From: an uncultured delta proteobacterium
GTDB taxonomy: Bacteria; Desulfobacterota; Binatia; UBA9968
Direction of reading: 5' to 3'
Assembly (NCBI GenBank): GCA_963755715.1
Contig: CAVWLW010000032.1
Span: 64,001 to 128,000, forward strand
DNA: 64,000 nucleotides
Shown here piece by piece: positions 1 to 64,000 of this stretch. The translations under genes and the position numbers were made by a program. Positions within the stretch are counted from its first letter, which is position 1, and each line of letters opens with the position of its first letter. The notes beneath the pieces were generated by a model. The model ran no database searches. It saw only the letters and a list, made by a program, of their open reading frames with translations, and was not told the DNA's origin.

Positions 1-550
1 GCGATCCGTCTCATGCGACTCCTGTGGACGGAAGAAAATATCACGTTTGAAGGAAAATTTTATTCCGTGCAAAACGTCACGATTATGCCACGACCGTGGC
101 AGAAAAACGGTCTGCCGATCTGGATCGGCGGGCGGAGTCAAGCGGCGCTGCGCCGCACCGGGCGTTTAGGCGACGGCTGGCTAGTCTCTTCGGTGTCGCC
201 GGTGGAAGTCGAAGCGGGGATCAAGACGATTCGAGAACACGCCGCGGCAGCTGGACGTGAAGTTCCGGAAGATCATTATGGGGTTTTGATTCCGTTTTAC
301 TTCGCGGCGAGCGCGGAAAAAGCTTTGGAGCTTGGCGGACAGTCCGTGCGCCCGCGCGCCGACATGCCGATAGCGCGAATTCACCGCCTTTGGAAATTCC
401 GATCAGGTGCGTGCAAAAGTCCAAGCCTATATCACCGCGGGTGCAACAAAATTCGTCATGCGTCCATGCGGACCGTTCGAAGCCTGGCGCGAGCAGATAG
501 AAATGCTCGCGCGTGAGGTGATTCGGCCGCTGCAGACATCGGCTGAGTGA
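1..550 (+). CDS. LLM-class flavin-dependent oxidoreductase, 5'-truncated by the window, with an apparent frameshift near 375
   Basis: Luciferase-like motifs FEGKFY...PRP...PIWIGGRSQAALRRTGRLGDGW. After ~375 another frame gives the typical C-terminus EFTAFGNSDQVRAKVQAYITAGATKFVMRP...EMLAREVIRPLQTSAE*, stop at 548-550. Confidence 0.8.
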
Positions 551-618
551 AGTACTCGCCAACATTTCACCGACCAATCGCCGAGCTGCGGATGTAGTAT
601 CAGGCACGCGGAGTTCGC

Positions 619-650
619 CTGGATTCCCGCTAAAAGCATGCAGGAATGAC
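619..650. repeat. REP-like palindromic element (CTGGATTCCCGC...GCAGGAATGAC)
   Basis: Imperfect inverted repeat resembling the widespread GTCATTCCCGC...GCGGGAATCCAG dispersed repeats; lies between convergent genes. Confidence 0.5.
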
Positions 651-688
651 GGACCCCAAACGCACTAGTAGATTTCTTGGCAAGGCTC

Positions 689-1687
689 TCAGGCAGAGGT
701 TGACTTGGTCACCAGCACTGCCGCGCCGTGAATCTTTCCAGCGCGCAAGCGATTCAACGCTTCGTTCGCTTCTTCCAGCGGAAATGTTTCTATTTCGGTG
801 CGCACGGGAATTTTGGGCGCTAGCGCCATGAACTCTTCGCCGTCGCGGCGGGTGAGATTGGCGACGGAGCAGATCGAGCGTTCTTCCCAGAGAATTGAGT
901 ACGGAAAAGACGGGATGTCGGTCATGTGGATGCCGCCGCAGACGACGGTGCCGCCTTTGCCGACGGCTTTAAGAGCTTGCGGCACGAGCTCGCCTACCGG
1001 CGCAAAGATGATAGCCGCATCAAGTTTTTTCGGCGGCAGTTCGTTCGAGCCGCCGGCCCAAACCGCACCGAGATCGAGAGCGAATTTTTTTGCTTCTTCG
1101 TCTGTGGGCCGGGTGAAAGCATAGATTTCCCGCTGTTGATACTTTGCCACTTGCGCGACGATGTGCGCGGCAGCGCCGAAGCCGTAAATGCCGAGCCGCT
1201 TGCCGTTCCCTGCTTTAACCAAACTTCGGTATCCGATCAGACCCGCGCACAAAAGTGGCGCGGCTTCCGTATCGCTATAGAAATCTGAGATCGGAAAACA
1301 GAAGCGCTGATCGGCGACAGTACATTCGGCATAGCCGCCGTCGAGCGTGTAGCCGGTGAACTTCGCCTGGTCGCAGAGATTTTCTTGCCCGCTCCGACAG
1401 TAGGCACATTGGCCACATGTCCAACCCAGCCACGGCACGCCGACGCGGTCGCCGATTTTAAAGCGAGTCACCGCGTCACCCAAATCGGCAATGGTGCCGA
1501 CGATTTCATGGCCGGGCACAAGCGGCAATTTAGGCTGTGTCAATTCGCCATCGACGACGTGAAGATCCGTCCGGCACACCGCGCACGCGTGAACGTGGAT
1601 CAAAACTTGGCCGGTGCCAGGCTTGGGGATTGGCAGATCCGCCAAATGCAGAGGTCGGCCGGCTTTTTCAAAGACCATGGCCCGCAT
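689..1687 (-). CDS. Zinc-dependent alcohol dehydrogenase (AdhP/CAD-like MDR family)
   Basis: CRTDLH, GHEIVG, structural Zn CGQCAYC...C, GIYGFGAAA nucleotide-binding motif; 332 aa. Confidence 0.93.
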   Translation of the reverse strand: MRAMVFEKAGRPLHLADLPIPKPGTGQVLIHVHACAVCRTDLHVVDGELTQPKLPLVPGHEIVGTIADLGDAVTRFKIGDRVGVPWLGWTCGQCAYCRSGQENLCDQAKFTGYTLDGGYAECTVADQRFCFPISDFYSDTEAAPLLCAGLIGYRSLVKAGNGKRLGIYGFGAAAHIVAQVAKYQQREIYAFTRPTDEEAKKFALDLGAVWAGGSNELPPKKLDAAIIFAPVGELVPQALKAVGKGGTVVCGGIHMTDIPSFPYSILWEERSICSVANLTRRDGEEFMALAPKIPVRTEIETFPLEEANEALNRLRAGKIHGAAVLVTKSTSA

Positions 1688-1830
1688 CAGTTAAATGTTT
1701 ATCGAAAGTGATTTCAGAAGCCAAATGGCGGAACGCGCCAATGCGCTTTTTCTTGCCGAATTCTCCTCCGTGTTATAGTGAGCGTCAATTTGCAGATACA
1801 AATCTAAGCGTGATCCAAAGGAGCGGCCAA

Positions 1831-2265
1831 GTGGGATACATCGAATCGAATCTGTTGCCCGATGAGAAAATCATCTACAAAGCTAGATTGCACTGGATCA
1901 TCTTTTGGAAATCGTGCGCGCTGGTAATTCTTGGAGGAATTTTTCTACTCATTCAACCGATCATCGGCGGCGTTGTCATCTTGATCGGATTTTTTGCTTT
2001 ACTTTTTCCGCTGATCGATTACGCAACATCAGAGTTCGGCGTCACCAATAAGAGGGTGATTATCAAAGTCGGGTTTCTGCGCCGAAAAACACTGGAGTTG
2101 TTGCTACGCCACGTGGAAGCGATATCGGTGGACCAAAGCGTGATGGGCAGGTTGCTAAATTACGGCTCCGTGACGCTCACGGGGACCGGCGGCGTGAGAG
2201 AAGTGTTTCATAATATTTCAAAGCCACTGGAGTTTCGCCGGCAGATCCAAGGGGGGGCGTCTTAA
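1831..2265 (+). CDS. Bacterial PH-domain (bPH_2) membrane protein
   Basis: GTG start after AAGGAG. YIESNLLPDEKIIYKARLHW, two hydrophobic helices, then FGVTNKRVIIKVG...VDQSVMGRLLNYGSVTLTGTGG. Confidence 0.85.
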   Translation: MGYIESNLLPDEKIIYKARLHWIIFWKSCALVILGGIFLLIQPIIGGVVILIGFFALLFPLIDYATSEFGVTNKRVIIKVGFLRRKTLELLLRHVEAISVDQSVMGRLLNYGSVTLTGTGGVREVFHNISKPLEFRRQIQGGAS

Positions 2266-2309
2266 GGTTCTATCGACAGGTCGAATCAGTTGGACCGATC
2301 GGCGCGGCG

Positions 2310-2620
2310 TCAATCCAAGTCGATATCTCTAATCGGCTTTGTGATGGGCTCTTCTTTGGCTTTCTTGAACAGCTCTTGAAATTTCGCTTCTAACACTTTC
2401 GACCTGTTCTTTTCCGCTTCGGCGATTTTCTGATATTTTTCATCGCGCCGGCCGGCTTCTTCATTGACCTGCTTTACCGCATCTTTCAGCGCCACCGCCA
2501 TTTGCGGTTTAACCGGCAATTTATGGTCAAGAACAACGCCGAGCACCGGATCGATTGTTAGTGCCGCATCGCAGCAGGGGCAAGTGATCTGGATTGCGTT
2601 ATTAGCTTTTCGTCTGGCAT
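2310..2620 (-). CDS. Small conserved hypothetical protein (N-terminal CPCC motif, coiled coil, C-terminal DIDLD); probable 1-nt homopolymer deletion near 2607
   Basis: GAGGAA RBS and ATG at 2620. One extra A in GAAAAG gives MPDEKANNAIQITCPCCDAALTIDPVLGVVLDHK..., continuous with ORF 2310..2546. Confidence 0.65.
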
Positions 2621-2679
2621 GACATCGTGAGTTCCTCTCGTTTGAAACATTCGGAGGGCGGGTTCAAGCCGCCGTTTCG

Positions 2680-3048
2680 TTATCCTCTCAACTCGATCTG
2701 CTCTCCATCCGGGCCGCCGAAGACGACCCGACGCCAACCGTTTTCTCTTGGTTCGCGCGCGGCGGTATCGTGTGGGGCGCGGACCAATTTGACTCCATCC
2801 CTTTGAAGCTTTTCGATAGTCCCAGTAAAATCGTCGGTCTCAAGACAAAAGTGAAAACCCGACATGGTCTCGCCGGGATGATGGGTCAATTCGAGCACCG
2901 TATCGCCCAGTTTTAGGTAAGCAATCTGCAAGCCGCCGCCGGCGACCTGCTGGAAGTAGTGGCTAAAGCCGAAATGATGCTCGTAAAATTTTACCGAGCG
3001 ATCCAGGTCTGACACGTGGATCGCGACATGATCGATGCGTTTGAACAT
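2680..3048 (-). CDS. VOC/glyoxalase family protein
   Basis: MFKRIDHVAIHVSDLDRSVKFY...LEL...HFCL...GPDGEQIEL metal-binding VOC pattern; GGAG RBS. Confidence 0.9.
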   Translation of the reverse strand: MFKRIDHVAIHVSDLDRSVKFYEHHFGFSHYFQQVAGGGLQIAYLKLGDTVLELTHHPGETMSGFHFCLETDDFTGTIEKLQRDGVKLVRAPHDTAAREPRENGWRRVVFGGPDGEQIELRG

Positions 3049-3164
3049 AACTGCTTCTCCAACTAAAAGGATAGGCTTTTCCCAGGTCAGTTTGCAAGCT
3101 TGGCTCGACGGTGTGCAAATCATGCGCAGAGCGCTAAAATAGCGGCGCGACAAATTTAATAGTT

Positions 3165-3851
3165 ATGCCTATTTTTCGACTTGTCGAGGACACGGTTTTT
3201 CCACCGCCGGATTACGCTGATCCGAGCGGTTTGATCGCCATTGGCGGCGACCTTTCCAGTGAGCGCTTACTGGAAGCTTACCGGGTTGGTATTTTTCCGT
3301 GGTATTCGGAGGATCAGCCGCTGCTCTGGTGGTCGCCCGACCCGCGTTTTGTCCTCGAACTCGACAATTTTAAAATATCGCGCAGCTTGCAAAAGACGCT
3401 GCGAAGAGGAGTTTTTCACGTGACCTTCGACCGGGTGTTTGAGGATGTGATCGCGGCTTGCTCCGTTGTGGCCCGGGAAGGGCAAAGCGGCACTTGGATC
3501 ACGCCGGAGATGCAGCAAGCTTATATTCACTTGCACGGGCTGGGTTTTGCTCATTCGGTAGAATCCTGGTTCGAGGGTGAGCTCGTCGGCGGGCTTTACG
3601 GCGTGTCCTTGGGCAAGGCGTTTTTCGGCGAGTCGATGTTTCACCGTAAAACCGACGCGTCGAAAGTCGCGCTGGCGATCTTGGTGGAGAAACTCAAGGT
3701 CTGGGGGTTTCACTTTGTCGACTCGCAGATGACGACGGATCATATGTATCGGCTCGGCGCCAGAGAAATTTCGCGGCGGATTTTTTTGAAAAAACTGCAA
3801 TCGGCGCTGCGCCATTCGACCAAGCGCGGCAAGTGGCACGTGGAAGATTGA
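3165..3851 (+). CDS. aat: Leucyl/phenylalanyl-tRNA--protein transferase
   Basis: GLIAIGGDLSSERLLEAYRVGIFPW, WWSPDPR, TWIT, AHSVE, GGLYGV, FFGESMF, DASKVAL. Confidence 0.97.
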   Translation: MPIFRLVEDTVFPPPDYADPSGLIAIGGDLSSERLLEAYRVGIFPWYSEDQPLLWWSPDPRFVLELDNFKISRSLQKTLRRGVFHVTFDRVFEDVIAACSVVAREGQSGTWITPEMQQAYIHLHGLGFAHSVESWFEGELVGGLYGVSLGKAFFGESMFHRKTDASKVALAILVEKLKVWGFHFVDSQMTTDHMYRLGAREISRRIFLKKLQSALRHSTKRGKWHVED

Positions 3852-3859
3852 AACGAGGT

Positions 3860-4411
3860 TTACGAATTTGTTTTGCTAGGGAGCGGCGCTTGCTCCACCG
3901 TGCGAACCAGAGCTTCGAGAGATTTTTCAGACGGAAATTCCAACACTAAAAGCGCGATGCTCAAAGCCGAGAGCCAATATTGATCTTGAACAAAGCGGCC
4001 AAGGATAGCCAACACCAAGCCATAGACCGCGACTGCTTCGATGATTGCGAAAATCACAACTTTGCGGGTGACGTAAGTAGACACCACGTAGGCGGCGCGT
4101 TCTTCGATGCCGCCTTTGAATTCTTCCAAGGCGCGAAAGAGCTTGGTCGCGCGCGCGGCGCGCAGGATCGCCTCGGACGATAAATTTTGTTTGCGCCAGT
4201 AGGCGTAGTAACCGAGATCGACGACGGTGAGCAGCCAAAGCACGACTCTGGCCGTCTCAGCCAAAGAGCGATTGCTGCCGATGTTGGGATTGCCCAGCAC
4301 GTTGCGCGCGATCACGAGATAGATCGGGATCGAGATAACAAAGGCGCTCCACAAAATCACCGCAGCGCCGCGCTGATCGAGCAAAATTTTTCTAAACTCG
4401 GGTCGAATCAT
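3860..4411 (-). CDS. Hypothetical membrane protein (about 4 TM helices)
   Basis: 183-aa ORF with GAGG RBS and four hydrophobic segments; C-terminal AIIEAVAVYGLVL pattern. Confidence 0.7.
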   Translation of the reverse strand: MIRPEFRKILLDQRGAAVILWSAFVISIPIYLVIARNVLGNPNIGSNRSLAETARVVLWLLTVVDLGYYAYWRKQNLSSEAILRAARATKLFRALEEFKGGIEERAAYVVSTYVTRKVVIFAIIEAVAVYGLVLAILGRFVQDQYWLSALSIALLVLEFPSEKSLEALVRTVEQAPLPSKTNS

Positions 4412-4555
4412 GGGTTTCCCTCATCTGCGGTCTTAGCACAGCCGAACGCGCCCTGTCTTGCGAATGCGGAAAAATTCGTTGGCTAGCGCGATCGCCTTGT
4501 CGCCTCTGAGGCGCGGTGATATAGCCACGTTGAAAACTCACTTTTGGAGGACAAG

Positions 4556-6148
4556 ATGGCTGAGTTCGATATCGTCATCCACGGCGGCAGACTGATCGAC
4601 GGCACGGGTAATCCCTGGTTTTACGGCGACCTCGGGATCAAAGACGGCAAGATCGCGTCGATCGGCAAAATTAATCCGGAAGCTGGAGCGCGGGCTATCT
4701 CGGCTAAAGACTACGTCGTGACGCCCGGCTATATCGACATGCACACGCACAGCGACCAACCGATCGTCAACGACGGCAACGCCGAAAGCAAAGTGCGCCA
4801 GGGCGTGACGCTGGACATTATCGGCGAGAGCCAAACCGTGGCGCCGCTCGAGGGCGCGATCTTGGAAGAATACCGGGCCGAGCATCGCAAACGCAACGGC
4901 ATCGAAACCGACTGGGAAACTTTTACCGGCTACTTCAATACGGTGATGCGCGGCGGTATTTCGATCAACGTCGGTTCCGGTGTATCGCCACAACAGGTGA
5001 AACGCGTGGTTTGCGGTTTCGAAGAACGTCCGGCGAACGCCGCCGAGCAGGAGAAGATGAATCGGCTGGTGGCCCAAGCGATGGAAGAGGGCGCGCTCGG
5101 TCTTACTGCGGCTTGGCATGCCAAGGGACCGGAGAGTCCCGGTGAGGTCGTCGAGATGGCGAAAGTCGCCAAGCGCTACGGCGGTTACTACGGCGTACAC
5201 GTCGGCAGCGAAGGCTTCGATATTTTTGAAGAGTTGGCCAAGACCCTGCGCATCGCGCGCGAGTCGCAGATTCCGATCCACGTTTATCATTTAAAAATGC
5301 GCGCCAAAGCCAACTGGGGACGGGTGCGCGAAGTGGTCGAACAGATCGAAGAAGCGCGGCGCGAGGGTTTGGATATTACCGCCAATCAATATCCTTACAC
5401 GGCGATGCAACATCCGTGGCGCCGTCTGTTTCCGCGCTGGGTTCAAGACGGCCCGGTCGGCGAAACGATCTCGCAGTTCAAGAGTCCTTCGTTTCGCGAG
5501 CGCGTCATGAAAGATCCCGAGTTCAGCCAATATGTCGATGAACACGGCGGCTGGGAAGGTGTCGTGGCGGCGCGGTTGGATACCGCGGCCCTTAAGAAGT
5601 TCGAGGGCATGACGATCGCCGAGATCGCCAAGATCCGCGAACAGGATCCGGTGAGCACGTGCTTCGATCTGATTTACGAAGAAGGCGCGTTCATTCACGG
5701 CGTGCATCACACGATGAACGAGGACGACGTGAAGGCGGTGATGCGCGTGCCTTGGGTTTCGATCGGCTCTGACGGCAGCGCGCTCAATCTAAAATATCCC
5801 GGCAAGCCGCACCCGCGCAGCTTCGGCACCAACCCGAGAGTGCTGGGTAAATATACGCGCGAGGAAAAAGTACTTACACTCGAAGACGCCGTGCGCAAGA
5901 TGACCTCGATGCCGGCGCAAGTCCTCGGGCTCAAAGATCGCGGTCTGTTGCGCGAGGGATATTGGGGAGACGTGGTGGTGTTCGATCCGGATCGGGTCGC
6001 CGATATGGCGACCTACGAGAATCCCAAGCAGTATCCCAAAGGAATCGATTACGTATTGGTCAACGGCTCTGTGGTGATCGACAACGGCCAGCACACCGGC
6101 GCGCGGCCGGGCAAAGTCGTATATGGGCCGGGATATGTGGGAAAATGA
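4556..6148 (+). CDS. N-acyl-D-amino-acid deacylase (D-aminoacylase) family amidohydrolase
   Basis: FDIVIHGGRLIDGTG, PGYIDMHTHSD, QGVT, IGSDG, PHPRSFGTNPRVL, LEDAVRKMTSMPA; GGAGG RBS. Confidence 0.93.
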   Translation: MAEFDIVIHGGRLIDGTGNPWFYGDLGIKDGKIASIGKINPEAGARAISAKDYVVTPGYIDMHTHSDQPIVNDGNAESKVRQGVTLDIIGESQTVAPLEGAILEEYRAEHRKRNGIETDWETFTGYFNTVMRGGISINVGSGVSPQQVKRVVCGFEERPANAAEQEKMNRLVAQAMEEGALGLTAAWHAKGPESPGEVVEMAKVAKRYGGYYGVHVGSEGFDIFEELAKTLRIARESQIPIHVYHLKMRAKANWGRVREVVEQIEEARREGLDITANQYPYTAMQHPWRRLFPRWVQDGPVGETISQFKSPSFRERVMKDPEFSQYVDEHGGWEGVVAARLDTAALKKFEGMTIAEIAKIREQDPVSTCFDLIYEEGAFIHGVHHTMNEDDVKAVMRVPWVSIGSDGSALNLKYPGKPHPRSFGTNPRVLGKYTREEKVLTLEDAVRKMTSMPAQVLGLKDRGLLREGYWGDVVVFDPDRVADMATYENPKQYPKGIDYVLVNGSVVIDNGQHTGARPGKVVYGPGYVGK

Positions 6149-6287
6149 AAAACTGAAAAGGTAACAGTAAAAATTAGCATTGACTTGGAACAAATCGACC
6201 GCGACTTGAGGAGACGAAGTCTTTGATCCCGGGCGCTGTTTCGGATAGCGTTCCCGCGAACTCAATTCCCTACAAGGAGGCAACCGT

Positions 6288-7206
<919 letters not shown>

Positions 7207-7224
7207 AGCTGGTTAGTCGGTCCA

Positions 7225-7267
7225 TCATTGCGAGCGACGCCACTTGGGCGCGCTCGCTCTGATGACA
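7225..7267. repeat. REP-like palindrome (TCATTGCGAGCG...CGCTCGCTCTGATGACA) between convergent genes
   Basis: Imperfect inverted repeat GCGAGCG/CGCTCGC; may act as a bidirectional terminator. Confidence 0.45.
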
Positions 7268-7321
7268 CCGGAACGGACTCGTCGGCGCTGTAACAGGCGG
7301 TACGCACCGCGCATCGGCTTT

Positions 7322-8153
7322 TTAACTCTGCAGATTTTTCTTAAAAAATTCTAAAGTCCGGCCCCAGGCCTCTTTCGCCGCGTCTTCCCTATAACTCTGT
7401 GGGCTCGTGTCCGAATTGAATGAATGCGGCGCGCCGGGATAGATTTTGTACTCGAAAGATTTACCGTACTTTTTCATCGCCTCTTCCAGTTGCGGCACGG
7501 CCGAGGTGATCGGCTCATCTGCCCCACCATATTGGCCCAAAACCGGCGCCGTAATGTTTTTAACATCTTCAAGGTTCCGTGGATTGCTGCCGTAGTATAT
7601 CACGGACGCCGCCAAGTCTTTGCTCCGCGTCGTAAAGAGCAGAGCTTTACCCCCGCCCCAACAGAAACCAATCACACCGATCTTGTTAGCGCCGACAAAA
7701 CTTTGGCCTTTTAAATAATTGATTCCGCCGGTGAGATCTTTGGTGAGCGTGTCATCGTCCAATTTTCTACCCGCCGCGATGGCCGCTTCGCTACTTGCAA
7801 ACGAACTCGTTCCTCCCTGGCGCGACAAAAGGTCAGGCGCCAGCGCCACGTAACCGGCTTTGGCAAGCCTTCGCGCCACGTCCCGAGTGTGATCACTGAT
7901 CCCGTCCCAGGCATGAATTACCACTACGGCGGGACGCGCAACGTCCCCTTTGGGTCGGGTGATATAGCCGCCGATTGCGGTTCCATCGGTCGAGGCATAT
8001 TTGATCTCCGATGATGTCAATCCAGGATCGTTGGGATCCACCTGTGCGGCATGTGCGATCACCGGCGCCAGCGGATCGATCAGTAGCTTTCCCCGCCGCT
8101 AGACCCCCGGTAACCAGCACGCTCTTTTGGAGAAACTCCCGGCGCGTAACCAT
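7322..8153 (-). CDS. Dienelactone hydrolase family protein with Tat signal; frameshift near 8065-8080
   Basis: AGGAG RBS, MVTRREFLQKSVLVTGG; downstream frame VVVIHAWDG, GVIGFCWGGG, YPGAPHSFNSD. Confidence 0.85.
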
Positions 8154-8170
8154 GTCCCTACTCCTTGATG

Positions 8171-9049
8171 CTAACCTTGCAAATGTTTCTTGAAGAACTC
8201 TAACGTCCGGCCCCACGCATCCTTCGCCGCCTCTGGACGGTAACGGTCCTCCCGCACATCACTGTTAAACGCGTGCGGTGCGTCGGGGTAAATCTTATAG
8301 TCGTACGACTTGCCGTTTTTCTTCATCTCTTCCGCGAGCCTTGGCACTTGCGAAGAAATGGGTTTATCCAGCTCGCCATAGTTGCCCAAGACCGGCGCGG
8401 TAATATTTTTGACTGCATCGAGATCCTTTGGAATCGGCCCGTAGTATATAACCGTCGCCGCCAAATCTTTGCTCTGGGTGGTGAAAAGAAAAGTTTTACC
8501 GCCGCCCCAACAAAATCCGATAACTCCAATTTTGTTGGGCTGGACGAAACTTTGACTCTTGATATAGTTTTGCGCACCCATCAAGTCTTTCATGACGTTG
8601 TCGTCGCTGAGTTGGTTAATCGCTTTCGCGACCTCTTCTCGGCTCGCGAACGAACTAGTGCCGCCCACTCGCGAAACGACGTCCGGCACAATCGCAACGT
8701 AACCCGCTTTAGCCAATCTCCGGCCGACGTCCCGATTATGGTCGTCAAGCGCCCAGTTGTCGCTGACCACGATCACTGCCGGTCGTCTGCCATCTCCCTT
8801 CGGACGGGTAACATAGGCGTTAATTGACGCCCCGTCGTCGGCGGCATATTTAACATCCGTCGATATCAGCGCCGGGTCGTTCGGATCCACTTGATTGGCG
8901 GCATGGACAGCAGTTGGACTCAGCGAATCGAGCAATGACGACGCAACAGCCATACTGCCCGTCCAGAGCATGGCCCGTCGTAGAAACTCTCGACGAGTGA
9001 TCGTTCCCGCTCGATAACTGTCCATCAAATATTTGAGATCTTCTAGCAT
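8171..9049 (-). CDS. Dienelactone hydrolase family protein with Tat motif
   Basis: TRREFLRR, GVIGFCWGGG, YPDAPHAFNSD; GGAGG RBS; clear paralog of 7322..8153. Confidence 0.93.
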   Translation of the reverse strand: MLEDLKYLMDSYRAGTITRREFLRRAMLWTGSMAVASSLLDSLSPTAVHAANQVDPNDPALISTDVKYAADDGASINAYVTRPKGDGRRPAVIVVSDNWALDDHNRDVGRRLAKAGYVAIVPDVVSRVGGTSSFASREEVAKAINQLSDDNVMKDLMGAQNYIKSQSFVQPNKIGVIGFCWGGGKTFLFTTQSKDLAATVIYYGPIPKDLDAVKNITAPVLGNYGELDKPISSQVPRLAEEMKKNGKSYDYKIYPDAPHAFNSDVREDRYRPEAAKDAWGRTLEFFKKHLQG

Positions 9050-9075
9050 GTATTCCTCCTTGTGTTTTTTGCCTG

Positions 9076-9744
9076 CTATTTGATCATATCGATTTTGGTC
9101 AACGTCACTTGCTGCCCTACGCCGGGAGCATTGCCCAGATGATAAGCGGTATACTGCTCAAAATAAGTATTTTCAGACGACATCCCGTCTACAGGGATAA
9201 TAACTTGCAACCCCCGGAACGCAGCCTGACTGGCTGTATTGAGCACGGCACCGTGGGCAGCGGTTCCTACCACTACCACCGTCTTGATTCCCTTATCGTT
9301 TAGGATCTTTTCCAGATCGGTCTTAAAAAACTTATCGGCCGCCGATTTCACTATAGGTTCCCCCTCAAGCGGAGCCACGTCTTTGAGTATATCAGCCGGA
9401 GTGGCTGCCGTCGTGATGCTATGGACGACCAATACGCCTTTGTCTCTGGCGAGTTTCAACAAGGCTTGAACGTGAGGAACCGAAGTCAGACAACGCGGCC
9501 GCCTCTCGGTATTACAAGTCTGTTTTACAAAATCGAGAACCAGCAGGGCCGTCGTCTTAGGATCGAGCGTTACAGTCTTCAATTCGGGAGGTTTTGGCGC
9601 CTGCACTTTGGACCAATCATCGACAATCGTTTGCGCAGATGCTGGAATGGCGCCTTGATAGAAAAAAAAACCAACCACTATTGTAAGCGCATAAAAAACC
9701 GAGGTGAGAATTGAATGGCTTTTCCGAAAAGATATTTTTGCCAT
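9076..9744 (-). CDS. Secreted isochorismatase/cysteine-hydrolase-fold protein lacking the catalytic Cys
   Basis: Signal peptide ending ASA-Q; LDPKTTALLVLDF, DKFFKTDLEKIL, GIKTVVVVGTAAHGAV. Confidence 0.85.
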   Translation of the reverse strand: MAKISFRKSHSILTSVFYALTIVVGFFFYQGAIPASAQTIVDDWSKVQAPKPPELKTVTLDPKTTALLVLDFVKQTCNTERRPRCLTSVPHVQALLKLARDKGVLVVHSITTAATPADILKDVAPLEGEPIVKSAADKFFKTDLEKILNDKGIKTVVVVGTAAHGAVLNTASQAAFRGLQVIIPVDGMSSENTYFEQYTAYHLGNAPGVGQQVTLTKIDMIK

Positions 9745-10175
9745 AGGCTCCTCCAAATCAATAAATTATCGCCTGAGAAGCTGCGCAACTTATAACACCT
9801 CCCCCAGGCCCTCGCAAAAGTTCTCGTAAGGCAGTTAAACAATCCTCCGCTAAAAGCCGAGGAATTTAAACGTGGTCGGTTGGCAATCGACTATCTTGCT
9901 ATTTCGTTACTCCCGCCTTTTCGTCACCCCGGTGAAAACCAGGGTCCAGCCCATCCCCTAAGCCTGGGTACCGTTTCCCAATGGTATGAGGGACCCTCTC
10001 CGTCACTGAGCTGGCCAGAGTTTATCCGAGCGCCCTCGAAGGGGCTGCCATAAGCATAGCGTAATTTGCCCTCGACCCAAGTACGCCCTGATCTTTGTTT
10101 TAAAGCTTTTGATTCGTGCATAACGTTCAAGCCGTTAAAAAAAATCCAACGGCGCATTTATCGCCGCGACTTTAC

Positions 10176-11246
10176 TCAGCGTCCGAGAAAAATTTGACCG
10201 AATTCCTTGCCGCTCTGATCGAGAATCGGCCCGATAAAGTCCACGTCGATCAGGAGATATTCCTTTTCAGCCAACTCGGCGAATCTTTGCTTGACGCCCT
10301 TGCGAGCGACGACGCGACCGAAGGTCGTGATCATGCTTTGGCCTTCTTCGGAAAGTGCCCAATCGACAAACAGCGCGGCGGCGTAAGGATGGGGCGCGTG
10401 GCGCGCCAGCATGAGTTTGTTCGCCTGAGCAAAATAAGGATCGAGGATCATTTGATCGATCGGTGCGCCGCGAGCTTTCAAGTCCAGGACGGTGTGGCCT
10501 GAAAGCGCAATCGCTAAGGGCCTTTCGCCAGCAGCGATTAACTGGCTTTGCGCAGTACGGCCGCGGACCAGCCGCAAATCCTGTTTGGCGAGATTCCGCA
10601 TGTACTGAAGTCCTTTATCTCGCCCCATCTGTTTAAGTAGCACCGCGAACCACTCGTAGGATTCGTCGTCGAGAAACATGTTGCTTTTCCACTTTGGCTG
10701 TAACAGATCGTCGTAGGTTTTCGGTGCGTCCGGGCGTTTGACGAGATTAGTATTGTAGCCGAGCACGATTGGAATCACGTACAGGGATGTAAAGTAGCCG
10801 TCCTTGTCCTTATTCGGGGTATTGAAGAACTGGCGCTGCGGCGATTGATAGGGATCGATGGCGCCGATTTTCTTGAGCGCCGATGCCTGCTCGGCAGAAC
10901 CGTTGGTTACGTCGAACAAGTGATTTCCCGCATTCATCTCCGTTTGAATCTTAATCACCTGGCGGTTACCAGAGACGCGGTAGGGATTTACCTTTATGAA
11001 CGGATAACGCTTTTGAAAGACGCGGATGAACGGGTCGATCTGCTGGGCTTGGAGAGAACTATAAAACGCTACTTCGCCTTCGGCTCGAGCCTTCTCGACT
11101 AGAGTTTTCTGCCGTTGTTCCGGCGCCAGATTGTTTAGCTTGGCCAGAACTTGACCAGCGGTTTCGGGTGGGGTGCCTGCAAACGTTGCGTTTGCTGCAA
11201 AAATTACCAGCAATAGGATAACAGCGCGGAAATTCCACCGCTTCAT
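10176..11246 (-). CDS. ABC transporter substrate-binding protein (Fe3+/thiamine/polyamine-like family)
   Basis: Signal peptide; ARAEGEVAFYSS, LGYNTNLV, DLLQPKWK, APHPYAAALFVDWALSEEGQ. Confidence 0.9.
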   Translation of the reverse strand: MKRWNFRAVILLLVIFAANATFAGTPPETAGQVLAKLNNLAPEQRQKTLVEKARAEGEVAFYSSLQAQQIDPFIRVFQKRYPFIKVNPYRVSGNRQVIKIQTEMNAGNHLFDVTNGSAEQASALKKIGAIDPYQSPQRQFFNTPNKDKDGYFTSLYVIPIVLGYNTNLVKRPDAPKTYDDLLQPKWKSNMFLDDESYEWFAVLLKQMGRDKGLQYMRNLAKQDLRLVRGRTAQSQLIAAGERPLAIALSGHTVLDLKARGAPIDQMILDPYFAQANKLMLARHAPHPYAAALFVDWALSEEGQSMITTFGRVVARKGVKQRFAELAEKEYLLIDVDFIGPILDQSGKEFGQIFLGR

Positions 11247-11292
11247 TCGTCAAGCCTCGCTTAGAACGAATCGTGGTCTTCGGTTACCCGAA

Positions 11293-11308
11293 TGACAGCG
11301 CGCTGTCA
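11293..11308. promoter_or_regulatory. Perfect 16-bp palindrome TGACAGCGCGCTGTCA, candidate operator in a divergent promoter region
   Basis: Exact inverted repeat overlapping a minus-strand TTGACA. Confidence 0.45.
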
Positions 11309-11346
11309 AGCAAGCTAAATATTTCACGCGCGCGAGCGGTCGTTTG

Positions 11347-11375
11347 TTGACAGCTATTTTGGTATTCGATAGCGT
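11347..11375 (+). promoter_or_regulatory. Putative sigma70 promoter TTGACA-17-TAGCGT
   Basis: Consensus -35 and 17-bp spacer upstream of the hydrolase/ABC operon. Confidence 0.45.
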
Positions 11376-11433
11376 CGCGTCACAATGCGTGGATAGCTTG
11401 CCACTTCCGCGTTAACTGATATTGGAGGTGCCA

Positions 11434-12288
11434 GTGGAAGATCTCAAGCCGATTAAAAGCGGGAAAGTCAAAGTCGACGACGTCAATCTTTATTACGAAT
11501 TATACGGCGAGGGCGATCCGCTGGTGCTTGTCGCCGGCACCGGTATCAGTCTCGCGCCTTGGCGCGTCTCTCAGGTGCCGGAGTTCGCCAAACACTATCA
11601 GGTTTTGATCTACGATCATCGCGGTTTGGGCCGGAGCGACAAGCCGGACATGCATTATACGACTCGGCTGTTTGCCAAGGACTGCGTCGGTCTAATGGAC
11701 GCGCTCGGCATCAAAAAGGCCCATATGATGGGACATTCGATGGGCGCGCGCGTGTGCCAATGGATCGCATTGGATTACCCGGATAAGGTGCGTAGCCTGG
11801 TTCTTTCGGGGCCGGGCTCGGGAAAATATAGCGAGGAGCTCGAAGATTATCCGCGCGGCGTGCCGATGGACGCGGCTTTGGAAATGATCGAGAAGGGCTA
11901 CGAAAAATATCAGAGCGATCACTGGGGCCCCGGTTTCATGTTCAGCGACAGTTTCGTCAAGGAGCACCCGGAGATCGTAAAAAAATATCAGGAGCTGATC
12001 GTCGACGAAGTGCCGCCGTTAAAATGTTATCTGCGCCACGTGGTGGCGCGCCAATGCCACGAAACGACTCATTTAATTCACAAAATCAAAGCGCCGACCT
12101 TGGTCATCGTCGGCAGCAAGGACATTCACGAGGGCGGCACCGGGAGCCACGTCGAGTCGGCTAAGGTGCTGGCGGAAAAAATGCCCAATGCAGAGCTTGT
12201 GCTCATCGAGGGCGGCAGGCATGGTTATCTGCGCGAGATGCCGGACAAAGGCCATCCGCCGATCCTCGATTTTCTTAGACGTCATTGA
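11434..12288 (+). CDS. Alpha/beta-fold hydrolase (PcaD/RutD-like)
   Basis: YYELYGEGDPLVL, YDHRGLGRSD, GHSMG nucleophile, PTLVIVGSKD, GGRHG; GGAGG RBS and GTG start. Confidence 0.92.
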   Translation: MEDLKPIKSGKVKVDDVNLYYELYGEGDPLVLVAGTGISLAPWRVSQVPEFAKHYQVLIYDHRGLGRSDKPDMHYTTRLFAKDCVGLMDALGIKKAHMMGHSMGARVCQWIALDYPDKVRSLVLSGPGSGKYSEELEDYPRGVPMDAALEMIEKGYEKYQSDHWGPGFMFSDSFVKEHPEIVKKYQELIVDEVPPLKCYLRHVVARQCHETTHLIHKIKAPTLVIVGSKDIHEGGTGSHVESAKVLAEKMPNAELVLIEGGRHGYLREMPDKGHPPILDFLRRH

Positions 12289-12296
12289 CGCGAGAG

Positions 12297-13832
12297 ATGC
12301 CCATGTTCATCAAGCGAGATCTGTCGATCAGCCGGCGTGAATTTGCTCGCGCCGTGGTCGGCGCTGCGGCCGGTATCGCGGGGAGCAGCAAGCTGGGCTG
12401 GGCGGCGGCGCCACGCGACCGCATTGTCGTGGCGATGAGCGTCGGCATCGATAGCGTCAACCCTTATGCTCACAGCGATTCGCCTCTCTACGGCTTATGG
12501 GGCCATATCATGGAATCGCTGGTGGACACGGATTACGAGCGCAAGAATTTTTCGCCCGAGCTGGCGACGGCTTGGAGCCCCAAAGGCAATGAATGGACTT
12601 TCCAACTGCGCAAGGGCGTGACGTTTCACGACGGCTCGCCGTTTACGGCCAAGGATGTGGCCTATTCCTACGAGCGTTTGGTTAAAGACAAACAGAGTCT
12701 CCAGGCGCCAAATCTGAGCGATATTAAAGAAGTCAAAGCGCCGGATGATTACACTTTGGTCATCGTCACGCAGCGCCCTAAAGTTGCGCTGCTCGGCTTG
12801 CTCTACAATCGCGTGATCCTGAGCCAAAAGGCGGCCGAGCGTTTAGGCGAGAAGCTCGACGATCAGGCGATCGGCACGGGTCCTTACCGTTTTGCCGGAT
12901 GGCAGCGCGGCGCGCATTTCACCATGCGCCGGAACGATAAATATTGGGGCGCGCCGCCAAGCGTTCGTGAAATCGTCTGGCGGCCGGTCAAGGAAGACGC
13001 TGCCAGAATCGCGGCGATCGAATCGGGACAGGCGGATATCATCAATCAAGTGCCGGTTCACGAAATCGACCGGCTTAAACGCAATCCGCGAGTGCGTGTC
13101 GAGATGCTGCGCGGCTTGAGAGTGCTTTATATTGGTTTGAACCCGGCGCACAAACCGTTCGACAACAAGCTGGTCCGCCAAGCTTTCAATTACGCGGTCG
13201 ACCAGGAAGCGATTATCAAGCATGTGCACGAAAATCAGGTTTATGGCCTCAAAGGGTTATTGGGCCCGCAGATGCTCGGTTACGACGATCAACTGGAAAA
13301 TTATCCGTACGATCCCGAGAAGGCAAAAAAACTGCTAGCCGAGGCTGGCTATCCGAACGGCCTCACCGTGGATTTCAACACTCATGCCGGCCGTTATCAG
13401 AAAGACCGTGAAACCGCCCAAGCGATCGCCAGCCAAATGGCCAAGGCGGGTATCAAGACCGATATCAAGGCGCCGGAATACGCGATCTACGAAGAAGAAT
13501 TCAACAACGGCAAGTACGGCATGTACATGTTCGGCCGGGGCTCGATTACGGATCCGGAAGCTTTCTACATCCGTTATTTTCGCTCGGGGCGGGGCAAGCG
13601 GCTGTCGTATAAGAATCCTGACTTCGACCGGATTTTCGACCAGCAGAGCGAGACTTTCGATTCGGCCAAGCGGGAGGAAATGCTGCGCCAATTGGGCAAG
13701 ATCTTGCACGAGGATTGCCCGGTCATTCCGCTTTACAACACGGCCGATGTCTATGCGGTGCGCCGAGAAGTCATCTGGAAGCCGCGGCCCGATGAGAAAA
13801 TTCCCGTCATCAATGCCCGGTTCCAAAGCTAG
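12297..13832 (+). CDS. Peptide/nickel ABC transporter substrate-binding protein (family 5), Tat signal
   Basis: SRREFAR; WTFQLRKGVTFHDGSPFTAKDV, IGTGPY, VRQAFNYAVD, YPYDPEKAKKLLAEAG. Confidence 0.93.
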   Translation: MPMFIKRDLSISRREFARAVVGAAAGIAGSSKLGWAAAPRDRIVVAMSVGIDSVNPYAHSDSPLYGLWGHIMESLVDTDYERKNFSPELATAWSPKGNEWTFQLRKGVTFHDGSPFTAKDVAYSYERLVKDKQSLQAPNLSDIKEVKAPDDYTLVIVTQRPKVALLGLLYNRVILSQKAAERLGEKLDDQAIGTGPYRFAGWQRGAHFTMRRNDKYWGAPPSVREIVWRPVKEDAARIAAIESGQADIINQVPVHEIDRLKRNPRVRVEMLRGLRVLYIGLNPAHKPFDNKLVRQAFNYAVDQEAIIKHVHENQVYGLKGLLGPQMLGYDDQLENYPYDPEKAKKLLAEAGYPNGLTVDFNTHAGRYQKDRETAQAIASQMAKAGIKTDIKAPEYAIYEEEFNNGKYGMYMFGRGSITDPEAFYIRYFRSGRGKRLSYKNPDFDRIFDQQSETFDSAKREEMLRQLGKILHEDCPVIPLYNTADVYAVRREVIWKPRPDEKIPVINARFQS

Positions 13833-13847
13833 CACTTGGGGGAAAGA

Positions 13848-15134
13848 GTGGACAAGAAAGAAATCATCGACAAGCAGAAGAAATATCTTTTTAGCTGCGT
13901 CGCGACTTACTATGACGAGCCGCTGGTCGTCGATCATGCCAAAGATCAATATGTCTATGACGCCGACGGCAAGGAATTCTTGGACTTTTTCGGCGGCATC
14001 CTGACCGTCAGCGTCGGCCATTGCAACGAGAAAGTAACTAAGGCGATCGACGAGCAGACCCACAAAGTGCAGCACATGTCGACGCTCTACGCCAACGAGC
14101 CGCAGGTGCTTCTGGCGGAGAAGCTGGCGCAGATCACACCGGGACGGCTGGAAAAATCTTTTTTCACCAACAGCGGCACAGAGGCCAACGAGACGGCGGT
14201 CTTACTGGCACAGATTCACACCCAGTGCCAGGACGTCATCACGCTGCGCCACAGCTACAGCGGCCGTTCTTATCTCGCGTTGAGCCTCTCGGCGCAGTCG
14301 AGCTGGCGGCTGATGCCCAACGTCGTGCCCGGCGTGCATCACATCGCCAACGCTTACTGCTATCGCTGCCCCTTCGGCTTGACTTATCCCAGTTGCGATT
14401 TGAAGTGCGCTAAAGACGCCGAAGAAGCGATTCAAACCATGACTTCGCAGGGACGAGTCGCTGCGTTTCTCGCCGAGCCGATTCAAGGCGTCGGCGGATT
14501 CATCGTGCCGCCCAAAGAATATTTCAAAGAGATCGTCGGCATCATTCGAAAATACGGCGGCCTGTTCATCTGCGACGAAGTGCAGACCGGCTGGGGCCGC
14601 ACCGGCGGCAAGATGTTCGGTATCGAACACTGGGGCGTCGATCCCGACATCATGACTTTCGCCAAAGGCATGGCCAATGGCGTGCCCATCGGCGCGACCA
14701 TCGCCACGCCGGAGGTCGCCGACAGCATGAAGGGCAACACGATTTCGACTTTCGGCGGCAATCCGGTCACTTGCACCGCGGCGCATGCGACGATCCAAGT
14801 GATCGAAGAGGAAAATCTCGTCGAAAACGCGCGCGTGCTCGGCAACCGTTTGCGCGACGGCTTAAACGCGTTGAAAGACAAATATCCGATCATCGGCGAC
14901 GTGCGCGGCATGGGGCTGATGCAGGGCATGGAGTTGGTCGGCGAGCAAAAGAAACCCGACATTGAAAACACCAAACGAGTGATGGAATTGACCAAGAAGC
15001 ATGGACTGTTGGTCGGCAAGGGCGGCACTTACGGCAATGTTTTGCGCGTCGCGCCGCCGCTCAACACGAACAAGGATCAGATCGACCAGGCGCTGAAAGT
15101 TTTGGATCAGTCTTTCGGTCAGTTAGGTCAATGA
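13848..15134 (+). CDS. Class III PLP-dependent aminotransferase (AGXT2/GabT-like)
   Basis: FFTNSGTEANE, AEPIQGVGG, DEVQTGWGRTG, PDIMTFAKG (PLP lysine), STFGGNP. Confidence 0.94.
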   Translation: MDKKEIIDKQKKYLFSCVATYYDEPLVVDHAKDQYVYDADGKEFLDFFGGILTVSVGHCNEKVTKAIDEQTHKVQHMSTLYANEPQVLLAEKLAQITPGRLEKSFFTNSGTEANETAVLLAQIHTQCQDVITLRHSYSGRSYLALSLSAQSSWRLMPNVVPGVHHIANAYCYRCPFGLTYPSCDLKCAKDAEEAIQTMTSQGRVAAFLAEPIQGVGGFIVPPKEYFKEIVGIIRKYGGLFICDEVQTGWGRTGGKMFGIEHWGVDPDIMTFAKGMANGVPIGATIATPEVADSMKGNTISTFGGNPVTCTAAHATIQVIEEENLVENARVLGNRLRDGLNALKDKYPIIGDVRGMGLMQGMELVGEQKKPDIENTKRVMELTKKHGLLVGKGGTYGNVLRVAPPLNTNKDQIDQALKVLDQSFGQLGQ

Positions 15135-15206
15135 AGACGCTGCTCGGTCTCCGGTTATCATTAAAGTCATGATTGCAGCATTGCTCCTGATTAAACTGCC
15201 AACCGC

Positions 15207-16205
15207 ATGAACAAGCTTAGTCGCAGGATCATTGGCGCGATTCCGGTCCTCCTGGGTATCTCTTTTCTCATTTTCCTACTGATGCATATCGCGCCGGGCG
15301 ATCCGGTGAGTCTCTTGCTCGGCGACGACGCCACGCCTGCGGATATCGAGCGGACGCGCCACGAATGGGGCTTGGATCGACCGCTGATCGTGCAGTATTG
15401 GGACTTTCTCACTCGGGCGGTGACCGGCGACTTCGGCAAGTCGCTCAAGTTCAACGAGCCGGTGACAAAATTGGTCAGCGAGCGCTTGCCGGCGACGCTT
15501 GAACTGGCGTTTGCCGCCTTGTGCGTCGCGATCCTGATCGCGGTGCCGCTCGGCGTTTATTCGGCGATCCGGCACAATTCGCTGCTCGATCACGCCGGCA
15601 TGAGCGTCGCGCTCATCGGCGTCTCCTTGCCCAATTTTTGGCTCGGTATCATGTTGATATATTTTCTCGGCGGCCAGCTGAATTGGCTGCCGGTCGCCGG
15701 CCGCATCGAATACGGCATTGAAGTCAGATCCATCACCGGGCTCTATTTACTCGACAGTGTGCTGACCGGTAATTACGCCGCCTTTTGGAGTGCGTTGCAG
15801 CACTTGTTGATGCCGGCTTTCACCCTGGGATCGGCGCTGGCGGCGATCGTGACGCGCATCTCGCGCTCGAGCGTGCTCGAAGTCATGCGCCAGGATTACG
15901 TAACGACGGCGCGGGCCAAGGGCTTGAGCGAGTCGACGGTAATCTGGCGCCACATTCTGCGTAACGCGCTGATCACGATCGTGACGATCCTCGGTCTTCA
16001 GTTGGGCGCATTGCTGAGCGGCTCGGTGATCACCGAAACGGTCTTTTCCTTTCCAGGCATCGGCGACCTGTTGATCCAGTCGATCTCGGCGCGGGACTAT
16101 AAGCTCACCCAGGTATTGATTCTCATGTTTGCCGTCACCTATTTCGTCGTCAATCTATTGGTCGATCTGCTCTACAGTTGGATCGACCCGAGGATCAGGT
16201 TTTAA
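15207..16205 (+). CDS. Dipeptide/oligopeptide ABC transporter permease (DppB-like)
   Basis: APGDPV, GDFGKS, RLPATLEL, EAA loop QDYVTTARAKGLSE, DLLYSWIDPRI. Confidence 0.95.
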   Translation: MNKLSRRIIGAIPVLLGISFLIFLLMHIAPGDPVSLLLGDDATPADIERTRHEWGLDRPLIVQYWDFLTRAVTGDFGKSLKFNEPVTKLVSERLPATLELAFAALCVAILIAVPLGVYSAIRHNSLLDHAGMSVALIGVSLPNFWLGIMLIYFLGGQLNWLPVAGRIEYGIEVRSITGLYLLDSVLTGNYAAFWSALQHLLMPAFTLGSALAAIVTRISRSSVLEVMRQDYVTTARAKGLSESTVIWRHILRNALITIVTILGLQLGALLSGSVITETVFSFPGIGDLLIQSISARDYKLTQVLILMFAVTYFVVNLLVDLLYSWIDPRIRF

Positions 16206-17044
16206 TGTTTTCGCTGCGCTATTTAAAAATCTGGGTGGGCGGCGCAATCTTGCTGTTGCTCTGCGTGTGCGGTCTGGCGGCGCCGTTGTTGGCGCCGCGC
16301 GATCCGCAGGCGCAGACCTTGGAGGATCGCCTGCGGCCGCCGCGCTGGACCGAAAACGGTTCGTCCGCCTACCTGCTTGGCACGGATAATCTCGGCCGAG
16401 ATATGCTCAGTCGGATTATTTACGGCTCGCGGATTTCCCTGATGGTCGGCGCCGCCACCGTGATCTTCGCCGGCTTTGTCGGCTGCACGCTCGGCGCAGT
16501 CGCGGGCTATTTCGGCCACACGACCGATGAAGTGGTCAGCAAAGTCTCGGAAATATTTCTTGCCTTTCCATTTTTGTTGATCGCGATCGCGATCATGGCA
16601 TTCCTCGGCCAAGGAGTCGGCAATTTGATCATGGCGCTGATGCTCAGCCGATGGGTGCAATACTGCCGCGTCGTGCGCGGCGAGGTGTTGTCAATCCGAG
16701 AGCGGGATTTCGTCACCGCCGCCAAAGCGTTGGGCGCCAAAGACTGGTATGTGCTCTTCCGCCACGTGGTGCCGAATACGCTGGCCAGCGTGACGGTGAT
16801 CGCGACCTTCGGCATGGCGATCGTTATCATCACCGAAGCGAGCCTGAGCTTTCTCGGGCTCGGCGTGCCGGTCCATATCCCGACTTGGGGGTCGATGCTG
16901 AGCGAGGGGCGAAGCTACATCAACCGCGCGCCGTGGCTCACAATATTTCCAGGGCTGGCGATTTTTATCACCGTATTCGGCATCAACCTATTGGGCGACG
17001 GCCTGCGCGATATTCTCGATCCGAAGTTGCGCCGGCAGAGGTAG
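16205..17044 (+). CDS. Dipeptide/oligopeptide ABC transporter permease (DppC-like)
   Basis: TAATG coupling to the upstream permease; LLGTDNLGRDMLSRIIYGSRISL, DFVTAAKALGA, NLLGDGLRDILDP. Confidence 0.95.
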   Translation: MFSLRYLKIWVGGAILLLLCVCGLAAPLLAPRDPQAQTLEDRLRPPRWTENGSSAYLLGTDNLGRDMLSRIIYGSRISLMVGAATVIFAGFVGCTLGAVAGYFGHTTDEVVSKVSEIFLAFPFLLIAIAIMAFLGQGVGNLIMALMLSRWVQYCRVVRGEVLSIRERDFVTAAKALGAKDWYVLFRHVVPNTLASVTVIATFGMAIVIITEASLSFLGLGVPVHIPTWGSMLSEGRSYINRAPWLTIFPGLAIFITVFGINLLGDGLRDILDPKLRRQR

Positions 17045-17107
17045 TTGGACAACGGAGCGGATGCGGAGCGGAGAAATTCGATTGGATATTCGATATAGGA
17101 GATTTCT

Positions 17108-18640
17108 ATGGCAAAGAAGGTATTCAGTCGTAGACAATTTTTGATGCAGACGGCGGCCTTGGGTGTCGGCGCGGCCACGGCGCCGTTTTTTTTGCGCAAC
17201 GGCTACGCCGCTTCGCGCGATCGGGTGACGATTTATCACAGCAGCGTCGCCGACTCGATTCATCCTTACAATCACAGCTCGAGCCCGATTTACGGCGACT
17301 GGCAGCACGTCATGGAGCCGCTCATCGAGCTCGACTACAACAAAAAAGATTATGTCGGCGTGCTCGCCGACTCGTGGCAATTCCAGGGTAACAAATGGCT
17401 CTTCAAGCTCAAAAAGGGCATCAAGTTTCACAATGGCGCGCAGTTGACGTCGAAGGACGTGGCATTTTCGATCGAGAAAATGCGCGATGAAAAAGGCGGC
17501 AGCTTGCAGGCGCCGAATTTCAAAGACGTCACCGAAGTTCAAACGCCCGACGACCTGACCGTGATCTTCGTCACCAAACAACCGCTGGCGATTTTTCTGG
17601 ATCGTTTGGAGAACCGATTTATTTTAAGCAAAGTCGCCGGCGATAAATTCGGCGACAAGCTTTATGACAACCCGATCGGCACCGGCCCTTACAAATTCGT
17701 CAGCTATCAGCGCGGCGGCAACATGGTTTTCACGCGCAACGAGGAATATTGGGGCGGCAAAGCGGCGATCAAAGAAGTGATCTTTCGCAAAGTCACTGAA
17801 GACGCCGCTCGCTTGGCGGCGCTCGAGTCCGGTCAGGCGGATTTCATCAACAACGTGCCCGATCACGAGGTCGCGCGCTTGCAAAAGCACCCGCGGGTGA
17901 GAATCGACAAGGTGGAAGGGCTGCGGATGTTTTTTCTCGCCTTCAACATGGCATTCAAGCCCTGGGACAACAAACTCGTGCGCCAGGCGGCGAATTATTC
18001 TGTCGATGCGCCGGCGATTGTGAAAAACATTTTTGACGGCATCGGCTATCCCTGTAATGGTCCGGTGGGCGCCAACGTGATCGGCGCCGATCCTAAGCTC
18101 AAGCGCTATCCCTACGATCCACAGAAGGCGAAGCAACTGCTGACTCAGGCCGGCTTTCCCAACGGTTGCGACATCCAGCTCTATTATTCCGCCGGGCGCT
18201 ACCCCAAAGACAAAGAAGTCTGTCAGGTCGTCGCGGCGCAGATGGTGAAAGGCGGATTTCGCGTCGAACTGATTTCTCAGGAGTGGGCGTTATTCTGGGA
18301 CAAGCAGGGAGTCAACGGCGGCAAGCTGCCGTTCTATTACATCGGGCGCGGCTCCCTCACCGACGCCGACACGCTCTATGATCAATATTTTCGCACCGGC
18401 ACAACCAAACGCACGAATTATAGCAATCCGGAGCTCGACAAGGTCATAGAGGAGCAACAAAAAACCGCGGATCAGAAAAAGCGCGTCGCCTTGTTGCAGC
18501 AAGCCGGCAAAACGATCATGGAGGAAGCGACTTTCATCCCGCTTTACAATCTCGCCGACATCTACGGCGTGGCGCGAAACCTGATCTGGCAGACGCGGCC
18601 GGATGAAAAAGTTTTGGGTTGGGACATGAAAATAAAGTAA
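17108..18640 (+). CDS. Family 5 ABC substrate-binding protein, Tat signal
   Basis: FSRRQFL; FKLKKGIKFHNG, IGTGPYKF, YPYDPQKAKQLL. Confidence 0.93.
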   Translation: MAKKVFSRRQFLMQTAALGVGAATAPFFLRNGYAASRDRVTIYHSSVADSIHPYNHSSSPIYGDWQHVMEPLIELDYNKKDYVGVLADSWQFQGNKWLFKLKKGIKFHNGAQLTSKDVAFSIEKMRDEKGGSLQAPNFKDVTEVQTPDDLTVIFVTKQPLAIFLDRLENRFILSKVAGDKFGDKLYDNPIGTGPYKFVSYQRGGNMVFTRNEEYWGGKAAIKEVIFRKVTEDAARLAALESGQADFINNVPDHEVARLQKHPRVRIDKVEGLRMFFLAFNMAFKPWDNKLVRQAANYSVDAPAIVKNIFDGIGYPCNGPVGANVIGADPKLKRYPYDPQKAKQLLTQAGFPNGCDIQLYYSAGRYPKDKEVCQVVAAQMVKGGFRVELISQEWALFWDKQGVNGGKLPFYYIGRGSLTDADTLYDQYFRTGTTKRTNYSNPELDKVIEEQQKTADQKKRVALLQQAGKTIMEEATFIPLYNLADIYGVARNLIWQTRPDEKVLGWDMKIK

Positions 18641-18701
18641 GTCATCGATGGCCGCTTAGGCGCAGAAAACTTTTTTTGCGAATCTCGAAGGCTCGGGAGG
18701 C

Positions 18702-20237
18702 ATGATGCGTTCGGATTCACCTGCAATCAAACGAAGAACGTTTTTGAAGCAAGGCGCCTTAGCCGGCCTGGGCGTTCTCGCGCCTACGGCATGGCCGCAG
18801 CTCAGTTGGTCCGCGTCCAAAGAGCGGCTGATGATTCTGAGCAGCATCGGTTTAGACACGCTTCATCCCTACGCGCACAGTTCCGGTCCGCAGTATGGCA
18901 TCTGGCAACACATGATCGAGCCGCTGGTCGAGATCAACTACGCGCGCAAAGATTATTACGGCGTGCTCGCCGAGTCTTGGAAATTCCAGGGGAACACATG
19001 GGTGTTTCGCCTGAGAAAAGGGATTCGTTTCCACGATGGCTCGCCGTTTACCGCCCAAGATGTGATCCATTCGGTCAATCGCATTAGAAATGATAAGCGC
19101 AGCCTGCAGAAATCAAATTTCGACGACCTGACCGAAGTCCAAGCGCCGGACGATTATACCGTGGTGTTCACGACTGCAGTGCCGAACGCGGTTATGCTCG
19201 ACCGGTTGCAAAACCGCTTTATTCTCAGCAAGAGCGCGGCGGAGAAATACGGCGACGACGTCGATCAACACGCGATCGGGACCGGGCCGTATAAGTTCGT
19301 GAGTTGGCAGCGCGACGGTAATCTCGTCATGACGCGCAACGATGATTACTGGGGACCGAAGGCCGCCATCAAAGAAGTCGTGCTGAAAAAGGTCGGCGAG
19401 GATGCGGCTAGAATGTCCGGCTTGCTCGCAGGACAGTGCGACGTGGTCAACAATGTTCCGGTGGAGGAGATCGCCCGCTTGGACAAGCATCCGCGGGTGC
19501 GTGCGGAAAAAATCGAAGGGCTGAGAATGTATTTCTTGGCGATGAACGTCACGCACAAGCCGTTCGACAACAAGCTCGTGCGCCAGGCGTTTAACTACGC
19601 GGTCGACCCAACGGTGGTGATCAAGCATATCTATGAAGGCCAGGGTTATGTGATGAGCGGGCCGCTTGGCGCCAACGTGATCGGCTTCGATCCCAAAATT
19701 AAGCGCTATGCCTACGATCCGAAGAGGGCCAAGGAATTGTTGGCACAAGCCGGCTTCGCCAATGGCTTGGAGGTCAAGCTGTACTTTTCTCCGGACCGCT
19801 ATCCCAAGGCGAAAGAAGTCTGCCAGGTCATCGCCGATCAGCTTGCCAAGGCGGGGGTAAAGGTCGAGCTCGTCTCTCAAGAATTTGCCATCTTCTGGGG
19901 TTCGGACGGAGTCAACGGCGGCAAGATTCCCTTTTACTATGTCGGCCGTCCAGCCATCGATGCGGATACGGTTTACGACCAATATTACCGTTCGGGCAGA
20001 ACCAAGCGGGTCAGCTTTCAAAATGCCGAGGTCGATCGGCTGATCGATGAACAGCACAAGACCGAAGATCAAAAAAAGCGCGTTGCGCTATTGCAACAAA
20101 TCGGTCGTATTCTGATGGACGAGGCGGCACTGGTGCCCTTGTACACGCTCGCGGAGATCTACGGTGTGGCGCGCAATGTGATCTGGAAAGCGCATCCGGA
20201 AGAAAAGGTTCTCGCCTTTGATATGAAAATTCGCTAG
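18702..20237 (+). CDS. Family 5 ABC substrate-binding protein, Tat signal
   Basis: KRRTFLK; FRLRKGIRFHDGSPFTAQDV; paralog of its neighbours. Confidence 0.93.
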   Translation: MMRSDSPAIKRRTFLKQGALAGLGVLAPTAWPQLSWSASKERLMILSSIGLDTLHPYAHSSGPQYGIWQHMIEPLVEINYARKDYYGVLAESWKFQGNTWVFRLRKGIRFHDGSPFTAQDVIHSVNRIRNDKRSLQKSNFDDLTEVQAPDDYTVVFTTAVPNAVMLDRLQNRFILSKSAAEKYGDDVDQHAIGTGPYKFVSWQRDGNLVMTRNDDYWGPKAAIKEVVLKKVGEDAARMSGLLAGQCDVVNNVPVEEIARLDKHPRVRAEKIEGLRMYFLAMNVTHKPFDNKLVRQAFNYAVDPTVVIKHIYEGQGYVMSGPLGANVIGFDPKIKRYAYDPKRAKELLAQAGFANGLEVKLYFSPDRYPKAKEVCQVIADQLAKAGVKVELVSQEFAIFWGSDGVNGGKIPFYYVGRPAIDADTVYDQYYRSGRTKRVSFQNAEVDRLIDEQHKTEDQKKRVALLQQIGRILMDEAALVPLYTLAEIYGVARNVIWKAHPEEKVLAFDMKIR

Positions 20238-20284
20238 CGGAAACGACACAGATAAAGTTCACGCCAGGTCGATTGGAGAATCGA

Positions 20285-21818
20285 ATGAGTTCACTGAACC
20301 CGAGCATCAAGCGCAGAGATTTTCTCAAACAAGGAGCCCTCGCCGGCTTCGGCGCGCTACTTGGCAATTCCATCGTCAGGGCGAGTTACGCCGCGTCGCG
20401 AGAACGGCTGACGTTCCTGGCCGCGGTCGGACTGGACACGCTTCATCCCTACGCGATCAGCGCGAGCCCGCATTATGGCATCTGGGAGCATATGATCGAG
20501 CCGCTGATCGAGATCAACTACGCTAAAAAAGAATATTACGGCGTGCTCGCCGAGTCATGGGAATTCCAGGACAAGAAGTGGGTGTTCAAATTGCGTAAGA
20601 ACGTGCGCTTTCACGACGGTAGCCCGTTCACATCGAAGGACGTGATTCACTCCGTCAACCGAATTAAGACCGATAAGCAAAGCTTGCAGGCGGAAAATTT
20701 TCGCGACTTGACCGAGATGCAGGCGCCGGACGATTACACTGTGATTTTTACGACCGAAGTGCCGAATGCGGTTTTTCTCGATCGCTTGTACAACCGCTAC
20801 ATGGTCAGCAAAGCCGCGGCGGACAAGTACGGTGATCAAGTCGACCAGCACCCGATCGGCACGGGTCCCTATAAATTCGTCAGTTGGCAGCGCGGCGCCA
20901 ATCTAGTGCTCACCCGCAACGAGGACTATTGGAACGGCAAAATGGCGATCAAAGAGATCGTTATAAAAACCGTCAAGGAAGACTCCGGGCGGGTCTCGGG
21001 TCTGATGGCGGGCCAAGGCGACGTGATTAACAACGTGCCGGTCGAAGAGCTTTCGCGCTTCGACAAACATCCGAGGATCCGATCCGGAAAAAGTCGAAGG
21101 ACTGCGCATGCACTTTCTCGCGATGAACGTCACGCACAAGCCGTTCGACAATAAGCTGGTGCGCCAGGCCTTCAACTATGCGGTCGATCCGGCGCAAATC
21201 ATCAAATACATCTATGAAGGCAACGGCTATGTCATGAACGGGCCGATGAGCGCCAACGTGATCGGCTTCGATCCCAAGATCAAACGCTATCCCTACGATC
21301 CGAAAAAAGCCAAAGAGCTGTTAGCGAAGGCGGGATTCAATGACGGCTTGGAGGTGAAGCTCTACTTTTCACCCGACCGCTATCCGAAAGCGCGCGAAGT
21401 CTGCCAAGTGGTCGCCGATCAATTGGCCAAGGCCGGAGTGAAAACCGAATTGATCGCGCAAGAGTTCGTTATTTTTTGGGGTAAAGAAGGCGTCAACGGC
21501 GGCAAGACGCCTTTTTATTATGTCGGGCGGCCCGCCATCGACGCCGACACGGTTTACGATCAATACTACCGCTCCGGGGTGAGCCCGCGCATTCAGTACA
21601 AGAATCCGGAGTTCGACAAGTTAATCGACGAAGAACAGAAAACCGGCGATCCCAAAAAGCGCATCGCGATTTTGCAACAGGCTGGACGGATCTTGATGGA
21701 AGATGTGCCGTTTGTGCCGTTATATACCTTGGCGGAAAATTATGGCGTGGCGCGCAACGTGATTTGGAAGCCGCGGCCCGATGAAAAAGTTTTGGCTGCG
21801 GAGATGAAAATTAAATAA
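20285..21818 (+). CDS. Family 5 ABC substrate-binding protein, Tat signal; frameshift near 21080
   Basis: KRRDFLK. ORFs 20273..21154 and 21108..21818 align end-to-end with paralog 18702..20237 (HPRIR / EKVEGLRMHFLAMN). Confidence 0.88.
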
Positions 21819-21974
21819 CATTGGCTCAATATTGCGTGCCGCAATACTTGCTGCCGCTCGGCACTCACCGCCGGCGGTTGATGTTGCAGAACGAGTTTGT
21901 TTTCGCTTCGGACAATTTTGCACGGCGATCATAGGGTCGACGGGAAACCAGCAGAATCCGCTGTCGGAATTTCT

Positions 21975-21989
21975 TGGCATAGTCGTTGC
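21975..21989 (+). promoter_or_regulatory. Putative sigma54 (-24/-12) promoter TGGCATAGTCGTTGC
   Basis: GG and GC at exact -24/-12 spacing, close to TGGCACG-N4-TTGC, directly upstream of an orphan ORF. Confidence 0.6.
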
Positions 21990-22003
21990 TCTAGCGTCAT
22001 TTC

Positions 22004-22546
22004 ATGCCGACGAATGCTACTGGCGTAGCCGATGGAGCGGCGGCGAAAATGCGCTACTCCTCAACCCTACGATGCATCGGTCAATCCCTCGAAGCGATGG
22101 AACTGAAGTCGCTGGAGATAAAAACGCACGGCGATGATTTCATTGTCCAAGTGTGGAACCGCGGCCCGTCGATGGCCATGGATCTGGAAAAGCATTATTC
22201 GCCGCAAGATTTACGTAATCTCGACGCCGAAGGACGCGAAAAGCGCAAACCGTTCGCCGGACCGCCGAATCTTTTGAGCTTATCGCAGGTCTTGCGACTT
22301 GCCGGGAACTACGTCGATCGTATGCGCGGGCGGCTTCTCAGGGTTTCTTGGCAGGATCAATCAGACAAGATTCAATCGATCACCGTGCAATGGGAGCCTG
22401 TCATACCGGTTATGGGAGCGAGTGAATCCCAACCGACGAGCATCGAAGAGTTGTGCATCCATATCTACAAGCAGCGCAAAAAAATCCCGTTTAGCTCGGA
22501 GCGTCAGGCACACCGACCGTTTGTGAGCGTCGCCCGTAACAGATGA
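22004..22546 (+). CDS. Hypothetical protein (start may be the ATG at 22049)
   Basis: 180-aa ORF filling the gap between clusters; GGAG upstream of the second ATG; no recognisable motif. Confidence 0.7.
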   Translation: MPTNATGVADGAAAKMRYSSTLRCIGQSLEAMELKSLEIKTHGDDFIVQVWNRGPSMAMDLEKHYSPQDLRNLDAEGREKRKPFAGPPNLLSLSQVLRLAGNYVDRMRGRLLRVSWQDQSDKIQSITVQWEPVIPVMGASESQPTSIEELCIHIYKQRKKIPFSSERQAHRPFVSVARNR

Positions 22547-22560
22547 TCGGTGCGGCAGCT

Positions 22561-24206
22561 TTAAGCTTGATACTTCACCTCGCCGCCGACCAGCGTCATC
22601 TCGACTTTTAGATCTTTGATTTTTTCCGCTTGAATCTCGAAGGGGTCTTCGGCGAGCACCGCGATATCCGCGAGCTTGCCGACTTCGAGCGTGCCCTTGT
22701 CATTCTCTTCGAAAGCCGACCCACGCGGCGGTCGTCGTGTGCATGGCGAAGGCTTCGCCAACGCTGATTCTTTCCTCCGGCACCCAGACTTCGCCCCAAC
22801 GCATCTTGCGCGACACGCAAGCGGCGATATCGCGCAACGGATCGACCGGCCAATAGCCGGGCGAGTCCGAGCCGCCGGCGATAATCACGCCGTTTTTCAA
22901 TAGAGTCCGAAACGGGAATGCTTTGGTCAGCCGCTTTTCGCCGACGCAGTCGAGGATTGCATCGCCGACGTAGTAGCCGATGGCGATGTTTGGTATCGCG
23001 ACGATGCCGTCTCGTACCATACGCTGCATTCGCTCGGGCGTGCACAGCCAGTTACCCATGTGCTCTATGCGGTGGCGGTGATCTTTGCGCGGCGAGTGCC
23101 CGATGGCATTCTCGTACGCATCCAGCGCCATATCGAAAGCGCGGTCGCCAATCGCGTGCACGCAGCAGCGCAAGCCGGCGTCGTGGCAGATCTGGACGGT
23201 GTGGCTCAGTTCATCTTGCTGGATGCGGATGATGCCGTGATTGTGCTCGTCGTCTTCGTACGGCTCGTAGAAGCAGGCGTTGCGCCCGGTGATGCCGCCG
23301 TCGATGCTCATCTTGACGCCGCCGACCCGCAGCCATTCGTTGCCGAATCCGGTGATGAGGCCGAGCTCGATCAAGCTCTTCGATTCGATCATCGATTCGA
23401 TGACGCGCGGCAGGATGCTCACGCGCGCATGCATGTTGCCTTCTTTGTAGATTTCTTGATAAGCGCGCACCGGCTCGGCATAGCGCACGATGTCGTGGAC
23501 GGTTGTCACGCCGCGTTCAAGGCACTGCTGCAACGCGAACACGATACCGTCTTTAAGCTGAAGATAATTAAATTCCGGCGCAACTTTTTTGACGATCAAC
23601 TGGGCGCGCTCGTGCAGCTCGCCGGTAGGCTCGCCGCTTTGGGGATCATGCTTGATGTGGCCGCCGGCCGGATCGGGCGTGTCGCGCGTGATCTTCGCCG
23701 CGGCCAACGCGAGAGTGTTCGCAACCGTAATATGCGCGCCGAAAGAAATCGGAAACCGGATTGTCCGGCACGGCGCGATCGAGATCATGCTTATCCGGAA
23801 AGCGTTTGTCATTGAGCCGAAAATCTTGCATCGGGCTGCCATGAGCAACGATCCACGATCCTTTGGGCGCGCCAGCGGCGGCATTGGCGAGGCGTTGCAA
23901 GATATCGGCGACGGAATGGACGTCGACGTAAAAATCGCGGCAGTCGACAAGCTCCATCTCCGCCGTGCCTTTTTCCGAGAGATGCACATGAGTGTCGGTG
24001 AGCCCCGGAATCGCCGTCCGACCTTTGAGATCGATCGCTTGAGTTTCCGGGCCGGCGAGGCGGCGAACTTCGTCGGAATTTCCCGTGGCGACAATGCGCG
24101 AACCGACGCAGGCGAGGGCTTCACAAATTGCGGTCTCGCTCGTGAAGGTGCGGACTTTGCCGTTGTATAGAATCAGATCGGGATAGGGTAAGGGTCGCTT
24201 GGTCAT
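22561..24206 (-). CDS. Amidohydrolase_3 (YtcJ-like) metal-dependent hydrolase; frameshifts near 23750 and 22720
   Basis: PDLILYNGKV, IPGLTDTHVH, HAIGDRA, HRIEH, GGSDSP, KGTLEVGKLADIAVL spread over three frames. Confidence 0.87.
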
Positions 24207-24255
24207 TGGCTGGTTCGCTCCTTGTTTGTTCTGCTATGATGGGGAATCCGATACG

Positions 24256-25323
24256 TTATCTTCTTTTCACAAACAATTGGCGCATCAGATTCTCCCATTG
24301 GCTGAATTTCACTTCAAGTTCTTCGAGGGAGAATTTTTCATCGAGGTAAATCTTTTTGAACTTCTGGTCCCGCGTTCCAGTATCCTCGCGCGGCGACCAG
24401 AGTCCGCCTTTCATCATCAGTTGCTGCCCTTCCTTTGAGTGAACGTAGTCGAGGAAGAGCAGGGCGGCATGCGGGTGGGAAGCTTTGGATGACAAACCTG
24501 AATAGCCCACAGTCGTGACCACCGGCTCCAGCGGACGCCACTCGATTGGCGCGCCTTTTTGTTTCGCCACGGTCACGTCGGCGTCGAAAATTGTCGGCGA
24601 CAAGGGCACTTCGCCTGACGCCACCAGCCCGGCCAACGCGGCGCCGGACATGTCCTGGACCTTGATATCCTGTTCCGCCAACTTGTCGAGGAACTCGCGG
24701 CCCATGATCTCGATAGTGCTGCCGATCCAGCGCACTCCGGTGGAAGTGCCGGCGATAGACATTTTGCCTTTCCATTTCGGATCGAGCAGGTCCTTGATCG
24801 TCTTCGGACCTTCGTTCGTTGAAATCAAAGTGGTGTTGAATCCCAAGCTGTTGTAAGTCTCGCGATTGCCGAGATAATAGACACCGGTTTTTCCTTTCGA
24901 CTTGACGGTGTCGGGGTAGAAGCGCGCTTCCGGAGTAAAATATTCTTGAAACAAGCCGTCGCGTTTCATCAATCCCATGCCTTCAGAAGTCGTTTCGACA
25001 ACGTCGACAATGGCGCGGCTGGAGTTGAACTCCTCCATCGCCCGGCGGATCAGGTTCTTTGAATCATTGCGCCACTCGGAAACCTTGATGAAAGGATACT
25101 TTTTCTCGAATTCCTTGACGTAGGTGCGAAACCAGGTGTGCGAATCATAAAGAGTGAATTGTCCTTCGCGCTTGGCGCCTTCGATGAGAATCTTTTCCCG
25201 ATCCGCGCCTTGATACAGAGCTAACTGCGCGATTGTCATCGGCGCCGCAGCGTTAGCTTGGAGTGCGGCGGACGTCAGACAAATAAAGCTAGCCAAGATC
25301 AAGCGTAAAATCTTCGTTTGCAT
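24256..25323 (-). CDS. ABC substrate-binding protein (Fe3+/thiamine-like family)
   Basis: Signal peptide; GAKREGQFTLY, LGFNT, DLLDPKWKGK, HPHAALLFLDY..SKEGQ. Confidence 0.92.
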   Translation of the reverse strand: MQTKILRLILASFICLTSAALQANAAAPMTIAQLALYQGADREKILIEGAKREGQFTLYDSHTWFRTYVKEFEKKYPFIKVSEWRNDSKNLIRRAMEEFNSSRAIVDVVETTSEGMGLMKRDGLFQEYFTPEARFYPDTVKSKGKTGVYYLGNRETYNSLGFNTTLISTNEGPKTIKDLLDPKWKGKMSIAGTSTGVRWIGSTIEIMGREFLDKLAEQDIKVQDMSGAALAGLVASGEVPLSPTIFDADVTVAKQKGAPIEWRPLEPVVTTVGYSGLSSKASHPHAALLFLDYVHSKEGQQLMMKGGLWSPREDTGTRDQKFKKIYLDEKFSLEELEVKFSQWENLMRQLFVKRR

Positions 25324-25363
25324 GCTTAAAGTTGTCTCCCTCCCTACGCGCCGGTAGGGCTAT

Positions 25364-26440
25364 CTATCTTTTGCGGATGAAGAGCTGGCGCAGCAGCCCT
25401 TCCCACTGGCCGATTTTTGCTTCCATCTCTTCGGACGAATACTTTTCGTCTAAATAATTTTTCGTAAATTTCTGCTCCAAAGAGCCCAAATCTTCGCGCG
25501 GCGACCAGAGTCCACCCTTCATGATCAATTGCTGGCCTTCCTTGGAAAGCAGGAAGTCGATGAAGAGAAGAGCCGTATGCGGGTTGGCCGCTTTGGCTAA
25601 GAGCGCCGCTGAACCGACGGTCGTGACGACAGGCTCCAGAGGACGCCATTCCACCGGCGCGCCCTTCTGTTTGGCTAGTGTTACGTTGGCATCGAAGATC
25701 GTCGGCGACAGCGGGATTTCACCGGAAACGACCAAGTTGATCAGCGATGCCGGCGCCATATCTTGCACGCTCATTTCCTGGTCGGCCAACTTATTCAAAA
25801 ATTCGCGCCCCAAAGTTTCCAGCACGTTGCCGATCCAGCGAGCGCCGGTCGTCGTGCTGGTGATCGCCATCTTGCCTTTCCATTTCGGATCGAGCAGGTC
25901 TTTGAGGTTGCGCGGCGCGACGGCCGGAGGAATGAGCTGCGTGTTGAACCCCAAGCTGTTGTAAGTTTCACGGTTCGGCAGATAAAAGAAGCCGGTTTTG
26001 CCTCGCGGCTTAAGCTCGTTCGGATAAAAGCGCGCTTCAGGAGAATAGTACTCCTGAAACAATCCTTCGCGTTTCAAAACGCCCATGCCGTCGGCGGTGG
26101 TTTCGACGATGTCCGCGATCGCGCGTCCTGATTTGTTTTCCTCCAGCACTTTGCGAATAATGTTTTTGGAATCATTGCGCCATTGCGTGGCGCGCACGAA
26201 GGGATATTTTTTCTCGAAGCTCGCGACGAAGGTTTTGAACCAGGTATGCGAAGTGTAGAGCGTGAATTGCCCCTCGCGCTTGGCGCCGTCGATGAGAATT
26301 TTCTCCCGATCGGCGCCTTGGTAGACGGCCAGTTGCGCCGGAGCCATCGGCGGGGTGGCAGCCATTGCTGCCGTAGCGCACGACCAGTAGACGAGACAAA
26401 TGAAGGTATCGAAGAACGATCGGGCGCGCCGTAGAAACAT
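25364..26440 (-). CDS. ABC substrate-binding protein (Fe3+/thiamine-like family)
   Basis: Close paralog of 24256..25323 with the same motifs; GGAG RBS. Confidence 0.92.
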   Translation of the reverse strand: MFLRRARSFFDTFICLVYWSCATAAMAATPPMAPAQLAVYQGADREKILIDGAKREGQFTLYTSHTWFKTFVASFEKKYPFVRATQWRNDSKNIIRKVLEENKSGRAIADIVETTADGMGVLKREGLFQEYYSPEARFYPNELKPRGKTGFFYLPNRETYNSLGFNTQLIPPAVAPRNLKDLLDPKWKGKMAITSTTTGARWIGNVLETLGREFLNKLADQEMSVQDMAPASLINLVVSGEIPLSPTIFDANVTLAKQKGAPVEWRPLEPVVTTVGSAALLAKAANPHTALLFIDFLLSKEGQQLIMKGGLWSPREDLGSLEQKFTKNYLDEKYSSEEMEAKIGQWEGLLRQLFIRKR

Positions 26441-26466
26441 TGTCCGTCTCCTTCAGCTGAACCATC

Positions 26467-27412
26467 TCACAACCGCAAGGTGTTTTTGTTCTCTTTCAAC
26501 CAGGCCGCCAGCCGTGCGATGCCTTCTTCCAAATAGATTTTTGGTGTCCAGCCCAGCTCGCGTTTTGCCAGCGAGATGTCCAGCGGATCGCGATTCCGGT
26601 GGGGTGCGACTTCGGCGGCGTTCGGGTGCTGGCCGATTTCAAACTTCAAATCAGGCAGCGCTTTTTGAATCGCGCGCTGCAAATCTTCACTCACGTATGA
26701 TTGATCAAGGCCGATATTGTAAGCGCGACTGAGCGGCTTGTCGGCGAACAACGCTCGACTAATGGCATCTACGACATCATCGATGTAGATCAAGTCGTCG
26801 AGCGGGCGGGTGAGAAAAGGCCGGCAGGGCTGGCCGAGGATGCCTTTTTTTAACTCCAGTGGGATGCTCCGGTATAAGCCCGGGCCGTAAACCGACGAAT
26901 ATCTAAGGGCGACGAAATCGACGCCATGTTTCTCTTTGTAGAAGTCGCCCATCCATTCTGACACGGTTTTCGCGGCGCGATAAAAATAAGTGGGATAAAT
27001 CGAGACGGCGTCTTCTTCTTTGACCAAACTTCCGTCCGGTTTTTTAAGTTGACCGTAGATCGAAGCAGAGCTTGAATAGACAATTCGTTTCATGCCGAAT
27101 TCTTTTGCCGCTTCCAGGATGTTCGTCATCGCGTGATAGCAGTAGTTAATCACGGAGGGATCTTCATTCCGCGGCGGGTGCGCAGCATGGAAAACATGCG
27201 TGGGCCGCTCCTTTTCGCAGAGCGCTCGGAAAGCTGCAGCATCGGTCACATTCATGATGTGGCTCGGCGTTTTGATACCGAGCAGCGAGAGGTCCGGCGA
27301 GCGCGGCACGACGTCGATGGGAACGATTTTATGTCCAAGAGCCTCGATCAATCGACTCGCGTGCGAGCCGATGAAGCCGTTGGCACCGGTGATCAAGACC
27401 GTGCAGTGACAT
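26467..27412 (-). CDS. NAD-dependent epimerase/dehydratase (extended SDR); probable 1-nt insertion just after the start
   Basis: VLITGANGFIG, YSSSASIYG, YRAAK (YxxxK), LRYSSVYGPG. Confidence 0.88.
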
Positions 27413-27431
27413 GATATTATCTCGTTCGGTG

Positions 27432-28508
27432 TCAGTGCCTGCTGATGAACAGGCGGCGCTTCAAGCCTTCCCACTCGGCGAATTTTCGCTCCATGACCTC
27501 GGGCGGATATTTGCTCTCGATGTAAACTTTCTTGAATTTTTGGCCCGGCGAAGCAACATCTTTTCGCGCCGAGCTTAATCCGCCTTTCAGCACCGCTTCC
27601 TGTCCCTCTTTGGAGTGGAGGTAATCAAGGAACAGCAACGCCGCGTGCGGATTGGGCGCTTTGGCCACCATGCCGGAAGTGCCGGTGGTCGCAATTACGG
27701 GATCGATCGGCCGCCACTCCACCGGCGCGCCTTTTTGTTTGGCGACAGTGATATTCGAATTGAAGATTGTCGGCGACAGCGGCACTTCGCCCGATGCGAT
27801 GAGCTCAGCAAGGGCGGCGCCGGAAATGTTCTGCACGTTGACGTCTTGCTTGGCGATCTTCTCGAGAAACTCGCGGCCGTAGGCTTCGATTACGGCGCCG
27901 ATCCATTGCGTGCCCGTGGTCGTGCCGGCAATGGACATTTTGCCTTTCCATTTCGGGTCGATCAGATCTTTCATCATTCTTGGCGCGTCAGCAGGCGGAG
28001 TAAGACTCGTGTTGAACCCCAGGCTGATGTAAAGCTCACGACTGGTCCAATGGAACACGCCGCTTTTGCCCTTGACTTTGACATTTTTATCGTAGGCACC
28101 GAGTTCCGGCGAGAAAACTTCTTGAAACATATGGGCTGGGATCAACAGCGCCATGTAATCGGGACTGGTTTCGACCACGTCGGCGATGAAACGTACCCGC
28201 CGCAGCTTCGTCGGTCAAGCGCTTGAGCAATTCTTTCGAGTCGCTGCGCCAGACGTTGGTCTTGATGAACGGATATTTGCGGCCGAATTCCTGTGACACA
28301 TAGTCCTGCCATCCAAGTATTCGAAGTGTAAAAGGTGACTTGCGCCTTCTTTCTTCGCGCCTTCGAGCAGGATCTGTTTCGCGATCTTTTCCTTTATAAA
28401 GAGCCAGCTCGGCGACGGACATCGGCTTTGCCTGAGCCGCCAAGCGACAAAGAAACTGGCCAACCACATGATCAGTGCGACGAGAACGAGTAAGCATCTG
28501 ACAGACAT
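27432..28508 (-). CDS. ABC substrate-binding protein (Fe3+/thiamine-like), several frameshifts between 28190 and 28450
   Basis: GGAGG RBS and signal MSVRCLLVLV; fragments ELALYKGKDRE, LLEGAKKEG, KYPFIKTNVWRSDS, then intact C-terminal ORF 27432..28178. Confidence 0.8.
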
Positions 28509-28540
28509 CGAAAATCCTCCTTGAGAGACCGGCCGCGCTA

Positions 28541-29721
28541 TTAGTCGAAATAACCGTTCTTGTAGGCCCAGAGCCAGAGATAGGCGATTTTTTCGTTGTA
28601 CAGTTCGGAATAACCGACGTGGCCATAGCGCGGGATCAAAACCACGTGCGCGCCGCGCGTCGCTCGCGGCGTACTTGGCGCCCATGAACATCTCGCGCTT
28701 GTGCTCGAGCTTCTCACCTTTGACCCAGTGGCCTTTGTCGTTTTCGCCGACAGTGAGCAGCACACGAATGGTTTTCAACCAGTTCGGATCGGGTTCCTGC
28801 AAATGATCGAAATATTCTTCGCGCGGCAGACCGGTGCGCTTGGGATATTCTTCGAGAATGCCGACGGCGGCATTGTGCTGATTGTCGCAGAGACTCGTTT
28901 TCATCTGCGAGCGCAGCGGGCTGATGAGACGAATGTAATCGTCGGCGCCACCCCAGGGCGTTAAATCCTCGGGATCGACGTAACCTGATTCCTTGAACGA
29001 ATCGGGTGAGCGCCGTGAGACGTGATCGATGGGTTTTTCGGTGTACTTTTCCGCGCCGGTTTTATTTCTCCATTCGAGCCGCCAGCCGTCGGGACCGCCG
29101 CTGCCGAAGCCGACGATGCCAATGACCTTCGTTTTCTTTGAAAACCGCGTGAGATGCGCGGCCATCGGTCCACCCGTGGAATGACCGAAGCCGATGATTT
29201 CCCTTCCGGCAAAGTGCTCGTCAGTCAGCAGCCCGGCGCCCTGCAGGATGACGTTGAAGGTGCATTTCAGGTTGCGGTCTAAAACTTCGTCTTGGGGCAG
29301 ATCGCGATCTTTGAGGTAGATCGGATTTCGCTCGGCGATCGGTTGTTTCCATACGCCGCCGAGCGGGTAATGGCCCGGATAGGTAAGCGCCAGCACTTTG
29401 AATCCTTGTGCCGCGAGCACGCGCGCCAATCCGGGCCGCCCGTCAGGCGTCAGATCCATGATCTTTTCGCTGCCCGCGCCGCCGTGAAAGAAAACAAAAG
29501 CCCGACGCGGATCGGTTTCTTTTTCCGGCGTGTATAAGCGTGCCGTGCATGTCCCAGTCATAGCCGTTGCGCTGATAACGAGTCCAAGCATCGGCAGTGG
29601 TTACTTGGGTGGCGCTGTAAGGCGGTTCTATCGCCAGCCATTCATCCCAGCTCAGCTTCAACAGCAAGTCGTTCGATTTTAGGCCGGCAAGAAATTTTTC
29701 GGTGGCGCTATTCATCGACAT
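28541..29721 (-). CDS. Uncharacterised alpha/beta-hydrolase-like protein; frameshifts near 29545 and 28660
   Basis: FFHGGAGS, GFKVLALTYPG, GHSTGG nucleophile elbow, VGENDKGH, PRYGHVGY across three frames. Confidence 0.7.
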
Positions 29722-29734
29722 GCAACTTCCCCTT

Positions 29735-30569
29735 TTAACCTTTGGCTACGTAGTGGTCGAGGTAATACTTGGCGATTTCCCCTTTGGTCGCAAACCATAC
29801 ATTGGGAAAACCCTTGGCGTAACGGATGCACTCTTCAAAAACGCCGATGATGTTCGGCCGCCCGCCGATGTGCGCATGCACGAGACAATCGATGAGCTTG
29901 GGCGCGCCGGCTTGGCCTTCGGCATATAGACAGTCGAAGGCTGCCTTGAAGCTGTCGAAATAAACCCGTGCGGGATTTTTGTGAGTGAACAGGAGGCTCA
30001 AGTCGTTGGCGTAATCCAACCGCGGCATGATGACGATCGGTTTGCCATTGACAATCGCGATGCTGCGGGATATCGGGTCCCGGCAGGTCACCGGTCCAGA
30101 AAATGCCTTCATCCACATAGTGGCCCAAACTGTATTCATTGATTCGATGGCCGGGACTGACCCACCCCACCGGGCGCTTACCGGTCACGGAGCCGAGGGC
30201 GTCGAGAGTTCGCCGGATGAGATTTTTCTCCGCCTCGGCATCCAATGAAGATAGCGCGGTGTCATTGACCCAGCCGTGGCCGACGATCTCATGACCGCCG
30301 GCGTGAAGTTCCTTCAACGCATCGGGAAAATCTTCGGCAATACGGCCGTTGGTGTCGATAGTGCCTTTGACGCCATTGCGGTTTAGCGCGTCCATGATGC
30401 GCCAGATGCCGGCTTTGCCACCGTATTCGCCATAAGCAAGCGAGGCGTAGTCGGGTTTGCCGTCTTCGCTGCGGCGATATTGGGAGGATTTTTCAAAGGC
30501 CTCGAAGGCGACAAAAAAGCTGACGGCGATTTTTGCGTCATTGGGCCACTTGATCGGTTTGAGTCTCAT
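29735..30569 (-). CDS. Polysaccharide deacetylase family (PuuE/allantoinase-like); frameshift near 30070
   Basis: WPNDAKIAVS, YGEYGGKAGIWRI, HEIVGHG, GKRPVGWVSPG, then FDCLYAEG...HAHIGGRP...VWFAT. Confidence 0.85.
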
Positions 30570-30582
30570 AGCTTTGTCCTTT

Positions 30583-31596
30583 CTAGGATTTTGGCGCCCC
30601 GAAAATATTCCGGAAGAGCTCGTTGTATCGGTTGAAGTCTTCGCCCGCGCCGATGTCGTCGATGACGTAGTTTAGCTTATCGATGCCTTGAGCCGTTGTC
30701 GGTATGCCGCGTCGTGTCGGCACGCGGCCGAAGGAAGCGATGATCTTTTGACCTTCCTCGCCGAGCATGAAATCGATGTACAGCCTTGCCGCATTGGGAT
30801 GAGCGGCCTTGGAGCCAACGCCGATTGGTTGAAACTTGGTAAAAACCGGATCCTGCGTAACCCAATCCACCGGCGCGCTTTTACGCTTGGCGTCTTCGAC
30901 ATTGTGCAAATAGGTGTTCAGCACGAGAGGAAACTCGCCTGCGGCCAGAAGGCCGGTCAGAATGGTCAGGCCCGAGTATAGCTTGAATTCCTGGGCGCCG
31001 AGTTTTTTCATGTAAGCCAACCCCTTTTCTTCTCCCATGCGCTTGACCTTCCAGGAAAACCATTCGGGCTTGGAATGATCCATGCCGATCTTGCCCTTCC
31101 ATTTCGGATGCAACAATTCTTCATCGGACTTGGGCACCTCGTTGCGCTTGACCAGGCGCGTGTTGTAGCCGATCACGTTCGGCATCATGTAGACCGCCGC
31201 CCAATATCCGTCGGGATCGAAGAACGGTTTTTGGATATTTTTCACTTCGGGCGAAACATACTTGGCAAGCAAGTTCTTTCTTTTGAGAAAATAGGCTTGG
31301 GTCTCGGCGGACTGAACGACATCGAAATCATACTTGCCGGCTTGCGCCTCGGCCATGATCTTGGTCAGCAAGCGTTCGCCGACGGCGCGAAACATGGAGG
31401 GTTGGATAAACGGATATTTGGCTTTAAAGGCGTCATTCAGTTTCTGCGCCTGGTCGACTGTCATCGAGGTGTAGATTACCAACGCGCCTTCTTTTTTGGC
31501 GCCTTGAATGAACGCCTCGTCGCTAGCGCGGACTTCGGCACTGATAATAAAAAACATCGTCAGTGCCACGAAAAAAAATCCACGACTTACGCGCAT
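30583..31596 (-). CDS. ABC substrate-binding protein (Fe3+/thiamine-like family)
   Basis: Signal peptide; GAKKEGALVIYTSM, IGYNTRLV, AAHPNAARLYIDFML. Confidence 0.92.
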   Translation of the reverse strand: MRVSRGFFFVALTMFFIISAEVRASDEAFIQGAKKEGALVIYTSMTVDQAQKLNDAFKAKYPFIQPSMFRAVGERLLTKIMAEAQAGKYDFDVVQSAETQAYFLKRKNLLAKYVSPEVKNIQKPFFDPDGYWAAVYMMPNVIGYNTRLVKRNEVPKSDEELLHPKWKGKIGMDHSKPEWFSWKVKRMGEEKGLAYMKKLGAQEFKLYSGLTILTGLLAAGEFPLVLNTYLHNVEDAKRKSAPVDWVTQDPVFTKFQPIGVGSKAAHPNAARLYIDFMLGEEGQKIIASFGRVPTRRGIPTTAQGIDKLNYVIDDIGAGEDFNRYNELFRNIFGAPKS

Positions 31597-31727
31597 GATC
31601 ACACCTCGAAATAGAATCGAGGCGAATAGTATCAAGCGGCGGTGAAGAGCGTCAACCGGTTAGACCGAATAGGCAGATTTGTTCGCGTCGCGGCGGAGAA
31701 GGTCGCCGAATTAAATCAGCTCGGTGA

Positions 31728-32987
31728 TCAATTTTCCGGACATTTGCCGGTGGTGAGGTGGGCTGCGAAATCGGCGGGAAAAAGTTTTAGTGCGCTCTCG
31801 ATCGGCGGACCGGGCATCCCGATGAGGCTACAAAACCCTTTGCCTTTATTGAAGGCCAGTATTTTTCCGAACTGCTCTAAGATCGGCTGACCGCCTTGTC
31901 CCGCCTGGACTTTCTTTAGCATCATCGTCAGTGTGCTGGTCTCCATGCGACAGGCGGGACATTGGCCGCAGGATTCCGCGGTGAAAAATTCCGAAATCTT
32001 CAAAACTTCTTCGACGATGCAGGTCCCTTCGGGAATCAAGCGAACGACGCCGCATCCGAGCGCCGAGCCGGCGTCGCGCATCGAGTTGGGATCAAGGGGC
32101 GTGTCGATCTTGTCGGCTGGCAGAAACGCCGACGACGGCGCGGCCGGCATGATCGCTTTTATTTTTTTGCCGCTTTTCATGCCGCCGCCGCATTCTTCGA
32201 TCAGATAACGCAACGGCATGCCGAACGGCAGCTCATAAACTCCCGGCCGATTGACATCGTCGTTCAACGAAAAGATCATCGTCCCAGAACTCTCGGCCGT
32301 GCCGAACTTGCGATACCAGTCGGCGCCGCGCAAAACGATCGGCGCGACATTGGCGAGGGTTTCGACGTTGTTGACCAACGTTGGTTTACCGAACAAACCG
32401 ACGGTGACGGGAAAGGGTGGTTTTTGCCGCGGCCAAGCTTTCTTTCCCTCGATGACTTCGATTACCGCCGTATCTTCCCCGGCGACGTAATTATGCGGCG
32501 CAGCTGTGACTTCAATGTCCAGATCAAAACCGCGGCCGAGAATATTTTTTCCTAAGTAGCCGGCGTTTTTGGCCTCGGCAATCGCGTCATTGATGCTCTG
32601 GGTCGCAGCGTCGTATTGGGCATTGATATAGAGATAAATCTTCGTTGCGCCGATCGCATAGGCCCCGAGAATGGCGCCCTCGAGCACCAAATGGGGTAAG
32701 TTCTCGAGCAATACTCGGTCTTTTTTGCTGCCCGGTTCGTCTTCGCCGCCGTTCACTACCAGGTAGCGCGGCTGCTCGGGGGCTTCGCGCGTGAATTGCC
32801 ATTTTTTTCCGGTGGGAAAACCCGCGCCGCCGCGGCCGCGCAGACCGGCGTCCGAAACTATTTTGATGAGCTCTTCCGGAGATGCCTGGAGCGCTTTGCC
32901 GAGCGCCTCGTAGCCACCTCGACTGCGATAAGCGCTTAAGCTTTCTCTTCCCTCGGGCACACCGTGCGGGAAAAGGATGCCTTCCAT
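31728..32987 (-). CDS. Stand-alone NuoF/HoxF-like FMN-[4Fe-4S] NAD(P)H oxidoreductase subunit
   Basis: GLRGRGGAGFPTGKKW, NGGEDEPGSKKDR, YVAGEDTA, PTLVNNVETLAN, ESCGQCPACR...GFC; no other nuo genes in the window. Confidence 0.92.
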   Translation of the reverse strand: MEGILFPHGVPEGRESLSAYRSRGGYEALGKALQASPEELIKIVSDAGLRGRGGAGFPTGKKWQFTREAPEQPRYLVVNGGEDEPGSKKDRVLLENLPHLVLEGAILGAYAIGATKIYLYINAQYDAATQSINDAIAEAKNAGYLGKNILGRGFDLDIEVTAAPHNYVAGEDTAVIEVIEGKKAWPRQKPPFPVTVGLFGKPTLVNNVETLANVAPIVLRGADWYRKFGTAESSGTMIFSLNDDVNRPGVYELPFGMPLRYLIEECGGGMKSGKKIKAIMPAAPSSAFLPADKIDTPLDPNSMRDAGSALGCGVVRLIPEGTCIVEEVLKISEFFTAESCGQCPACRMETSTLTMMLKKVQAGQGGQPILEQFGKILAFNKGKGFCSLIGMPGPPIESALKLFPADFAAHLTTGKCPEN

Positions 32988-32990
32988 GGA

Positions 32991-33314
32991 CTAGAAAACC
33001 CCCGTGTCGAGAAGTTGATAGATCAACTCTTTCAGGGAAGAGTCGATCGTGTCGAGCCGCTGAACGTGCGGCCCGCCGGCCAGATGCTCGGTGATCTCGT
33101 CGAGGTCCTCCACCTTCACTTTGGCGTACCAGTTCTTTTCTGGGTAAAGCACGATGTTGGGACCTTCCTGGCAAGCGCCGAAGCACATATAGGACTTCAC
33201 CTCGACGTCGGTCAGCCCTTTATCGTCGATCCGTTTTTGCAGTTCCGTCATGAGCTGCTCCGAGCCACGCGATTTACAATCTATATTCTGGCAAACGAGA
33301 CACACTCGACTCAC
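32991..33314 (-). CDS. Thioredoxin-like [2Fe-2S] ferredoxin (NuoE C-terminal-domain-like)
   Basis: CQNIDC...CFGACQEGP(N)IVLYPEKNWY; AGGAG RBS and GTG start; 3 nt from the NuoF-like start. Confidence 0.9.
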   Translation of the reverse strand: MSRVCLVCQNIDCKSRGSEQLMTELQKRIDDKGLTDVEVKSYMCFGACQEGPNIVLYPEKNWYAKVKVEDLDEITEHLAGGPHVQRLDTIDSSLKELIYQLLDTGVF

Positions 33315-33382
33315 GGGGTTTCTCCTTGTGTTCTACTTACTCGTGCGCAAACGGAGATGCAATAAGCCGACGGCCGGCCAAG

Positions 33383-34490
33383 TTAATTCATCTGTAACTG
33401 GGTTACCCAGTCTTTGCCTTCTATGATTTCCGCCAGGATGCGTTCATCTTCTGGCGTCGGAAGAGCATCGCTCAGGTGCTTTTGATACTCCTCCGGGGTT
33501 AATGACTCCCCGGTCACGCTGTACGTTTTGCCAACATACTCGCCGATCGAGCGATTGAATTTGAGATCGGGCGCATAGAGCTTCGGTTGGTCTGCGGGAA
33601 TCAATTGATTGAGTTGGTCGATGAGTTTGCCGCTTTCTGTCATGTAATGAGAGCGCGCCAAATCATTCAATCTATCCTTCTCAGCGGGCAACGGTAGCCT
33701 CATGTTCGTCGAAGCGACCTTTCAACCCCCAGGTGTAAGTCCAGTGCGCCGACGACGAATGATCCGTCCCAAACAGATCGTAGGCGGTCGACAGCCACTT
33801 ATTAAAGTATTTTTGCATGATCGGTATCGGGATCTTGCCGGCTCTCAAAATGCGCGTTAATCCCGTATGGCCGGTAAACATGTGAAAAAATTCTTCCTTC
33901 AACATCGCCGTGACGCTTTCTGCCAACGGCGCAAAGGCCGAATGGGAAAGCATCGTTAACTGATATTTACCGTCGCGATCGACAAATTCGGTGTAGGTGA
34001 AAAAGTCTAGCCAGTTATTAACCGGCGCATTGAACGACCCCAGCAGCCGGTCGCCGCGGAAGGCGCGTCGCTCAAGGAGCTTGCGCGCCTCCAACTTCCC
34101 CGAATCGCCGAAATAGTTCACCAGCAAGTAACACATCTGCCAGCCATGACGCATTTCCTCGCTGTTGACGCGGGTGAGCGCTTGCCGGTCGTATTCAGTC
34201 GGCGCGGTATCGAGGAGATTTTTCTGCTGCTCGACCGAGGCGAATTCGGTATCGCCCTGGTAGACGATCAGATTCATCAAGGCATCGCGTATGGATTGAT
34301 TGGGAATCTGCGTGAGCCGTTGCCATTTCGCCTGACCTTTAAAGTCGCCGAATTCGATCTCAGGGGAGTGCAATTCGCCCAGCTTGGTTTCAAACTGGTA
34401 ATTGCCAAGTAGCGCTGGATCGTAGCCAATATCCTGTTGCCATTGACGAAAATAATCTACCCAGTCTTCGAAAGTTGAAATTTTGACCAT
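33383..34490 (-). CDS. BoxB/PaaA-like diiron (ferritin-like) acyl-CoA oxygenase/epoxidase, ~368 aa; single-base frameshift near 33690
   Basis: QGDTEFASVEQQ, EEMRH, FVDRDGKYQL, SAFAPLA, MLKEEFFHMFTG, DLFG..SS.A...WGLKGRF parallel the BoxB motifs QGDTEPASVEQQ/EEGRH/DRDGKFQL/EEAHH. Removing 1 nt joins ORFs 33681..34490 and 33383..33703. Confidence 0.88.
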
Positions 34491-34511
34491 GACAATTCCT
34501 CTCGGTTATAG

Positions 34512-34529
34512 TTCGAACGATCGTTCGAA
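34512..34529. promoter_or_regulatory. Perfect 18-bp palindrome TTCGAACGATCGTTCGAA, candidate TetR-type operator
   Basis: Exact inverted repeat 21 bp upstream of the BoxB-like start, covering the predicted transcription start. Confidence 0.7.
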
Positions 34530-34533
34530 AATA

Positions 34534-34562
34534 AGAATAACCTTTGATGGTCAGTAAATCAA
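34534..34562 (-). promoter_or_regulatory. Putative sigma70 promoter TTGATT-17-TATTCT for the BoxB-like operon
   Basis: -35 at 34562-34557, -10 at 34539-34534, 17-bp spacer. Confidence 0.55.
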
Positions 34563-34574
34563 CCCCAGGAGCAA

Positions 34575-36980
34575 CTAATGATACATTTCGAGCAACTCGA
34601 CCATGCCGAGCTCACGCGTTTGCTCGAATAAATATCTTTTAATTTCACCGACTTCATCCATTTCGAGAACGATTTCGGCAACGGCTTTGGCGCCTTGATA
34701 ACTAATCGAGCGAATCGCTTTCTTGATGACCGGAATGTAAAGCGAGCCCGTGCTGAACTCTTCCAGACCCATGCCGAGCAGCAAGATCGCGCAAAGCGGG
34801 TCACCCGCCATTTCACCGCACATGCCCACCCGTTTCCCCTCCCGTTTGCCAGCGGCGATAGTCGAGTTCAGGGCGGCCAGAACCGCGGGGTGCAACGGTT
34901 CGTATAGGTTTGCCACCTTGCGATTGCTGCGATCGACGGCGAGGAGGTATTGGATTAGATCGTTGGTTCCGATACTCAGAAAATCAACTTCGCGTAGAAA
35001 ACGGTCGGCGAGTTGGACGGCGGCAGGCACTTCCACCATAATGCCGAGCTCCATCTGCCGATCATAGGGGGTGCCTTCCCGATCGAGCTCATGCTTGGCT
35101 TCGGCGAGAATTTCTTTGACTTTCTGAATTTCTTCGAGACTTGAGATCATCGGAACGAGCAGCCGAACTCGACCGAGATCACCGACCCGGAGAATAGCGC
35201 GCAACTGGGTTTTGAAGATCTCTTCGACTTCCAGCGAAATGCGGATCGAACGCCAGCCCAAAAATGGGTTTGGCTCGGCTGTCACGCTGCGCATGTAAGT
35301 CGGGTATTTATCCGCGCCGATGTCCAAAGTTCGAATGGTCACCGGCCTGCCCGCCATAGCTTCGACGACGCGGCTGTAAAGGGAATACTGCTCCTCTTCG
35401 CTCGGAAAGTCTCGATGCGATAAAAACGGAATCTCAGTTCGGTAAAGACCGATGCCTTGGGCGCCGTGGAGTTGGGCAAAAGCCACGTCGCTGAGTAAAC
35501 CGATATTCGCGTAAAGCGAGACGCGGCGGCCATCGGTCGTTTCTGCCGGCAAATTCTTGAGCTCGCCGAGCTCACGGTTCAGCTCGGCATAGTCGCGTTC
35601 TAAGCGGTTGTATTCGCGGATCACTTCCGGATTCGGATTGACGTGCACATTCGCGGCGTTGCCATCGATGATCAGCATATCGCCTTGATGAACCGACTCC
35701 ATCAATCCCTCGATAGCGACCACGGTTGGGATCTCGAATGATTTCGCCAAGATTGAAGCGTGTGAAGTGACGCCGCCGGTCGCGAGCGCGATGCCCTTAA
35801 ACTTATCTCCTTCAAGCATGCTGAGATCTGCCGGCGAGAGATCTTCCGCGACCAAGACTGCGTCGTCGGGAATATTGTAGGGCTGGTCCGACAAGCCGTT
35901 GAGATTTTCCAGCAGCCGTTGCGCCGCGTCCCTGACATCGGTGGTGCGCTCGCGCAGGTAGGGGTCGTCGATTTTCGCGATCGAATCCAAGTAACGTTCA
36001 AAAACCACTCTGATCGCGTATTCGGCCACATATCTTTCTTTTGAAATCTGGTTTTCGATTTGCTCAATCAGCGCGGGGTCTTCTAAAATCAGGCGGTAAA
36101 CGTCGAAAATCGCGCTTTCCTCTTTGGAGATCAAAAAGTTCATGCGATTCTTGACCACGTGAACCTGTTCGATGCCGCGCTCCACGGCGCCGCGAAAGCG
36201 GTTGATCTCGCGCTGCGGGTTTTTTGCGAGTTTCTTCTTGATCGCACTCAGATCCATGCGCGGCTCCAAAACGAATGCTCGGCCCCGGCCAAATCCCGGC
36301 GATGCCGCCAGGCCGTTTAAACGACCGCGCCAGCCCTGTTTGGTTTTAGCGGTTTTTTCGCGACGATTACCCTCGTAGGAGCGCAGTTTGCGCATCGCCT
36401 CGTTCATGCGCTTTTCAAATTCCTTGCGTTCCTGCTCTTTGCTCTTCAGGGAGTCGGCGAGGCGCGCTTGAACCAGAATGCTCGCCGCTTGCCCCGAAAT
36501 CGTCGTGAGCAAGCGAATTTCATCGCGGGAAAATTCGCGCCGCCTCGACGTCTGCACGACCAAGACGCCGAGCGGTATTTTTTGTTGAAACAGCGGCACG
36601 CCGAGAAAAGAGTGAAAATGCTCTTCATGCGTTTCCGGGAAATATTTGTAGCGCGGATGTGCCAGCGTATCAGCGACCATCACCGGCTTCATGCGCTCAA
36701 TCACCAAGCCCGTTAGCCCTTCGCCTATGCCCATCGAGACTTTGTCGACCGATTCCTGGTCCAAGCCCATGGTCGCGCGCAAGGTCAGACGGTTGGTGTT
36801 GCGGTCCAGGATGTAAATCGAACAGACTTCGGTCTGCATTCTTTCGGCTACGGTGGCGACGATCCGCTCGAGTGTCTCCTGCAGGTTATGCGAATGGCTG
36901 ATCAGGGCGCTGATATCCTCAAGGATATCGAGGTGGGGCGGAGTGTTACGGTTCGGTTTTTTTGTCGGTCTCTTCGCCAT
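34575..36980 (-). CDS. ptsP: Phosphoenolpyruvate-protein phosphotransferase with N-terminal GAF domain (EI-Ntr type)
   Basis: GAF domain (EVCSIY...GEGLTGLV...HPRYKYFPET...SFLGVP), phospho-His GGVTSHASILA, GIGLYRTE, EPNPFLGWRSIR, SIGTNDLIQY, MCGEMAG. Confidence 0.95.
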   Translation of the reverse strand: MAKRPTKKPNRNTPPHLDILEDISALISHSHNLQETLERIVATVAERMQTEVCSIYILDRNTNRLTLRATMGLDQESVDKVSMGIGEGLTGLVIERMKPVMVADTLAHPRYKYFPETHEEHFHSFLGVPLFQQKIPLGVLVVQTSRRREFSRDEIRLLTTISGQAASILVQARLADSLKSKEQERKEFEKRMNEAMRKLRSYEGNRREKTAKTKQGWRGRLNGLAASPGFGRGRAFVLEPRMDLSAIKKKLAKNPQREINRFRGAVERGIEQVHVVKNRMNFLISKEESAIFDVYRLILEDPALIEQIENQISKERYVAEYAIRVVFERYLDSIAKIDDPYLRERTTDVRDAAQRLLENLNGLSDQPYNIPDDAVLVAEDLSPADLSMLEGDKFKGIALATGGVTSHASILAKSFEIPTVVAIEGLMESVHQGDMLIIDGNAANVHVNPNPEVIREYNRLERDYAELNRELGELKNLPAETTDGRRVSLYANIGLLSDVAFAQLHGAQGIGLYRTEIPFLSHRDFPSEEEQYSLYSRVVEAMAGRPVTIRTLDIGADKYPTYMRSVTAEPNPFLGWRSIRISLEVEEIFKTQLRAILRVGDLGRVRLLVPMISSLEEIQKVKEILAEAKHELDREGTPYDRQMELGIMVEVPAAVQLADRFLREVDFLSIGTNDLIQYLLAVDRSNRKVANLYEPLHPAVLAALNSTIAAGKREGKRVGMCGEMAGDPLCAILLLGMGLEEFSTGSLYIPVIKKAIRSISYQGAKAVAEIVLEMDEVGEIKRYLFEQTRELGMVELLEMYH

Positions 36981-37054
36981 TGGCTGCGGCGCAGCGCCGC
37001 GCTTTCTATAAAACACAATTCGCGCTTCTTCGCTAGGGAGCGACTCCGCTGCGT

Positions 37055-38113
37055 TTATTGTTGGAGCGGCCGCGATCCGCGCCGGCGAAAGTGCGGCGCT
37101 CGGTCGGGCGCGAAAAATCCAGGAAGAGGTTCGCCGCACGGACAGCGATCACCGTGGAGATTGTTCTCCAAGATCTCGTGCCAAGAGCGGCGGATCAAGG
37201 CTCGAGAGCAGGCCGAACAGTAGGTCGTTTGTCCTTCGTCGTCGTGGACATTGCCGACGTAGGCGAATTTGATGCCGGATGATTTCGCGATCTGGCGCGC
37301 GCGCGCGAGGGTCGTCGCTGGTGTGCGTGGTTTATTGGTCAACTTAAAATCCGGATGAAACGCTGTGAAATGCACCGGCACGGCATCGCCGAGGTGGTTA
37401 ACGATCCACTCGCAAAGCCGCTTGGTTTCATCGGGATCGTCGTTTTCGCCGGGGATCATCAGGTTGGTGATCTCGAACCAAATGTCCGTTTCGTGTTTGA
37501 GCCAATTGAGCGTAGCGAGCACCGGATCGAGGTGAGAGAAGGTCAGTTTGTGATAGAAGCGTTCGCTGAAAGCTTTGAGATCGACGTTGGCGGCGTCGAT
37601 ATGCCGAAAGACTTCCGGCCGGGCCTCGGGCGTAATGTAGCCGGCGGTGACCATGACGCTTTTGAGCCCGCGTTCACGCGCCACATGCGAAATGTCGATG
37701 ACAAACTCGCCCCAGATCACCGGATCATTATAGGTGAAGGCGATCGCGGGCACGCGGTGTTTGAGCGCGAGCTGGACGACTTGTTCGGGGCCGATCTGAA
37801 GGCTCTGCGCTTCGTCGAGCTTGGCCTTGCTGATGCTCCAGTTCTGACAAAAGCGGCAGCCCAAGTTGCAACCGGCCGTGCCGAAGCTCAAGATTTCGCT
37901 TCCCGGTAAAAAGTGATTGAGCGGTTTCTTTTCGATGGGATCGATGGCGAAGCCCGTCGACGTTCCATAACCGAGCGAGTACAGCTTGCCGCCGATGTTC
38001 TTGCGAATGTAGCAAAAACCAGCTTGGCCCTCGCCGATGCGGCAAAAGCGCGGACAAAGCGTGCAGAGTGCCTTGCCGTCGCCCTCCGCATGCCACCAGA
38101 GCGCTTCCTTCAT
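37055..38113 (-). CDS. amrS: AmmeMemoRadiSam system radical SAM enzyme
   Basis: CTLCPRFC...GFC, DPIEKKPLNHFLPG, GCNLGCRFCQNWSIS (CxxxCxxC), FTYNDP, HFTAFHPDFKL, YVGNV. Confidence 0.92.
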   Translation of the reverse strand: MKEALWWHAEGDGKALCTLCPRFCRIGEGQAGFCYIRKNIGGKLYSLGYGTSTGFAIDPIEKKPLNHFLPGSEILSFGTAGCNLGCRFCQNWSISKAKLDEAQSLQIGPEQVVQLALKHRVPAIAFTYNDPVIWGEFVIDISHVARERGLKSVMVTAGYITPEARPEVFRHIDAANVDLKAFSERFYHKLTFSHLDPVLATLNWLKHETDIWFEITNLMIPGENDDPDETKRLCEWIVNHLGDAVPVHFTAFHPDFKLTNKPRTPATTLARARQIAKSSGIKFAYVGNVHDDEGQTTYCSACSRALIRRSWHEILENNLHGDRCPCGEPLPGFFAPDRAPHFRRRGSRPLQQ

Positions 38114-38204
38114 GAGGAAAATATCCCGCTTTTGACGCGGCATGGCAAGGGCGAAACGTGGATAGCCGGTCCGGATTTTCTTTTGATTGTGTTATAGTTC
38201 GACT

Positions 38205-38616
38205 ATGGGTGGAATCGCAGGACTAAAAGGCATGCGTCATGTCGCCCTCAAAGTTAAGAACGTGGCGCGATCAAAAAAGTTTTATCAAGAAATCCTCGGC
38301 ATGGACGTGGTCTGGGAGCCCGATGCCGAGAACGTGTATCTTTCGTTCCGGCTGCGACAACATTGCGATCCACGCTGTCTCGGCAAATTTCGCGGCGAGC
38401 GCGGAAGAAAAGCAATTGGATCACCTGGGCTTCATCGTCGAAAGCACCGAGCGGGTAAAAGAATTGGAACAGGAGTTTATCGCCAAGGGGGTGCGCATCG
38501 TTCACCCGTTCAAAGCGCACCGCGACGGCAGCGCGTCGTTTTACTGCGCAGACCCCGACGGCATCGTGATCCAGATGCTTTACGAGCCGCATTTGAGCAT
38601 GCAAAGGATCGAGTGA
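38205..38616 (+). CDS. VOC/glyoxalase family protein; frameshift near 38345
   Basis: GMRHVALKV...FYQEILGM, then LDHLGF...HRDGSASFYCADPDG in the next frame. Confidence 0.82.
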
Positions 38617-38679
38617 CTTCAAGGGCAGCTCAATCGTAAAGTGTGCTGGCAGGCGGCAAGCTACAGCGCCGATTCTCTG

Positions 38680-38860
38680 TAAGTATTTTTCATCAAATTC
38701 ACTGCGACAACGGCTTGACCGGTATCGGCGCTGCGTCGATCATTGTTTCCTCCGAGATTGCTGAGTTCGAAGAGCTTGACGGCGATCTTGTCGAAGGGTT
38801 CGAAGTTGCCGATGGCGCGGTCCGTGTTCCTACCGGGGCCGGCTCGGCGTCAGCTGATGG
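38680..38860 (+). pseudogene. Internally deleted remnant of an enolase-superfamily (mandelate racemase/MLE) gene
   Basis: N-domain motif QIHCDNGLTGIG lies only ~20 codons from the C-terminal motif DLVEGFEVADGAVRVPTGAG; the TIM barrel is missing. Confidence 0.5.
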
Positions 38861-38982
38861 CTTAAGATTCCCGGCCCTTGACGCTCGTTGCGTACATCGA
38901 TTAACGTTCTTCCGACTAAGTTAACCGCAAGGCAATCTGATCGCGCAAACCGATAGGGAATTCGCGACGAGGAGAAGGCGCT

Positions 38983-40671
38983 ATGTATGATCTCTTGTTA
39001 AAAGGCGGCAGGATTTACGACGGCTCGGGCATGCCGAGTTATAACGGTGATGTCGGTATTAAAAACGGCAAAATCGTCGAGATCGGCCGGCTTAAAGAGA
39101 GCGCGACACGGACGCTCAACGTCGATGGTTTAGCCGTGGCGCCCGGATTTATCGATCCGCACACCCATCTCGACGCGCAGTTATTTTGGGATCCGCTCGG
39201 CACTTCGTCTTGTTTTCATGGGGTGACGTCGGTGGTGCTTGGCAACTGCGGTTTGAGCTTGGCGCCGGCGAAAGCGGAAAACCGCGACGCTGTGATCAAG
39301 AGCTTCGTGCGCGTCGAAGCGATCAGCCGGAAGGTGCTCGAAGAAGGCGTGCAGTGGAAATGGATTTCAACGGCTGAGTATCTTAATGCGCTCGGGAGCC
39401 GCCTCGGTATCAATGCCGCCGCTTTGATCGGCCATATCGCGGTGCGCCATTACGTGATGGGCGAAGAGGCCGTCGAACGGCAGGCGACAGCGCAAGAAAT
39501 CGCCGAGATGAAAGATCTCGTGCGCCAAGGCATGGAAGCCGGCGCCGTCGGGTTTTCGACCAATCAAAATCCGCGCCACATCCGTGAAGACAAAAAACCC
39601 GTGGCGAGCCGTCTCGCCTCCGACGACGAGCTTGGATCGCTGCTCGACGTTTTGGGCGAAATGAATTCCGGTGTCGTGCAGTTGAGCGGCGGCGGCGCGG
39701 ACTCGCGCGGCCGTATCGCTTACGCTGCGGCTATGGCGCGGCGCACCGGTCGGCCAGTGTTATGGCAGAGCATCAGCCATAGCTGGAGCCGGCCCAATCA
39801 TTGGCAAGAGATGCTCGCCAACACGGAACGGGTCTTCAAAGAAGAAGGATTGCCGATCTACGCCATGACCCAGGCCAAACCTTTTCAAAACCGCTACACC
39901 TTGCGCGACGCCCAGTGCTTCGACGAATTTCCAACGTGGAAGGCCGCAATGTTTAGCCCGCTTGCGGCGCGCCGGCAGATGTTTGCCGATCCTGAGCTTA
40001 GAAAAAAATTGCGCACCGAAGCGATCGAGGATTCTTCTCCGTCGGTTTTTCCAAGACGCTGGGATGTTGTCTTCGTCGACCACGTCAAGCTGGCGCAGCA
40101 TAAATCGCTCGAAGGCAAATCGGTGGAAGAAGTTGCCAAAGCCGCAGGCAAAGACGGCCTCGATTTCTTTTTGGATCTATCGCTCGAAGAAGATCTTGAA
40201 ACGCGCTTCGTTCATACCAATACCCAAGGCGACGCAAAAGCGGTTTGCGAAATTCTCAAACACCCCGCCGTGATGATCGGACAGTCCGACGCGGGCGCGC
40301 ATATGGGCTATGACGCGAGATTCGGATACAGCACGGCGTTTCTCGGTCGCTGGGTGCGCGATCATGGGATCATGTGCTTGGAGGAAGCCGTCGGCAAACT
40401 TACGTTTCGCGTCGCTTCGATTTTTGGTTTGAGCGATCGTGGTTTGCTGCGCGCTGGTTTTGCCGCGGACGTCGCGGTCTTCGATCCGGCGACTGTCAAT
40501 ACATTAGAACCGGAGTACGTTCAGGACTTGCCCGGCAATGAAACGCGCATGATTCAAAAAGCCACGGGCGTGCCGTACACGATAGTCAACGGCGAGATTG
40601 TAATCGAGAACGGCGCCGCCACCGGCGCGTTGCCGGGAAAAGTATTGAGACGCAAAGCGCGCGAGAATTAA
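38983..40671 (+). CDS. Amidohydrolase, N-acyl-D-amino-acid deacylase family
   Basis: YDLLLKGGRIYDGSG, PGFIDPHTHLDAQLFWDP, GVTSVVLGNCG, SDAGAH, DLPGNETR; GAGGAG RBS. Confidence 0.93.
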   Translation: MYDLLLKGGRIYDGSGMPSYNGDVGIKNGKIVEIGRLKESATRTLNVDGLAVAPGFIDPHTHLDAQLFWDPLGTSSCFHGVTSVVLGNCGLSLAPAKAENRDAVIKSFVRVEAISRKVLEEGVQWKWISTAEYLNALGSRLGINAAALIGHIAVRHYVMGEEAVERQATAQEIAEMKDLVRQGMEAGAVGFSTNQNPRHIREDKKPVASRLASDDELGSLLDVLGEMNSGVVQLSGGGADSRGRIAYAAAMARRTGRPVLWQSISHSWSRPNHWQEMLANTERVFKEEGLPIYAMTQAKPFQNRYTLRDAQCFDEFPTWKAAMFSPLAARRQMFADPELRKKLRTEAIEDSSPSVFPRRWDVVFVDHVKLAQHKSLEGKSVEEVAKAAGKDGLDFFLDLSLEEDLETRFVHTNTQGDAKAVCEILKHPAVMIGQSDAGAHMGYDARFGYSTAFLGRWVRDHGIMCLEEAVGKLTFRVASIFGLSDRGLLRAGFAADVAVFDPATVNTLEPEYVQDLPGNETRMIQKATGVPYTIVNGEIVIENGAATGALPGKVLRRKAREN

Positions 40672-40847
40672 CAACGGCCGTTGTGGCGATGTCTTTAAAG
40701 ACCTACAGATAAAAATCGCCCTGAGAGATTTTTGCTGGATTCGATGCGTATCTCTCCGGTTCGGTAATCTCTTCCTTATTGTTCTTTTTTTCCTGCCTTT
40801 AAATCTGTTTCGATTTTCCAACCTCCTGATGGCACTAACTTTTTTTG

Positions 40848-40862
40848 TGGCACGGGCATTGC
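40848..40862 (+). promoter_or_regulatory. Sigma54 promoter TGGCACGGGCATTGC
   Basis: Exact match to TGGCACG-N4-TTGC, preceded by an AT-rich tract. Confidence 0.75.
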
Positions 40863-40979
40863 CCCTATACTGATCTAGCCGATAAGCACGATTTTAACCG
40901 ATCAACCCCAAGTAGGCTTTTTATCGGCGCGCTACGTCCAAATGTTGGGCGAGGTTGAACAAAGAAGGAGGGAATTTTT

Positions 40980-41273
40980 ATGATTAGCAAGATAAAGACT
41001 TTGGTTATGGGCGGTCTGGTTACGGGATCTTTGGCGCTGTCGGCCGGTTCTGTGTTTGCGCGGGATTACTGGCATTGGTCTGAGCAGCAACACCGCTGGG
41101 ATCGCCGAGCGGATATCAGAAGCGACTATCGAGATCTAAATCAGGCGAAACGGCAGCTCGAGTACGACCGCGCCCATCACGCCAACCGCAGAGTGATCGC
41201 ACGGGATCTCGAACGCGTTAGTGCGATCGAAAATGATATTCGTGAAGACCGCCATGCATTCAACCGCCGCTAG
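40980..41273 (+). CDS. Small secreted Arg/Asp-rich hypothetical protein
   Basis: GGAGG RBS; Sec signal ending VFA; DYWHWSEQQHRWDRR followed by a charged helix. Confidence 0.8.
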   Translation: MISKIKTLVMGGLVTGSLALSAGSVFARDYWHWSEQQHRWDRRADIRSDYRDLNQAKRQLEYDRAHHANRRVIARDLERVSAIENDIREDRHAFNRR

Positions 41274-41365
41274 CATTTCGGCGGGTGATTAAAGTCGGCA
41301 AAAAACGAACGTAATTCTGCTCGGCGAAGAAGCGATTAGCCAAGCAATTGAGACGGAGGAAGTGA

Positions 41366-41722
41366 ATGAATAGTCATAAACTGAATGTTTTTTTAGTAGG
41401 CGGGCTCGTGGCAGGTTCATTGATCGGCTCGGCTGTTCCGGCTCATGCTGATTGGGATTGGCATCGTTGGTGGGGCCATGAGCGCCGTGATGAGGTCAGA
41501 AACGATCGTCGAGAAATTCAAAACGATAGAAAGGAACTTCGCGACGATCGCGGTGAATTGCGCCAGGACCGGCGTGAGCTTAGGCAAGACTTGCGCAACG
41601 GCGCCGGCCGCGGTGAGATTGAGCAGGACCGCCGGGAGTTGGCAAACGACAGGGCGGAGTTTCAAAGGGACCAAAGAGAACTGAAACAAGATCAACTCGA
41701 GTTTCACCGCGATCGTCGGTAG
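41366..41722 (+). CDS. Small secreted protein with 7-aa charged repeats (DRRELRQ-type)
   Basis: GGAGG RBS; signal ending AHA; DWDWHRWWGH then about 9 heptads of D-R-x-E-L-x-x. Confidence 0.85.
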   Translation: MNSHKLNVFLVGGLVAGSLIGSAVPAHADWDWHRWWGHERRDEVRNDRREIQNDRKELRDDRGELRQDRRELRQDLRNGAGRGEIEQDRRELANDRAEFQRDQRELKQDQLEFHRDRR

Positions 41723-41744
41723 TTTGATGCATTGTTAAATTTAC

Positions 41745-41777
41745 AGCCCGGCCGCCTTTTGGCGGCCGGGCTTTTTT
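41745..41777 (+). terminator. Rho-independent terminator
   Basis: 12-bp stem AGCCCGGCCGCC-TTTT-GGCGGCCGGGCT followed by a T-run. Confidence 0.9.
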
Positions 41778-41824
41778 GTGCCATATGGAATGGCGGGCGC
41801 CCCTTCTTAGACAAATTCGTTTAT

Positions 41825-44038
41825 TTAAGCAGATTGCGATAGGGCCGTTTTTATTCGTTCCGGCGTGAACGGCACATCGCGCAGGCGAACGCCCGTGGCG
41901 TCGAAGATCGCGTTGGCGATCGCCGCTGGAATGGCGCTGGTAGTTGCTTCGCCCGCGCCGACAGCGAGTTGATCCGGGCGGTCAATGAGCTCGACGATAA
42001 CATCGGGGATCTCGGGAAAGCGCAGAATCGGATAAAGCGCCCAATCGAGACTCGTTACCTTCGCTCGATCGAATTTAACTTCTTCTTTTAGCGCTCGACT
42101 GGTCGCTTGGATTACATTGCCTTCGATCTGGTTTCTCAGCCCGTTGGGATTGATAATCAGACCGCAATCATGGGCGATCACGACGCGCTTCACGCGTACT
42201 TCGCCGTTTGCGAGATTGACGTCGACATCGGTCACGGCCGCAACATAAGCTTCGGTTCTGTCGTATTGCACAAAAGCAACGCCGCGCCCGCTTTTCACTC
42301 CCGTTTGTTGTGACGGCTCCCGGTTGGGCCAGCCGGCACGTTTGGCCACCACTTCCAAAACAGCTTTGGCGCGCGCGTCGTTGAGATGGCGCAAGCGAAA
42401 CTCGATGGGGTCAATGCCGGCGGCCGTCGCTAGTTCATCGATAAAAGATTCATTCGCGAAGGTATTTTGCGGTGAGCCGAGTCCGCGCAGCGCCGAAGCG
42501 CGCAGGGGACTAGAACGAAGCCAGTGGACCACCACCCGGTTGTTCTTGAAATTGTACGTGTGATTGGCGTTGCGATCGGCGCCCGACTGGTTGGGCGTGC
42601 CCGATGCGTTGCCGGTGAGCGTGCCGGCAAGCAGACTGCCGGCGCTGCCGTTGGGCCGGCTCGAATGAGTCGGCGTCCAACCCTGGAAGTCCCAGGCGAC
42701 GACGTTGCCTGCTTGATCCAAGCCGCCGCGCACTTCCATGACCATAGCCGGTCCGAGCGGCTCCCAAACGTGCTCGTCCTGACGCATCCACTGCACGCGC
42801 ACGGGTTTACCGACGGCTTGTGAGAGCAGAGCCGCATCCGCGGCGGCGTCATCCGCGCCGTTGTGGCCGTAGCAGCCGGCCGCTTCGATATAAATGACTC
42901 GAACATTGGCCGGAGAAATTCCCAGCAACTGCGCGATCGTCGGGCGCAACTGGTGCGCTCCCTGGGTTGCCGACCAGACGGTCGCCGCACCGCTGGTGAC
43001 TTCGGCGACGGCGCAAGATGGGCCGATGGAAGCGTGCAACTGGTAAGGCCAATGATAAGTCGCCTTGAAAGTCTTGGCCGACCCGCTCAGAGCGGTTTCC
43101 ACATCGCCGGACTCCGCTGCCGCTTTATCATTGGCGGGAATTTTTTTCAGGAGATCGAAAAGCTCGGCGCTGGCCGGCAGGCGCTGCTCGTCTTGCCAAG
43201 TGACTTTCAGCTCGCGCGCCGCCCGTATCGCCTGCTCCTCGCGTTGACACACGACGCCAGCGAAGTTTTCTTTCACGACTATTTTTACCACACCGGGAAT
43301 TGTTTTGAGCGATGCTTCGTCGACACTCGTGAGCTTGGCGCCGACGCTGGCCGGATGGATCACTCGGCCGTGCAGCATTCCCGCTAGACGAAAATTTTGC
43401 AGATAAAGATGTTCGCCAGTGACTTTTGCCGGGATGTCAACACGCGCGATCGACTGACCGACAAACTTGTAGTCACGGGGAATTTTTGCTTTGACCTTGC
43501 CGCTTATCGCGCGGTTAAACGCCGTGCCGTTGAGCAAATCGGCGTAAGTGACTTTTTTCTTTGCATCGTCACCGACGCTGATCACGCCTCGAACGATCCT
43601 CAGCGATTCGACCGGCGCATGCAACTGCGTCGCTGCGAGTGATAATAACGTCGCCTTCGCTTCAGCCGCAGCCTGGCGCAGCTGACTGCCGCCGCGCTTG
43701 ATGGTCTGGCTGCCGAAGGTGGGCGCCTGATCGACGGTGTTAGCCGTGTCGCCCTGGATCCAAGTGATTTTTTCGAAAGGAAAATCGAGCTCGTCGGCGA
43801 CGATTTGACGCAGCGAGGTCGACACACCCGTGCCCAGCTCGACTTTGCCGGTCATCACGGTGATCGTGCCGTCGTTCTGTATGATCAGCCATGAGTCGAG
43901 TTGGTCAGGCGGCAGTGGCCCACCGGAAGTTCGCAATGCTGGCGTGCCTTGGGCTTCGGTATCGAGCGGAAAACCGAATGCGACGACGAGTGCACCGGTA
44001 ACCTTGAGAAATTGTCGGCGGGTGATCTCGAGGTTCAT
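41825..44038 (-). CDS. Xanthine dehydrogenase family molybdopterin-binding subunit (IorB-like), Tat signal
   Basis: ITRRQFLK; GKVELGTG, PTFGSQT, HASIGPSCAVA, GCYGHNGADD, LRGLG, DCGLIINP..LRNQIEG, GAGE. Confidence 0.92.
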   Translation of the reverse strand: MNLEITRRQFLKVTGALVVAFGFPLDTEAQGTPALRTSGGPLPPDQLDSWLIIQNDGTITVMTGKVELGTGVSTSLRQIVADELDFPFEKITWIQGDTANTVDQAPTFGSQTIKRGGSQLRQAAAEAKATLLSLAATQLHAPVESLRIVRGVISVGDDAKKKVTYADLLNGTAFNRAISGKVKAKIPRDYKFVGQSIARVDIPAKVTGEHLYLQNFRLAGMLHGRVIHPASVGAKLTSVDEASLKTIPGVVKIVVKENFAGVVCQREEQAIRAARELKVTWQDEQRLPASAELFDLLKKIPANDKAAAESGDVETALSGSAKTFKATYHWPYQLHASIGPSCAVAEVTSGAATVWSATQGAHQLRPTIAQLLGISPANVRVIYIEAAGCYGHNGADDAAADAALLSQAVGKPVRVQWMRQDEHVWEPLGPAMVMEVRGGLDQAGNVVAWDFQGWTPTHSSRPNGSAGSLLAGTLTGNASGTPNQSGADRNANHTYNFKNNRVVVHWLRSSPLRASALRGLGSPQNTFANESFIDELATAAGIDPIEFRLRHLNDARAKAVLEVVAKRAGWPNREPSQQTGVKSGRGVAFVQYDRTEAYVAAVTDVDVNLANGEVRVKRVVIAHDCGLIINPNGLRNQIEGNVIQATSRALKEEVKFDRAKVTSLDWALYPILRFPEIPDVIVELIDRPDQLAVGAGEATTSAIPAAIANAIFDATGVRLRDVPFTPERIKTALSQSA

Positions 44039-44085
44039 ATGATTGTTCGTCACTTTCGGCCGAGTTGATTCCCTCCGGTACCCGG

Positions 44086-45069
44086 TCATCTTCTGGCGCG
44101 CTCGGCAAACGACCAATCGTAGACGACTTGCGGTCTGACGGTGATTTTTTCCTTGGCGCGAAAAGTACCGACGGCGATCCATTCTTCGACGACGGAGTCG
44201 GGCAACGTCAACTCGGGATTATATTGGTCGCGATAGACGGGATAGAATCTTTCCGCCGCGGCGCGGTCGAGCTTGAGCAATTTTTCGAGCAAACCGACGC
44301 CGATTTCGCGCTGGCTCTGTAAAAACAATATGGCCGAGCGTTGGCCGCGCAAAACGCGCACGATCTCATCCGGCTCTTTGTCGATTTTGCGCTGGGTCGT
44401 GCTCAGGCCGACGATGGGTATGCGGACGAATTCCGCCGTCTCCTTGACCGATAAGAGCGTCTTGAAGCCGCGCTGCTCGGCGCGATATTCGAATGGGCTG
44501 TTGACGACAGTCGCATCGACCGAACCGCCGACGAGCGCGGCAAAGCGCGCATCGGGGCTGCCGGCGATCGCTTGCAAGGTGACGTCTTTGTTCGGATCCA
44601 GGCCATTGCGGCTGAGCAGTTGATAAATCGCAAAATCGGCCGAGCTGCCGAAAGTGTTGATCGCGATTCGTTTTCCCTTGAGCGCTTTGACGCTGTCGAT
44701 TTCGGGCCGGGAAATAATCGCGTAACCGCTCGCCTTGGTGGTGACGCCGACGATTTTCACCGGCAAACCGCGCGTCGCCGCGCCGGCGATGAACGGTAAA
44801 ATGGTCACGTAGTCGAGTTCGTTGGCCAGCAGCGCGCTCAGCATCAGATTGGTGCCCTGAAACTGAATGTAGCGGACCCGGAGTCCTTCCTTTTCAAAAA
44901 AGCCACGTTCAGCCGCGATGCGGTCGGGTAGCGCCGTCCAGGCGGAGCCACCGGTCCAACCGATGTTGAGGACTTTGGATTCGGCGGCAAATACCGCTGA
45001 CGTGGCCAAGACGGCTAGGAAGATTGCCGCAACCCTAATGCAGGCGGCATGGCTGAATTTCGCGAGCAT
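44086..45069 (-). CDS. ABC substrate-binding protein (NMT1/TauA/SsuA family)
   Basis: Signal peptide; AAERGFFEKEGL, LKGKRIAINTFGSSAD, GLDPNKDV, ARFAALVGGSVDA. Confidence 0.9.
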   Translation of the reverse strand: MLAKFSHAACIRVAAIFLAVLATSAVFAAESKVLNIGWTGGSAWTALPDRIAAERGFFEKEGLRVRYIQFQGTNLMLSALLANELDYVTILPFIAGAATRGLPVKIVGVTTKASGYAIISRPEIDSVKALKGKRIAINTFGSSADFAIYQLLSRNGLDPNKDVTLQAIAGSPDARFAALVGGSVDATVVNSPFEYRAEQRGFKTLLSVKETAEFVRIPIVGLSTTQRKIDKEPDEIVRVLRGQRSAILFLQSQREIGVGLLEKLLKLDRAAAERFYPVYRDQYNPELTLPDSVVEEWIAVGTFRAKEKITVRPQVVYDWSFAERARR

Positions 45070-45086
45070 GGCGAAGGTGTTTGACT

Positions 45087-45824
45087 TTATCCAGCCGCGG
45101 CTTGCTTCGTGGATACTTCGCCGAGGTGTTGTTTGAAAAAATCCAACGTGCGCGCCCAGGAAGTTGTGTCCGCTTCCGGTCGATAGCCATGCCAGCCGCT
45201 GCGGTTAAAACCGTGCGGCGCGTCGGCATAGTAGAAAAACTCGTGCGCTTTGCCGAGCTTAGTCAGCTCGGCCCCAAGCCGGCGCATTTCGTCCGGCGGT
45301 GGATTTTTGTCGAGCTCGCCAAAGTGGCCTTGAATCGGGCAGGAGACGTTGGCCGCAAGGGTCGCCGGCGCGGGGCGTTCGCCCCATTGTTGATAGGTGC
45401 CGCCGCCGTAAAAATCCACGGCGGCTTTGAATGAGCCGGTTGCCGCGGCGGCAAGGAAGGCAATGCGCCCGCCCATACAAAAGCCGACGATGCCCAGCCT
45501 GGACGTATCGGCGTTGGCGCAGCCTTTGAGAAAATTGACCGTGGCGTTGATATCGTTTAGGACATTGATATCGCGCCGGGTATTTTTGAAGTTGGCGGTT
45601 TCCTCGGGCGTTTTCGGTTCGCCCTCGCGATGGTAAAACTGCGGCGCGATGCCGATATAACCGGCCGCCGCGACGCGCCGGGTCATCTCTTGCGTGAACG
45701 CGGCAACGCCGTCCTGGTTCTGCGCGACGATGATGGCCGGAAATGGACCCGGTCCGTCAGGCTGGCTCAAGTAAAGTCCCATCGGGCTGTGATCGACGGT
45801 CACTGTTTCCCAAGAATTTTTCAT
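45087..45824 (-). CDS. Dienelactone hydrolase family protein (no signal peptide)
   Basis: GPFPAIIV, LGIVGFCMGGR, GHFGELD, DAPHGF; GGAGG RBS. Confidence 0.92.
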   Translation of the reverse strand: MKNSWETVTVDHSPMGLYLSQPDGPGPFPAIIVAQNQDGVAAFTQEMTRRVAAAGYIGIAPQFYHREGEPKTPEETANFKNTRRDINVLNDINATVNFLKGCANADTSRLGIVGFCMGGRIAFLAAAATGSFKAAVDFYGGGTYQQWGERPAPATLAANVSCPIQGHFGELDKNPPPDEMRRLGAELTKLGKAHEFFYYADAPHGFNRSGWHGYRPEADTTSWARTLDFFKQHLGEVSTKQAAAG

Positions 45825-45969
45825 AAGCAGTCCTCCGTAAGTACGTCGGTTGGATTGGTCTTTCAATTAGTCCCTCGTTGGATTCGTGTCAATGGCAAAA
45901 GGGGATGAGCGCGCAGTCGATTTTCGACATCGCTTCCTTGGCGCGCGGAACGGTGTTAGATTTGCACGA

Positions 45970-47479
45970 ATGAATTTTTCGAGCCTATATTTTCACTTTT
46001 CGTGGTCGCGCCGAAACCGTCGTCGCGCCCGGCATTTTTTGGCCGCCGGCATCGCCGCCGCCTTTATCTGCGTCATTTTGGCGCCGCGCTATGTTGACGC
46101 CGCCCAAAAGAAAACCGCGAACCGGGACAATGCACCAGCGAAGCCGAGTCAAGCCGCAGAGACCGATCGCTCGGCGAAGTCGCCGCATGAGACAAAATCT
46201 TACGAGATCGCCTTCAAAGAATTCAAACTCACAGAACGGCCTGCGCGTGCTTCTCGCCGAAGACCATAGCGCGCCGACCTATTCCATTTGCGTCACGTAC
46301 AACGTCGGCTCGCGCGATGAGCGGCCCGGTCGAACGGGGTTCGCCCATTTATTCGAGCATATGTTGTTTCAGGGCTCGGCGAACGTCGGCAAGGGCGAGC
46401 ACTTCATTCTGATTCAAAACAACGGCGGCAGCGCCAACGGCACGACCAATATGGACCGCACGAATTATTTCGAGACTCTGCCGGCCAATCAATTGGAGTT
46501 GGGGATTTTTCTCGAGGCCGACCGCATGCGCGCTGCGGCGATCACTCAGGCCAATTTCGATAATCAACGGTTGACCGTGCAGGAAGAGCGGCGCCAAAGC
46601 TACGACAACCGCCCGTACGGAAAAACCTATGAGGCGGTCATCGACCTGGCTTACGACAATTTTGCCTATAAACACTCGACGATCGGCTCTATGGACGATC
46701 TCAACGCCGCGACGATCGAAGACGCCGAGCTTTTTTTTCGCTCCTATTACGCGCCGAACAACGCGGTGGTCGCGCTGGTCGGCGATTTCAAGACCGACGT
46801 CGCGCTCCGTCTGGTCAAAAAATATTTCGAAAACATTGCGCCGCAAAAAACGCCGAAAGCGCCGGACATGACGGAGCCCGAGCAAAAAGGCGAACGGCGT
46901 AAAGTTATCGAGGACAACTTTGCGCGCACGCCGCGCCTCGATATCGTCTATAAAATCCCCCCCGGAAATACGGCCGATTGGTATGCCCTCGATGTTCTGG
47001 GTTACGTGCTTTCGAACGGCGTGTCATCCCGCCTGTATCAAAAGTTTGTCAAAGAAAAAGAGCTGGCGTTGAGGGTCGAGGCCGACGCCAACGAACTGCG
47101 CGGCCCGTCGCTGTTTTGGTTCAGTATTATGGCCCGGCCGACGACCGACCTCGGCGCGTTGGAGACCCTATTGTATGACGAGATTGCGCGGCTGCAAAAG
47201 GAGCCGATCGCGGATTGGGAGCTCGCCAAAGTACAAATGCAGCTGCGCCGCCAGCGTGCGCAACAGACTTACAGCAGTCGCTCGCGCGCCAATTCTCTGG
47301 GCCACTTTGCAGTTTTTTATAACGATCCGGGATTGATCAATTCGATCTGGAGCCGTTACGAGCAAATCACCAAAGCCGATCTCCAAAGGGTCGCGCAGAC
47401 CTATTTTCGTGAAAGCAATCGCACCGTCGTCACGACCCTGCCGAAGTCGGCGGCCGGAGAGAGCGGTAAAATTCAATGA
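45970..47479 (+). CDS. M16 family zinc protease, catalytic subunit, secreted; frameshift near 46232
   Basis: Signal-like N-terminus and EIAFKEFKL in one frame, NGLRVLL...VGSRDE...GFAHLFEHMLF (HxxEH) in the next. Confidence 0.88.
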
Positions 47480-48981
47480 ATGGGCACGGCAAAAGCTGGG
47501 ATATTTGGCTGACGCTCGGCCGCTGCCTGATTGTCGCCGTGACGATCGTCGCGGCGCCGCCATTGCTACCCGGCCAAGAGTCGATCAGCACGCCGCCGAG
47601 CAAGGTCGAACGCAAAAATAAAGCCCCGGTCTCGCGGGAAATTCTGCGTGTTAAACTGCCGAAGCCGGTCGAGGCCAAGCTCAAAAACGGCCTGACCGTG
47701 CTCATTCTTGAAGATCATCGGGCGCCGTTCGTCAATGTGCAGCTGTACATCGGTGGCGCCGGCGCGCTATTCGAGCCTGCCGATATGGCCGGCTTGGCCA
47801 GCACCACGGCGCACATGCTGCGCGAAGGAAGCCAAACACGGACGAGCATCCAGATCGCTGAGGAGATCGATCGCCTCGGCGCGTCGCTCAGCGCCGGCGC
47901 GTCGTTTGGTTCACCGGACGCGGTGTTGAGCGCGTCGGGGCTGAGCGACAACTTCGATCAATGGTTCAGCGTGGCGACAGATGTCTTGTTGCACCCGAGT
48001 TTTCCCGTCGAGGAGCTGGAGAAAATGAAACAGCGTCAGCGGGTGCAGTTGCGCGAACAGCGCTCGGCGCCGGGCTTTCTGCTGGACGAACGGTTTCATC
48101 GTGCCGTCTACGGCGAGCATCCGGCGGCGAACGTCGCGCCTACCTTAGCCTCGCTCGATGCGATCAGCCAAGCGGCGCTGATCCAATGGCACCGTGAGCG
48201 CTATGCGCCGCAGGACGCGATCCTCGGCATCGCCGGCGACGTGCGCGCGAAAAATCTGATTGCTAAGTTGGAAAAACAACTGGCGGGTTGGAAAAAAACC
48301 GAAGTCACAGAGACCTGGCCGCGCAATCCAACCGCCGCCACCGAGCGCAAGGTGTTCTTGGTAGACCGGCCAAATTCAGTGCAAACCACGCTGGCGCTCG
48401 GGAACATCGCCATCGACCGGCTCAATCCGGACTACACGTCGATGGTGGTCATGAATCACGTGATCGGCGGCGGTGCCTCGTCGCGCTTGTTTCTGAATCT
48501 GCGCGAAGAGAAAGGTTACACTTACGGTGTCTACAGCGATTTCAGCGCGCTCAGATATCCGGGGCCCTGGCGCGCCGGCGGCAACCTGCGTACCGAAGTC
48601 ACCCAAGGCGCCCTCACGGAATTTTTTAACGAGATTCGCCGCATCCAAGACGAAAAGGTTCCAGCCGCAGAGCTGGAAGCGAGCAAGCGCTCGATTGTCG
48701 CAAGTTTTGCGCTGTCTCTGGAACAACCAGCGCGCGTGCTCGGCTTTGCCATCGCGATCAAACTCTATGGTCTTCCCGCCGATTATTGGGATGCTTATCC
48801 GGCAAAGATTATGGCGGTGAGCGCTGACGACGTGCAGCGTGTCGCGCGCAAATATTTGAATCCGGATAGCTTGCAAGTTGTCGCCGTCGGCGACGCCGAT
48901 AAAATCAAGCCGATCTTGGAACAGTACGGCAAGGTGGAAGTTTTCGACGCCAACGGCGTACCGCTCGGCGCCAAGCCTTGA
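47476..48981 (+). CDS. M16 family peptidase, non-catalytic partner subunit
   Basis: LKNGLTVL, no HxxEH (TTAHML), SRLFLNLREEKGYTYG; ATGA overlap with the upstream subunit. Confidence 0.9.
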   Translation: MNGHGKSWDIWLTLGRCLIVAVTIVAAPPLLPGQESISTPPSKVERKNKAPVSREILRVKLPKPVEAKLKNGLTVLILEDHRAPFVNVQLYIGGAGALFEPADMAGLASTTAHMLREGSQTRTSIQIAEEIDRLGASLSAGASFGSPDAVLSASGLSDNFDQWFSVATDVLLHPSFPVEELEKMKQRQRVQLREQRSAPGFLLDERFHRAVYGEHPAANVAPTLASLDAISQAALIQWHRERYAPQDAILGIAGDVRAKNLIAKLEKQLAGWKKTEVTETWPRNPTAATERKVFLVDRPNSVQTTLALGNIAIDRLNPDYTSMVVMNHVIGGGASSRLFLNLREEKGYTYGVYSDFSALRYPGPWRAGGNLRTEVTQGALTEFFNEIRRIQDEKVPAAELEASKRSIVASFALSLEQPARVLGFAIAIKLYGLPADYWDAYPAKIMAVSADDVQRVARKYLNPDSLQVVAVGDADKIKPILEQYGKVEVFDANGVPLGAKP

Positions 48982-49077
48982 GTGCCGCCAGACCGTAGCC
49001 ACACTGCTATCTCTTGTTTCCGATGCCCTTCTGCAAATATACTTCGGGCGCGATCCAATCGAATAACGGAGCCTAAA

Positions 49078-51492
49078 ATGTCGGCTGACGCGTCTGTTTC
49101 TTCTGGAGCATTGACCGGTCTACGAGTCCTCGATCTCACTGGACGAATGGGCGGGTATTGCGGGTTATTGCTTGCCAATCTCGGCGCCGAAGTGATTCTT
49201 GTTGAACCGCCAGGCGGCGACCGGCTGCGCCGCGAAGGACCGTTTAAAGACGACCAGGCCGATCGAGAGCAAAGTTTATCGTTCGCGGCGTATCATACCA
49301 ACAAGCGCGGCGTCGTCTTGAACTTGGAGAATGACGACGATCCAACCACCCTGCGAGAGCTTGCGCGCGGCGCCGACGTGTTGCTTGAAGATAAGCCGGC
49401 AGGTTATCTCGACGGTCGCGGGCTCGGCTATCGAGCGCTTCAATCGATCAATCCCACCCTGGTGTTGACTTCGATCACCGGCTTTGGTCAAGCCGGGCCC
49501 TATCGCGATTTCAAAGCGCCCAATATTGTCGCCTTTGCGATGGGTGGTCTGATGAATCTATGCGGCCACCCGGGCCACGCGCCGCTTATGGGCCCGTGCG
49601 ATGTCGCGTACCATTTGGGCTCGGTGCACGCGGCCTTCGGCACGTTGGTCGCGCTCTTTAACCGGCGCGCCACGGGCCGCGGCGCGCATGTCGATGTATC
49701 GTTGCAAGATGTGCTGGCCGCCGATCCGTTTCTCCGTATCATGACGCGTTACAGCGTCAGCGGCGAAGTGCCGCAGCGCACCGGGCACAGCCAGTCGACC
49801 ACGGTGGCGGAAACCTATCAATGCCGCGACGGCTATGCGCGCATCTTCGTCAATCAGGCCGATCATTGGAAACGTTTTGTTGACTGGCTCGGCCGGCCGC
49901 CGGAGCTGCTCGATCCAAAATTGGAAAACGTGCAGAACCGGTTCCCCTTGCGCCAAATCATCGACCGGCTGGTCGAGGCGCGCACGCTTAATTTCGCAGT
50001 GCAAAAATTTTTCGATGAATTCCAGTCGCTGCGCTTGGCCGCCGCGCCGATTAATCCACCGAGCGCTTTTCTCGCCGACGAACAAACGCGCCACCGCGCA
50101 TTTGTGACTGAGGTCGAACACCCGCAGTTGGGACGGCATGGTTTTCCCGGCGATCCTTATCATTTTTCCGAGAGCCCCTGGCGGGTCGAGCGCGCCGCGC
50201 CGCTGCTCGGCGCAGATCAGGCGCAAATCGGCGCGGCCTGGGCTCGCCCGTCGTCGTGGTTGACGGAGTGCCGCGACGGCGCGTCAGCATCGGCGCCCGG
50301 ACGAACTCTTTTCGAAGGGATTCGCGTGATCAGCTTTCCCACCGGCATCGTTGGCCCGGCGCTCGCCGGGATGCTTGCCGAACATGGCGCCGAAGTCATT
50401 GCCATCGAAGCGAGCCGGTCCGTGCGCAGCCCGCAGCGCGGCCAGAAATTTCAAATCGCCGCCGATCTGGAAAGCAACCGCGACCGCAAGCGTATCGTCG
50501 TCGACATGAAACATCCTGACGGCGTGGCTCTGGTGAAGCGTTTGATCGCCAAATCCGATGTCGTCGTGGAAAATTTCAGCGCCCGAGTGATGGCGAGCTG
50601 GGGCATGGACTATGCGCGCCTGAAAGAGGTCCGGCCCGATATCATCATGGCGAGTCTGCAAGCGTTTGGCCAGACCGGCCCGCGCCGTGAATACGTGAGC
50701 TTTGGGCCGATCCTGATGTCTTATTGCGGCATGGCCTATCTCTGGCGCGATCCGGAAATTGAACGGCCCGGTGCCGCATGTCAAACCGCTTTTCCAGATT
50801 ACGTCGCGCCTTCTTACGGCGCCGTTGCCATTCTCGCCGCGTTGCATTTTCGCGCGCGCACGGGCCAAGGTCAGTACATCGATATTTCCCAGGCGGAAAC
50901 AGCGGCAGCGATGATTGGGCCGGCCTATTTGGAATATCTCGTTAATGGCCGCGAAGCGCAGCCGTGCGGCAATTTTTCTCCGACCGCCGCGCCGCATGGC
51001 TGCTATCGCTGCAAAGGCGCCGATCAATGGTGCGTCATCGCCATTCAGTCCGAGGACGAGTGGATGCGTTTCTGCGACATCGCCGGTCATCGCGAGTGGC
51101 TGACCGATCATCGGTTTTCCGAGCCGGCGGCGCGCGTGGCCTATCGCCAGGAGCTCGATTATTGGATCGGTGAGTGGACGGCAAAATATACGCCGCACCA
51201 GGTGATGATGCTGCTGCAGCGCGAAGGCATCGCCGCGGCAGCGGTGCAAACGGCCGAGGATCTATACCGCGATCCGCACCTGCGCGAGCGCGGCTTCGCG
51301 CGCGAAGTTTTCCATCCGCAAATCGGTTGGGTGACGCGCGCCGGGCCGTCCGTGCGCATGATCGAGCACGGTTTCACGCCGGGCGGCGAGGCGCACGTCG
51401 CCGGCCAGGACAACGAAGCGGTGCTGAGCCAAATCCTCGGCATGTCGCGCGCCGAAATACTTGACCTAAGCGAGCGCCAGGTGCTGCGTTAG
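49078..51492 (+). CDS. Fused double-domain CaiB/BaiF (family III) CoA-transferase
   Basis: Two repeats: ALTGLRVLDL...LGAEVILVEPPGGD...NKRGVVLNL and FEGIRVISF...GAEVIAIE...NRDRKRIVVDMK...FGQTGP...FPDY. Confidence 0.92.
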   Translation: MSADASVSSGALTGLRVLDLTGRMGGYCGLLLANLGAEVILVEPPGGDRLRREGPFKDDQADREQSLSFAAYHTNKRGVVLNLENDDDPTTLRELARGADVLLEDKPAGYLDGRGLGYRALQSINPTLVLTSITGFGQAGPYRDFKAPNIVAFAMGGLMNLCGHPGHAPLMGPCDVAYHLGSVHAAFGTLVALFNRRATGRGAHVDVSLQDVLAADPFLRIMTRYSVSGEVPQRTGHSQSTTVAETYQCRDGYARIFVNQADHWKRFVDWLGRPPELLDPKLENVQNRFPLRQIIDRLVEARTLNFAVQKFFDEFQSLRLAAAPINPPSAFLADEQTRHRAFVTEVEHPQLGRHGFPGDPYHFSESPWRVERAAPLLGADQAQIGAAWARPSSWLTECRDGASASAPGRTLFEGIRVISFPTGIVGPALAGMLAEHGAEVIAIEASRSVRSPQRGQKFQIAADLESNRDRKRIVVDMKHPDGVALVKRLIAKSDVVVENFSARVMASWGMDYARLKEVRPDIIMASLQAFGQTGPRREYVSFGPILMSYCGMAYLWRDPEIERPGAACQTAFPDYVAPSYGAVAILAALHFRARTGQGQYIDISQAETAAAMIGPAYLEYLVNGREAQPCGNFSPTAAPHGCYRCKGADQWCVIAIQSEDEWMRFCDIAGHREWLTDHRFSEPAARVAYRQELDYWIGEWTAKYTPHQVMMLLQREGIAAAAVQTAEDLYRDPHLRERGFAREVFHPQIGWVTRAGPSVRMIEHGFTPGGEAHVAGQDNEAVLSQILGMSRAEILDLSERQVLR

Positions 51493-51511
51493 ACGGAGAA
51501 AAACCAACTTG

Positions 51512-52162
51512 ATGGCTACGAAGCTGGAACAGCATGCCATACGGAAGCGATCCGGTATCGATCGTGCGATTCGCCAAGCGGAGCGCCAGCTCGCCGACGC
51601 CGATCCGGTCATGAAACGGCTAATCGCCCGACACGGCCGCTGTCCGCTCGCCGAGCGCAACTTCGAGCCGTTTCACATGCTCGCCAACTCGATCATCAGC
51701 CAGCAGCTTTCCACCAGAGCCGCCGCGACCATCAAGCAGCGCGTCGGCGCGCTTGTCGGTGTGCCGTTTCAAACGGATAAAGTTCTTGCCGTGCCGCAGG
51801 AGCTATTACGTAGCGCTGGATTGTCCGCAGCCAAGGCGCGCTACATCCGCGAGCTCGCCGCGCGCGTGTGCGACGGCCGATTGAATTTCATTGAGCTCAT
51901 GGCGTTTGATGACGAGCCGTTGATTGAAAAGCTCATCGAATCGCCCGGCATCGGGCGTTGGACCGCCGAAATGTTTTTGCTCTTCGGTCTCAAGCGCCTC
52001 GACGTGCTCGCCCTTGGCGATGCCGGCTTGCAGCGCGCAGCGCGATTGCTTTACGGTAAAAAACGTAAATCGCTGACTCTGTTGCCGCGTATCGCCGAAG
52101 CATGGCGGCCTTACCGCTCGATTGCGTCCTGGTATTTGTGGCGCTCGTTGGAAAGTAACTAG
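51512..52162 (+). CDS. DNA-3-methyladenine glycosylase II (AlkA-type HhH-GPD)
   Basis: SIISQQLSTRAA, GLSAAKARYI, PGIGRWTAEMFLLF...DVLALGDAG, WRPYRSIASWYLW. Confidence 0.93.
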   Translation: MATKLEQHAIRKRSGIDRAIRQAERQLADADPVMKRLIARHGRCPLAERNFEPFHMLANSIISQQLSTRAAATIKQRVGALVGVPFQTDKVLAVPQELLRSAGLSAAKARYIRELAARVCDGRLNFIELMAFDDEPLIEKLIESPGIGRWTAEMFLLFGLKRLDVLALGDAGLQRAARLLYGKKRKSLTLLPRIAEAWRPYRSIASWYLWRSLESN

Positions 52163-52172
52163 GCGCGATTCA

Positions 52173-52422
52173 ATGATTATTCCTTGGTCATGTCATGTTT
52201 GCGCAAAGCAGTTTGACAAGTACGCCGGCGGGATTTGCGCCAAGTGTAAGAAATCGACTTGCCTAAAACATCTAAAACTCGTCGGTTACGTGAAAGATCA
52301 GGGCCCGGCGAGGACCGAGCAGATTACTTGTGTCAATTGCGTTAGAGGCTGGGGAAGTATCGACGCAGTTGAGGAGAAGTTCTTTTTCAAAGATCGCCTG
52401 GGTGCGCCGTCTGGGACTATAA
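52173..52422 (+). CDS. Small Cys-rich (zinc-finger-like) hypothetical protein; possible frameshift near 52343
   Basis: CHVC...CAKC...CLKH...CVNC. An alternative frame ends at 52422 without overlapping the convergent gene. Confidence 0.55.
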
Positions 52423-52444
52423 AGCGACTGCCCGCGGCTTTTTG

Positions 52445-53077
52445 CTATCCAGCCTTACGAACTTTGCTTGCCCAAATATCGCTGATCTCTTTCGACGCGG
52501 CAATGCGGCCGTAGTGTTTCTTGACCAACGCCACCGCTTCGTTATGCGCTTGCGGTCCGTAAGTCGTGGCGCAGCAATCTTCGACGAGCGTGATGTAGTA
52601 ATCGAGCATGAAGCCGACGGTGAGCGTATGAAAAACGCACATGCCGGTGCCGACGCCGGTGACGAGCAGGCTTTCGACGCCGCGAGCGCGCAGCAGCATG
52701 TCGAGATCGGTGCCGATAAACGCGCTGTAGCGGTGTTTGGTGACGATCATTTCACCGTCTCGCGGTTCTAGTCCCGCGTGAAACTCTGCGCCCCACGTGC
52801 CTTCGGCGCAGGCGAGCAATTCCGGATTCTTGAATTCCGTCCAAACCGGTGAGTTGGTCCATTGGTTGCCCGAGGTTTTCACGAAGCAGATCGGAAAATT
52901 ATGCGACCGCGCCTGGTTCACTAAATTCACCAAGCGCGGAATCATATCCTGTACGAACGCCATGTCGCGTCCGCGCTTGCAAGCGGCGCCGTCGCGGTGG
53001 CAGAAGTCGTTTTGCATATCGACGACGATGAGCATGCCGTGCTCGGGACCGACACGGTCTTCCAAAGAGAATGGCAT
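52445..53077 (-). CDS. Isochorismatase/cysteine hydrolase (RutB/maleamate amidohydrolase-like)
   Basis: IVVDMQNDF, KHRYSAFIGTDL, GVGTGMCV (D-K-C triad intact). Confidence 0.92.
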   Translation of the reverse strand: MPFSLEDRVGPEHGMLIVVDMQNDFCHRDGAACKRGRDMAFVQDMIPRLVNLVNQARSHNFPICFVKTSGNQWTNSPVWTEFKNPELLACAEGTWGAEFHAGLEPRDGEMIVTKHRYSAFIGTDLDMLLRARGVESLLVTGVGTGMCVFHTLTVGFMLDYYITLVEDCCATTYGPQAHNEAVALVKKHYGRIAASKEISDIWASKVRKAG

Positions 53078-53087
53078 CGAAACGCTC

Positions 53088-54089
53088 CTACTCGTAAAGT
53101 TTTTTGATGAAGCCGCTGTCGTCCAGCTCTTTCACTAGGCTGTTGTCAAAAAAAGCTTGCGGGTTGGCGGAGCGGGCGCGCGGGTTATCCTTGGCATAGA
53201 AGTCCAACAAAGTCGTCACGCCTTTCAAGGAAACGTACGGCGCGTTTTCAAAGTAGCCCGAAGTATAAAGTGTGTGGGATCGCTCCAAATATTTGGTCTG
53301 CGCCGGGGCTGTTCTGAGTTTTCTTGCGAGGACATCGATGCTTTCTTTGCGGTTCTTCTTGAAGTAGGCAATGCCCTCGACATATCCCCTCATGAAACGC
53401 AACGTCAAATCTCGATGCGCGCGGAGGTAAGCGCGAGTGGTGTCGATCATGCTGTGCAGGTAATAAATGTCCATGTCGGCGAGATCGGCGAGCGTGCGGA
53501 AGCCTTGGTCTTCGGCGAAGAAAAACGTCGGCTCGGTGAGGACCGCCGCATCGATCCCGCCTTTTTCGAGAGCGGCCATCATGGCGGGCGACGACCCGAT
53601 TTGCAGGGTCTGCACGTCGTTCGGAGTCATGTTCCAACCGCGCAGCATGATCAGCAACACCAAGTGAGAGGCGGCGCCCAGTCGCGTTATGCCGATTTTT
53701 TTTCCGCGCAGGTCCTCGGGACGCTTGAGATCGCCGCGGGCCACGACCCTTTGCACGCCCTTGTTGACGATGGAGCCAATCATGATTACATCGGCACCGC
53801 CGAGCGCCGCGTTGATGACGCCGCCGCCTCCACCGCCGAGGAACTGAACGTCTCCGGCAATCAGCGAGCTAACGCCGCCAGCGGAGGCGCCGCCGATCAA
53901 AATCACTTCGCTTTCGATACCATGCTTTTTGAAAAGCCCTTTTTCCTCGGCTATCCACAAGGCCGCGTTGATGGGTGTGAAGGAGCTGAGGCCGATGCGT
54001 AGCCGATCAGCGGCGAGGACCGTGGATGGGTATAAGCAAGCGCCGAGTAATAGTGCGAGACTGGTGATGGTGAGGAATTTCGACGCCAT
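53088..54089 (-). CDS. ABC substrate-binding protein (NMT1/TauA/SsuA family)
   Basis: Signal peptide; WIAEEKGLFKKHG, LRGKKIGITRLGAASH, NSLVKELDDSGFIKKLY. Confidence 0.92.
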   Translation of the reverse strand: MASKFLTITSLALLLGACLYPSTVLAADRLRIGLSSFTPINAALWIAEEKGLFKKHGIESEVILIGGASAGGVSSLIAGDVQFLGGGGGGVINAALGGADVIMIGSIVNKGVQRVVARGDLKRPEDLRGKKIGITRLGAASHLVLLIMLRGWNMTPNDVQTLQIGSSPAMMAALEKGGIDAAVLTEPTFFFAEDQGFRTLADLADMDIYYLHSMIDTTRAYLRAHRDLTLRFMRGYVEGIAYFKKNRKESIDVLARKLRTAPAQTKYLERSHTLYTSGYFENAPYVSLKGVTTLLDFYAKDNPRARSANPQAFFDNSLVKELDDSGFIKKLYE

Positions 54090-54219
54090 AGAATTTATCC
54101 GAGATCTTTTAGCTCGTCACCAATGCGAAATCCTCATTTTATGAATTTCCTTCGAGCTCTTCATCCGAAATCCTAAGCACTCGGTCGACGCTCCGGTTGC
54201 CGATAACCAGCCGAGAACG

Positions 54220-55032
54220 TTATTTCCGATCTTCCGGCTTGATATACTTCACCGATGCGCCGCCCTTTTGCGAGTGGAGGTATCCTTCCACGTCGCTCAG
54301 CGGATTGGTGTAGTAGCGCAACCGATGTTGGACGAGGTCGTCGGCGCGCAGCGCCATGTCGAAGGGCAAGTCTTTTTGCATATAGGCAGCGATCTTGGCG
54401 TTCTCTAAGGTTGCGCCGTTGCGGCTGGCGAGTTCTTTGGCAAGCGTGTCGACATAGCTATCGAGGTCTTTGTCGGGCACGACATCCGATACGAGCCCGA
54501 CGCGTTCCGCCTCGATGCCGGTCAAGTTTCTACCGGTAAGGGAAATATAGAAAGCTTTCTTGAATGGAATGCCGGCGTGAAAGAGCGACGGTGTCGCGGT
54601 AGCGCCGTAGCTGCCGCGGATGACTTCCGGCATACCGAATTTCGCGCTCTCTGCGCTGATGACCAAATCATGGCCGTTGATCAGCGCCAAGCCGCCGCCG
54701 AGACACCAGCCGCGGACTTTCGCAACTGTCACCTGCGGCAGTTTGCGCATGATGTCGACAATCTCCGCGACGCCGCCAAAACCACGCGTGCGGCGACGGT
54801 TGTCTTGCCCGCGCATATCGTAAAGGTCGCGGCCGGAAGAATAAGAATCGCCGCCCCCGGTTGTGACGATGCAGCGAATCTTGTCGTTTTCGGCAAGCGC
54901 GCGGAGAATGCTCGATAGCTCGGCGAGCAAAGCGATGCTGAGAGCGTTTTTCTTTTCGGGACGATTTAGGATCAGCCAGGCGATGCCGGCGTTTTCGTCG
55001 ATGTTGGCGTTGATGAGTTTGGTATCGGCCAT
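54220..55032 (-). CDS. Enoyl-CoA hydratase/isomerase (crotonase) family protein
   Basis: LNRPEKKNAL, SYSSGRDL, GWCLGGG, AKFGMPEV, AERVGLV; GGAG RBS. Confidence 0.92.
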   Translation of the reverse strand: MADTKLINANIDENAGIAWLILNRPEKKNALSIALLAELSSILRALAENDKIRCIVTTGGGDSYSSGRDLYDMRGQDNRRRTRGFGGVAEIVDIMRKLPQVTVAKVRGWCLGGGLALINGHDLVISAESAKFGMPEVIRGSYGATATPSLFHAGIPFKKAFYISLTGRNLTGIEAERVGLVSDVVPDKDLDSYVDTLAKELASRNGATLENAKIAAYMQKDLPFDMALRADDLVQHRLRYYTNPLSDVEGYLHSQKGGASVKYIKPEDRK

Positions 55033-55093
55033 GGTTTTACTCCGTAAGTTTAAGTTAGTTCAAGCCGTTCAAATCGTTTCTTGTTCTGTATCC

Positions 55094-55205
55094 TGTCATT
55101 TCGAGGTCCTTCGAAATACTCAGGATAGACTCCGCCAAGAAATCTTTTCAGGAAGGATCTCCCATGGAGTTTACCCTGAGCGCAGTCGAAGGGTTCGAGA
55201 TGACA
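55094..55205. repeat. ~110-bp palindromic REP/MITE-like element
   Basis: Left arm TGTCATTTCGAGGTCCTTCGAAATACTCAGGATAGACTCC versus reverse-complemented right arm TGTCATCTCGAACCCTTCGACTGCGCTCAGGGTAAACTCC. Confidence 0.75.
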
Positions 55206-55242
55206 ATCGTTGATGTAGGATATTTTCTCGCTCTCAGATCGC

Positions 55243-56250
55243 CTATGTAAACCGGTAGAACGTTTTCGCATTGCCGGCGAGAATCTTTTGCTTGGTTTGA
55301 TCCGATACATCCTTGCGGCGCACGACTTGGCTTACGCTGTGCGGCCATTCCATATCCCAGTGCGGATAGTCGGAGGCGTACATCATGCATTCGTCGCCGA
55401 ACTGTTCGATCACCAGCGGTAGCGCCGATTCCTCGCCTTCGCAGGTGAAGTAGCAGCGATGGTCCTTGATGTATTCGCTCGGCAGCAGCTTGAGCGGCTC
55501 CATTTCTGATTTGCGCAGTAAATATTTTTCGTCGAAGCGCTCCATCCAGTAGGGCAGGAAGCCGACGCCGGCTTCAAGAAAGCCGACTTTGAGCTTCGGA
55601 AAACGGTCGAGCACGCCATTGGAAATGATCGAGACGATCGAGAGCATTTGCTCGAACGGATGCGAGGTCATGTGCACGCCGATATATTTATGAAAACGCG
55701 TGTTGCCTATCGCCACTTGGGCTGTCGCGTGAAAACCGACGGGCACGCCCAGCTCTTGCGCCTCGGCGTAAATCGGATCGAACTGGGGCTGGCCAAGGTC
55801 CAAGCCTTGCTGCACGTAGGTCGGCATCATCACGCCGACAGCGGCTTTTTCGGTCACCGCGCGACGCAATTCTTGCACCGCTTCGGGCACGACTTGGGGC
55901 GCGATGACGGCGGCGTATTTGATCCGATTGCCGCTGTCCTGACAAAAGTCGCAGGCCCAATCGTTGTAGGCCGTGGCCAGTGCGACGGCTAGATCGAGCT
56001 CGCGCACCAGACCGATCGACAGGGCATTACTGGGATAGGCCACGGCATCGGCGATTTTTTCCACGTCGAGGTCTTTGCAGTATTCTTCGGGATTACTCGG
56101 CTTGCGACCGGTGGTGTCGTTTAGAAAGATGTCCCAGCCGAACGACGGGAAGTAAGGTCCGCTGCGCGCGCGAAATTTTTCCGGCAAATATTTTTTATAC
56201 GCCGCTGCGTCGAGATGATGGGCGTCGGCGTCGATGATCGTAAATTCCAC
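55243..56250 (-). CDS. Amidohydrolase_2 family protein (decarboxylase/hydratase-like)
   Basis: IIDADAH, AYNDW, PVGFH, GVLDRFPKLKVGFLEAG, MYASDYPHWD; GGAGG RBS. Confidence 0.93.
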   Translation of the reverse strand: MEFTIIDADAHHLDAAAYKKYLPEKFRARSGPYFPSFGWDIFLNDTTGRKPSNPEEYCKDLDVEKIADAVAYPSNALSIGLVRELDLAVALATAYNDWACDFCQDSGNRIKYAAVIAPQVVPEAVQELRRAVTEKAAVGVMMPTYVQQGLDLGQPQFDPIYAEAQELGVPVGFHATAQVAIGNTRFHKYIGVHMTSHPFEQMLSIVSIISNGVLDRFPKLKVGFLEAGVGFLPYWMERFDEKYLLRKSEMEPLKLLPSEYIKDHRCYFTCEGEESALPLVIEQFGDECMMYASDYPHWDMEWPHSVSQVVRRKDVSDQTKQKILAGNAKTFYRFT

Positions 56251-56352
56251 GATAAAGCCTCCTGAAAAGCGAGCAAAGTTACACCGGCTTGGGCAGTTTC
56301 GTGTTCCAAGGATCGCGTTTCCAGTTCAACCCGGGCCCCGAAACGGTATCCG

Positions 56353-58044
56353 TTAGTCCTGCAATCCGTAGCGTTGCGCGATGTTGAGAAAGACCGAGCC
56401 GACAAATACGGTGCCGATCGTAATGATCAGGCTGAAAGCGGCCAATTCGCCGACGTGACCGTTGTCCCACAGCTCCCAGATCGTCACCGCCACCACCTGC
56501 GAACCCGGTGAATAGAGCAGTAGCGCGATCGACAGCTCTTTGAACGTGATCAGAAAAATATAGATCCAGCCGGCCAGCAGCGCCGGCATAATCAGCGGCA
56601 CGACGACGTGACGTACCATCTGGAACCAGCTCGCGCCGCTCGCCAGGGCGCCTTCTTCAAGCTCCTTGTGCAGGCTCAATAGCGCGGAGTGACTAAAGCG
56701 AATTCCGTACGGTAGATAGCGGGCGGTGAACGCTAGCACCAAAATCCAAATCGTCCCATAGACCGGGATTGGCAGGATCAAATACATTTTCAAAATGGCG
56801 ATGCCCATCACAATGCCGGGAAAAACCAGCGGCAGCATCGACATTTGGTCCAGCAACCAGCGGCCTTTGATCGACGCGCGCACGACCAACCAGGCGGCGA
56901 AAAAAGTGATGACGACGGCGACCGTCGCCGACGAGACGCTGACGGTCAGGCTGTTCAGCACAGAGCGAATCACGCCGCTGTCGTTAAACGCAGTGACGTA
57001 GTTGTTGAGCGTTAGCAGGGAAAGCGCCTTGCGCGACGGCACCTGGGCAAAAGGCAGAAAGGACGACCAGGCGATGGCGACGATCGGCAAAAATTGCAGC
57101 AGCGGCAAAACCAGCATCAGCAAACCGCCAAACCAGCGCCATTTGCCGAGCGCGATTCGGTTGGGCCGGAAGTTTTTGCCGCTGATAGTCGTGAACTTAT
57201 AGGTCTTGCTGGTGATGCGATAGTAAGGAATCAATCCCAGGGCGACCAGCACGATGAGAATGATCGAGTAGGCACTGGCCTCGCCATATTTCGGAATCAG
57301 CCCGCCTTTAATCTGCAGATAGATTTTGGTGGTGAGCACTTCGACACCGGCAGGAATGCCGATCAGCGCAGGAATTTCAAAAGCTTCCAGCGAGCGGATC
57401 ATGGTCAATATCATCACCGCCAAGACGCTGGGGACCGCCAGCGGAAACGTCACGCGCTGAAATACTTGCCAACCGCTGCTCCCGGCTGTGGTCGCCGCTT
57501 CTTCCAATGACGGATCCATGGAGCGGAAGGGGGTCGACATGAGTAGAAACACGATCGGGATCCAAAGAAAACTTTCGACTAAAATCATGCCGCTCATGGA
57601 AAAGATGTTAAAAAAAGGTTGTCCGATGAGCGCCATTCCGACAGCATTCAGCATTCCTGCTTTGGGGCCGAGAAGCATGATCCAGCCGACAACTTTGATG
57701 ATGCCTGGAATCGCGAACGACACGTAGGCTGAGATATAGGCGAGTTTGCGAAATGGAGCGTCGCTGCGCTCGGCGAGCCACGCGAGCGCCGTGCCGTAAA
57801 CCAAGGCAACGGCGGAGCTGCTCACCGCGTAAATCAGGGAATTGCTCAGCAATGTTTTAACGTCGCCGAGAGAATCGACGATGTTGAGGAAATGCTGAAT
57901 CGTAAACGAGCCAGCTTGCAATCCCCGGTCGGTGACCAGGCTGGTGTGCAGTATGAAAAAAAACGGCGGCAAGACAAGATAGGCTAAAATCGCCGTCGTG
58001 AACAGAAATAACATCTGCGCCGGGTTGCGCATCATCATGTGCAT
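56353..58044 (-). CDS. Fe3+-type (FbpB/ThiP-like) ABC transporter permease with two fused TM domains
   Basis: Two EAA loops (MDPSLEEAATTAG, ELEEGALASGAS) and about 12 TM helices. Confidence 0.93.
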   Translation of the reverse strand: MHMMMRNPAQMLFLFTTAILAYLVLPPFFFILHTSLVTDRGLQAGSFTIQHFLNIVDSLGDVKTLLSNSLIYAVSSSAVALVYGTALAWLAERSDAPFRKLAYISAYVSFAIPGIIKVVGWIMLLGPKAGMLNAVGMALIGQPFFNIFSMSGMILVESFLWIPIVFLLMSTPFRSMDPSLEEAATTAGSSGWQVFQRVTFPLAVPSVLAVMILTMIRSLEAFEIPALIGIPAGVEVLTTKIYLQIKGGLIPKYGEASAYSIILIVLVALGLIPYYRITSKTYKFTTISGKNFRPNRIALGKWRWFGGLLMLVLPLLQFLPIVAIAWSSFLPFAQVPSRKALSLLTLNNYVTAFNDSGVIRSVLNSLTVSVSSATVAVVITFFAAWLVVRASIKGRWLLDQMSMLPLVFPGIVMGIAILKMYLILPIPVYGTIWILVLAFTARYLPYGIRFSHSALLSLHKELEEGALASGASWFQMVRHVVVPLIMPALLAGWIYIFLITFKELSIALLLYSPGSQVVAVTIWELWDNGHVGELAAFSLIITIGTVFVGSVFLNIAQRYGLQD

Positions 58045-58734
58045 TGTCAGGCCCTCGCGCTTAAATGGTTTTGAGTCTCGGGTTACGGCTTTCGGGTCAA
58101 CATTAAACTCGAAACTGACATTGCAAGCTATATATCAAAACGGACGGGCAAGACAATTGCGGCTGTGGGAAGGAGGTAAGGGGTAAGAAACACGCGGAGC
58201 GGGGATTGGCTGCACGCCTTACCCTCCCTCCAGCCTGACGCTCTTAAACCCCCGGGCCGATGAATGGCTCGCCCGGGGATCTCCAGACAATGGTTCGAGC
58301 ATCTCCGACCAGTTGTTCGCGGCGACCTTGCGACGCAATTCGTTCGGCTACAGCTTACCGTCCTAGCGTAGCACCTATATTTAACAATAAAGAGCGGTAA
58401 CGGGTCAGAGCGATGAAATTAACGATTGGGGATCATGCAGATTTCGTGCGCATCTTGGATGTAATTTGGTATCGGGAATTTGCTGACTCTTGTCAGAAGC
58501 ACGGTTAGAAAGTATGTCTTTGTGAAGGCCGATAACAATCTGGATCGGTGCAAAGGTCGAGACGCTGAAGGCGCGACAGACTACGGTCCTGATTCATGCA
58601 TACCATGAATTGCTGTTAGCGTAAGAAGGTTGCGCCTAGGAATCGAGCGGGTTTCTATCCTACACACCCTGAGAAGACCCCCCAGCCAATGAGTTGCTCG
58701 CCTAGCACGCCAGAGCCGGCATCGTGCGTTCAAA

Positions 58735-60030
58735 TTGATCTTTGTTCCGCTACTGATATTTTCGCTGTTCGCCCAGTGCGCTGTGGTCTGGACTCAACTG
58801 GAAGATATTCGAGGCGGCTATTTTGATTTCGTGCTGTACTACAGCGGCGCCAAGATCTTCAATGATGGAAACGGCGCGCAATTATATGATTTACAGGTGC
58901 AAAGGGAGTATCAAAAAGAATTTGGCGTCGCCAATCAAAATCGGGATTTGCCGTTTAATCACCTCCCCTATGAGTTATTGCTGCTTCTGATTCCAGCGAA
59001 ATTTTCATTTCCCGTCGCCCACTCTCTTTGGGCGGCAATTAATATCCTGCTGCTTGCAGTAATCTTGCTCCGCCTTTCGCCTTTCGTCGAGGGTAGGCAT
59101 CGGTGGTTGTTTGCTCTCATGCTATTCGCTTATTTCCCAACCCTAACAGCTCTCAAGATGGGTCAGGATTCAGTAATTACGACCTTTCTGCTGGTCGAAA
59201 CTTTTGTGAGCCTCAAACGCAAACGCTACGCCATAGCCGGCGGCCTGTTAGCCCTGGGCCTATACAAACCGCAGTTCGTTTTACCGATGGTCGGGATATT
59301 TTTGCTACACCGCCGTTGGTCGTCGATATTTGGGTTTTTGTTTACGGGACTGTTGCTTGGCGTGCTCTCACTGGCGATGGTGGGATGGAACGGCCTGCTC
59401 GGGTTATTTTCATTGTGGTTGCCGATGACGCAGCGTGGTCACGTCGTTTGGCCGGAACTGATGACGAATTTACGTGGCTTGATGTACATGATATTGGACC
59501 TCGGTGGGTTATCGGGTGCAACGAATATCCTGACTTTGGCTTTTTCCATATTAGTTTATGTCATAGCGTTGCGCCTGTGGCCGCGAAGCGCGGACGAGCG
59601 GAATGAACTGTTCGATCTGCGCTTCGCCCTTGCTGTGGCGATGACCGCGCTAGTAAGTTTTCACTTGTACTCGTACGACGGCACTCTGCTGGCAATTCCT
59701 CTAATCATTATGCTGAACCAAATCTTGAAAGACCCCAATTCCTATCCCGTGCGGCATCGCATTTTTTTGGCTATTCTGATCGCATGGTTTCTTCCGTTAG
59801 TGCCGAATATACTTCTGAGCGCGGCGAGTCTCGCCTGGTGGGCGCTGCCTTTACCATTTCTTTTTGGTGTGATCGCTATGGAGATTTGGCGCTGCTCGAA
59901 GTGGACCGTCGGCAGGGATGAATTGGTTGGAACGGCTGTGCCTATGAGTCGACGCAGTTGGATCGTTAAGACGAAGGGAAATTCACGATGGAACAAACAG
60001 CAACTGGTAATGGCCAGACTTGGGATTTAG
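58735..60030 (+). CDS. Glycosyltransferase family 87 (DUF2029, GT-C) membrane protein; both ends uncertain
   Basis: DFVLYYSGA...LYD, PFNHLP, GQDS, LYKPQF, SFHLYSYD; many TM segments. Confidence 0.82.
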   Translation: MIFVPLLIFSLFAQCAVVWTQLEDIRGGYFDFVLYYSGAKIFNDGNGAQLYDLQVQREYQKEFGVANQNRDLPFNHLPYELLLLLIPAKFSFPVAHSLWAAINILLLAVILLRLSPFVEGRHRWLFALMLFAYFPTLTALKMGQDSVITTFLLVETFVSLKRKRYAIAGGLLALGLYKPQFVLPMVGIFLLHRRWSSIFGFLFTGLLLGVLSLAMVGWNGLLGLFSLWLPMTQRGHVVWPELMTNLRGLMYMILDLGGLSGATNILTLAFSILVYVIALRLWPRSADERNELFDLRFALAVAMTALVSFHLYSYDGTLLAIPLIIMLNQILKDPNSYPVRHRIFLAILIAWFLPLVPNILLSAASLAWWALPLPFLFGVIAMEIWRCSKWTVGRDELVGTAVPMSRRSWIVKTKGNSRWNKQQLVMARLGI

Positions 60031-61736
60031 AAGCGGATGTCATCGTGATCGGCTCGGGAGCGGCGGGGCTTCCGGCAGCGATTAGAGCAGTTGAAGGAGG
60101 CGCGTCGGTTATCGTCGTGGAGGCAAATTACGACGTTGGTGGGCACGCGATCATCAGCGGCGGCCATATGGCTCTCGGTGGCGGCACCAGCGCGCAGAAA
60201 AAATACAATATTCCCGATTCGCCGGACACGGTGTTTTCCGATCTGACCGATTGGTCGATCGTGCAGCCCAACGGTTCGCCGGATTTTCGTTACAACGACC
60301 GGGCAGTCATGCGCGCCTTCGCGGATCACTGCGCGCAAACTTTTGAATTCTTGCTGGCCAACGGTGTCGAGTTTACCGATAAGGCGCCGGACAATCATGG
60401 TGCATCGACCACGGGCAACTCGGCGCCGCGCGAGAATCATGCGTTCTGGACTAAGGGTGCCGGCTTAGAAAGTCCCAACGCCGCAGCCGGAACGGGCGTG
60501 ATCCGGCCGTTGGAAGCAAGCGCGCGCGCGAAGGGCGTGCGCTTTTTGCTGAACTACAAGATGACCGGGCTGATCCGTGAGCCGAACGTGGATGGAAACT
60601 CGGCGCCAGTGATTGGTCTCACGGCGCGATATACCCCGCGCATCATGCCCGGGTCAACGACGCCGTTAAAGAGCTTTCGTTCGGAGGGCAATATCGAAAG
60701 CACGCTGCCGACGATGAAACTGCGCGCGCGCAAAGCGGTGATTATCGCCACGGGTGGCAGCACCAGCGACATCAATTTTCGCCGCATGTTTGACCCGCGC
60801 TTGACGCCGGTGATCCAAGTCGGCGGTGAACCGTATAGTTATCAAGACGCCAGCGGCGAACTCGCGGCGATGGCCATCGGCGCGTCGCTCTGGGGCCTGG
60901 CCAACCAAACATTGGAAAACGGCGCGACCATGCGCACCCAACGCGCTCTTGCGACCAAGTATAATTACACAACATGGAAGCTAGAGAGCCCGATTTTTCC
61001 ATTGGTGCGCGCGACCGGTTTCAACGTGAAGGATTGGCAGGACTTGATTCTCGTCAACCAAGTGGGCAAGCGATTTTACGACGAGACCAAGGGCGACGTC
61101 CCGCACGGCAATCTCGGCGGCCAAATCACGCCGTGTATGCCCAATGATTATCGCAATGCCGAGAACGTTAAGTTCAATCCGACAAAATACAATTTTACCC
61201 ACGCGGCGCTGGCGATGAACGAGTATTCAGAGCCGCCGGATTATTGCGCGGGTCCGGTGTGGGCGATCTTTGACGCGGACGCGGTAGAACGCGAAGGGTG
61301 GAAGGTCGTGCCGCCGTCCGTCGATCCAGACGGGTATTTTTTTGCCGCGAACACACTCGAAGAGCTCGCCACCGCGATCAAAAACGAATATCAGGCAAAG
61401 CCCATGCAAGGCGCGACGCTACAAGCGACGGTGGAGCGCTACAATTCGTTCGTCGACGCGGGAGAAGACAAGGATTTCGGCAAGCCGGCGCCGAAACATA
61501 AAATCCAAACGCCGCCGTTTTACGCGGCTTGGGGGACGCCGGTGGTGCACGACACGCGGGCCGGCTTGAGAATCAATGCCAGGTGCCAAGTGATCGACAT
61601 GAGCGGCAAAGTGATCCCCGGTCTCTACTGCGCCGGTGAGTCGGCCGGCGGCTTCAACCAACATGGTATGGGCCGCTGCGCTACGCAGGGATTTATCGCT
61701 GGTACTGACGCAGCGAAGTTGTCGCGGCACGAGTAG
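59988..61736 (+). CDS. FAD-dependent oxidoreductase (FAD_binding_2; fumarate reductase/3-ketosteroid dehydrogenase-like)
   Basis: WDLEADVIVIGSGAAG, GGHAIISGG, KAVIIATGG, ILVNQVGKRF, TPPFYA, HDTRAGLRIN, IPGLYCAGE. Confidence 0.9.
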   Translation: MEQTATGNGQTWDLEADVIVIGSGAAGLPAAIRAVEGGASVIVVEANYDVGGHAIISGGHMALGGGTSAQKKYNIPDSPDTVFSDLTDWSIVQPNGSPDFRYNDRAVMRAFADHCAQTFEFLLANGVEFTDKAPDNHGASTTGNSAPRENHAFWTKGAGLESPNAAAGTGVIRPLEASARAKGVRFLLNYKMTGLIREPNVDGNSAPVIGLTARYTPRIMPGSTTPLKSFRSEGNIESTLPTMKLRARKAVIIATGGSTSDINFRRMFDPRLTPVIQVGGEPYSYQDASGELAAMAIGASLWGLANQTLENGATMRTQRALATKYNYTTWKLESPIFPLVRATGFNVKDWQDLILVNQVGKRFYDETKGDVPHGNLGGQITPCMPNDYRNAENVKFNPTKYNFTHAALAMNEYSEPPDYCAGPVWAIFDADAVEREGWKVVPPSVDPDGYFFAANTLEELATAIKNEYQAKPMQGATLQATVERYNSFVDAGEDKDFGKPAPKHKIQTPPFYAAWGTPVVHDTRAGLRINARCQVIDMSGKVIPGLYCAGESAGGFNQHGMGRCATQGFIAGTDAAKLSRHE

Positions 61737-61790
61737 GGGCAACCCCCGTGGTTGCTCTGTCGGAAGGCAGGCACTGGGGTGTGCCCTTAC
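61733..61790. repeat. GTAG-type REP doublet between convergent genes
   Basis: GTAGGGGCAACCCCCGTGGTTGCTC...GGCAGGCACTGGGGTGTGCCCTTAC: two GTAG/GTAA-capped hairpins in inverted orientation. Confidence 0.75.
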
Positions 61791-63298
61791 AACTGAAAGA
61801 TCAATGACTTGATCGTTACCGGCACAGTGCCGGACGGCTCCAGGGTTTTTCCCAGATCGATGAAGTCGAAGTCACTGAGCGTGACGCCGTCCAGACAAAG
61901 CAGAGGGTTCTCGATCGCGAAATCATCTCGGAGAATCGTGCCGACCAATCCCGCCAAGTCGTGGTCGAAGACGAGATAGATCGGCCGGCCGTTTTTCAAA
62001 GTGCCCGGCAAGCCATCGATCAGGCCGCGGCAAAATGCCGCGATGCGGATCGCGGTCGGCGGACCGTCCCAGCGGAACACGAGAGCGACTTCTGCAACTC
62101 CCTCTACCAAATCGAAGGCGCGAAAATGTTTCTGGATCGCCTGAGCGATTGTTGCGCTGACGATCTCGCCGGACAAATCGACGTCCGGCCGCAGCACCTG
62201 CAGATTTTTTTGCGGCAGTAAACTTTCATCGGTGCGGTGAATCGTATTGCCGCTAACTTGCACCGTGTGTTGCGCCGCGCCTATGACCGTGGCGCGGATG
62301 CACTCGCGCGCGGGCGCCAGCGGCGAGCGCAGCGCTCCGCTGCTTATTTGACGCTGGAGGGATTGTCCCAATGGCGCGCCGAGATCGCCGAATGATTTCG
62401 ACTCCTTGCCATAAACATATTCGCCGACGCCGCCGGAAAAAATAACCGCATCGTAATGCTTCGCACCGCTCAGAGGTGCTGTTAGCCAGAGCTGAGCAAG
62501 CTCGGACGACGGTTGTTCGTCCTGCGCAAGGCTGAGAATTGCTTGCGCCATGTAATTCGTTAGACGCTCGACCTCCGCATTCGTGACCCGGCTGCCAACC
62601 TGCCACGCAAAGCCAACCTGGTGGGCCAATGCTTGGCCGCCCGGTTCTAACAAAGTGATCGTGTCTGCGTTGTCGGTAGCCAACAGTCGCCCGCCGATGT
62701 GAAACGCCGCGGTACTCAGCACGCGCCCGCATTCGGCGACGGCCAACTTCGTCGTGCCCCCGCCGATGTCGATGTTTAGCACTCGGCATTGCTTTTCAGC
62801 GGAATACGCGACCGCGCCCGAGCCATGCGCGGCCAGCAGCGCTTCGAAGTTGTGCCCGGCCGTGGCGCAGACGAAGGTGCCGCGCTGCGCGGCGAACAAG
62901 TCGGCGATGGCGCGTGCGTTGTCACGTCGGATCGCTTCGCCGGTGAGGATGATCGCGCCGGTGTCAATGTCGCGCGGGGTCAAGCCGGCTTCCTGGTACG
63001 CGGCGTCGACGAGACGACCCAGTGCTTGATCGTCGACGCGTTCACGACCTGCACTATACGGTGTCAAATGAACCGGCGACAAGTAGAGCGTGTCGCGTTC
63101 TGTGACGACAAAGCGGCTGGAGAGTTCCCGACCGAGTCGGCGCAGAACCAATTGCGAAAAAATAATCTGTGAGGTGGCAGTGCCGACGTCGATACCGACG
63201 CTCGTAAGCGTGATCGTGTCGAGCTTCCAAAGCGGATGTTCTTCCTCTTCGTCGAGCCCGTGCGCGTCGTGGTCGTGATCGTGGGGAAGATCGTGCAT
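61787..63298 (-). CDS. EutA-like (ethanolamine ammonia-lyase reactivase family) ASKHA ATPase with His/acidic N-terminus
   Basis: SVGIDVGTATSQIIFS, IDTGAIILTGEA, FVCATAG...EALLAAHGSGA, LNIDIGGGTTK, FSGGVGE, IRATVIGA, DFIDLG...VPVTIKSLIF. Confidence 0.88.
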   Translation of the reverse strand: MHDLPHDHDHDAHGLDEEEEHPLWKLDTITLTSVGIDVGTATSQIIFSQLVLRRLGRELSSRFVVTERDTLYLSPVHLTPYSAGRERVDDQALGRLVDAAYQEAGLTPRDIDTGAIILTGEAIRRDNARAIADLFAAQRGTFVCATAGHNFEALLAAHGSGAVAYSAEKQCRVLNIDIGGGTTKLAVAECGRVLSTAAFHIGGRLLATDNADTITLLEPGGQALAHQVGFAWQVGSRVTNAEVERLTNYMAQAILSLAQDEQPSSELAQLWLTAPLSGAKHYDAVIFSGGVGEYVYGKESKSFGDLGAPLGQSLQRQISSGALRSPLAPARECIRATVIGAAQHTVQVSGNTIHRTDESLLPQKNLQVLRPDVDLSGEIVSATIAQAIQKHFRAFDLVEGVAEVALVFRWDGPPTAIRIAAFCRGLIDGLPGTLKNGRPIYLVFDHDLAGLVGTILRDDFAIENPLLCLDGVTLSDFDFIDLGKTLEPSGTVPVTIKSLIFQL

Positions 63299-63314
63299 GG
63301 CAGATTCCAAGGAA

Positions 63315-63337
63315 GGGCGACCGCCGGTCGCCCCTAC
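63315..63337. repeat. GTAG-type REP (GGGCGACCGCCGGTCGCCCCTAC)
   Basis: Hairpin GGGCGACC/GGTCGCCC ending in CTAC. Confidence 0.7.
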
Positions 63338-63341
63338 CCGC

Positions 63342-64000
63342 TTATGCGACCTCGCCGTGCTCGTCGAGAAACAGCACTTTCGCGCTTTCGGCTCCGGCTT
63401 CGCCGGTGCACCACGGCACCATTTTTTTCATCTTGCAGGTGATGCCACGTTTTTTGAGCTCGGCTTCGAAGATCTGATGGATCTCCGGATCTTCATCCTC
63501 ATACTCGACTTGATAGCCGCCTTTTTTGCCGCTGACTTCGCCTTGGCGCAGCACAGTGGATTGGCTTGCCTGCCAGCGGTTGGCGGCGTGCTTGCGCGAG
63601 ATGCCCTGATTCATCACCAAGTAAGTGGCCGGTGTGGAACCGACGTTGAAGTGTTGATGCAACCACAGCCCCTCGCCTGCGCCAGAAAGATAAAGACTGC
63701 CCTCTTGCCAGTCGCAGCGGATGCGCGGCTCATTGCCGCGCTGCGTTAGGACGTAGCCTTCGCCCTCGGTGATATACAGATGCGCGCCTGGGCCGTGGCG
63801 ATGGCCTTTCTTGTAGTGGCCCGATTCGAAGCGCGACACATGCGACTCCATCATGCCGGCGCCCATCACCATGAAACGCGTTCGTCCCGCCGCCACCCCG
63901 GCTTTTCCATTCGTAGAGCGGCAGTTTCTTGATGTCCGGGATGAAATTAGTTTCCCAAACTCTTCCTTTGTAGAGCTTGGCCTCGGCAGTGAAATAATCT
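63342..64000 (-). CDS. Cupin (probably bicupin) protein, 5' end outside the window; frameshift near 63880
   Basis: WETNFIPDI..LPLYEWKSRGGGG, then HVSRFESGHYKKGHRHGPGAH...GEGY...DWQEGS...WLHQHFNVG...YQVEYEDEDP. Confidence 0.82.
   Translation of the reverse strand, partial: IISLPRPSSTKEEFGKLISSRTSRNCRSTNGKAGVAAGRTRFMVMGAGMMESHVSRFESGHYKKGHRHGPGAHLYITEGEGYVLTQRGNEPRIRCDWQEGSLYLSGAGEGLWLHQHFNVGSTPATYLVMNQGISRKHAANRWQASQSTVLRQGEVSGKKGGYQVEYEDEDPEIHQIFEAELKKRGITCKMKKMVPWCTGEAGAESAKVLFLDEHGEVA

Follow-up and report, generated by a model that had tools for sequence, protein, structure and literature searches.

A 64,000-nt stretch of the genome of an uncultured soil bacterium (delta proteobacterium; Desulfobacterota, Binatia, UBA9968; assembly GCA_963755715.1, contig CAVWLW010000032.1, positions 64,001 to 128,000; hereafter, the window) encompasses three genes that probably constitute a self-contained operon under the control of a repressor, the product of which would be a three-component diiron oxygenase with an aromatic (or similar) CoA thioester as its substrate. 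In this operon, a ferredoxin and a NuoF-like flavoprotein appear to replace BoxA/PaaE as the electron donor to a short BoxB-like oxygenase. Judging from sequence comparisons, this replacement is partly supported because the adjacency of the genes is kept while the flanking genes change, an operator is shared by the separated units of one genome (G008), a related protein (P0122) contains a fusion of the two donor components, BoxA and BoxC are not found, and the BoxB active site is conserved. Benzoate and phenylacetate enter their ‘hybrid' aerobic degradation pathways through the diiron CoA-ester epoxidases BoxAB and PaaABCDE, respectively, and to our knowledge, all characterized enzymes of this kind use FNR-type reductases. 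If the proposal is true, a diiron epoxidase that is fed by a flavoprotein of the NuoF type together with a thioredoxin-like ferredoxin would represent a new electron-transfer design in oxygenase biochemistry.

The original prediction, made from the sequence of the window, described three co-directional, tightly spaced genes, and this layout proved correct: each of the three lies on the minus strand, and the intervals between them are 68 and 3 nt. The short BoxB-like diiron oxygenase gene (33383–34490; 368 aa if intact; PF05138, PaaA_PaaC) is followed by the gene for the thioredoxin-like [2Fe-2S] ferredoxin (32991–33314; 107 aa; GTG start; PF01257) and by that for the NuoF-like FMN/[4Fe-4S] flavoprotein (31728–32987), the predicted 419-aa product of which matches the Pfam domains Complex1_51K, SLBB and NADH_4Fe-4S. 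The neighbors of the NuoF-like gene are the diiron gene, the ferredoxin and a solute-binding protein; as had been claimed, there are no nuo, hydrogenase or formate dehydrogenase genes nearby, none being found at 22.7–44.2 kb of the window. The operon includes no genes for a CoA ligase, a ring-cleaving hydrolase or an aldehyde dehydrogenase and BoxC was not found in the genomes searched either; a complete pathway cannot be drawn.

Two elements that are new to this analysis, apparently the operon's own promoter and an 18-bp palindrome that fits the PaaR box, are located upstream of the diiron gene. The −35-like hexamer TTGATT (34557–34562, minus strand) was identified from the upstream alignment of relatives, with the TTG invariant and the next A nearly so in all 17 sequences, which come from close relatives and include loci where a different gene lies upstream. 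The putative −10-like hexamer TATTCT (34534–34539, minus strand), 17 nt after the −35 element, is a weak match that a simple consensus scan did not list; its TA is nearly invariant in the same alignment. The perfect palindrome TTCGAACGATCGTTCGAA (34512–34529) lies 22–39 nt 5' of the start codon, and its core CGAACGNTCGTT is found 5' of the diiron gene in 27 of the 29 loci that form the close set (diiron protein at least 72% identical). It is the sole match at 0–2 mismatches in the 7.4-Mb genome, and a search of this genome for additional members of the regulon, with up to 4 mismatches allowed, produced 50 matches compared with 29 in the reversed-sequence control, among which no further member could be named. 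The palindrome resembles the SOS box CGAAC-N4-GTTCG, but a LexA/SOS site was rejected because this motif shows no enrichment genome-wide (12 matches, with ∼8 expected) and the box found at lexA is another one, TACTGAAATTATTTTCAGTA.

The same palindrome occurs just 5' of a TetR gene in eight acidobacterial short-BoxB loci. In G008, the box is located between the ferredoxin gene and the ECH and diiron genes, and again 52 nt 5' of the unlinked NuoF-like gene. The operator consensus of the Thermus PaaR, the TetR repressor of the paa operon, is the pseudopalindrome CNAACGNNCGTTNG (PMC6651687), and the stretch CGAACGATCGTTCG within 34512–34529, just past the −10-like hexamer, fits this consensus. 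The palindrome is best considered a candidate operator, to which a TetR repressor similar to PaaR would bind. The acidobacterial TetR proteins associated with this box resemble FadR/KstR2-type regulators and match no named equivalog; the best homolog in the genome under study is only 41% identical. The conserved operator provides an experimental handle, given that the effector of the repressor should reveal the substrate.

The diiron protein belongs with BoxB by its active site and fold but is distinct in size and sequence. The predicted ligand pattern (E, ExxH, D, ExxH) matched that of BoxB when the two were compared: E120, E150, H153, D211, E240 and H243 of BoxB correspond to E82, E112, H115, D171, E200 and H203 of an intact relative, and all six ligands are invariant in 35 of 35 short BoxB-like sequences. 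Of the second-shell residues by which BoxB positions benzoyl-CoA, the counterparts of Q116, T119, S123 and F193 (invariant in all 35) and F203 (kept in 34) are identical in the short form, whereas two substrate-shaping residues are changed, F206 to Y in 33 sequences and T210 to V or I in all 35. The AF2 model of an intact relative (pLDDT 91.7) shares the fold of Azoarcus evansii BoxB (PDB 3PER/3PM5), with a TMq of 0.87–0.90 at ∼31–38% sequence identity. The short form is ∼105 residues below the BoxB length, in agreement with the roughly 100 aa stated originally, a difference that is due to four deletions and a shorter C-terminus. Against the BoxB model TIGR03225 (full-length BoxB, ∼470 aa; equivalog cut-off, 499.1 bits), the two pieces of the window's gene scored 212 and 27 bits, the intact relative P0002 scored 236.3 bits, under half of the cut-off, and three other relatives scored 217–254 bits, so that all are below it. 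The similarity to PaaA is far more limited: the phenylacetyl-CoA 1,2-epoxidase PaaABCDE, likewise a CoA-ester ring epoxidase, shares PF05138 with the short BoxB-like protein, but the structural TM is ∼0.55 and the score with the PaaA model TIGR02156 is 38.3 bits compared with the cut-off of 280. A search of the ESM Atlas returned matches in BoxB-family clusters only.

The known and the proposed electron donors differ. BoxB, for which the boxCBA cluster of Mycetohabitans rhizoxinica served here as the reference, receives electrons from BoxA, an FNR-type protein with 2x[4Fe-4S], whereas the donor genes of the triad would be those for the thioredoxin-like ferredoxin and the NuoF-like flavoprotein. 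PaaE is, by its domains, an FNR-type reductase as well (PMC13186573). The absence of boxA and boxC, initially noted for the window, extends to the whole genome, where the profile search detected neither protein over the cut-off; the same result was obtained for 5 of 5 complete relatives, so that no BoxA over the cut-off co-occurs with this type of diiron protein in the genomes searched. PaaA, the sole Paa component searched for, is not found over the cut-off in the genome under study.

One alternative is that the enzyme is simply a benzoyl-CoA 2,3-epoxidase that retains the BoxB reaction and substrate and has exchanged its reductase, with the downstream steps performed by the products of unlinked enoyl-CoA hydratase (ECH) and aldehyde dehydrogenase (ALDH) genes. 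The BoxB fold and the conservation of all ligands along with five of the seven named benzoyl-contacting residues are compatible with this reading, and candidate downstream genes exist, namely, an ECH and ALDH pair at C44:85685–88043 and a TetR-ECH-ECH-HCDH-HCDH-thiolase row on contig C35; furthermore, the Acidobacteriota homolog is located among ECH, ALDH and HCDH genes. However, BoxC is over the cut-off in 0 of the 6 genomes tested, the two changed residues (T210 to V/I and F206 to Y) belong to the substrate-shaping set, the score of 236 bits is well short of 499, the unlinked ECH and ALDH are only ∼40% identical to the genes of the acidobacterial cluster, and the genome search did not find the operator near them. 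This reading has to be taken seriously, but it is not the one we would expect to prevail.

Less likely still, the protein might not be an epoxidase but might instead hydroxylate the ring of an aryl-CoA or oxygenate another CoA ester, by analogy with what has been proposed for CysC. The latter, a BoxB homolog from cystobactamid biosynthesis, is assumed to hydroxylate pABA-CoA (PMC7966384); here it is likened to the triad enzyme by its described role. The changed residues beside the iron-binding aspartate could alter the outcome of the reaction, and the lack of a BoxC match is in keeping with a product for which a ring-cleaving hydrolase would not be required. Nevertheless, CysC functions in an NRPS context, whereas the surroundings of the triad contain neither NRPS or PKS genes nor any others for biosynthesis, the function of CysC is itself assumed in that study, and the PaaR-type operator together with the acidobacterial neighbors of the beta-oxidation type points to catabolism. 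This reading seems unlikely.

The ferredoxin assignment stands as originally made: the protein matches PF01257 at 33.1 bits (cut-off, 24.8), and the four cluster cysteines, C8, C13, C44 and C48, are invariant in an alignment of 29 sequences, which also reveals a conserved C-terminal tail, IDxSLKELIYQLLDTGVF. The best matches among solved structures are the HydB N-terminal domain (7q4v) and Aquifex Fd4 (1f37). Prediction of the complex between an intact diiron relative and the ferredoxin yielded scores of 0.36, 0.26 and 0.20, on either side of the mark at 0.32, which speak neither for nor against binding.

The flavoprotein contains NuoF-like FMN and NADH motifs, and its N3 cysteines (C340, C343, C346 and C386) are invariant in 24 orthologs, but it scores only 432.1 bits against the NuoF model TIGR01959, compared with the cut-off of 558.65; the true NuoF of the same genome, which is part of a nuo-like gene row on contig C21, scores 624 bits. 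In phylogenetic trees (IQ-TREE, 55 rows; FastTree, 168 rows), the NuoF-like protein forms a clade of its own outside the 31-row clade (starred) that encompasses all labeled NuoF, HoxF, FdsB and HydB sequences, with the NuoF of Escherichia coli, Ensifer and the genome under study placed together with HoxF, FdsB and HydB. By this topology, the flavoprotein is not derived from within the NuoF of complex I. The original proposal that the diaphorase module of complex I had been recruited as the donor is therefore retained in one part, the donor role of the ferredoxin and the NuoF-like protein, which is partly supported by sequence comparison, and not in the other, the descent from complex I.

In relation to the HydB/NfnB/HoxF/NuoF modules, the flavoprotein has the FMN, NADH and N3 motifs in common at ∼40–46% identity, but carries the signatures NGGEDEPGS and YVAGEDTA in place of NADExEPGT and YxCGEETA of the classical proteins, and lacks NuoE/NuoG, hydrogenase or Fdh gene neighbors. 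The ferredoxin and NuoF-like pair is collinear with residues ∼8–535, the N-terminal two thirds, of HydB/NfnB, in which the thioredoxin-like [2Fe-2S] domain and the NuoF core form one chain, whereas in the triad they are encoded by two genes; the C-terminal 2x[4Fe-4S] domain of HydB/NfnB is absent from the triad flavoprotein, which ends with the NuoF core. In P0122, a protein of the sister clade, a ferredoxin-like segment is fused ahead of the NuoF-like core. A locus search with P0124 for the context of the nearest non-triad NuoF-like proteins recovered one unrelated locus, at 39% identity. There is a genomic precedent in Rhodococcus pyridinivorans, the plasmid of which (NZ_CP040721.1) carries a NuoF-like gene and a small ferredoxin within a Rieske dioxygenase operon; this operon presumably resembles the hpo 2-hydroxypyridine cluster. 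In that case, however, the oxygenase is a Rieske and not a diiron enzyme, the ferredoxin (71 aa) is of another kind, and the flavoprotein, 34% identical to that of the triad, is a distant long branch in the tree.

The triad is well conserved among relatives. In the 29 close loci, the diiron gene is followed by the ferredoxin gene in 28 cases and by the NuoF-like gene in 27, the misses being contig ends, while the flanks differ by subgroup, with PtsP-like and radical SAM genes in one and TctA/TctC and Leu/Phe-tRNA transferase genes in the other. In 30 of the 32 relatives with this type of diiron gene (including the unpublished genome G018), the NuoF-like gene lies ∼700 nt or less away on the same contig. 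Two distant genomes in which the ferredoxin adjoins the diiron gene encode a 54–57% identical NuoF-like protein elsewhere.

The ferredoxin and NuoF-like pair is not strictly tied to the diiron gene, because 5 of 40 relatives (G045, G048, G050, G051 and G053) keep the pair, at 65–66% identity, but lack an adjoining diiron gene. The only diiron copy in these five is a more distant one, which in the single-contig genomes G050 and G051 lies 160–180 kb from the pair; in the two of them examined for the palindrome, G051 and G045, it is absent at the pair. The neighbors of the distant copy in G051, a transposase-like gene and a CCG-domain protein, offer no functional clue. It is conceivable, although quite unlikely, that the two proteins together serve other clients as a general NAD(P)H:ferredoxin oxidoreductase and that they adjoin the diiron gene through inherited synteny instead of supplying it specifically with electrons. 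Apart from these five relatives, such a reading draws on one Terriglobia genome, in which a second ferredoxin and NuoF-like pair is located 815 kb from the diiron and ferredoxin pair, and on distant NuoF-like and ferredoxin pairs in unrelated Actinomycetota contexts. It is opposed by the adjacency that outlasts a complete turnover of flanking genes, by the single promoter and operator region common to all three genes, by the operator that marks all three separated units in G008, and by the five short-BoxB genomes without an adjacent ferredoxin, which also lack this NuoF-like type (NuoF matches of only 41–44%).

Under the preferred reading of a dedicated three-component oxygenase, NAD(P)H would donate hydride to the FMN of the NuoF-like protein, from which single electrons would leave via its N3-type [4Fe-4S] cluster, pass to the thioredoxin-like [2Fe-2S] ferredoxin and, from there, reduce the diiron center of the short BoxB-like protein. 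The reduced center would then activate O2 and epoxidize or hydroxylate the ring of a substrate that may be similar to benzoyl-CoA. Transcription would start at the operon's own promoter and would probably be blocked, as long as no acyl- or aryl-CoA effector is available, by a TetR repressor of the PaaR/FadR-like kind that occupies the 18-bp palindrome.

The predicted ∼368-aa diiron gene is present but the window contains no single ORF of this length: the gene reads as two pieces, 33681–34490 (269 aa) and, in a different frame, 33383–33703 (106 aa). Where the two pieces meet, intact relatives show EHEATVPAEKDRL, from which it follows that the window has one extra base at 33692/33693; the frameshift suspected at ∼33690 is thus present in the sequence, but is likely to be an assembly error because comparison with orthologs reveals frameshifts in at least six further genes nearby (21–38.6 kb) and 21 of 24 same-genus genomes carry an unbroken diiron gene. 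A search of sequencing runs with sampled words found no run with more than 0.52 of them. The break in this copy is, on these comparisons, most likely an assembly error, and a genuine recent pseudogene in a decaying operon is highly improbable: the extra base followed by a stop, at a site that is not a long homopolymer, and the stops in the diiron gene of the same-genus genome G033 are outweighed by the multiple frameshifts typical of an indel-rich assembly, the 94–98% identity that both halves retain to P0002, the lack of the base in 3 of 3 contigs from other samples that span the site, and the prevalence of intact copies in the genus.

A broader reading, which we advance tentatively and would place somewhat short of probable, is that the triad is the first example of a class of diiron ring oxygenases that draw their electrons from a hydrogenase/complex-I-type flavoprotein in place of an FNR-type reductase, within a PaaR-like regulon that would define an undescribed BoxA-/BoxC-independent aerobic aromatic-CoA route. 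This route would be common among Binatia-like soil bacteria and would also occur widely, served by other electron donors, in Acidobacteriota and Gemmatimonadota. A search of the literature found no paper describing this architecture. The family is very common: it comprises 5473 clusters at 90% identity, and at least 593 species genomes contain relatives, which suggests that the label ‘benzoyl-CoA 2,3-epoxidase subunit B' in soil metagenomes hides an unstudied pathway in uncultured lineages. Libraries labeled as RNA contain contigs with partial coverage of the diiron gene and the ferredoxin gene, including one contig that bridges both, a weak sign that the triad is expressed.

Three genes on the minus strand of the window encode, from upstream to downstream, a diiron protein (33383-34490; PF05138, PaaA_PaaC, with BoxB, TIGR03225, as the best named model), a 107-aa thioredoxin-like [2Fe-2S] ferredoxin (32991-33314; PF01257, 33.1 bits against a cut-off of 24.8) and a 419-aa NuoF-like protein with a Complex1_51K FMN domain, an SLBB domain and an NADH_4Fe-4S domain (31728-32987). 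The gaps between them are 68 and 3 nt, as originally noted, and the ferredoxin gene starts with GTG, with AAGGAG 8 nt upstream. The surrounding region, 22.7-44.2 kb of the window, holds genes for four phnS2-like solute-binding proteins, a PuuE-like deacetylase, an alpha/beta hydrolase, an epimerase, two amidohydrolases, a PtsP-like GAF-enzyme I, a radical SAM protein and a xanthine-dehydrogenase-family protein; the absence of nuo, hydrogenase and formate dehydrogenase genes, first noted from the sequence, was confirmed there. The triad probably encodes a diiron oxygenase of three components that depends on NAD(P)H, is under repressor control and acts on a benzoyl-CoA-like thioester. Electrons would pass from FMN to the [4Fe-4S] cluster, the [2Fe-2S] cluster and the diiron centre; the gene-level facts are observed, and from them we infer each of the transfer steps as well as substrate and product. 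A literature search found no description of an architecture that combines these three components.

The diiron protein belongs to a large family that is encoded in at least 593 species genomes and comprises 5473 clusters at E <= 0.001; identity to the query is 90% or more throughout the first 120, most of them 368 aa long. The closest intact relative (P0002, 368 aa) stood in for the window's split protein. Its AlphaFold2 model is confident (pLDDT 91.7, pTM 0.90), and the predicted fold matches BoxB structures with TMq of 0.87-0.90 at 31% identity, followed by SSO1313 and PaaA at about 0.5. The BoxB iron ligands and second-shell residues, as defined in PMC5489048, were mapped through two alignments, one by HMMER to 3PER and the other to the BoxB annotated in the boxCBA cluster of Mycetohabitans. 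The six ligands, first noted as being of the BoxB type, are shared by all 35 family members compared, and so are the counterparts of BoxB Q116, T119, S123 and F193; the counterpart of F203 is kept in 34 of the 35, F206 is replaced by Y in 33 of the 35 and T210 by V or I in 35 of 35. Canonical BoxB had been said to be longer by ~100 aa, and ~105 of its residues are in fact absent, owing to four deletions and a shorter C-terminus; P0002 scores 236 bits on the BoxB model, compared with a cut-off of 499.1. Given the conserved ligands, yet missing segments and sub-cut-off score, the diiron protein appears to work like BoxB at the metal site, yet it stands outside the BoxB equivalog. The usual BoxB partners, the FNR-type reductase BoxA and the ring-cleaving enzyme BoxC, gave no match over the cut-off in the window's own genome or in five complete triad-bearing chromosomes.

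The best solved matches of the ferredoxin are the N-terminal thioredoxin-like domain of HydB (7q4v, residues 8-92) and Aquifex Fd4 (1f37), with NuoE-type proteins as weak matches. Across 29 sequences, its residues C8, C13, C44 and C48 never vary, nor do parts of the C-terminal tail (IDxSLKELIYQLLDTGVF), which reaches past the Fd4 alignment. Among solved structures, the NuoF-like protein best matches NfnB (9n5u), NuoF of three bacteria and HydB, the long forms always over residues of about 129-535. These matches make the pair collinear with the first two thirds of HydB/NfnB, here split into two genes 3 nt apart, whereas the C-terminal 2x[4Fe-4S] domain of HydB/NfnB is absent. The four cysteines of the N3 cluster are invariant in 24 NuoF-like orthologues, and the clade has a signature of its own, NGGEDEPGS and YVAGEDTA. 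In a sister protein (P0122), a segment homologous to the second half and tail of the ferredoxin (E = 7e-12 in a pairwise comparison) lies ahead of the NuoF-like core, a fusion that speaks for joint action of ferredoxin and flavoprotein and suggests that the tail faces the latter.

The flavoprotein groups apart from complex I NuoF, unlike what was first proposed, namely, recruitment of the complex I diaphorase module. In a library clustered at 50% identity, the triad NuoF-like protein forms its own clusters, with everything else at <= 49% identity, and in phylogenetic trees (FastTree, 168 rows; IQ-TREE, LG+C20 with quick search, 55 rows), the triad proteins form one clade with support of 99. 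The proteins closest to them carry no label, are 410-530 aa long and score 263-388 bits on the NuoF model, and one branch, starred in the tree, separates the triad proteins and these neighbours from 31 rows that include NuoF (E. coli, Ensifer and the own genome), Cupriavidus HoxF, two FdsB and a HydB. The own genome's true NuoF (624 bits) lies in a nuo-like gene row on contig C21. A third homologue, on contig C51 (13428-14633; 497 bits on TIGR01959; followed by a 717-aa ORF), is also among the 31 rows, in a group with proteins of 560-580 aa that lies close to HoxF/FdsB. A genomic precedent for a NuoF-like protein and a ferredoxin among oxygenase genes is a Rieske dioxygenase operon of Rhodococcus, with a flavoprotein that is a distant relative of the one in the triad. 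This operon, on the Rhodococcus pyridinivorans plasmid NZ_CP040721.1 (L090, 1173-5286), encodes a 422-aa NuoF-like protein and a 71-aa ferredoxin, along with an isochorismatase, an SDR, a ring-cleavage dioxygenase and a C-N hydrolase, and the pair could serve a multi-component N-heterocycle dioxygenase as its reductase. On a Cnuibacter plasmid (L093), a similar pair follows a ferric-reductase-like membrane protein.

The best 80 loci split by identity of the diiron gene into a close group of 29 (>= 72%) and a distant group of 51 (58-65%). Conservation of the triad in other genomes is evident in the close group, where the ferredoxin gene comes next in 28 loci and 27 have the NuoF-like gene; the loci with missing members (L015 and L033) stop at a contig edge. 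The triad is the sole invariant part of these neighbourhoods: the closest loci are preceded by radical SAM and PtsP-like genes and followed by genes for solute-binding, deacetylase and hydrolase proteins, and the more distant ones have TctC/TctA and a luciferase-like gene upstream, on the other strand, and a Leu/Phe-tRNA transferase gene downstream. Most close-group loci are labelled Binatia; some short contigs with other phylum labels share the close-group flanks, at 70-90% identity. Among 40 relatives of the window's genome, 32 (a count that includes the unpublished genome G018) encode a triad-type diiron protein (>= 71% identical), with the NuoF-like gene within ~700 nt on the same contig in 30 of these and on a different short contig in the other two. 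In a diiron tree with BoxB as the root, the triad-linked proteins fall into one clade (support 96) and the two ferredoxin-linked proteins of the distant group into another (support 100), the tree giving no order between the two.

The 84 nt between the stop of the PtsP-like gene and the diiron start hold, in order, a -35-like hexamer (TTGATT, 34557-34562), a 17-nt spacer, a -10-like hexamer (TATTCT, 34534-34539), a perfect 18-bp palindrome that is a putative operator (TTCGAACGATCGTTCGAA, 34512-34529) and a ribosome-binding site (GAGAGGA, 34497-34503). These elements align in 17 of 17 upstream regions, including loci with a different upstream gene. Of the 29 close loci, 27 have the 12-base core of the palindrome ahead of the diiron gene; L027 lacks upstream DNA, and L028 gave no match. 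In the 7.4-Mb genome, the triad site is the sole match to the core with fewer than three mismatches. In eight acidobacterial loci, the palindrome, as TTCGAACGAACGTTCGAT, is found immediately before, or at the beginning of, a TetR gene that heads a short-BoxB operon. The core, CGAACGATCGTTCG, fits 5'-CNAACGNNCGTTNG-3', the consensus that PMC6651687 quotes from Sakamoto et al. for the operator at which PaaR, a repressor of the TetR family, controls the phenylacetyl-CoA epoxidase operon of Thermus. The TetR of the acidobacterial loci is similar to acyl-CoA-responsive regulators of the FadR/KstR2 type, with no match to a named equivalog; its best homologue in the own genome (C35:40689-41393), 41% identical, lies beside an ECH-ECH-HCDH-HCDH-thiolase row on contig C35. 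In one genome (G008), two copies of the palindrome lie between the ferredoxin gene and divergent ECH-diiron genes, and a third copy lies 52 nt upstream of an unlinked NuoF-like gene, so that the shared palindrome is a putative regulon-type link among the three components. The reading of the palindrome as an SOS box was tested and rejected. The lexA gene is preceded by TACTGAAATTATTTTCAGTA, an SOS box of the CTG-N10-CAG type (L106, own-genome contig C25, about 1458-1477), which shows the LexA motif used by the lineage.

The distant group is mostly acidobacterial, with members from Gemmatimonadota, Chloroflexota, Planctomycetota and one labelled Thermoplasmatota; among its 51 loci, a thioredoxin-like ferredoxin is nearby in three only and NuoF-like fragments in one. 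Many of these loci are TetR-headed operons with enoyl-CoA hydratases, an aldehyde dehydrogenase, a 3-hydroxyacyl-CoA dehydrogenase and a molybdenum enzyme of the xanthine dehydrogenase family, a gene content that supports a CoA thioester as the likely substrate of the diiron family. Hydroxylation instead of epoxidation is a live alternative by analogy with CysC, a BoxB homologue for which PMC7966384 assumes hydroxylation. Within the three-component oxygenase reading, the narrower case of benzoyl-CoA epoxidation proper is possible, if rather tentative. Three unlinked gene sets of the own genome resemble the accessory genes of the acidobacterial operons: TetR, two ECH, two HCDH and thiolase genes (C35:36092-41393), an ECH and an aldehyde dehydrogenase gene (C44:85685-88043), and a three-subunit xanthine-dehydrogenase-family enzyme, with a large subunit that is 49% identical (C64:174393-178260). 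They are candidates for downstream steps; the operator was not found near any of the three.

The components were also followed in genomes where they are unlinked. Five distant genomes without an adjacent ferredoxin have ordinary NuoF matches alone (41-44% identity), and two with an adjacent ferredoxin encode a triad-type NuoF-like protein elsewhere (57% and 54% identical), in one case with a second thioredoxin-like ferredoxin ahead of it. Five relatives of the same order (G045, G048, G050, G051 and G053) carry the ferredoxin-NuoF-like pair (76% and 65-66% identical, respectively) with no preceding diiron gene. In G051, the pair follows TctA/TctC genes after ~390 nt (L109, G051:C1:1585000-1599000, 8007-9556; also L111), with no diiron remnant found beside it, and the palindrome is absent at the pair in G051 and G045, the two genomes in which this stretch was inspected. 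The pair can thus persist without a neighbouring oxygenase gene, which tells against a strict coupling to an adjacent diiron gene. The only diiron gene of these five genomes is of the distant type, 160-180 kb from the pair in the single-contig genomes G050 and G051, and the pair may serve this other copy or have further clients. The distant copy of G051 adjoins a transposase-like gene and a gene for a CCG-domain Fe-S protein (L110).

The predicted 368-aa diiron protein exists in the intact relatives but not as a continuous ORF in the window, where the gene is split into 269 aa (33681-34490) and 106 aa in another frame (33383-33703). At the junction, intact relatives read ...EHEATVPAEKDRL... 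and the window ...EHEATVAR-stop, so that the window has one extra base at 33692/33693. This frameshift is real in the given sequence and probably not in the organism. The two halves are still 94-98% identical to P0002, and, among contigs assembled from other samples, all three spanning the site (one DNA library and two RNA-labelled libraries; a fourth run had no cover there) lack one letter. Across 24 genomes of the same genus, including G018, the diiron gene is intact in 21, has stops in one (G033) and has no match in two, which are 65% and 80% complete. A fresh lesion in the organism's own gene, for which the given reading frame and the stops in G033 could speak, is quite improbable. At least six further genes between 21000 and 38650 match close-locus orthologues in two or three frames, with sites near 30056 (deacetylase), 28660 (hydrolase), 23745 and 22716 (amidohydrolase), 21090 (a gene) and 38250-38345 (a glyoxalase-like gene), a density that appears typical of an indel-rich assembly, and gene calls from this genome need care.

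The four phnS2-like paralogues lie on the minus strand (24256-25323, 25364-26440, 27432-28178, truncated, and 30583-31635), interleaved with the PuuE-like deacetylase, alpha/beta hydrolase, NAD-epimerase and amidohydrolase genes; no permease or ATPase gene was seen in the stretch examined. Upstream of the triad, the gene for the 854-aa PtsP-like protein (GAF and PEP-utilising enzyme I) overlaps the end of the radical SAM gene by ~85 nt (34575-38143, minus strand), and this pair is kept in the closest relatives only.
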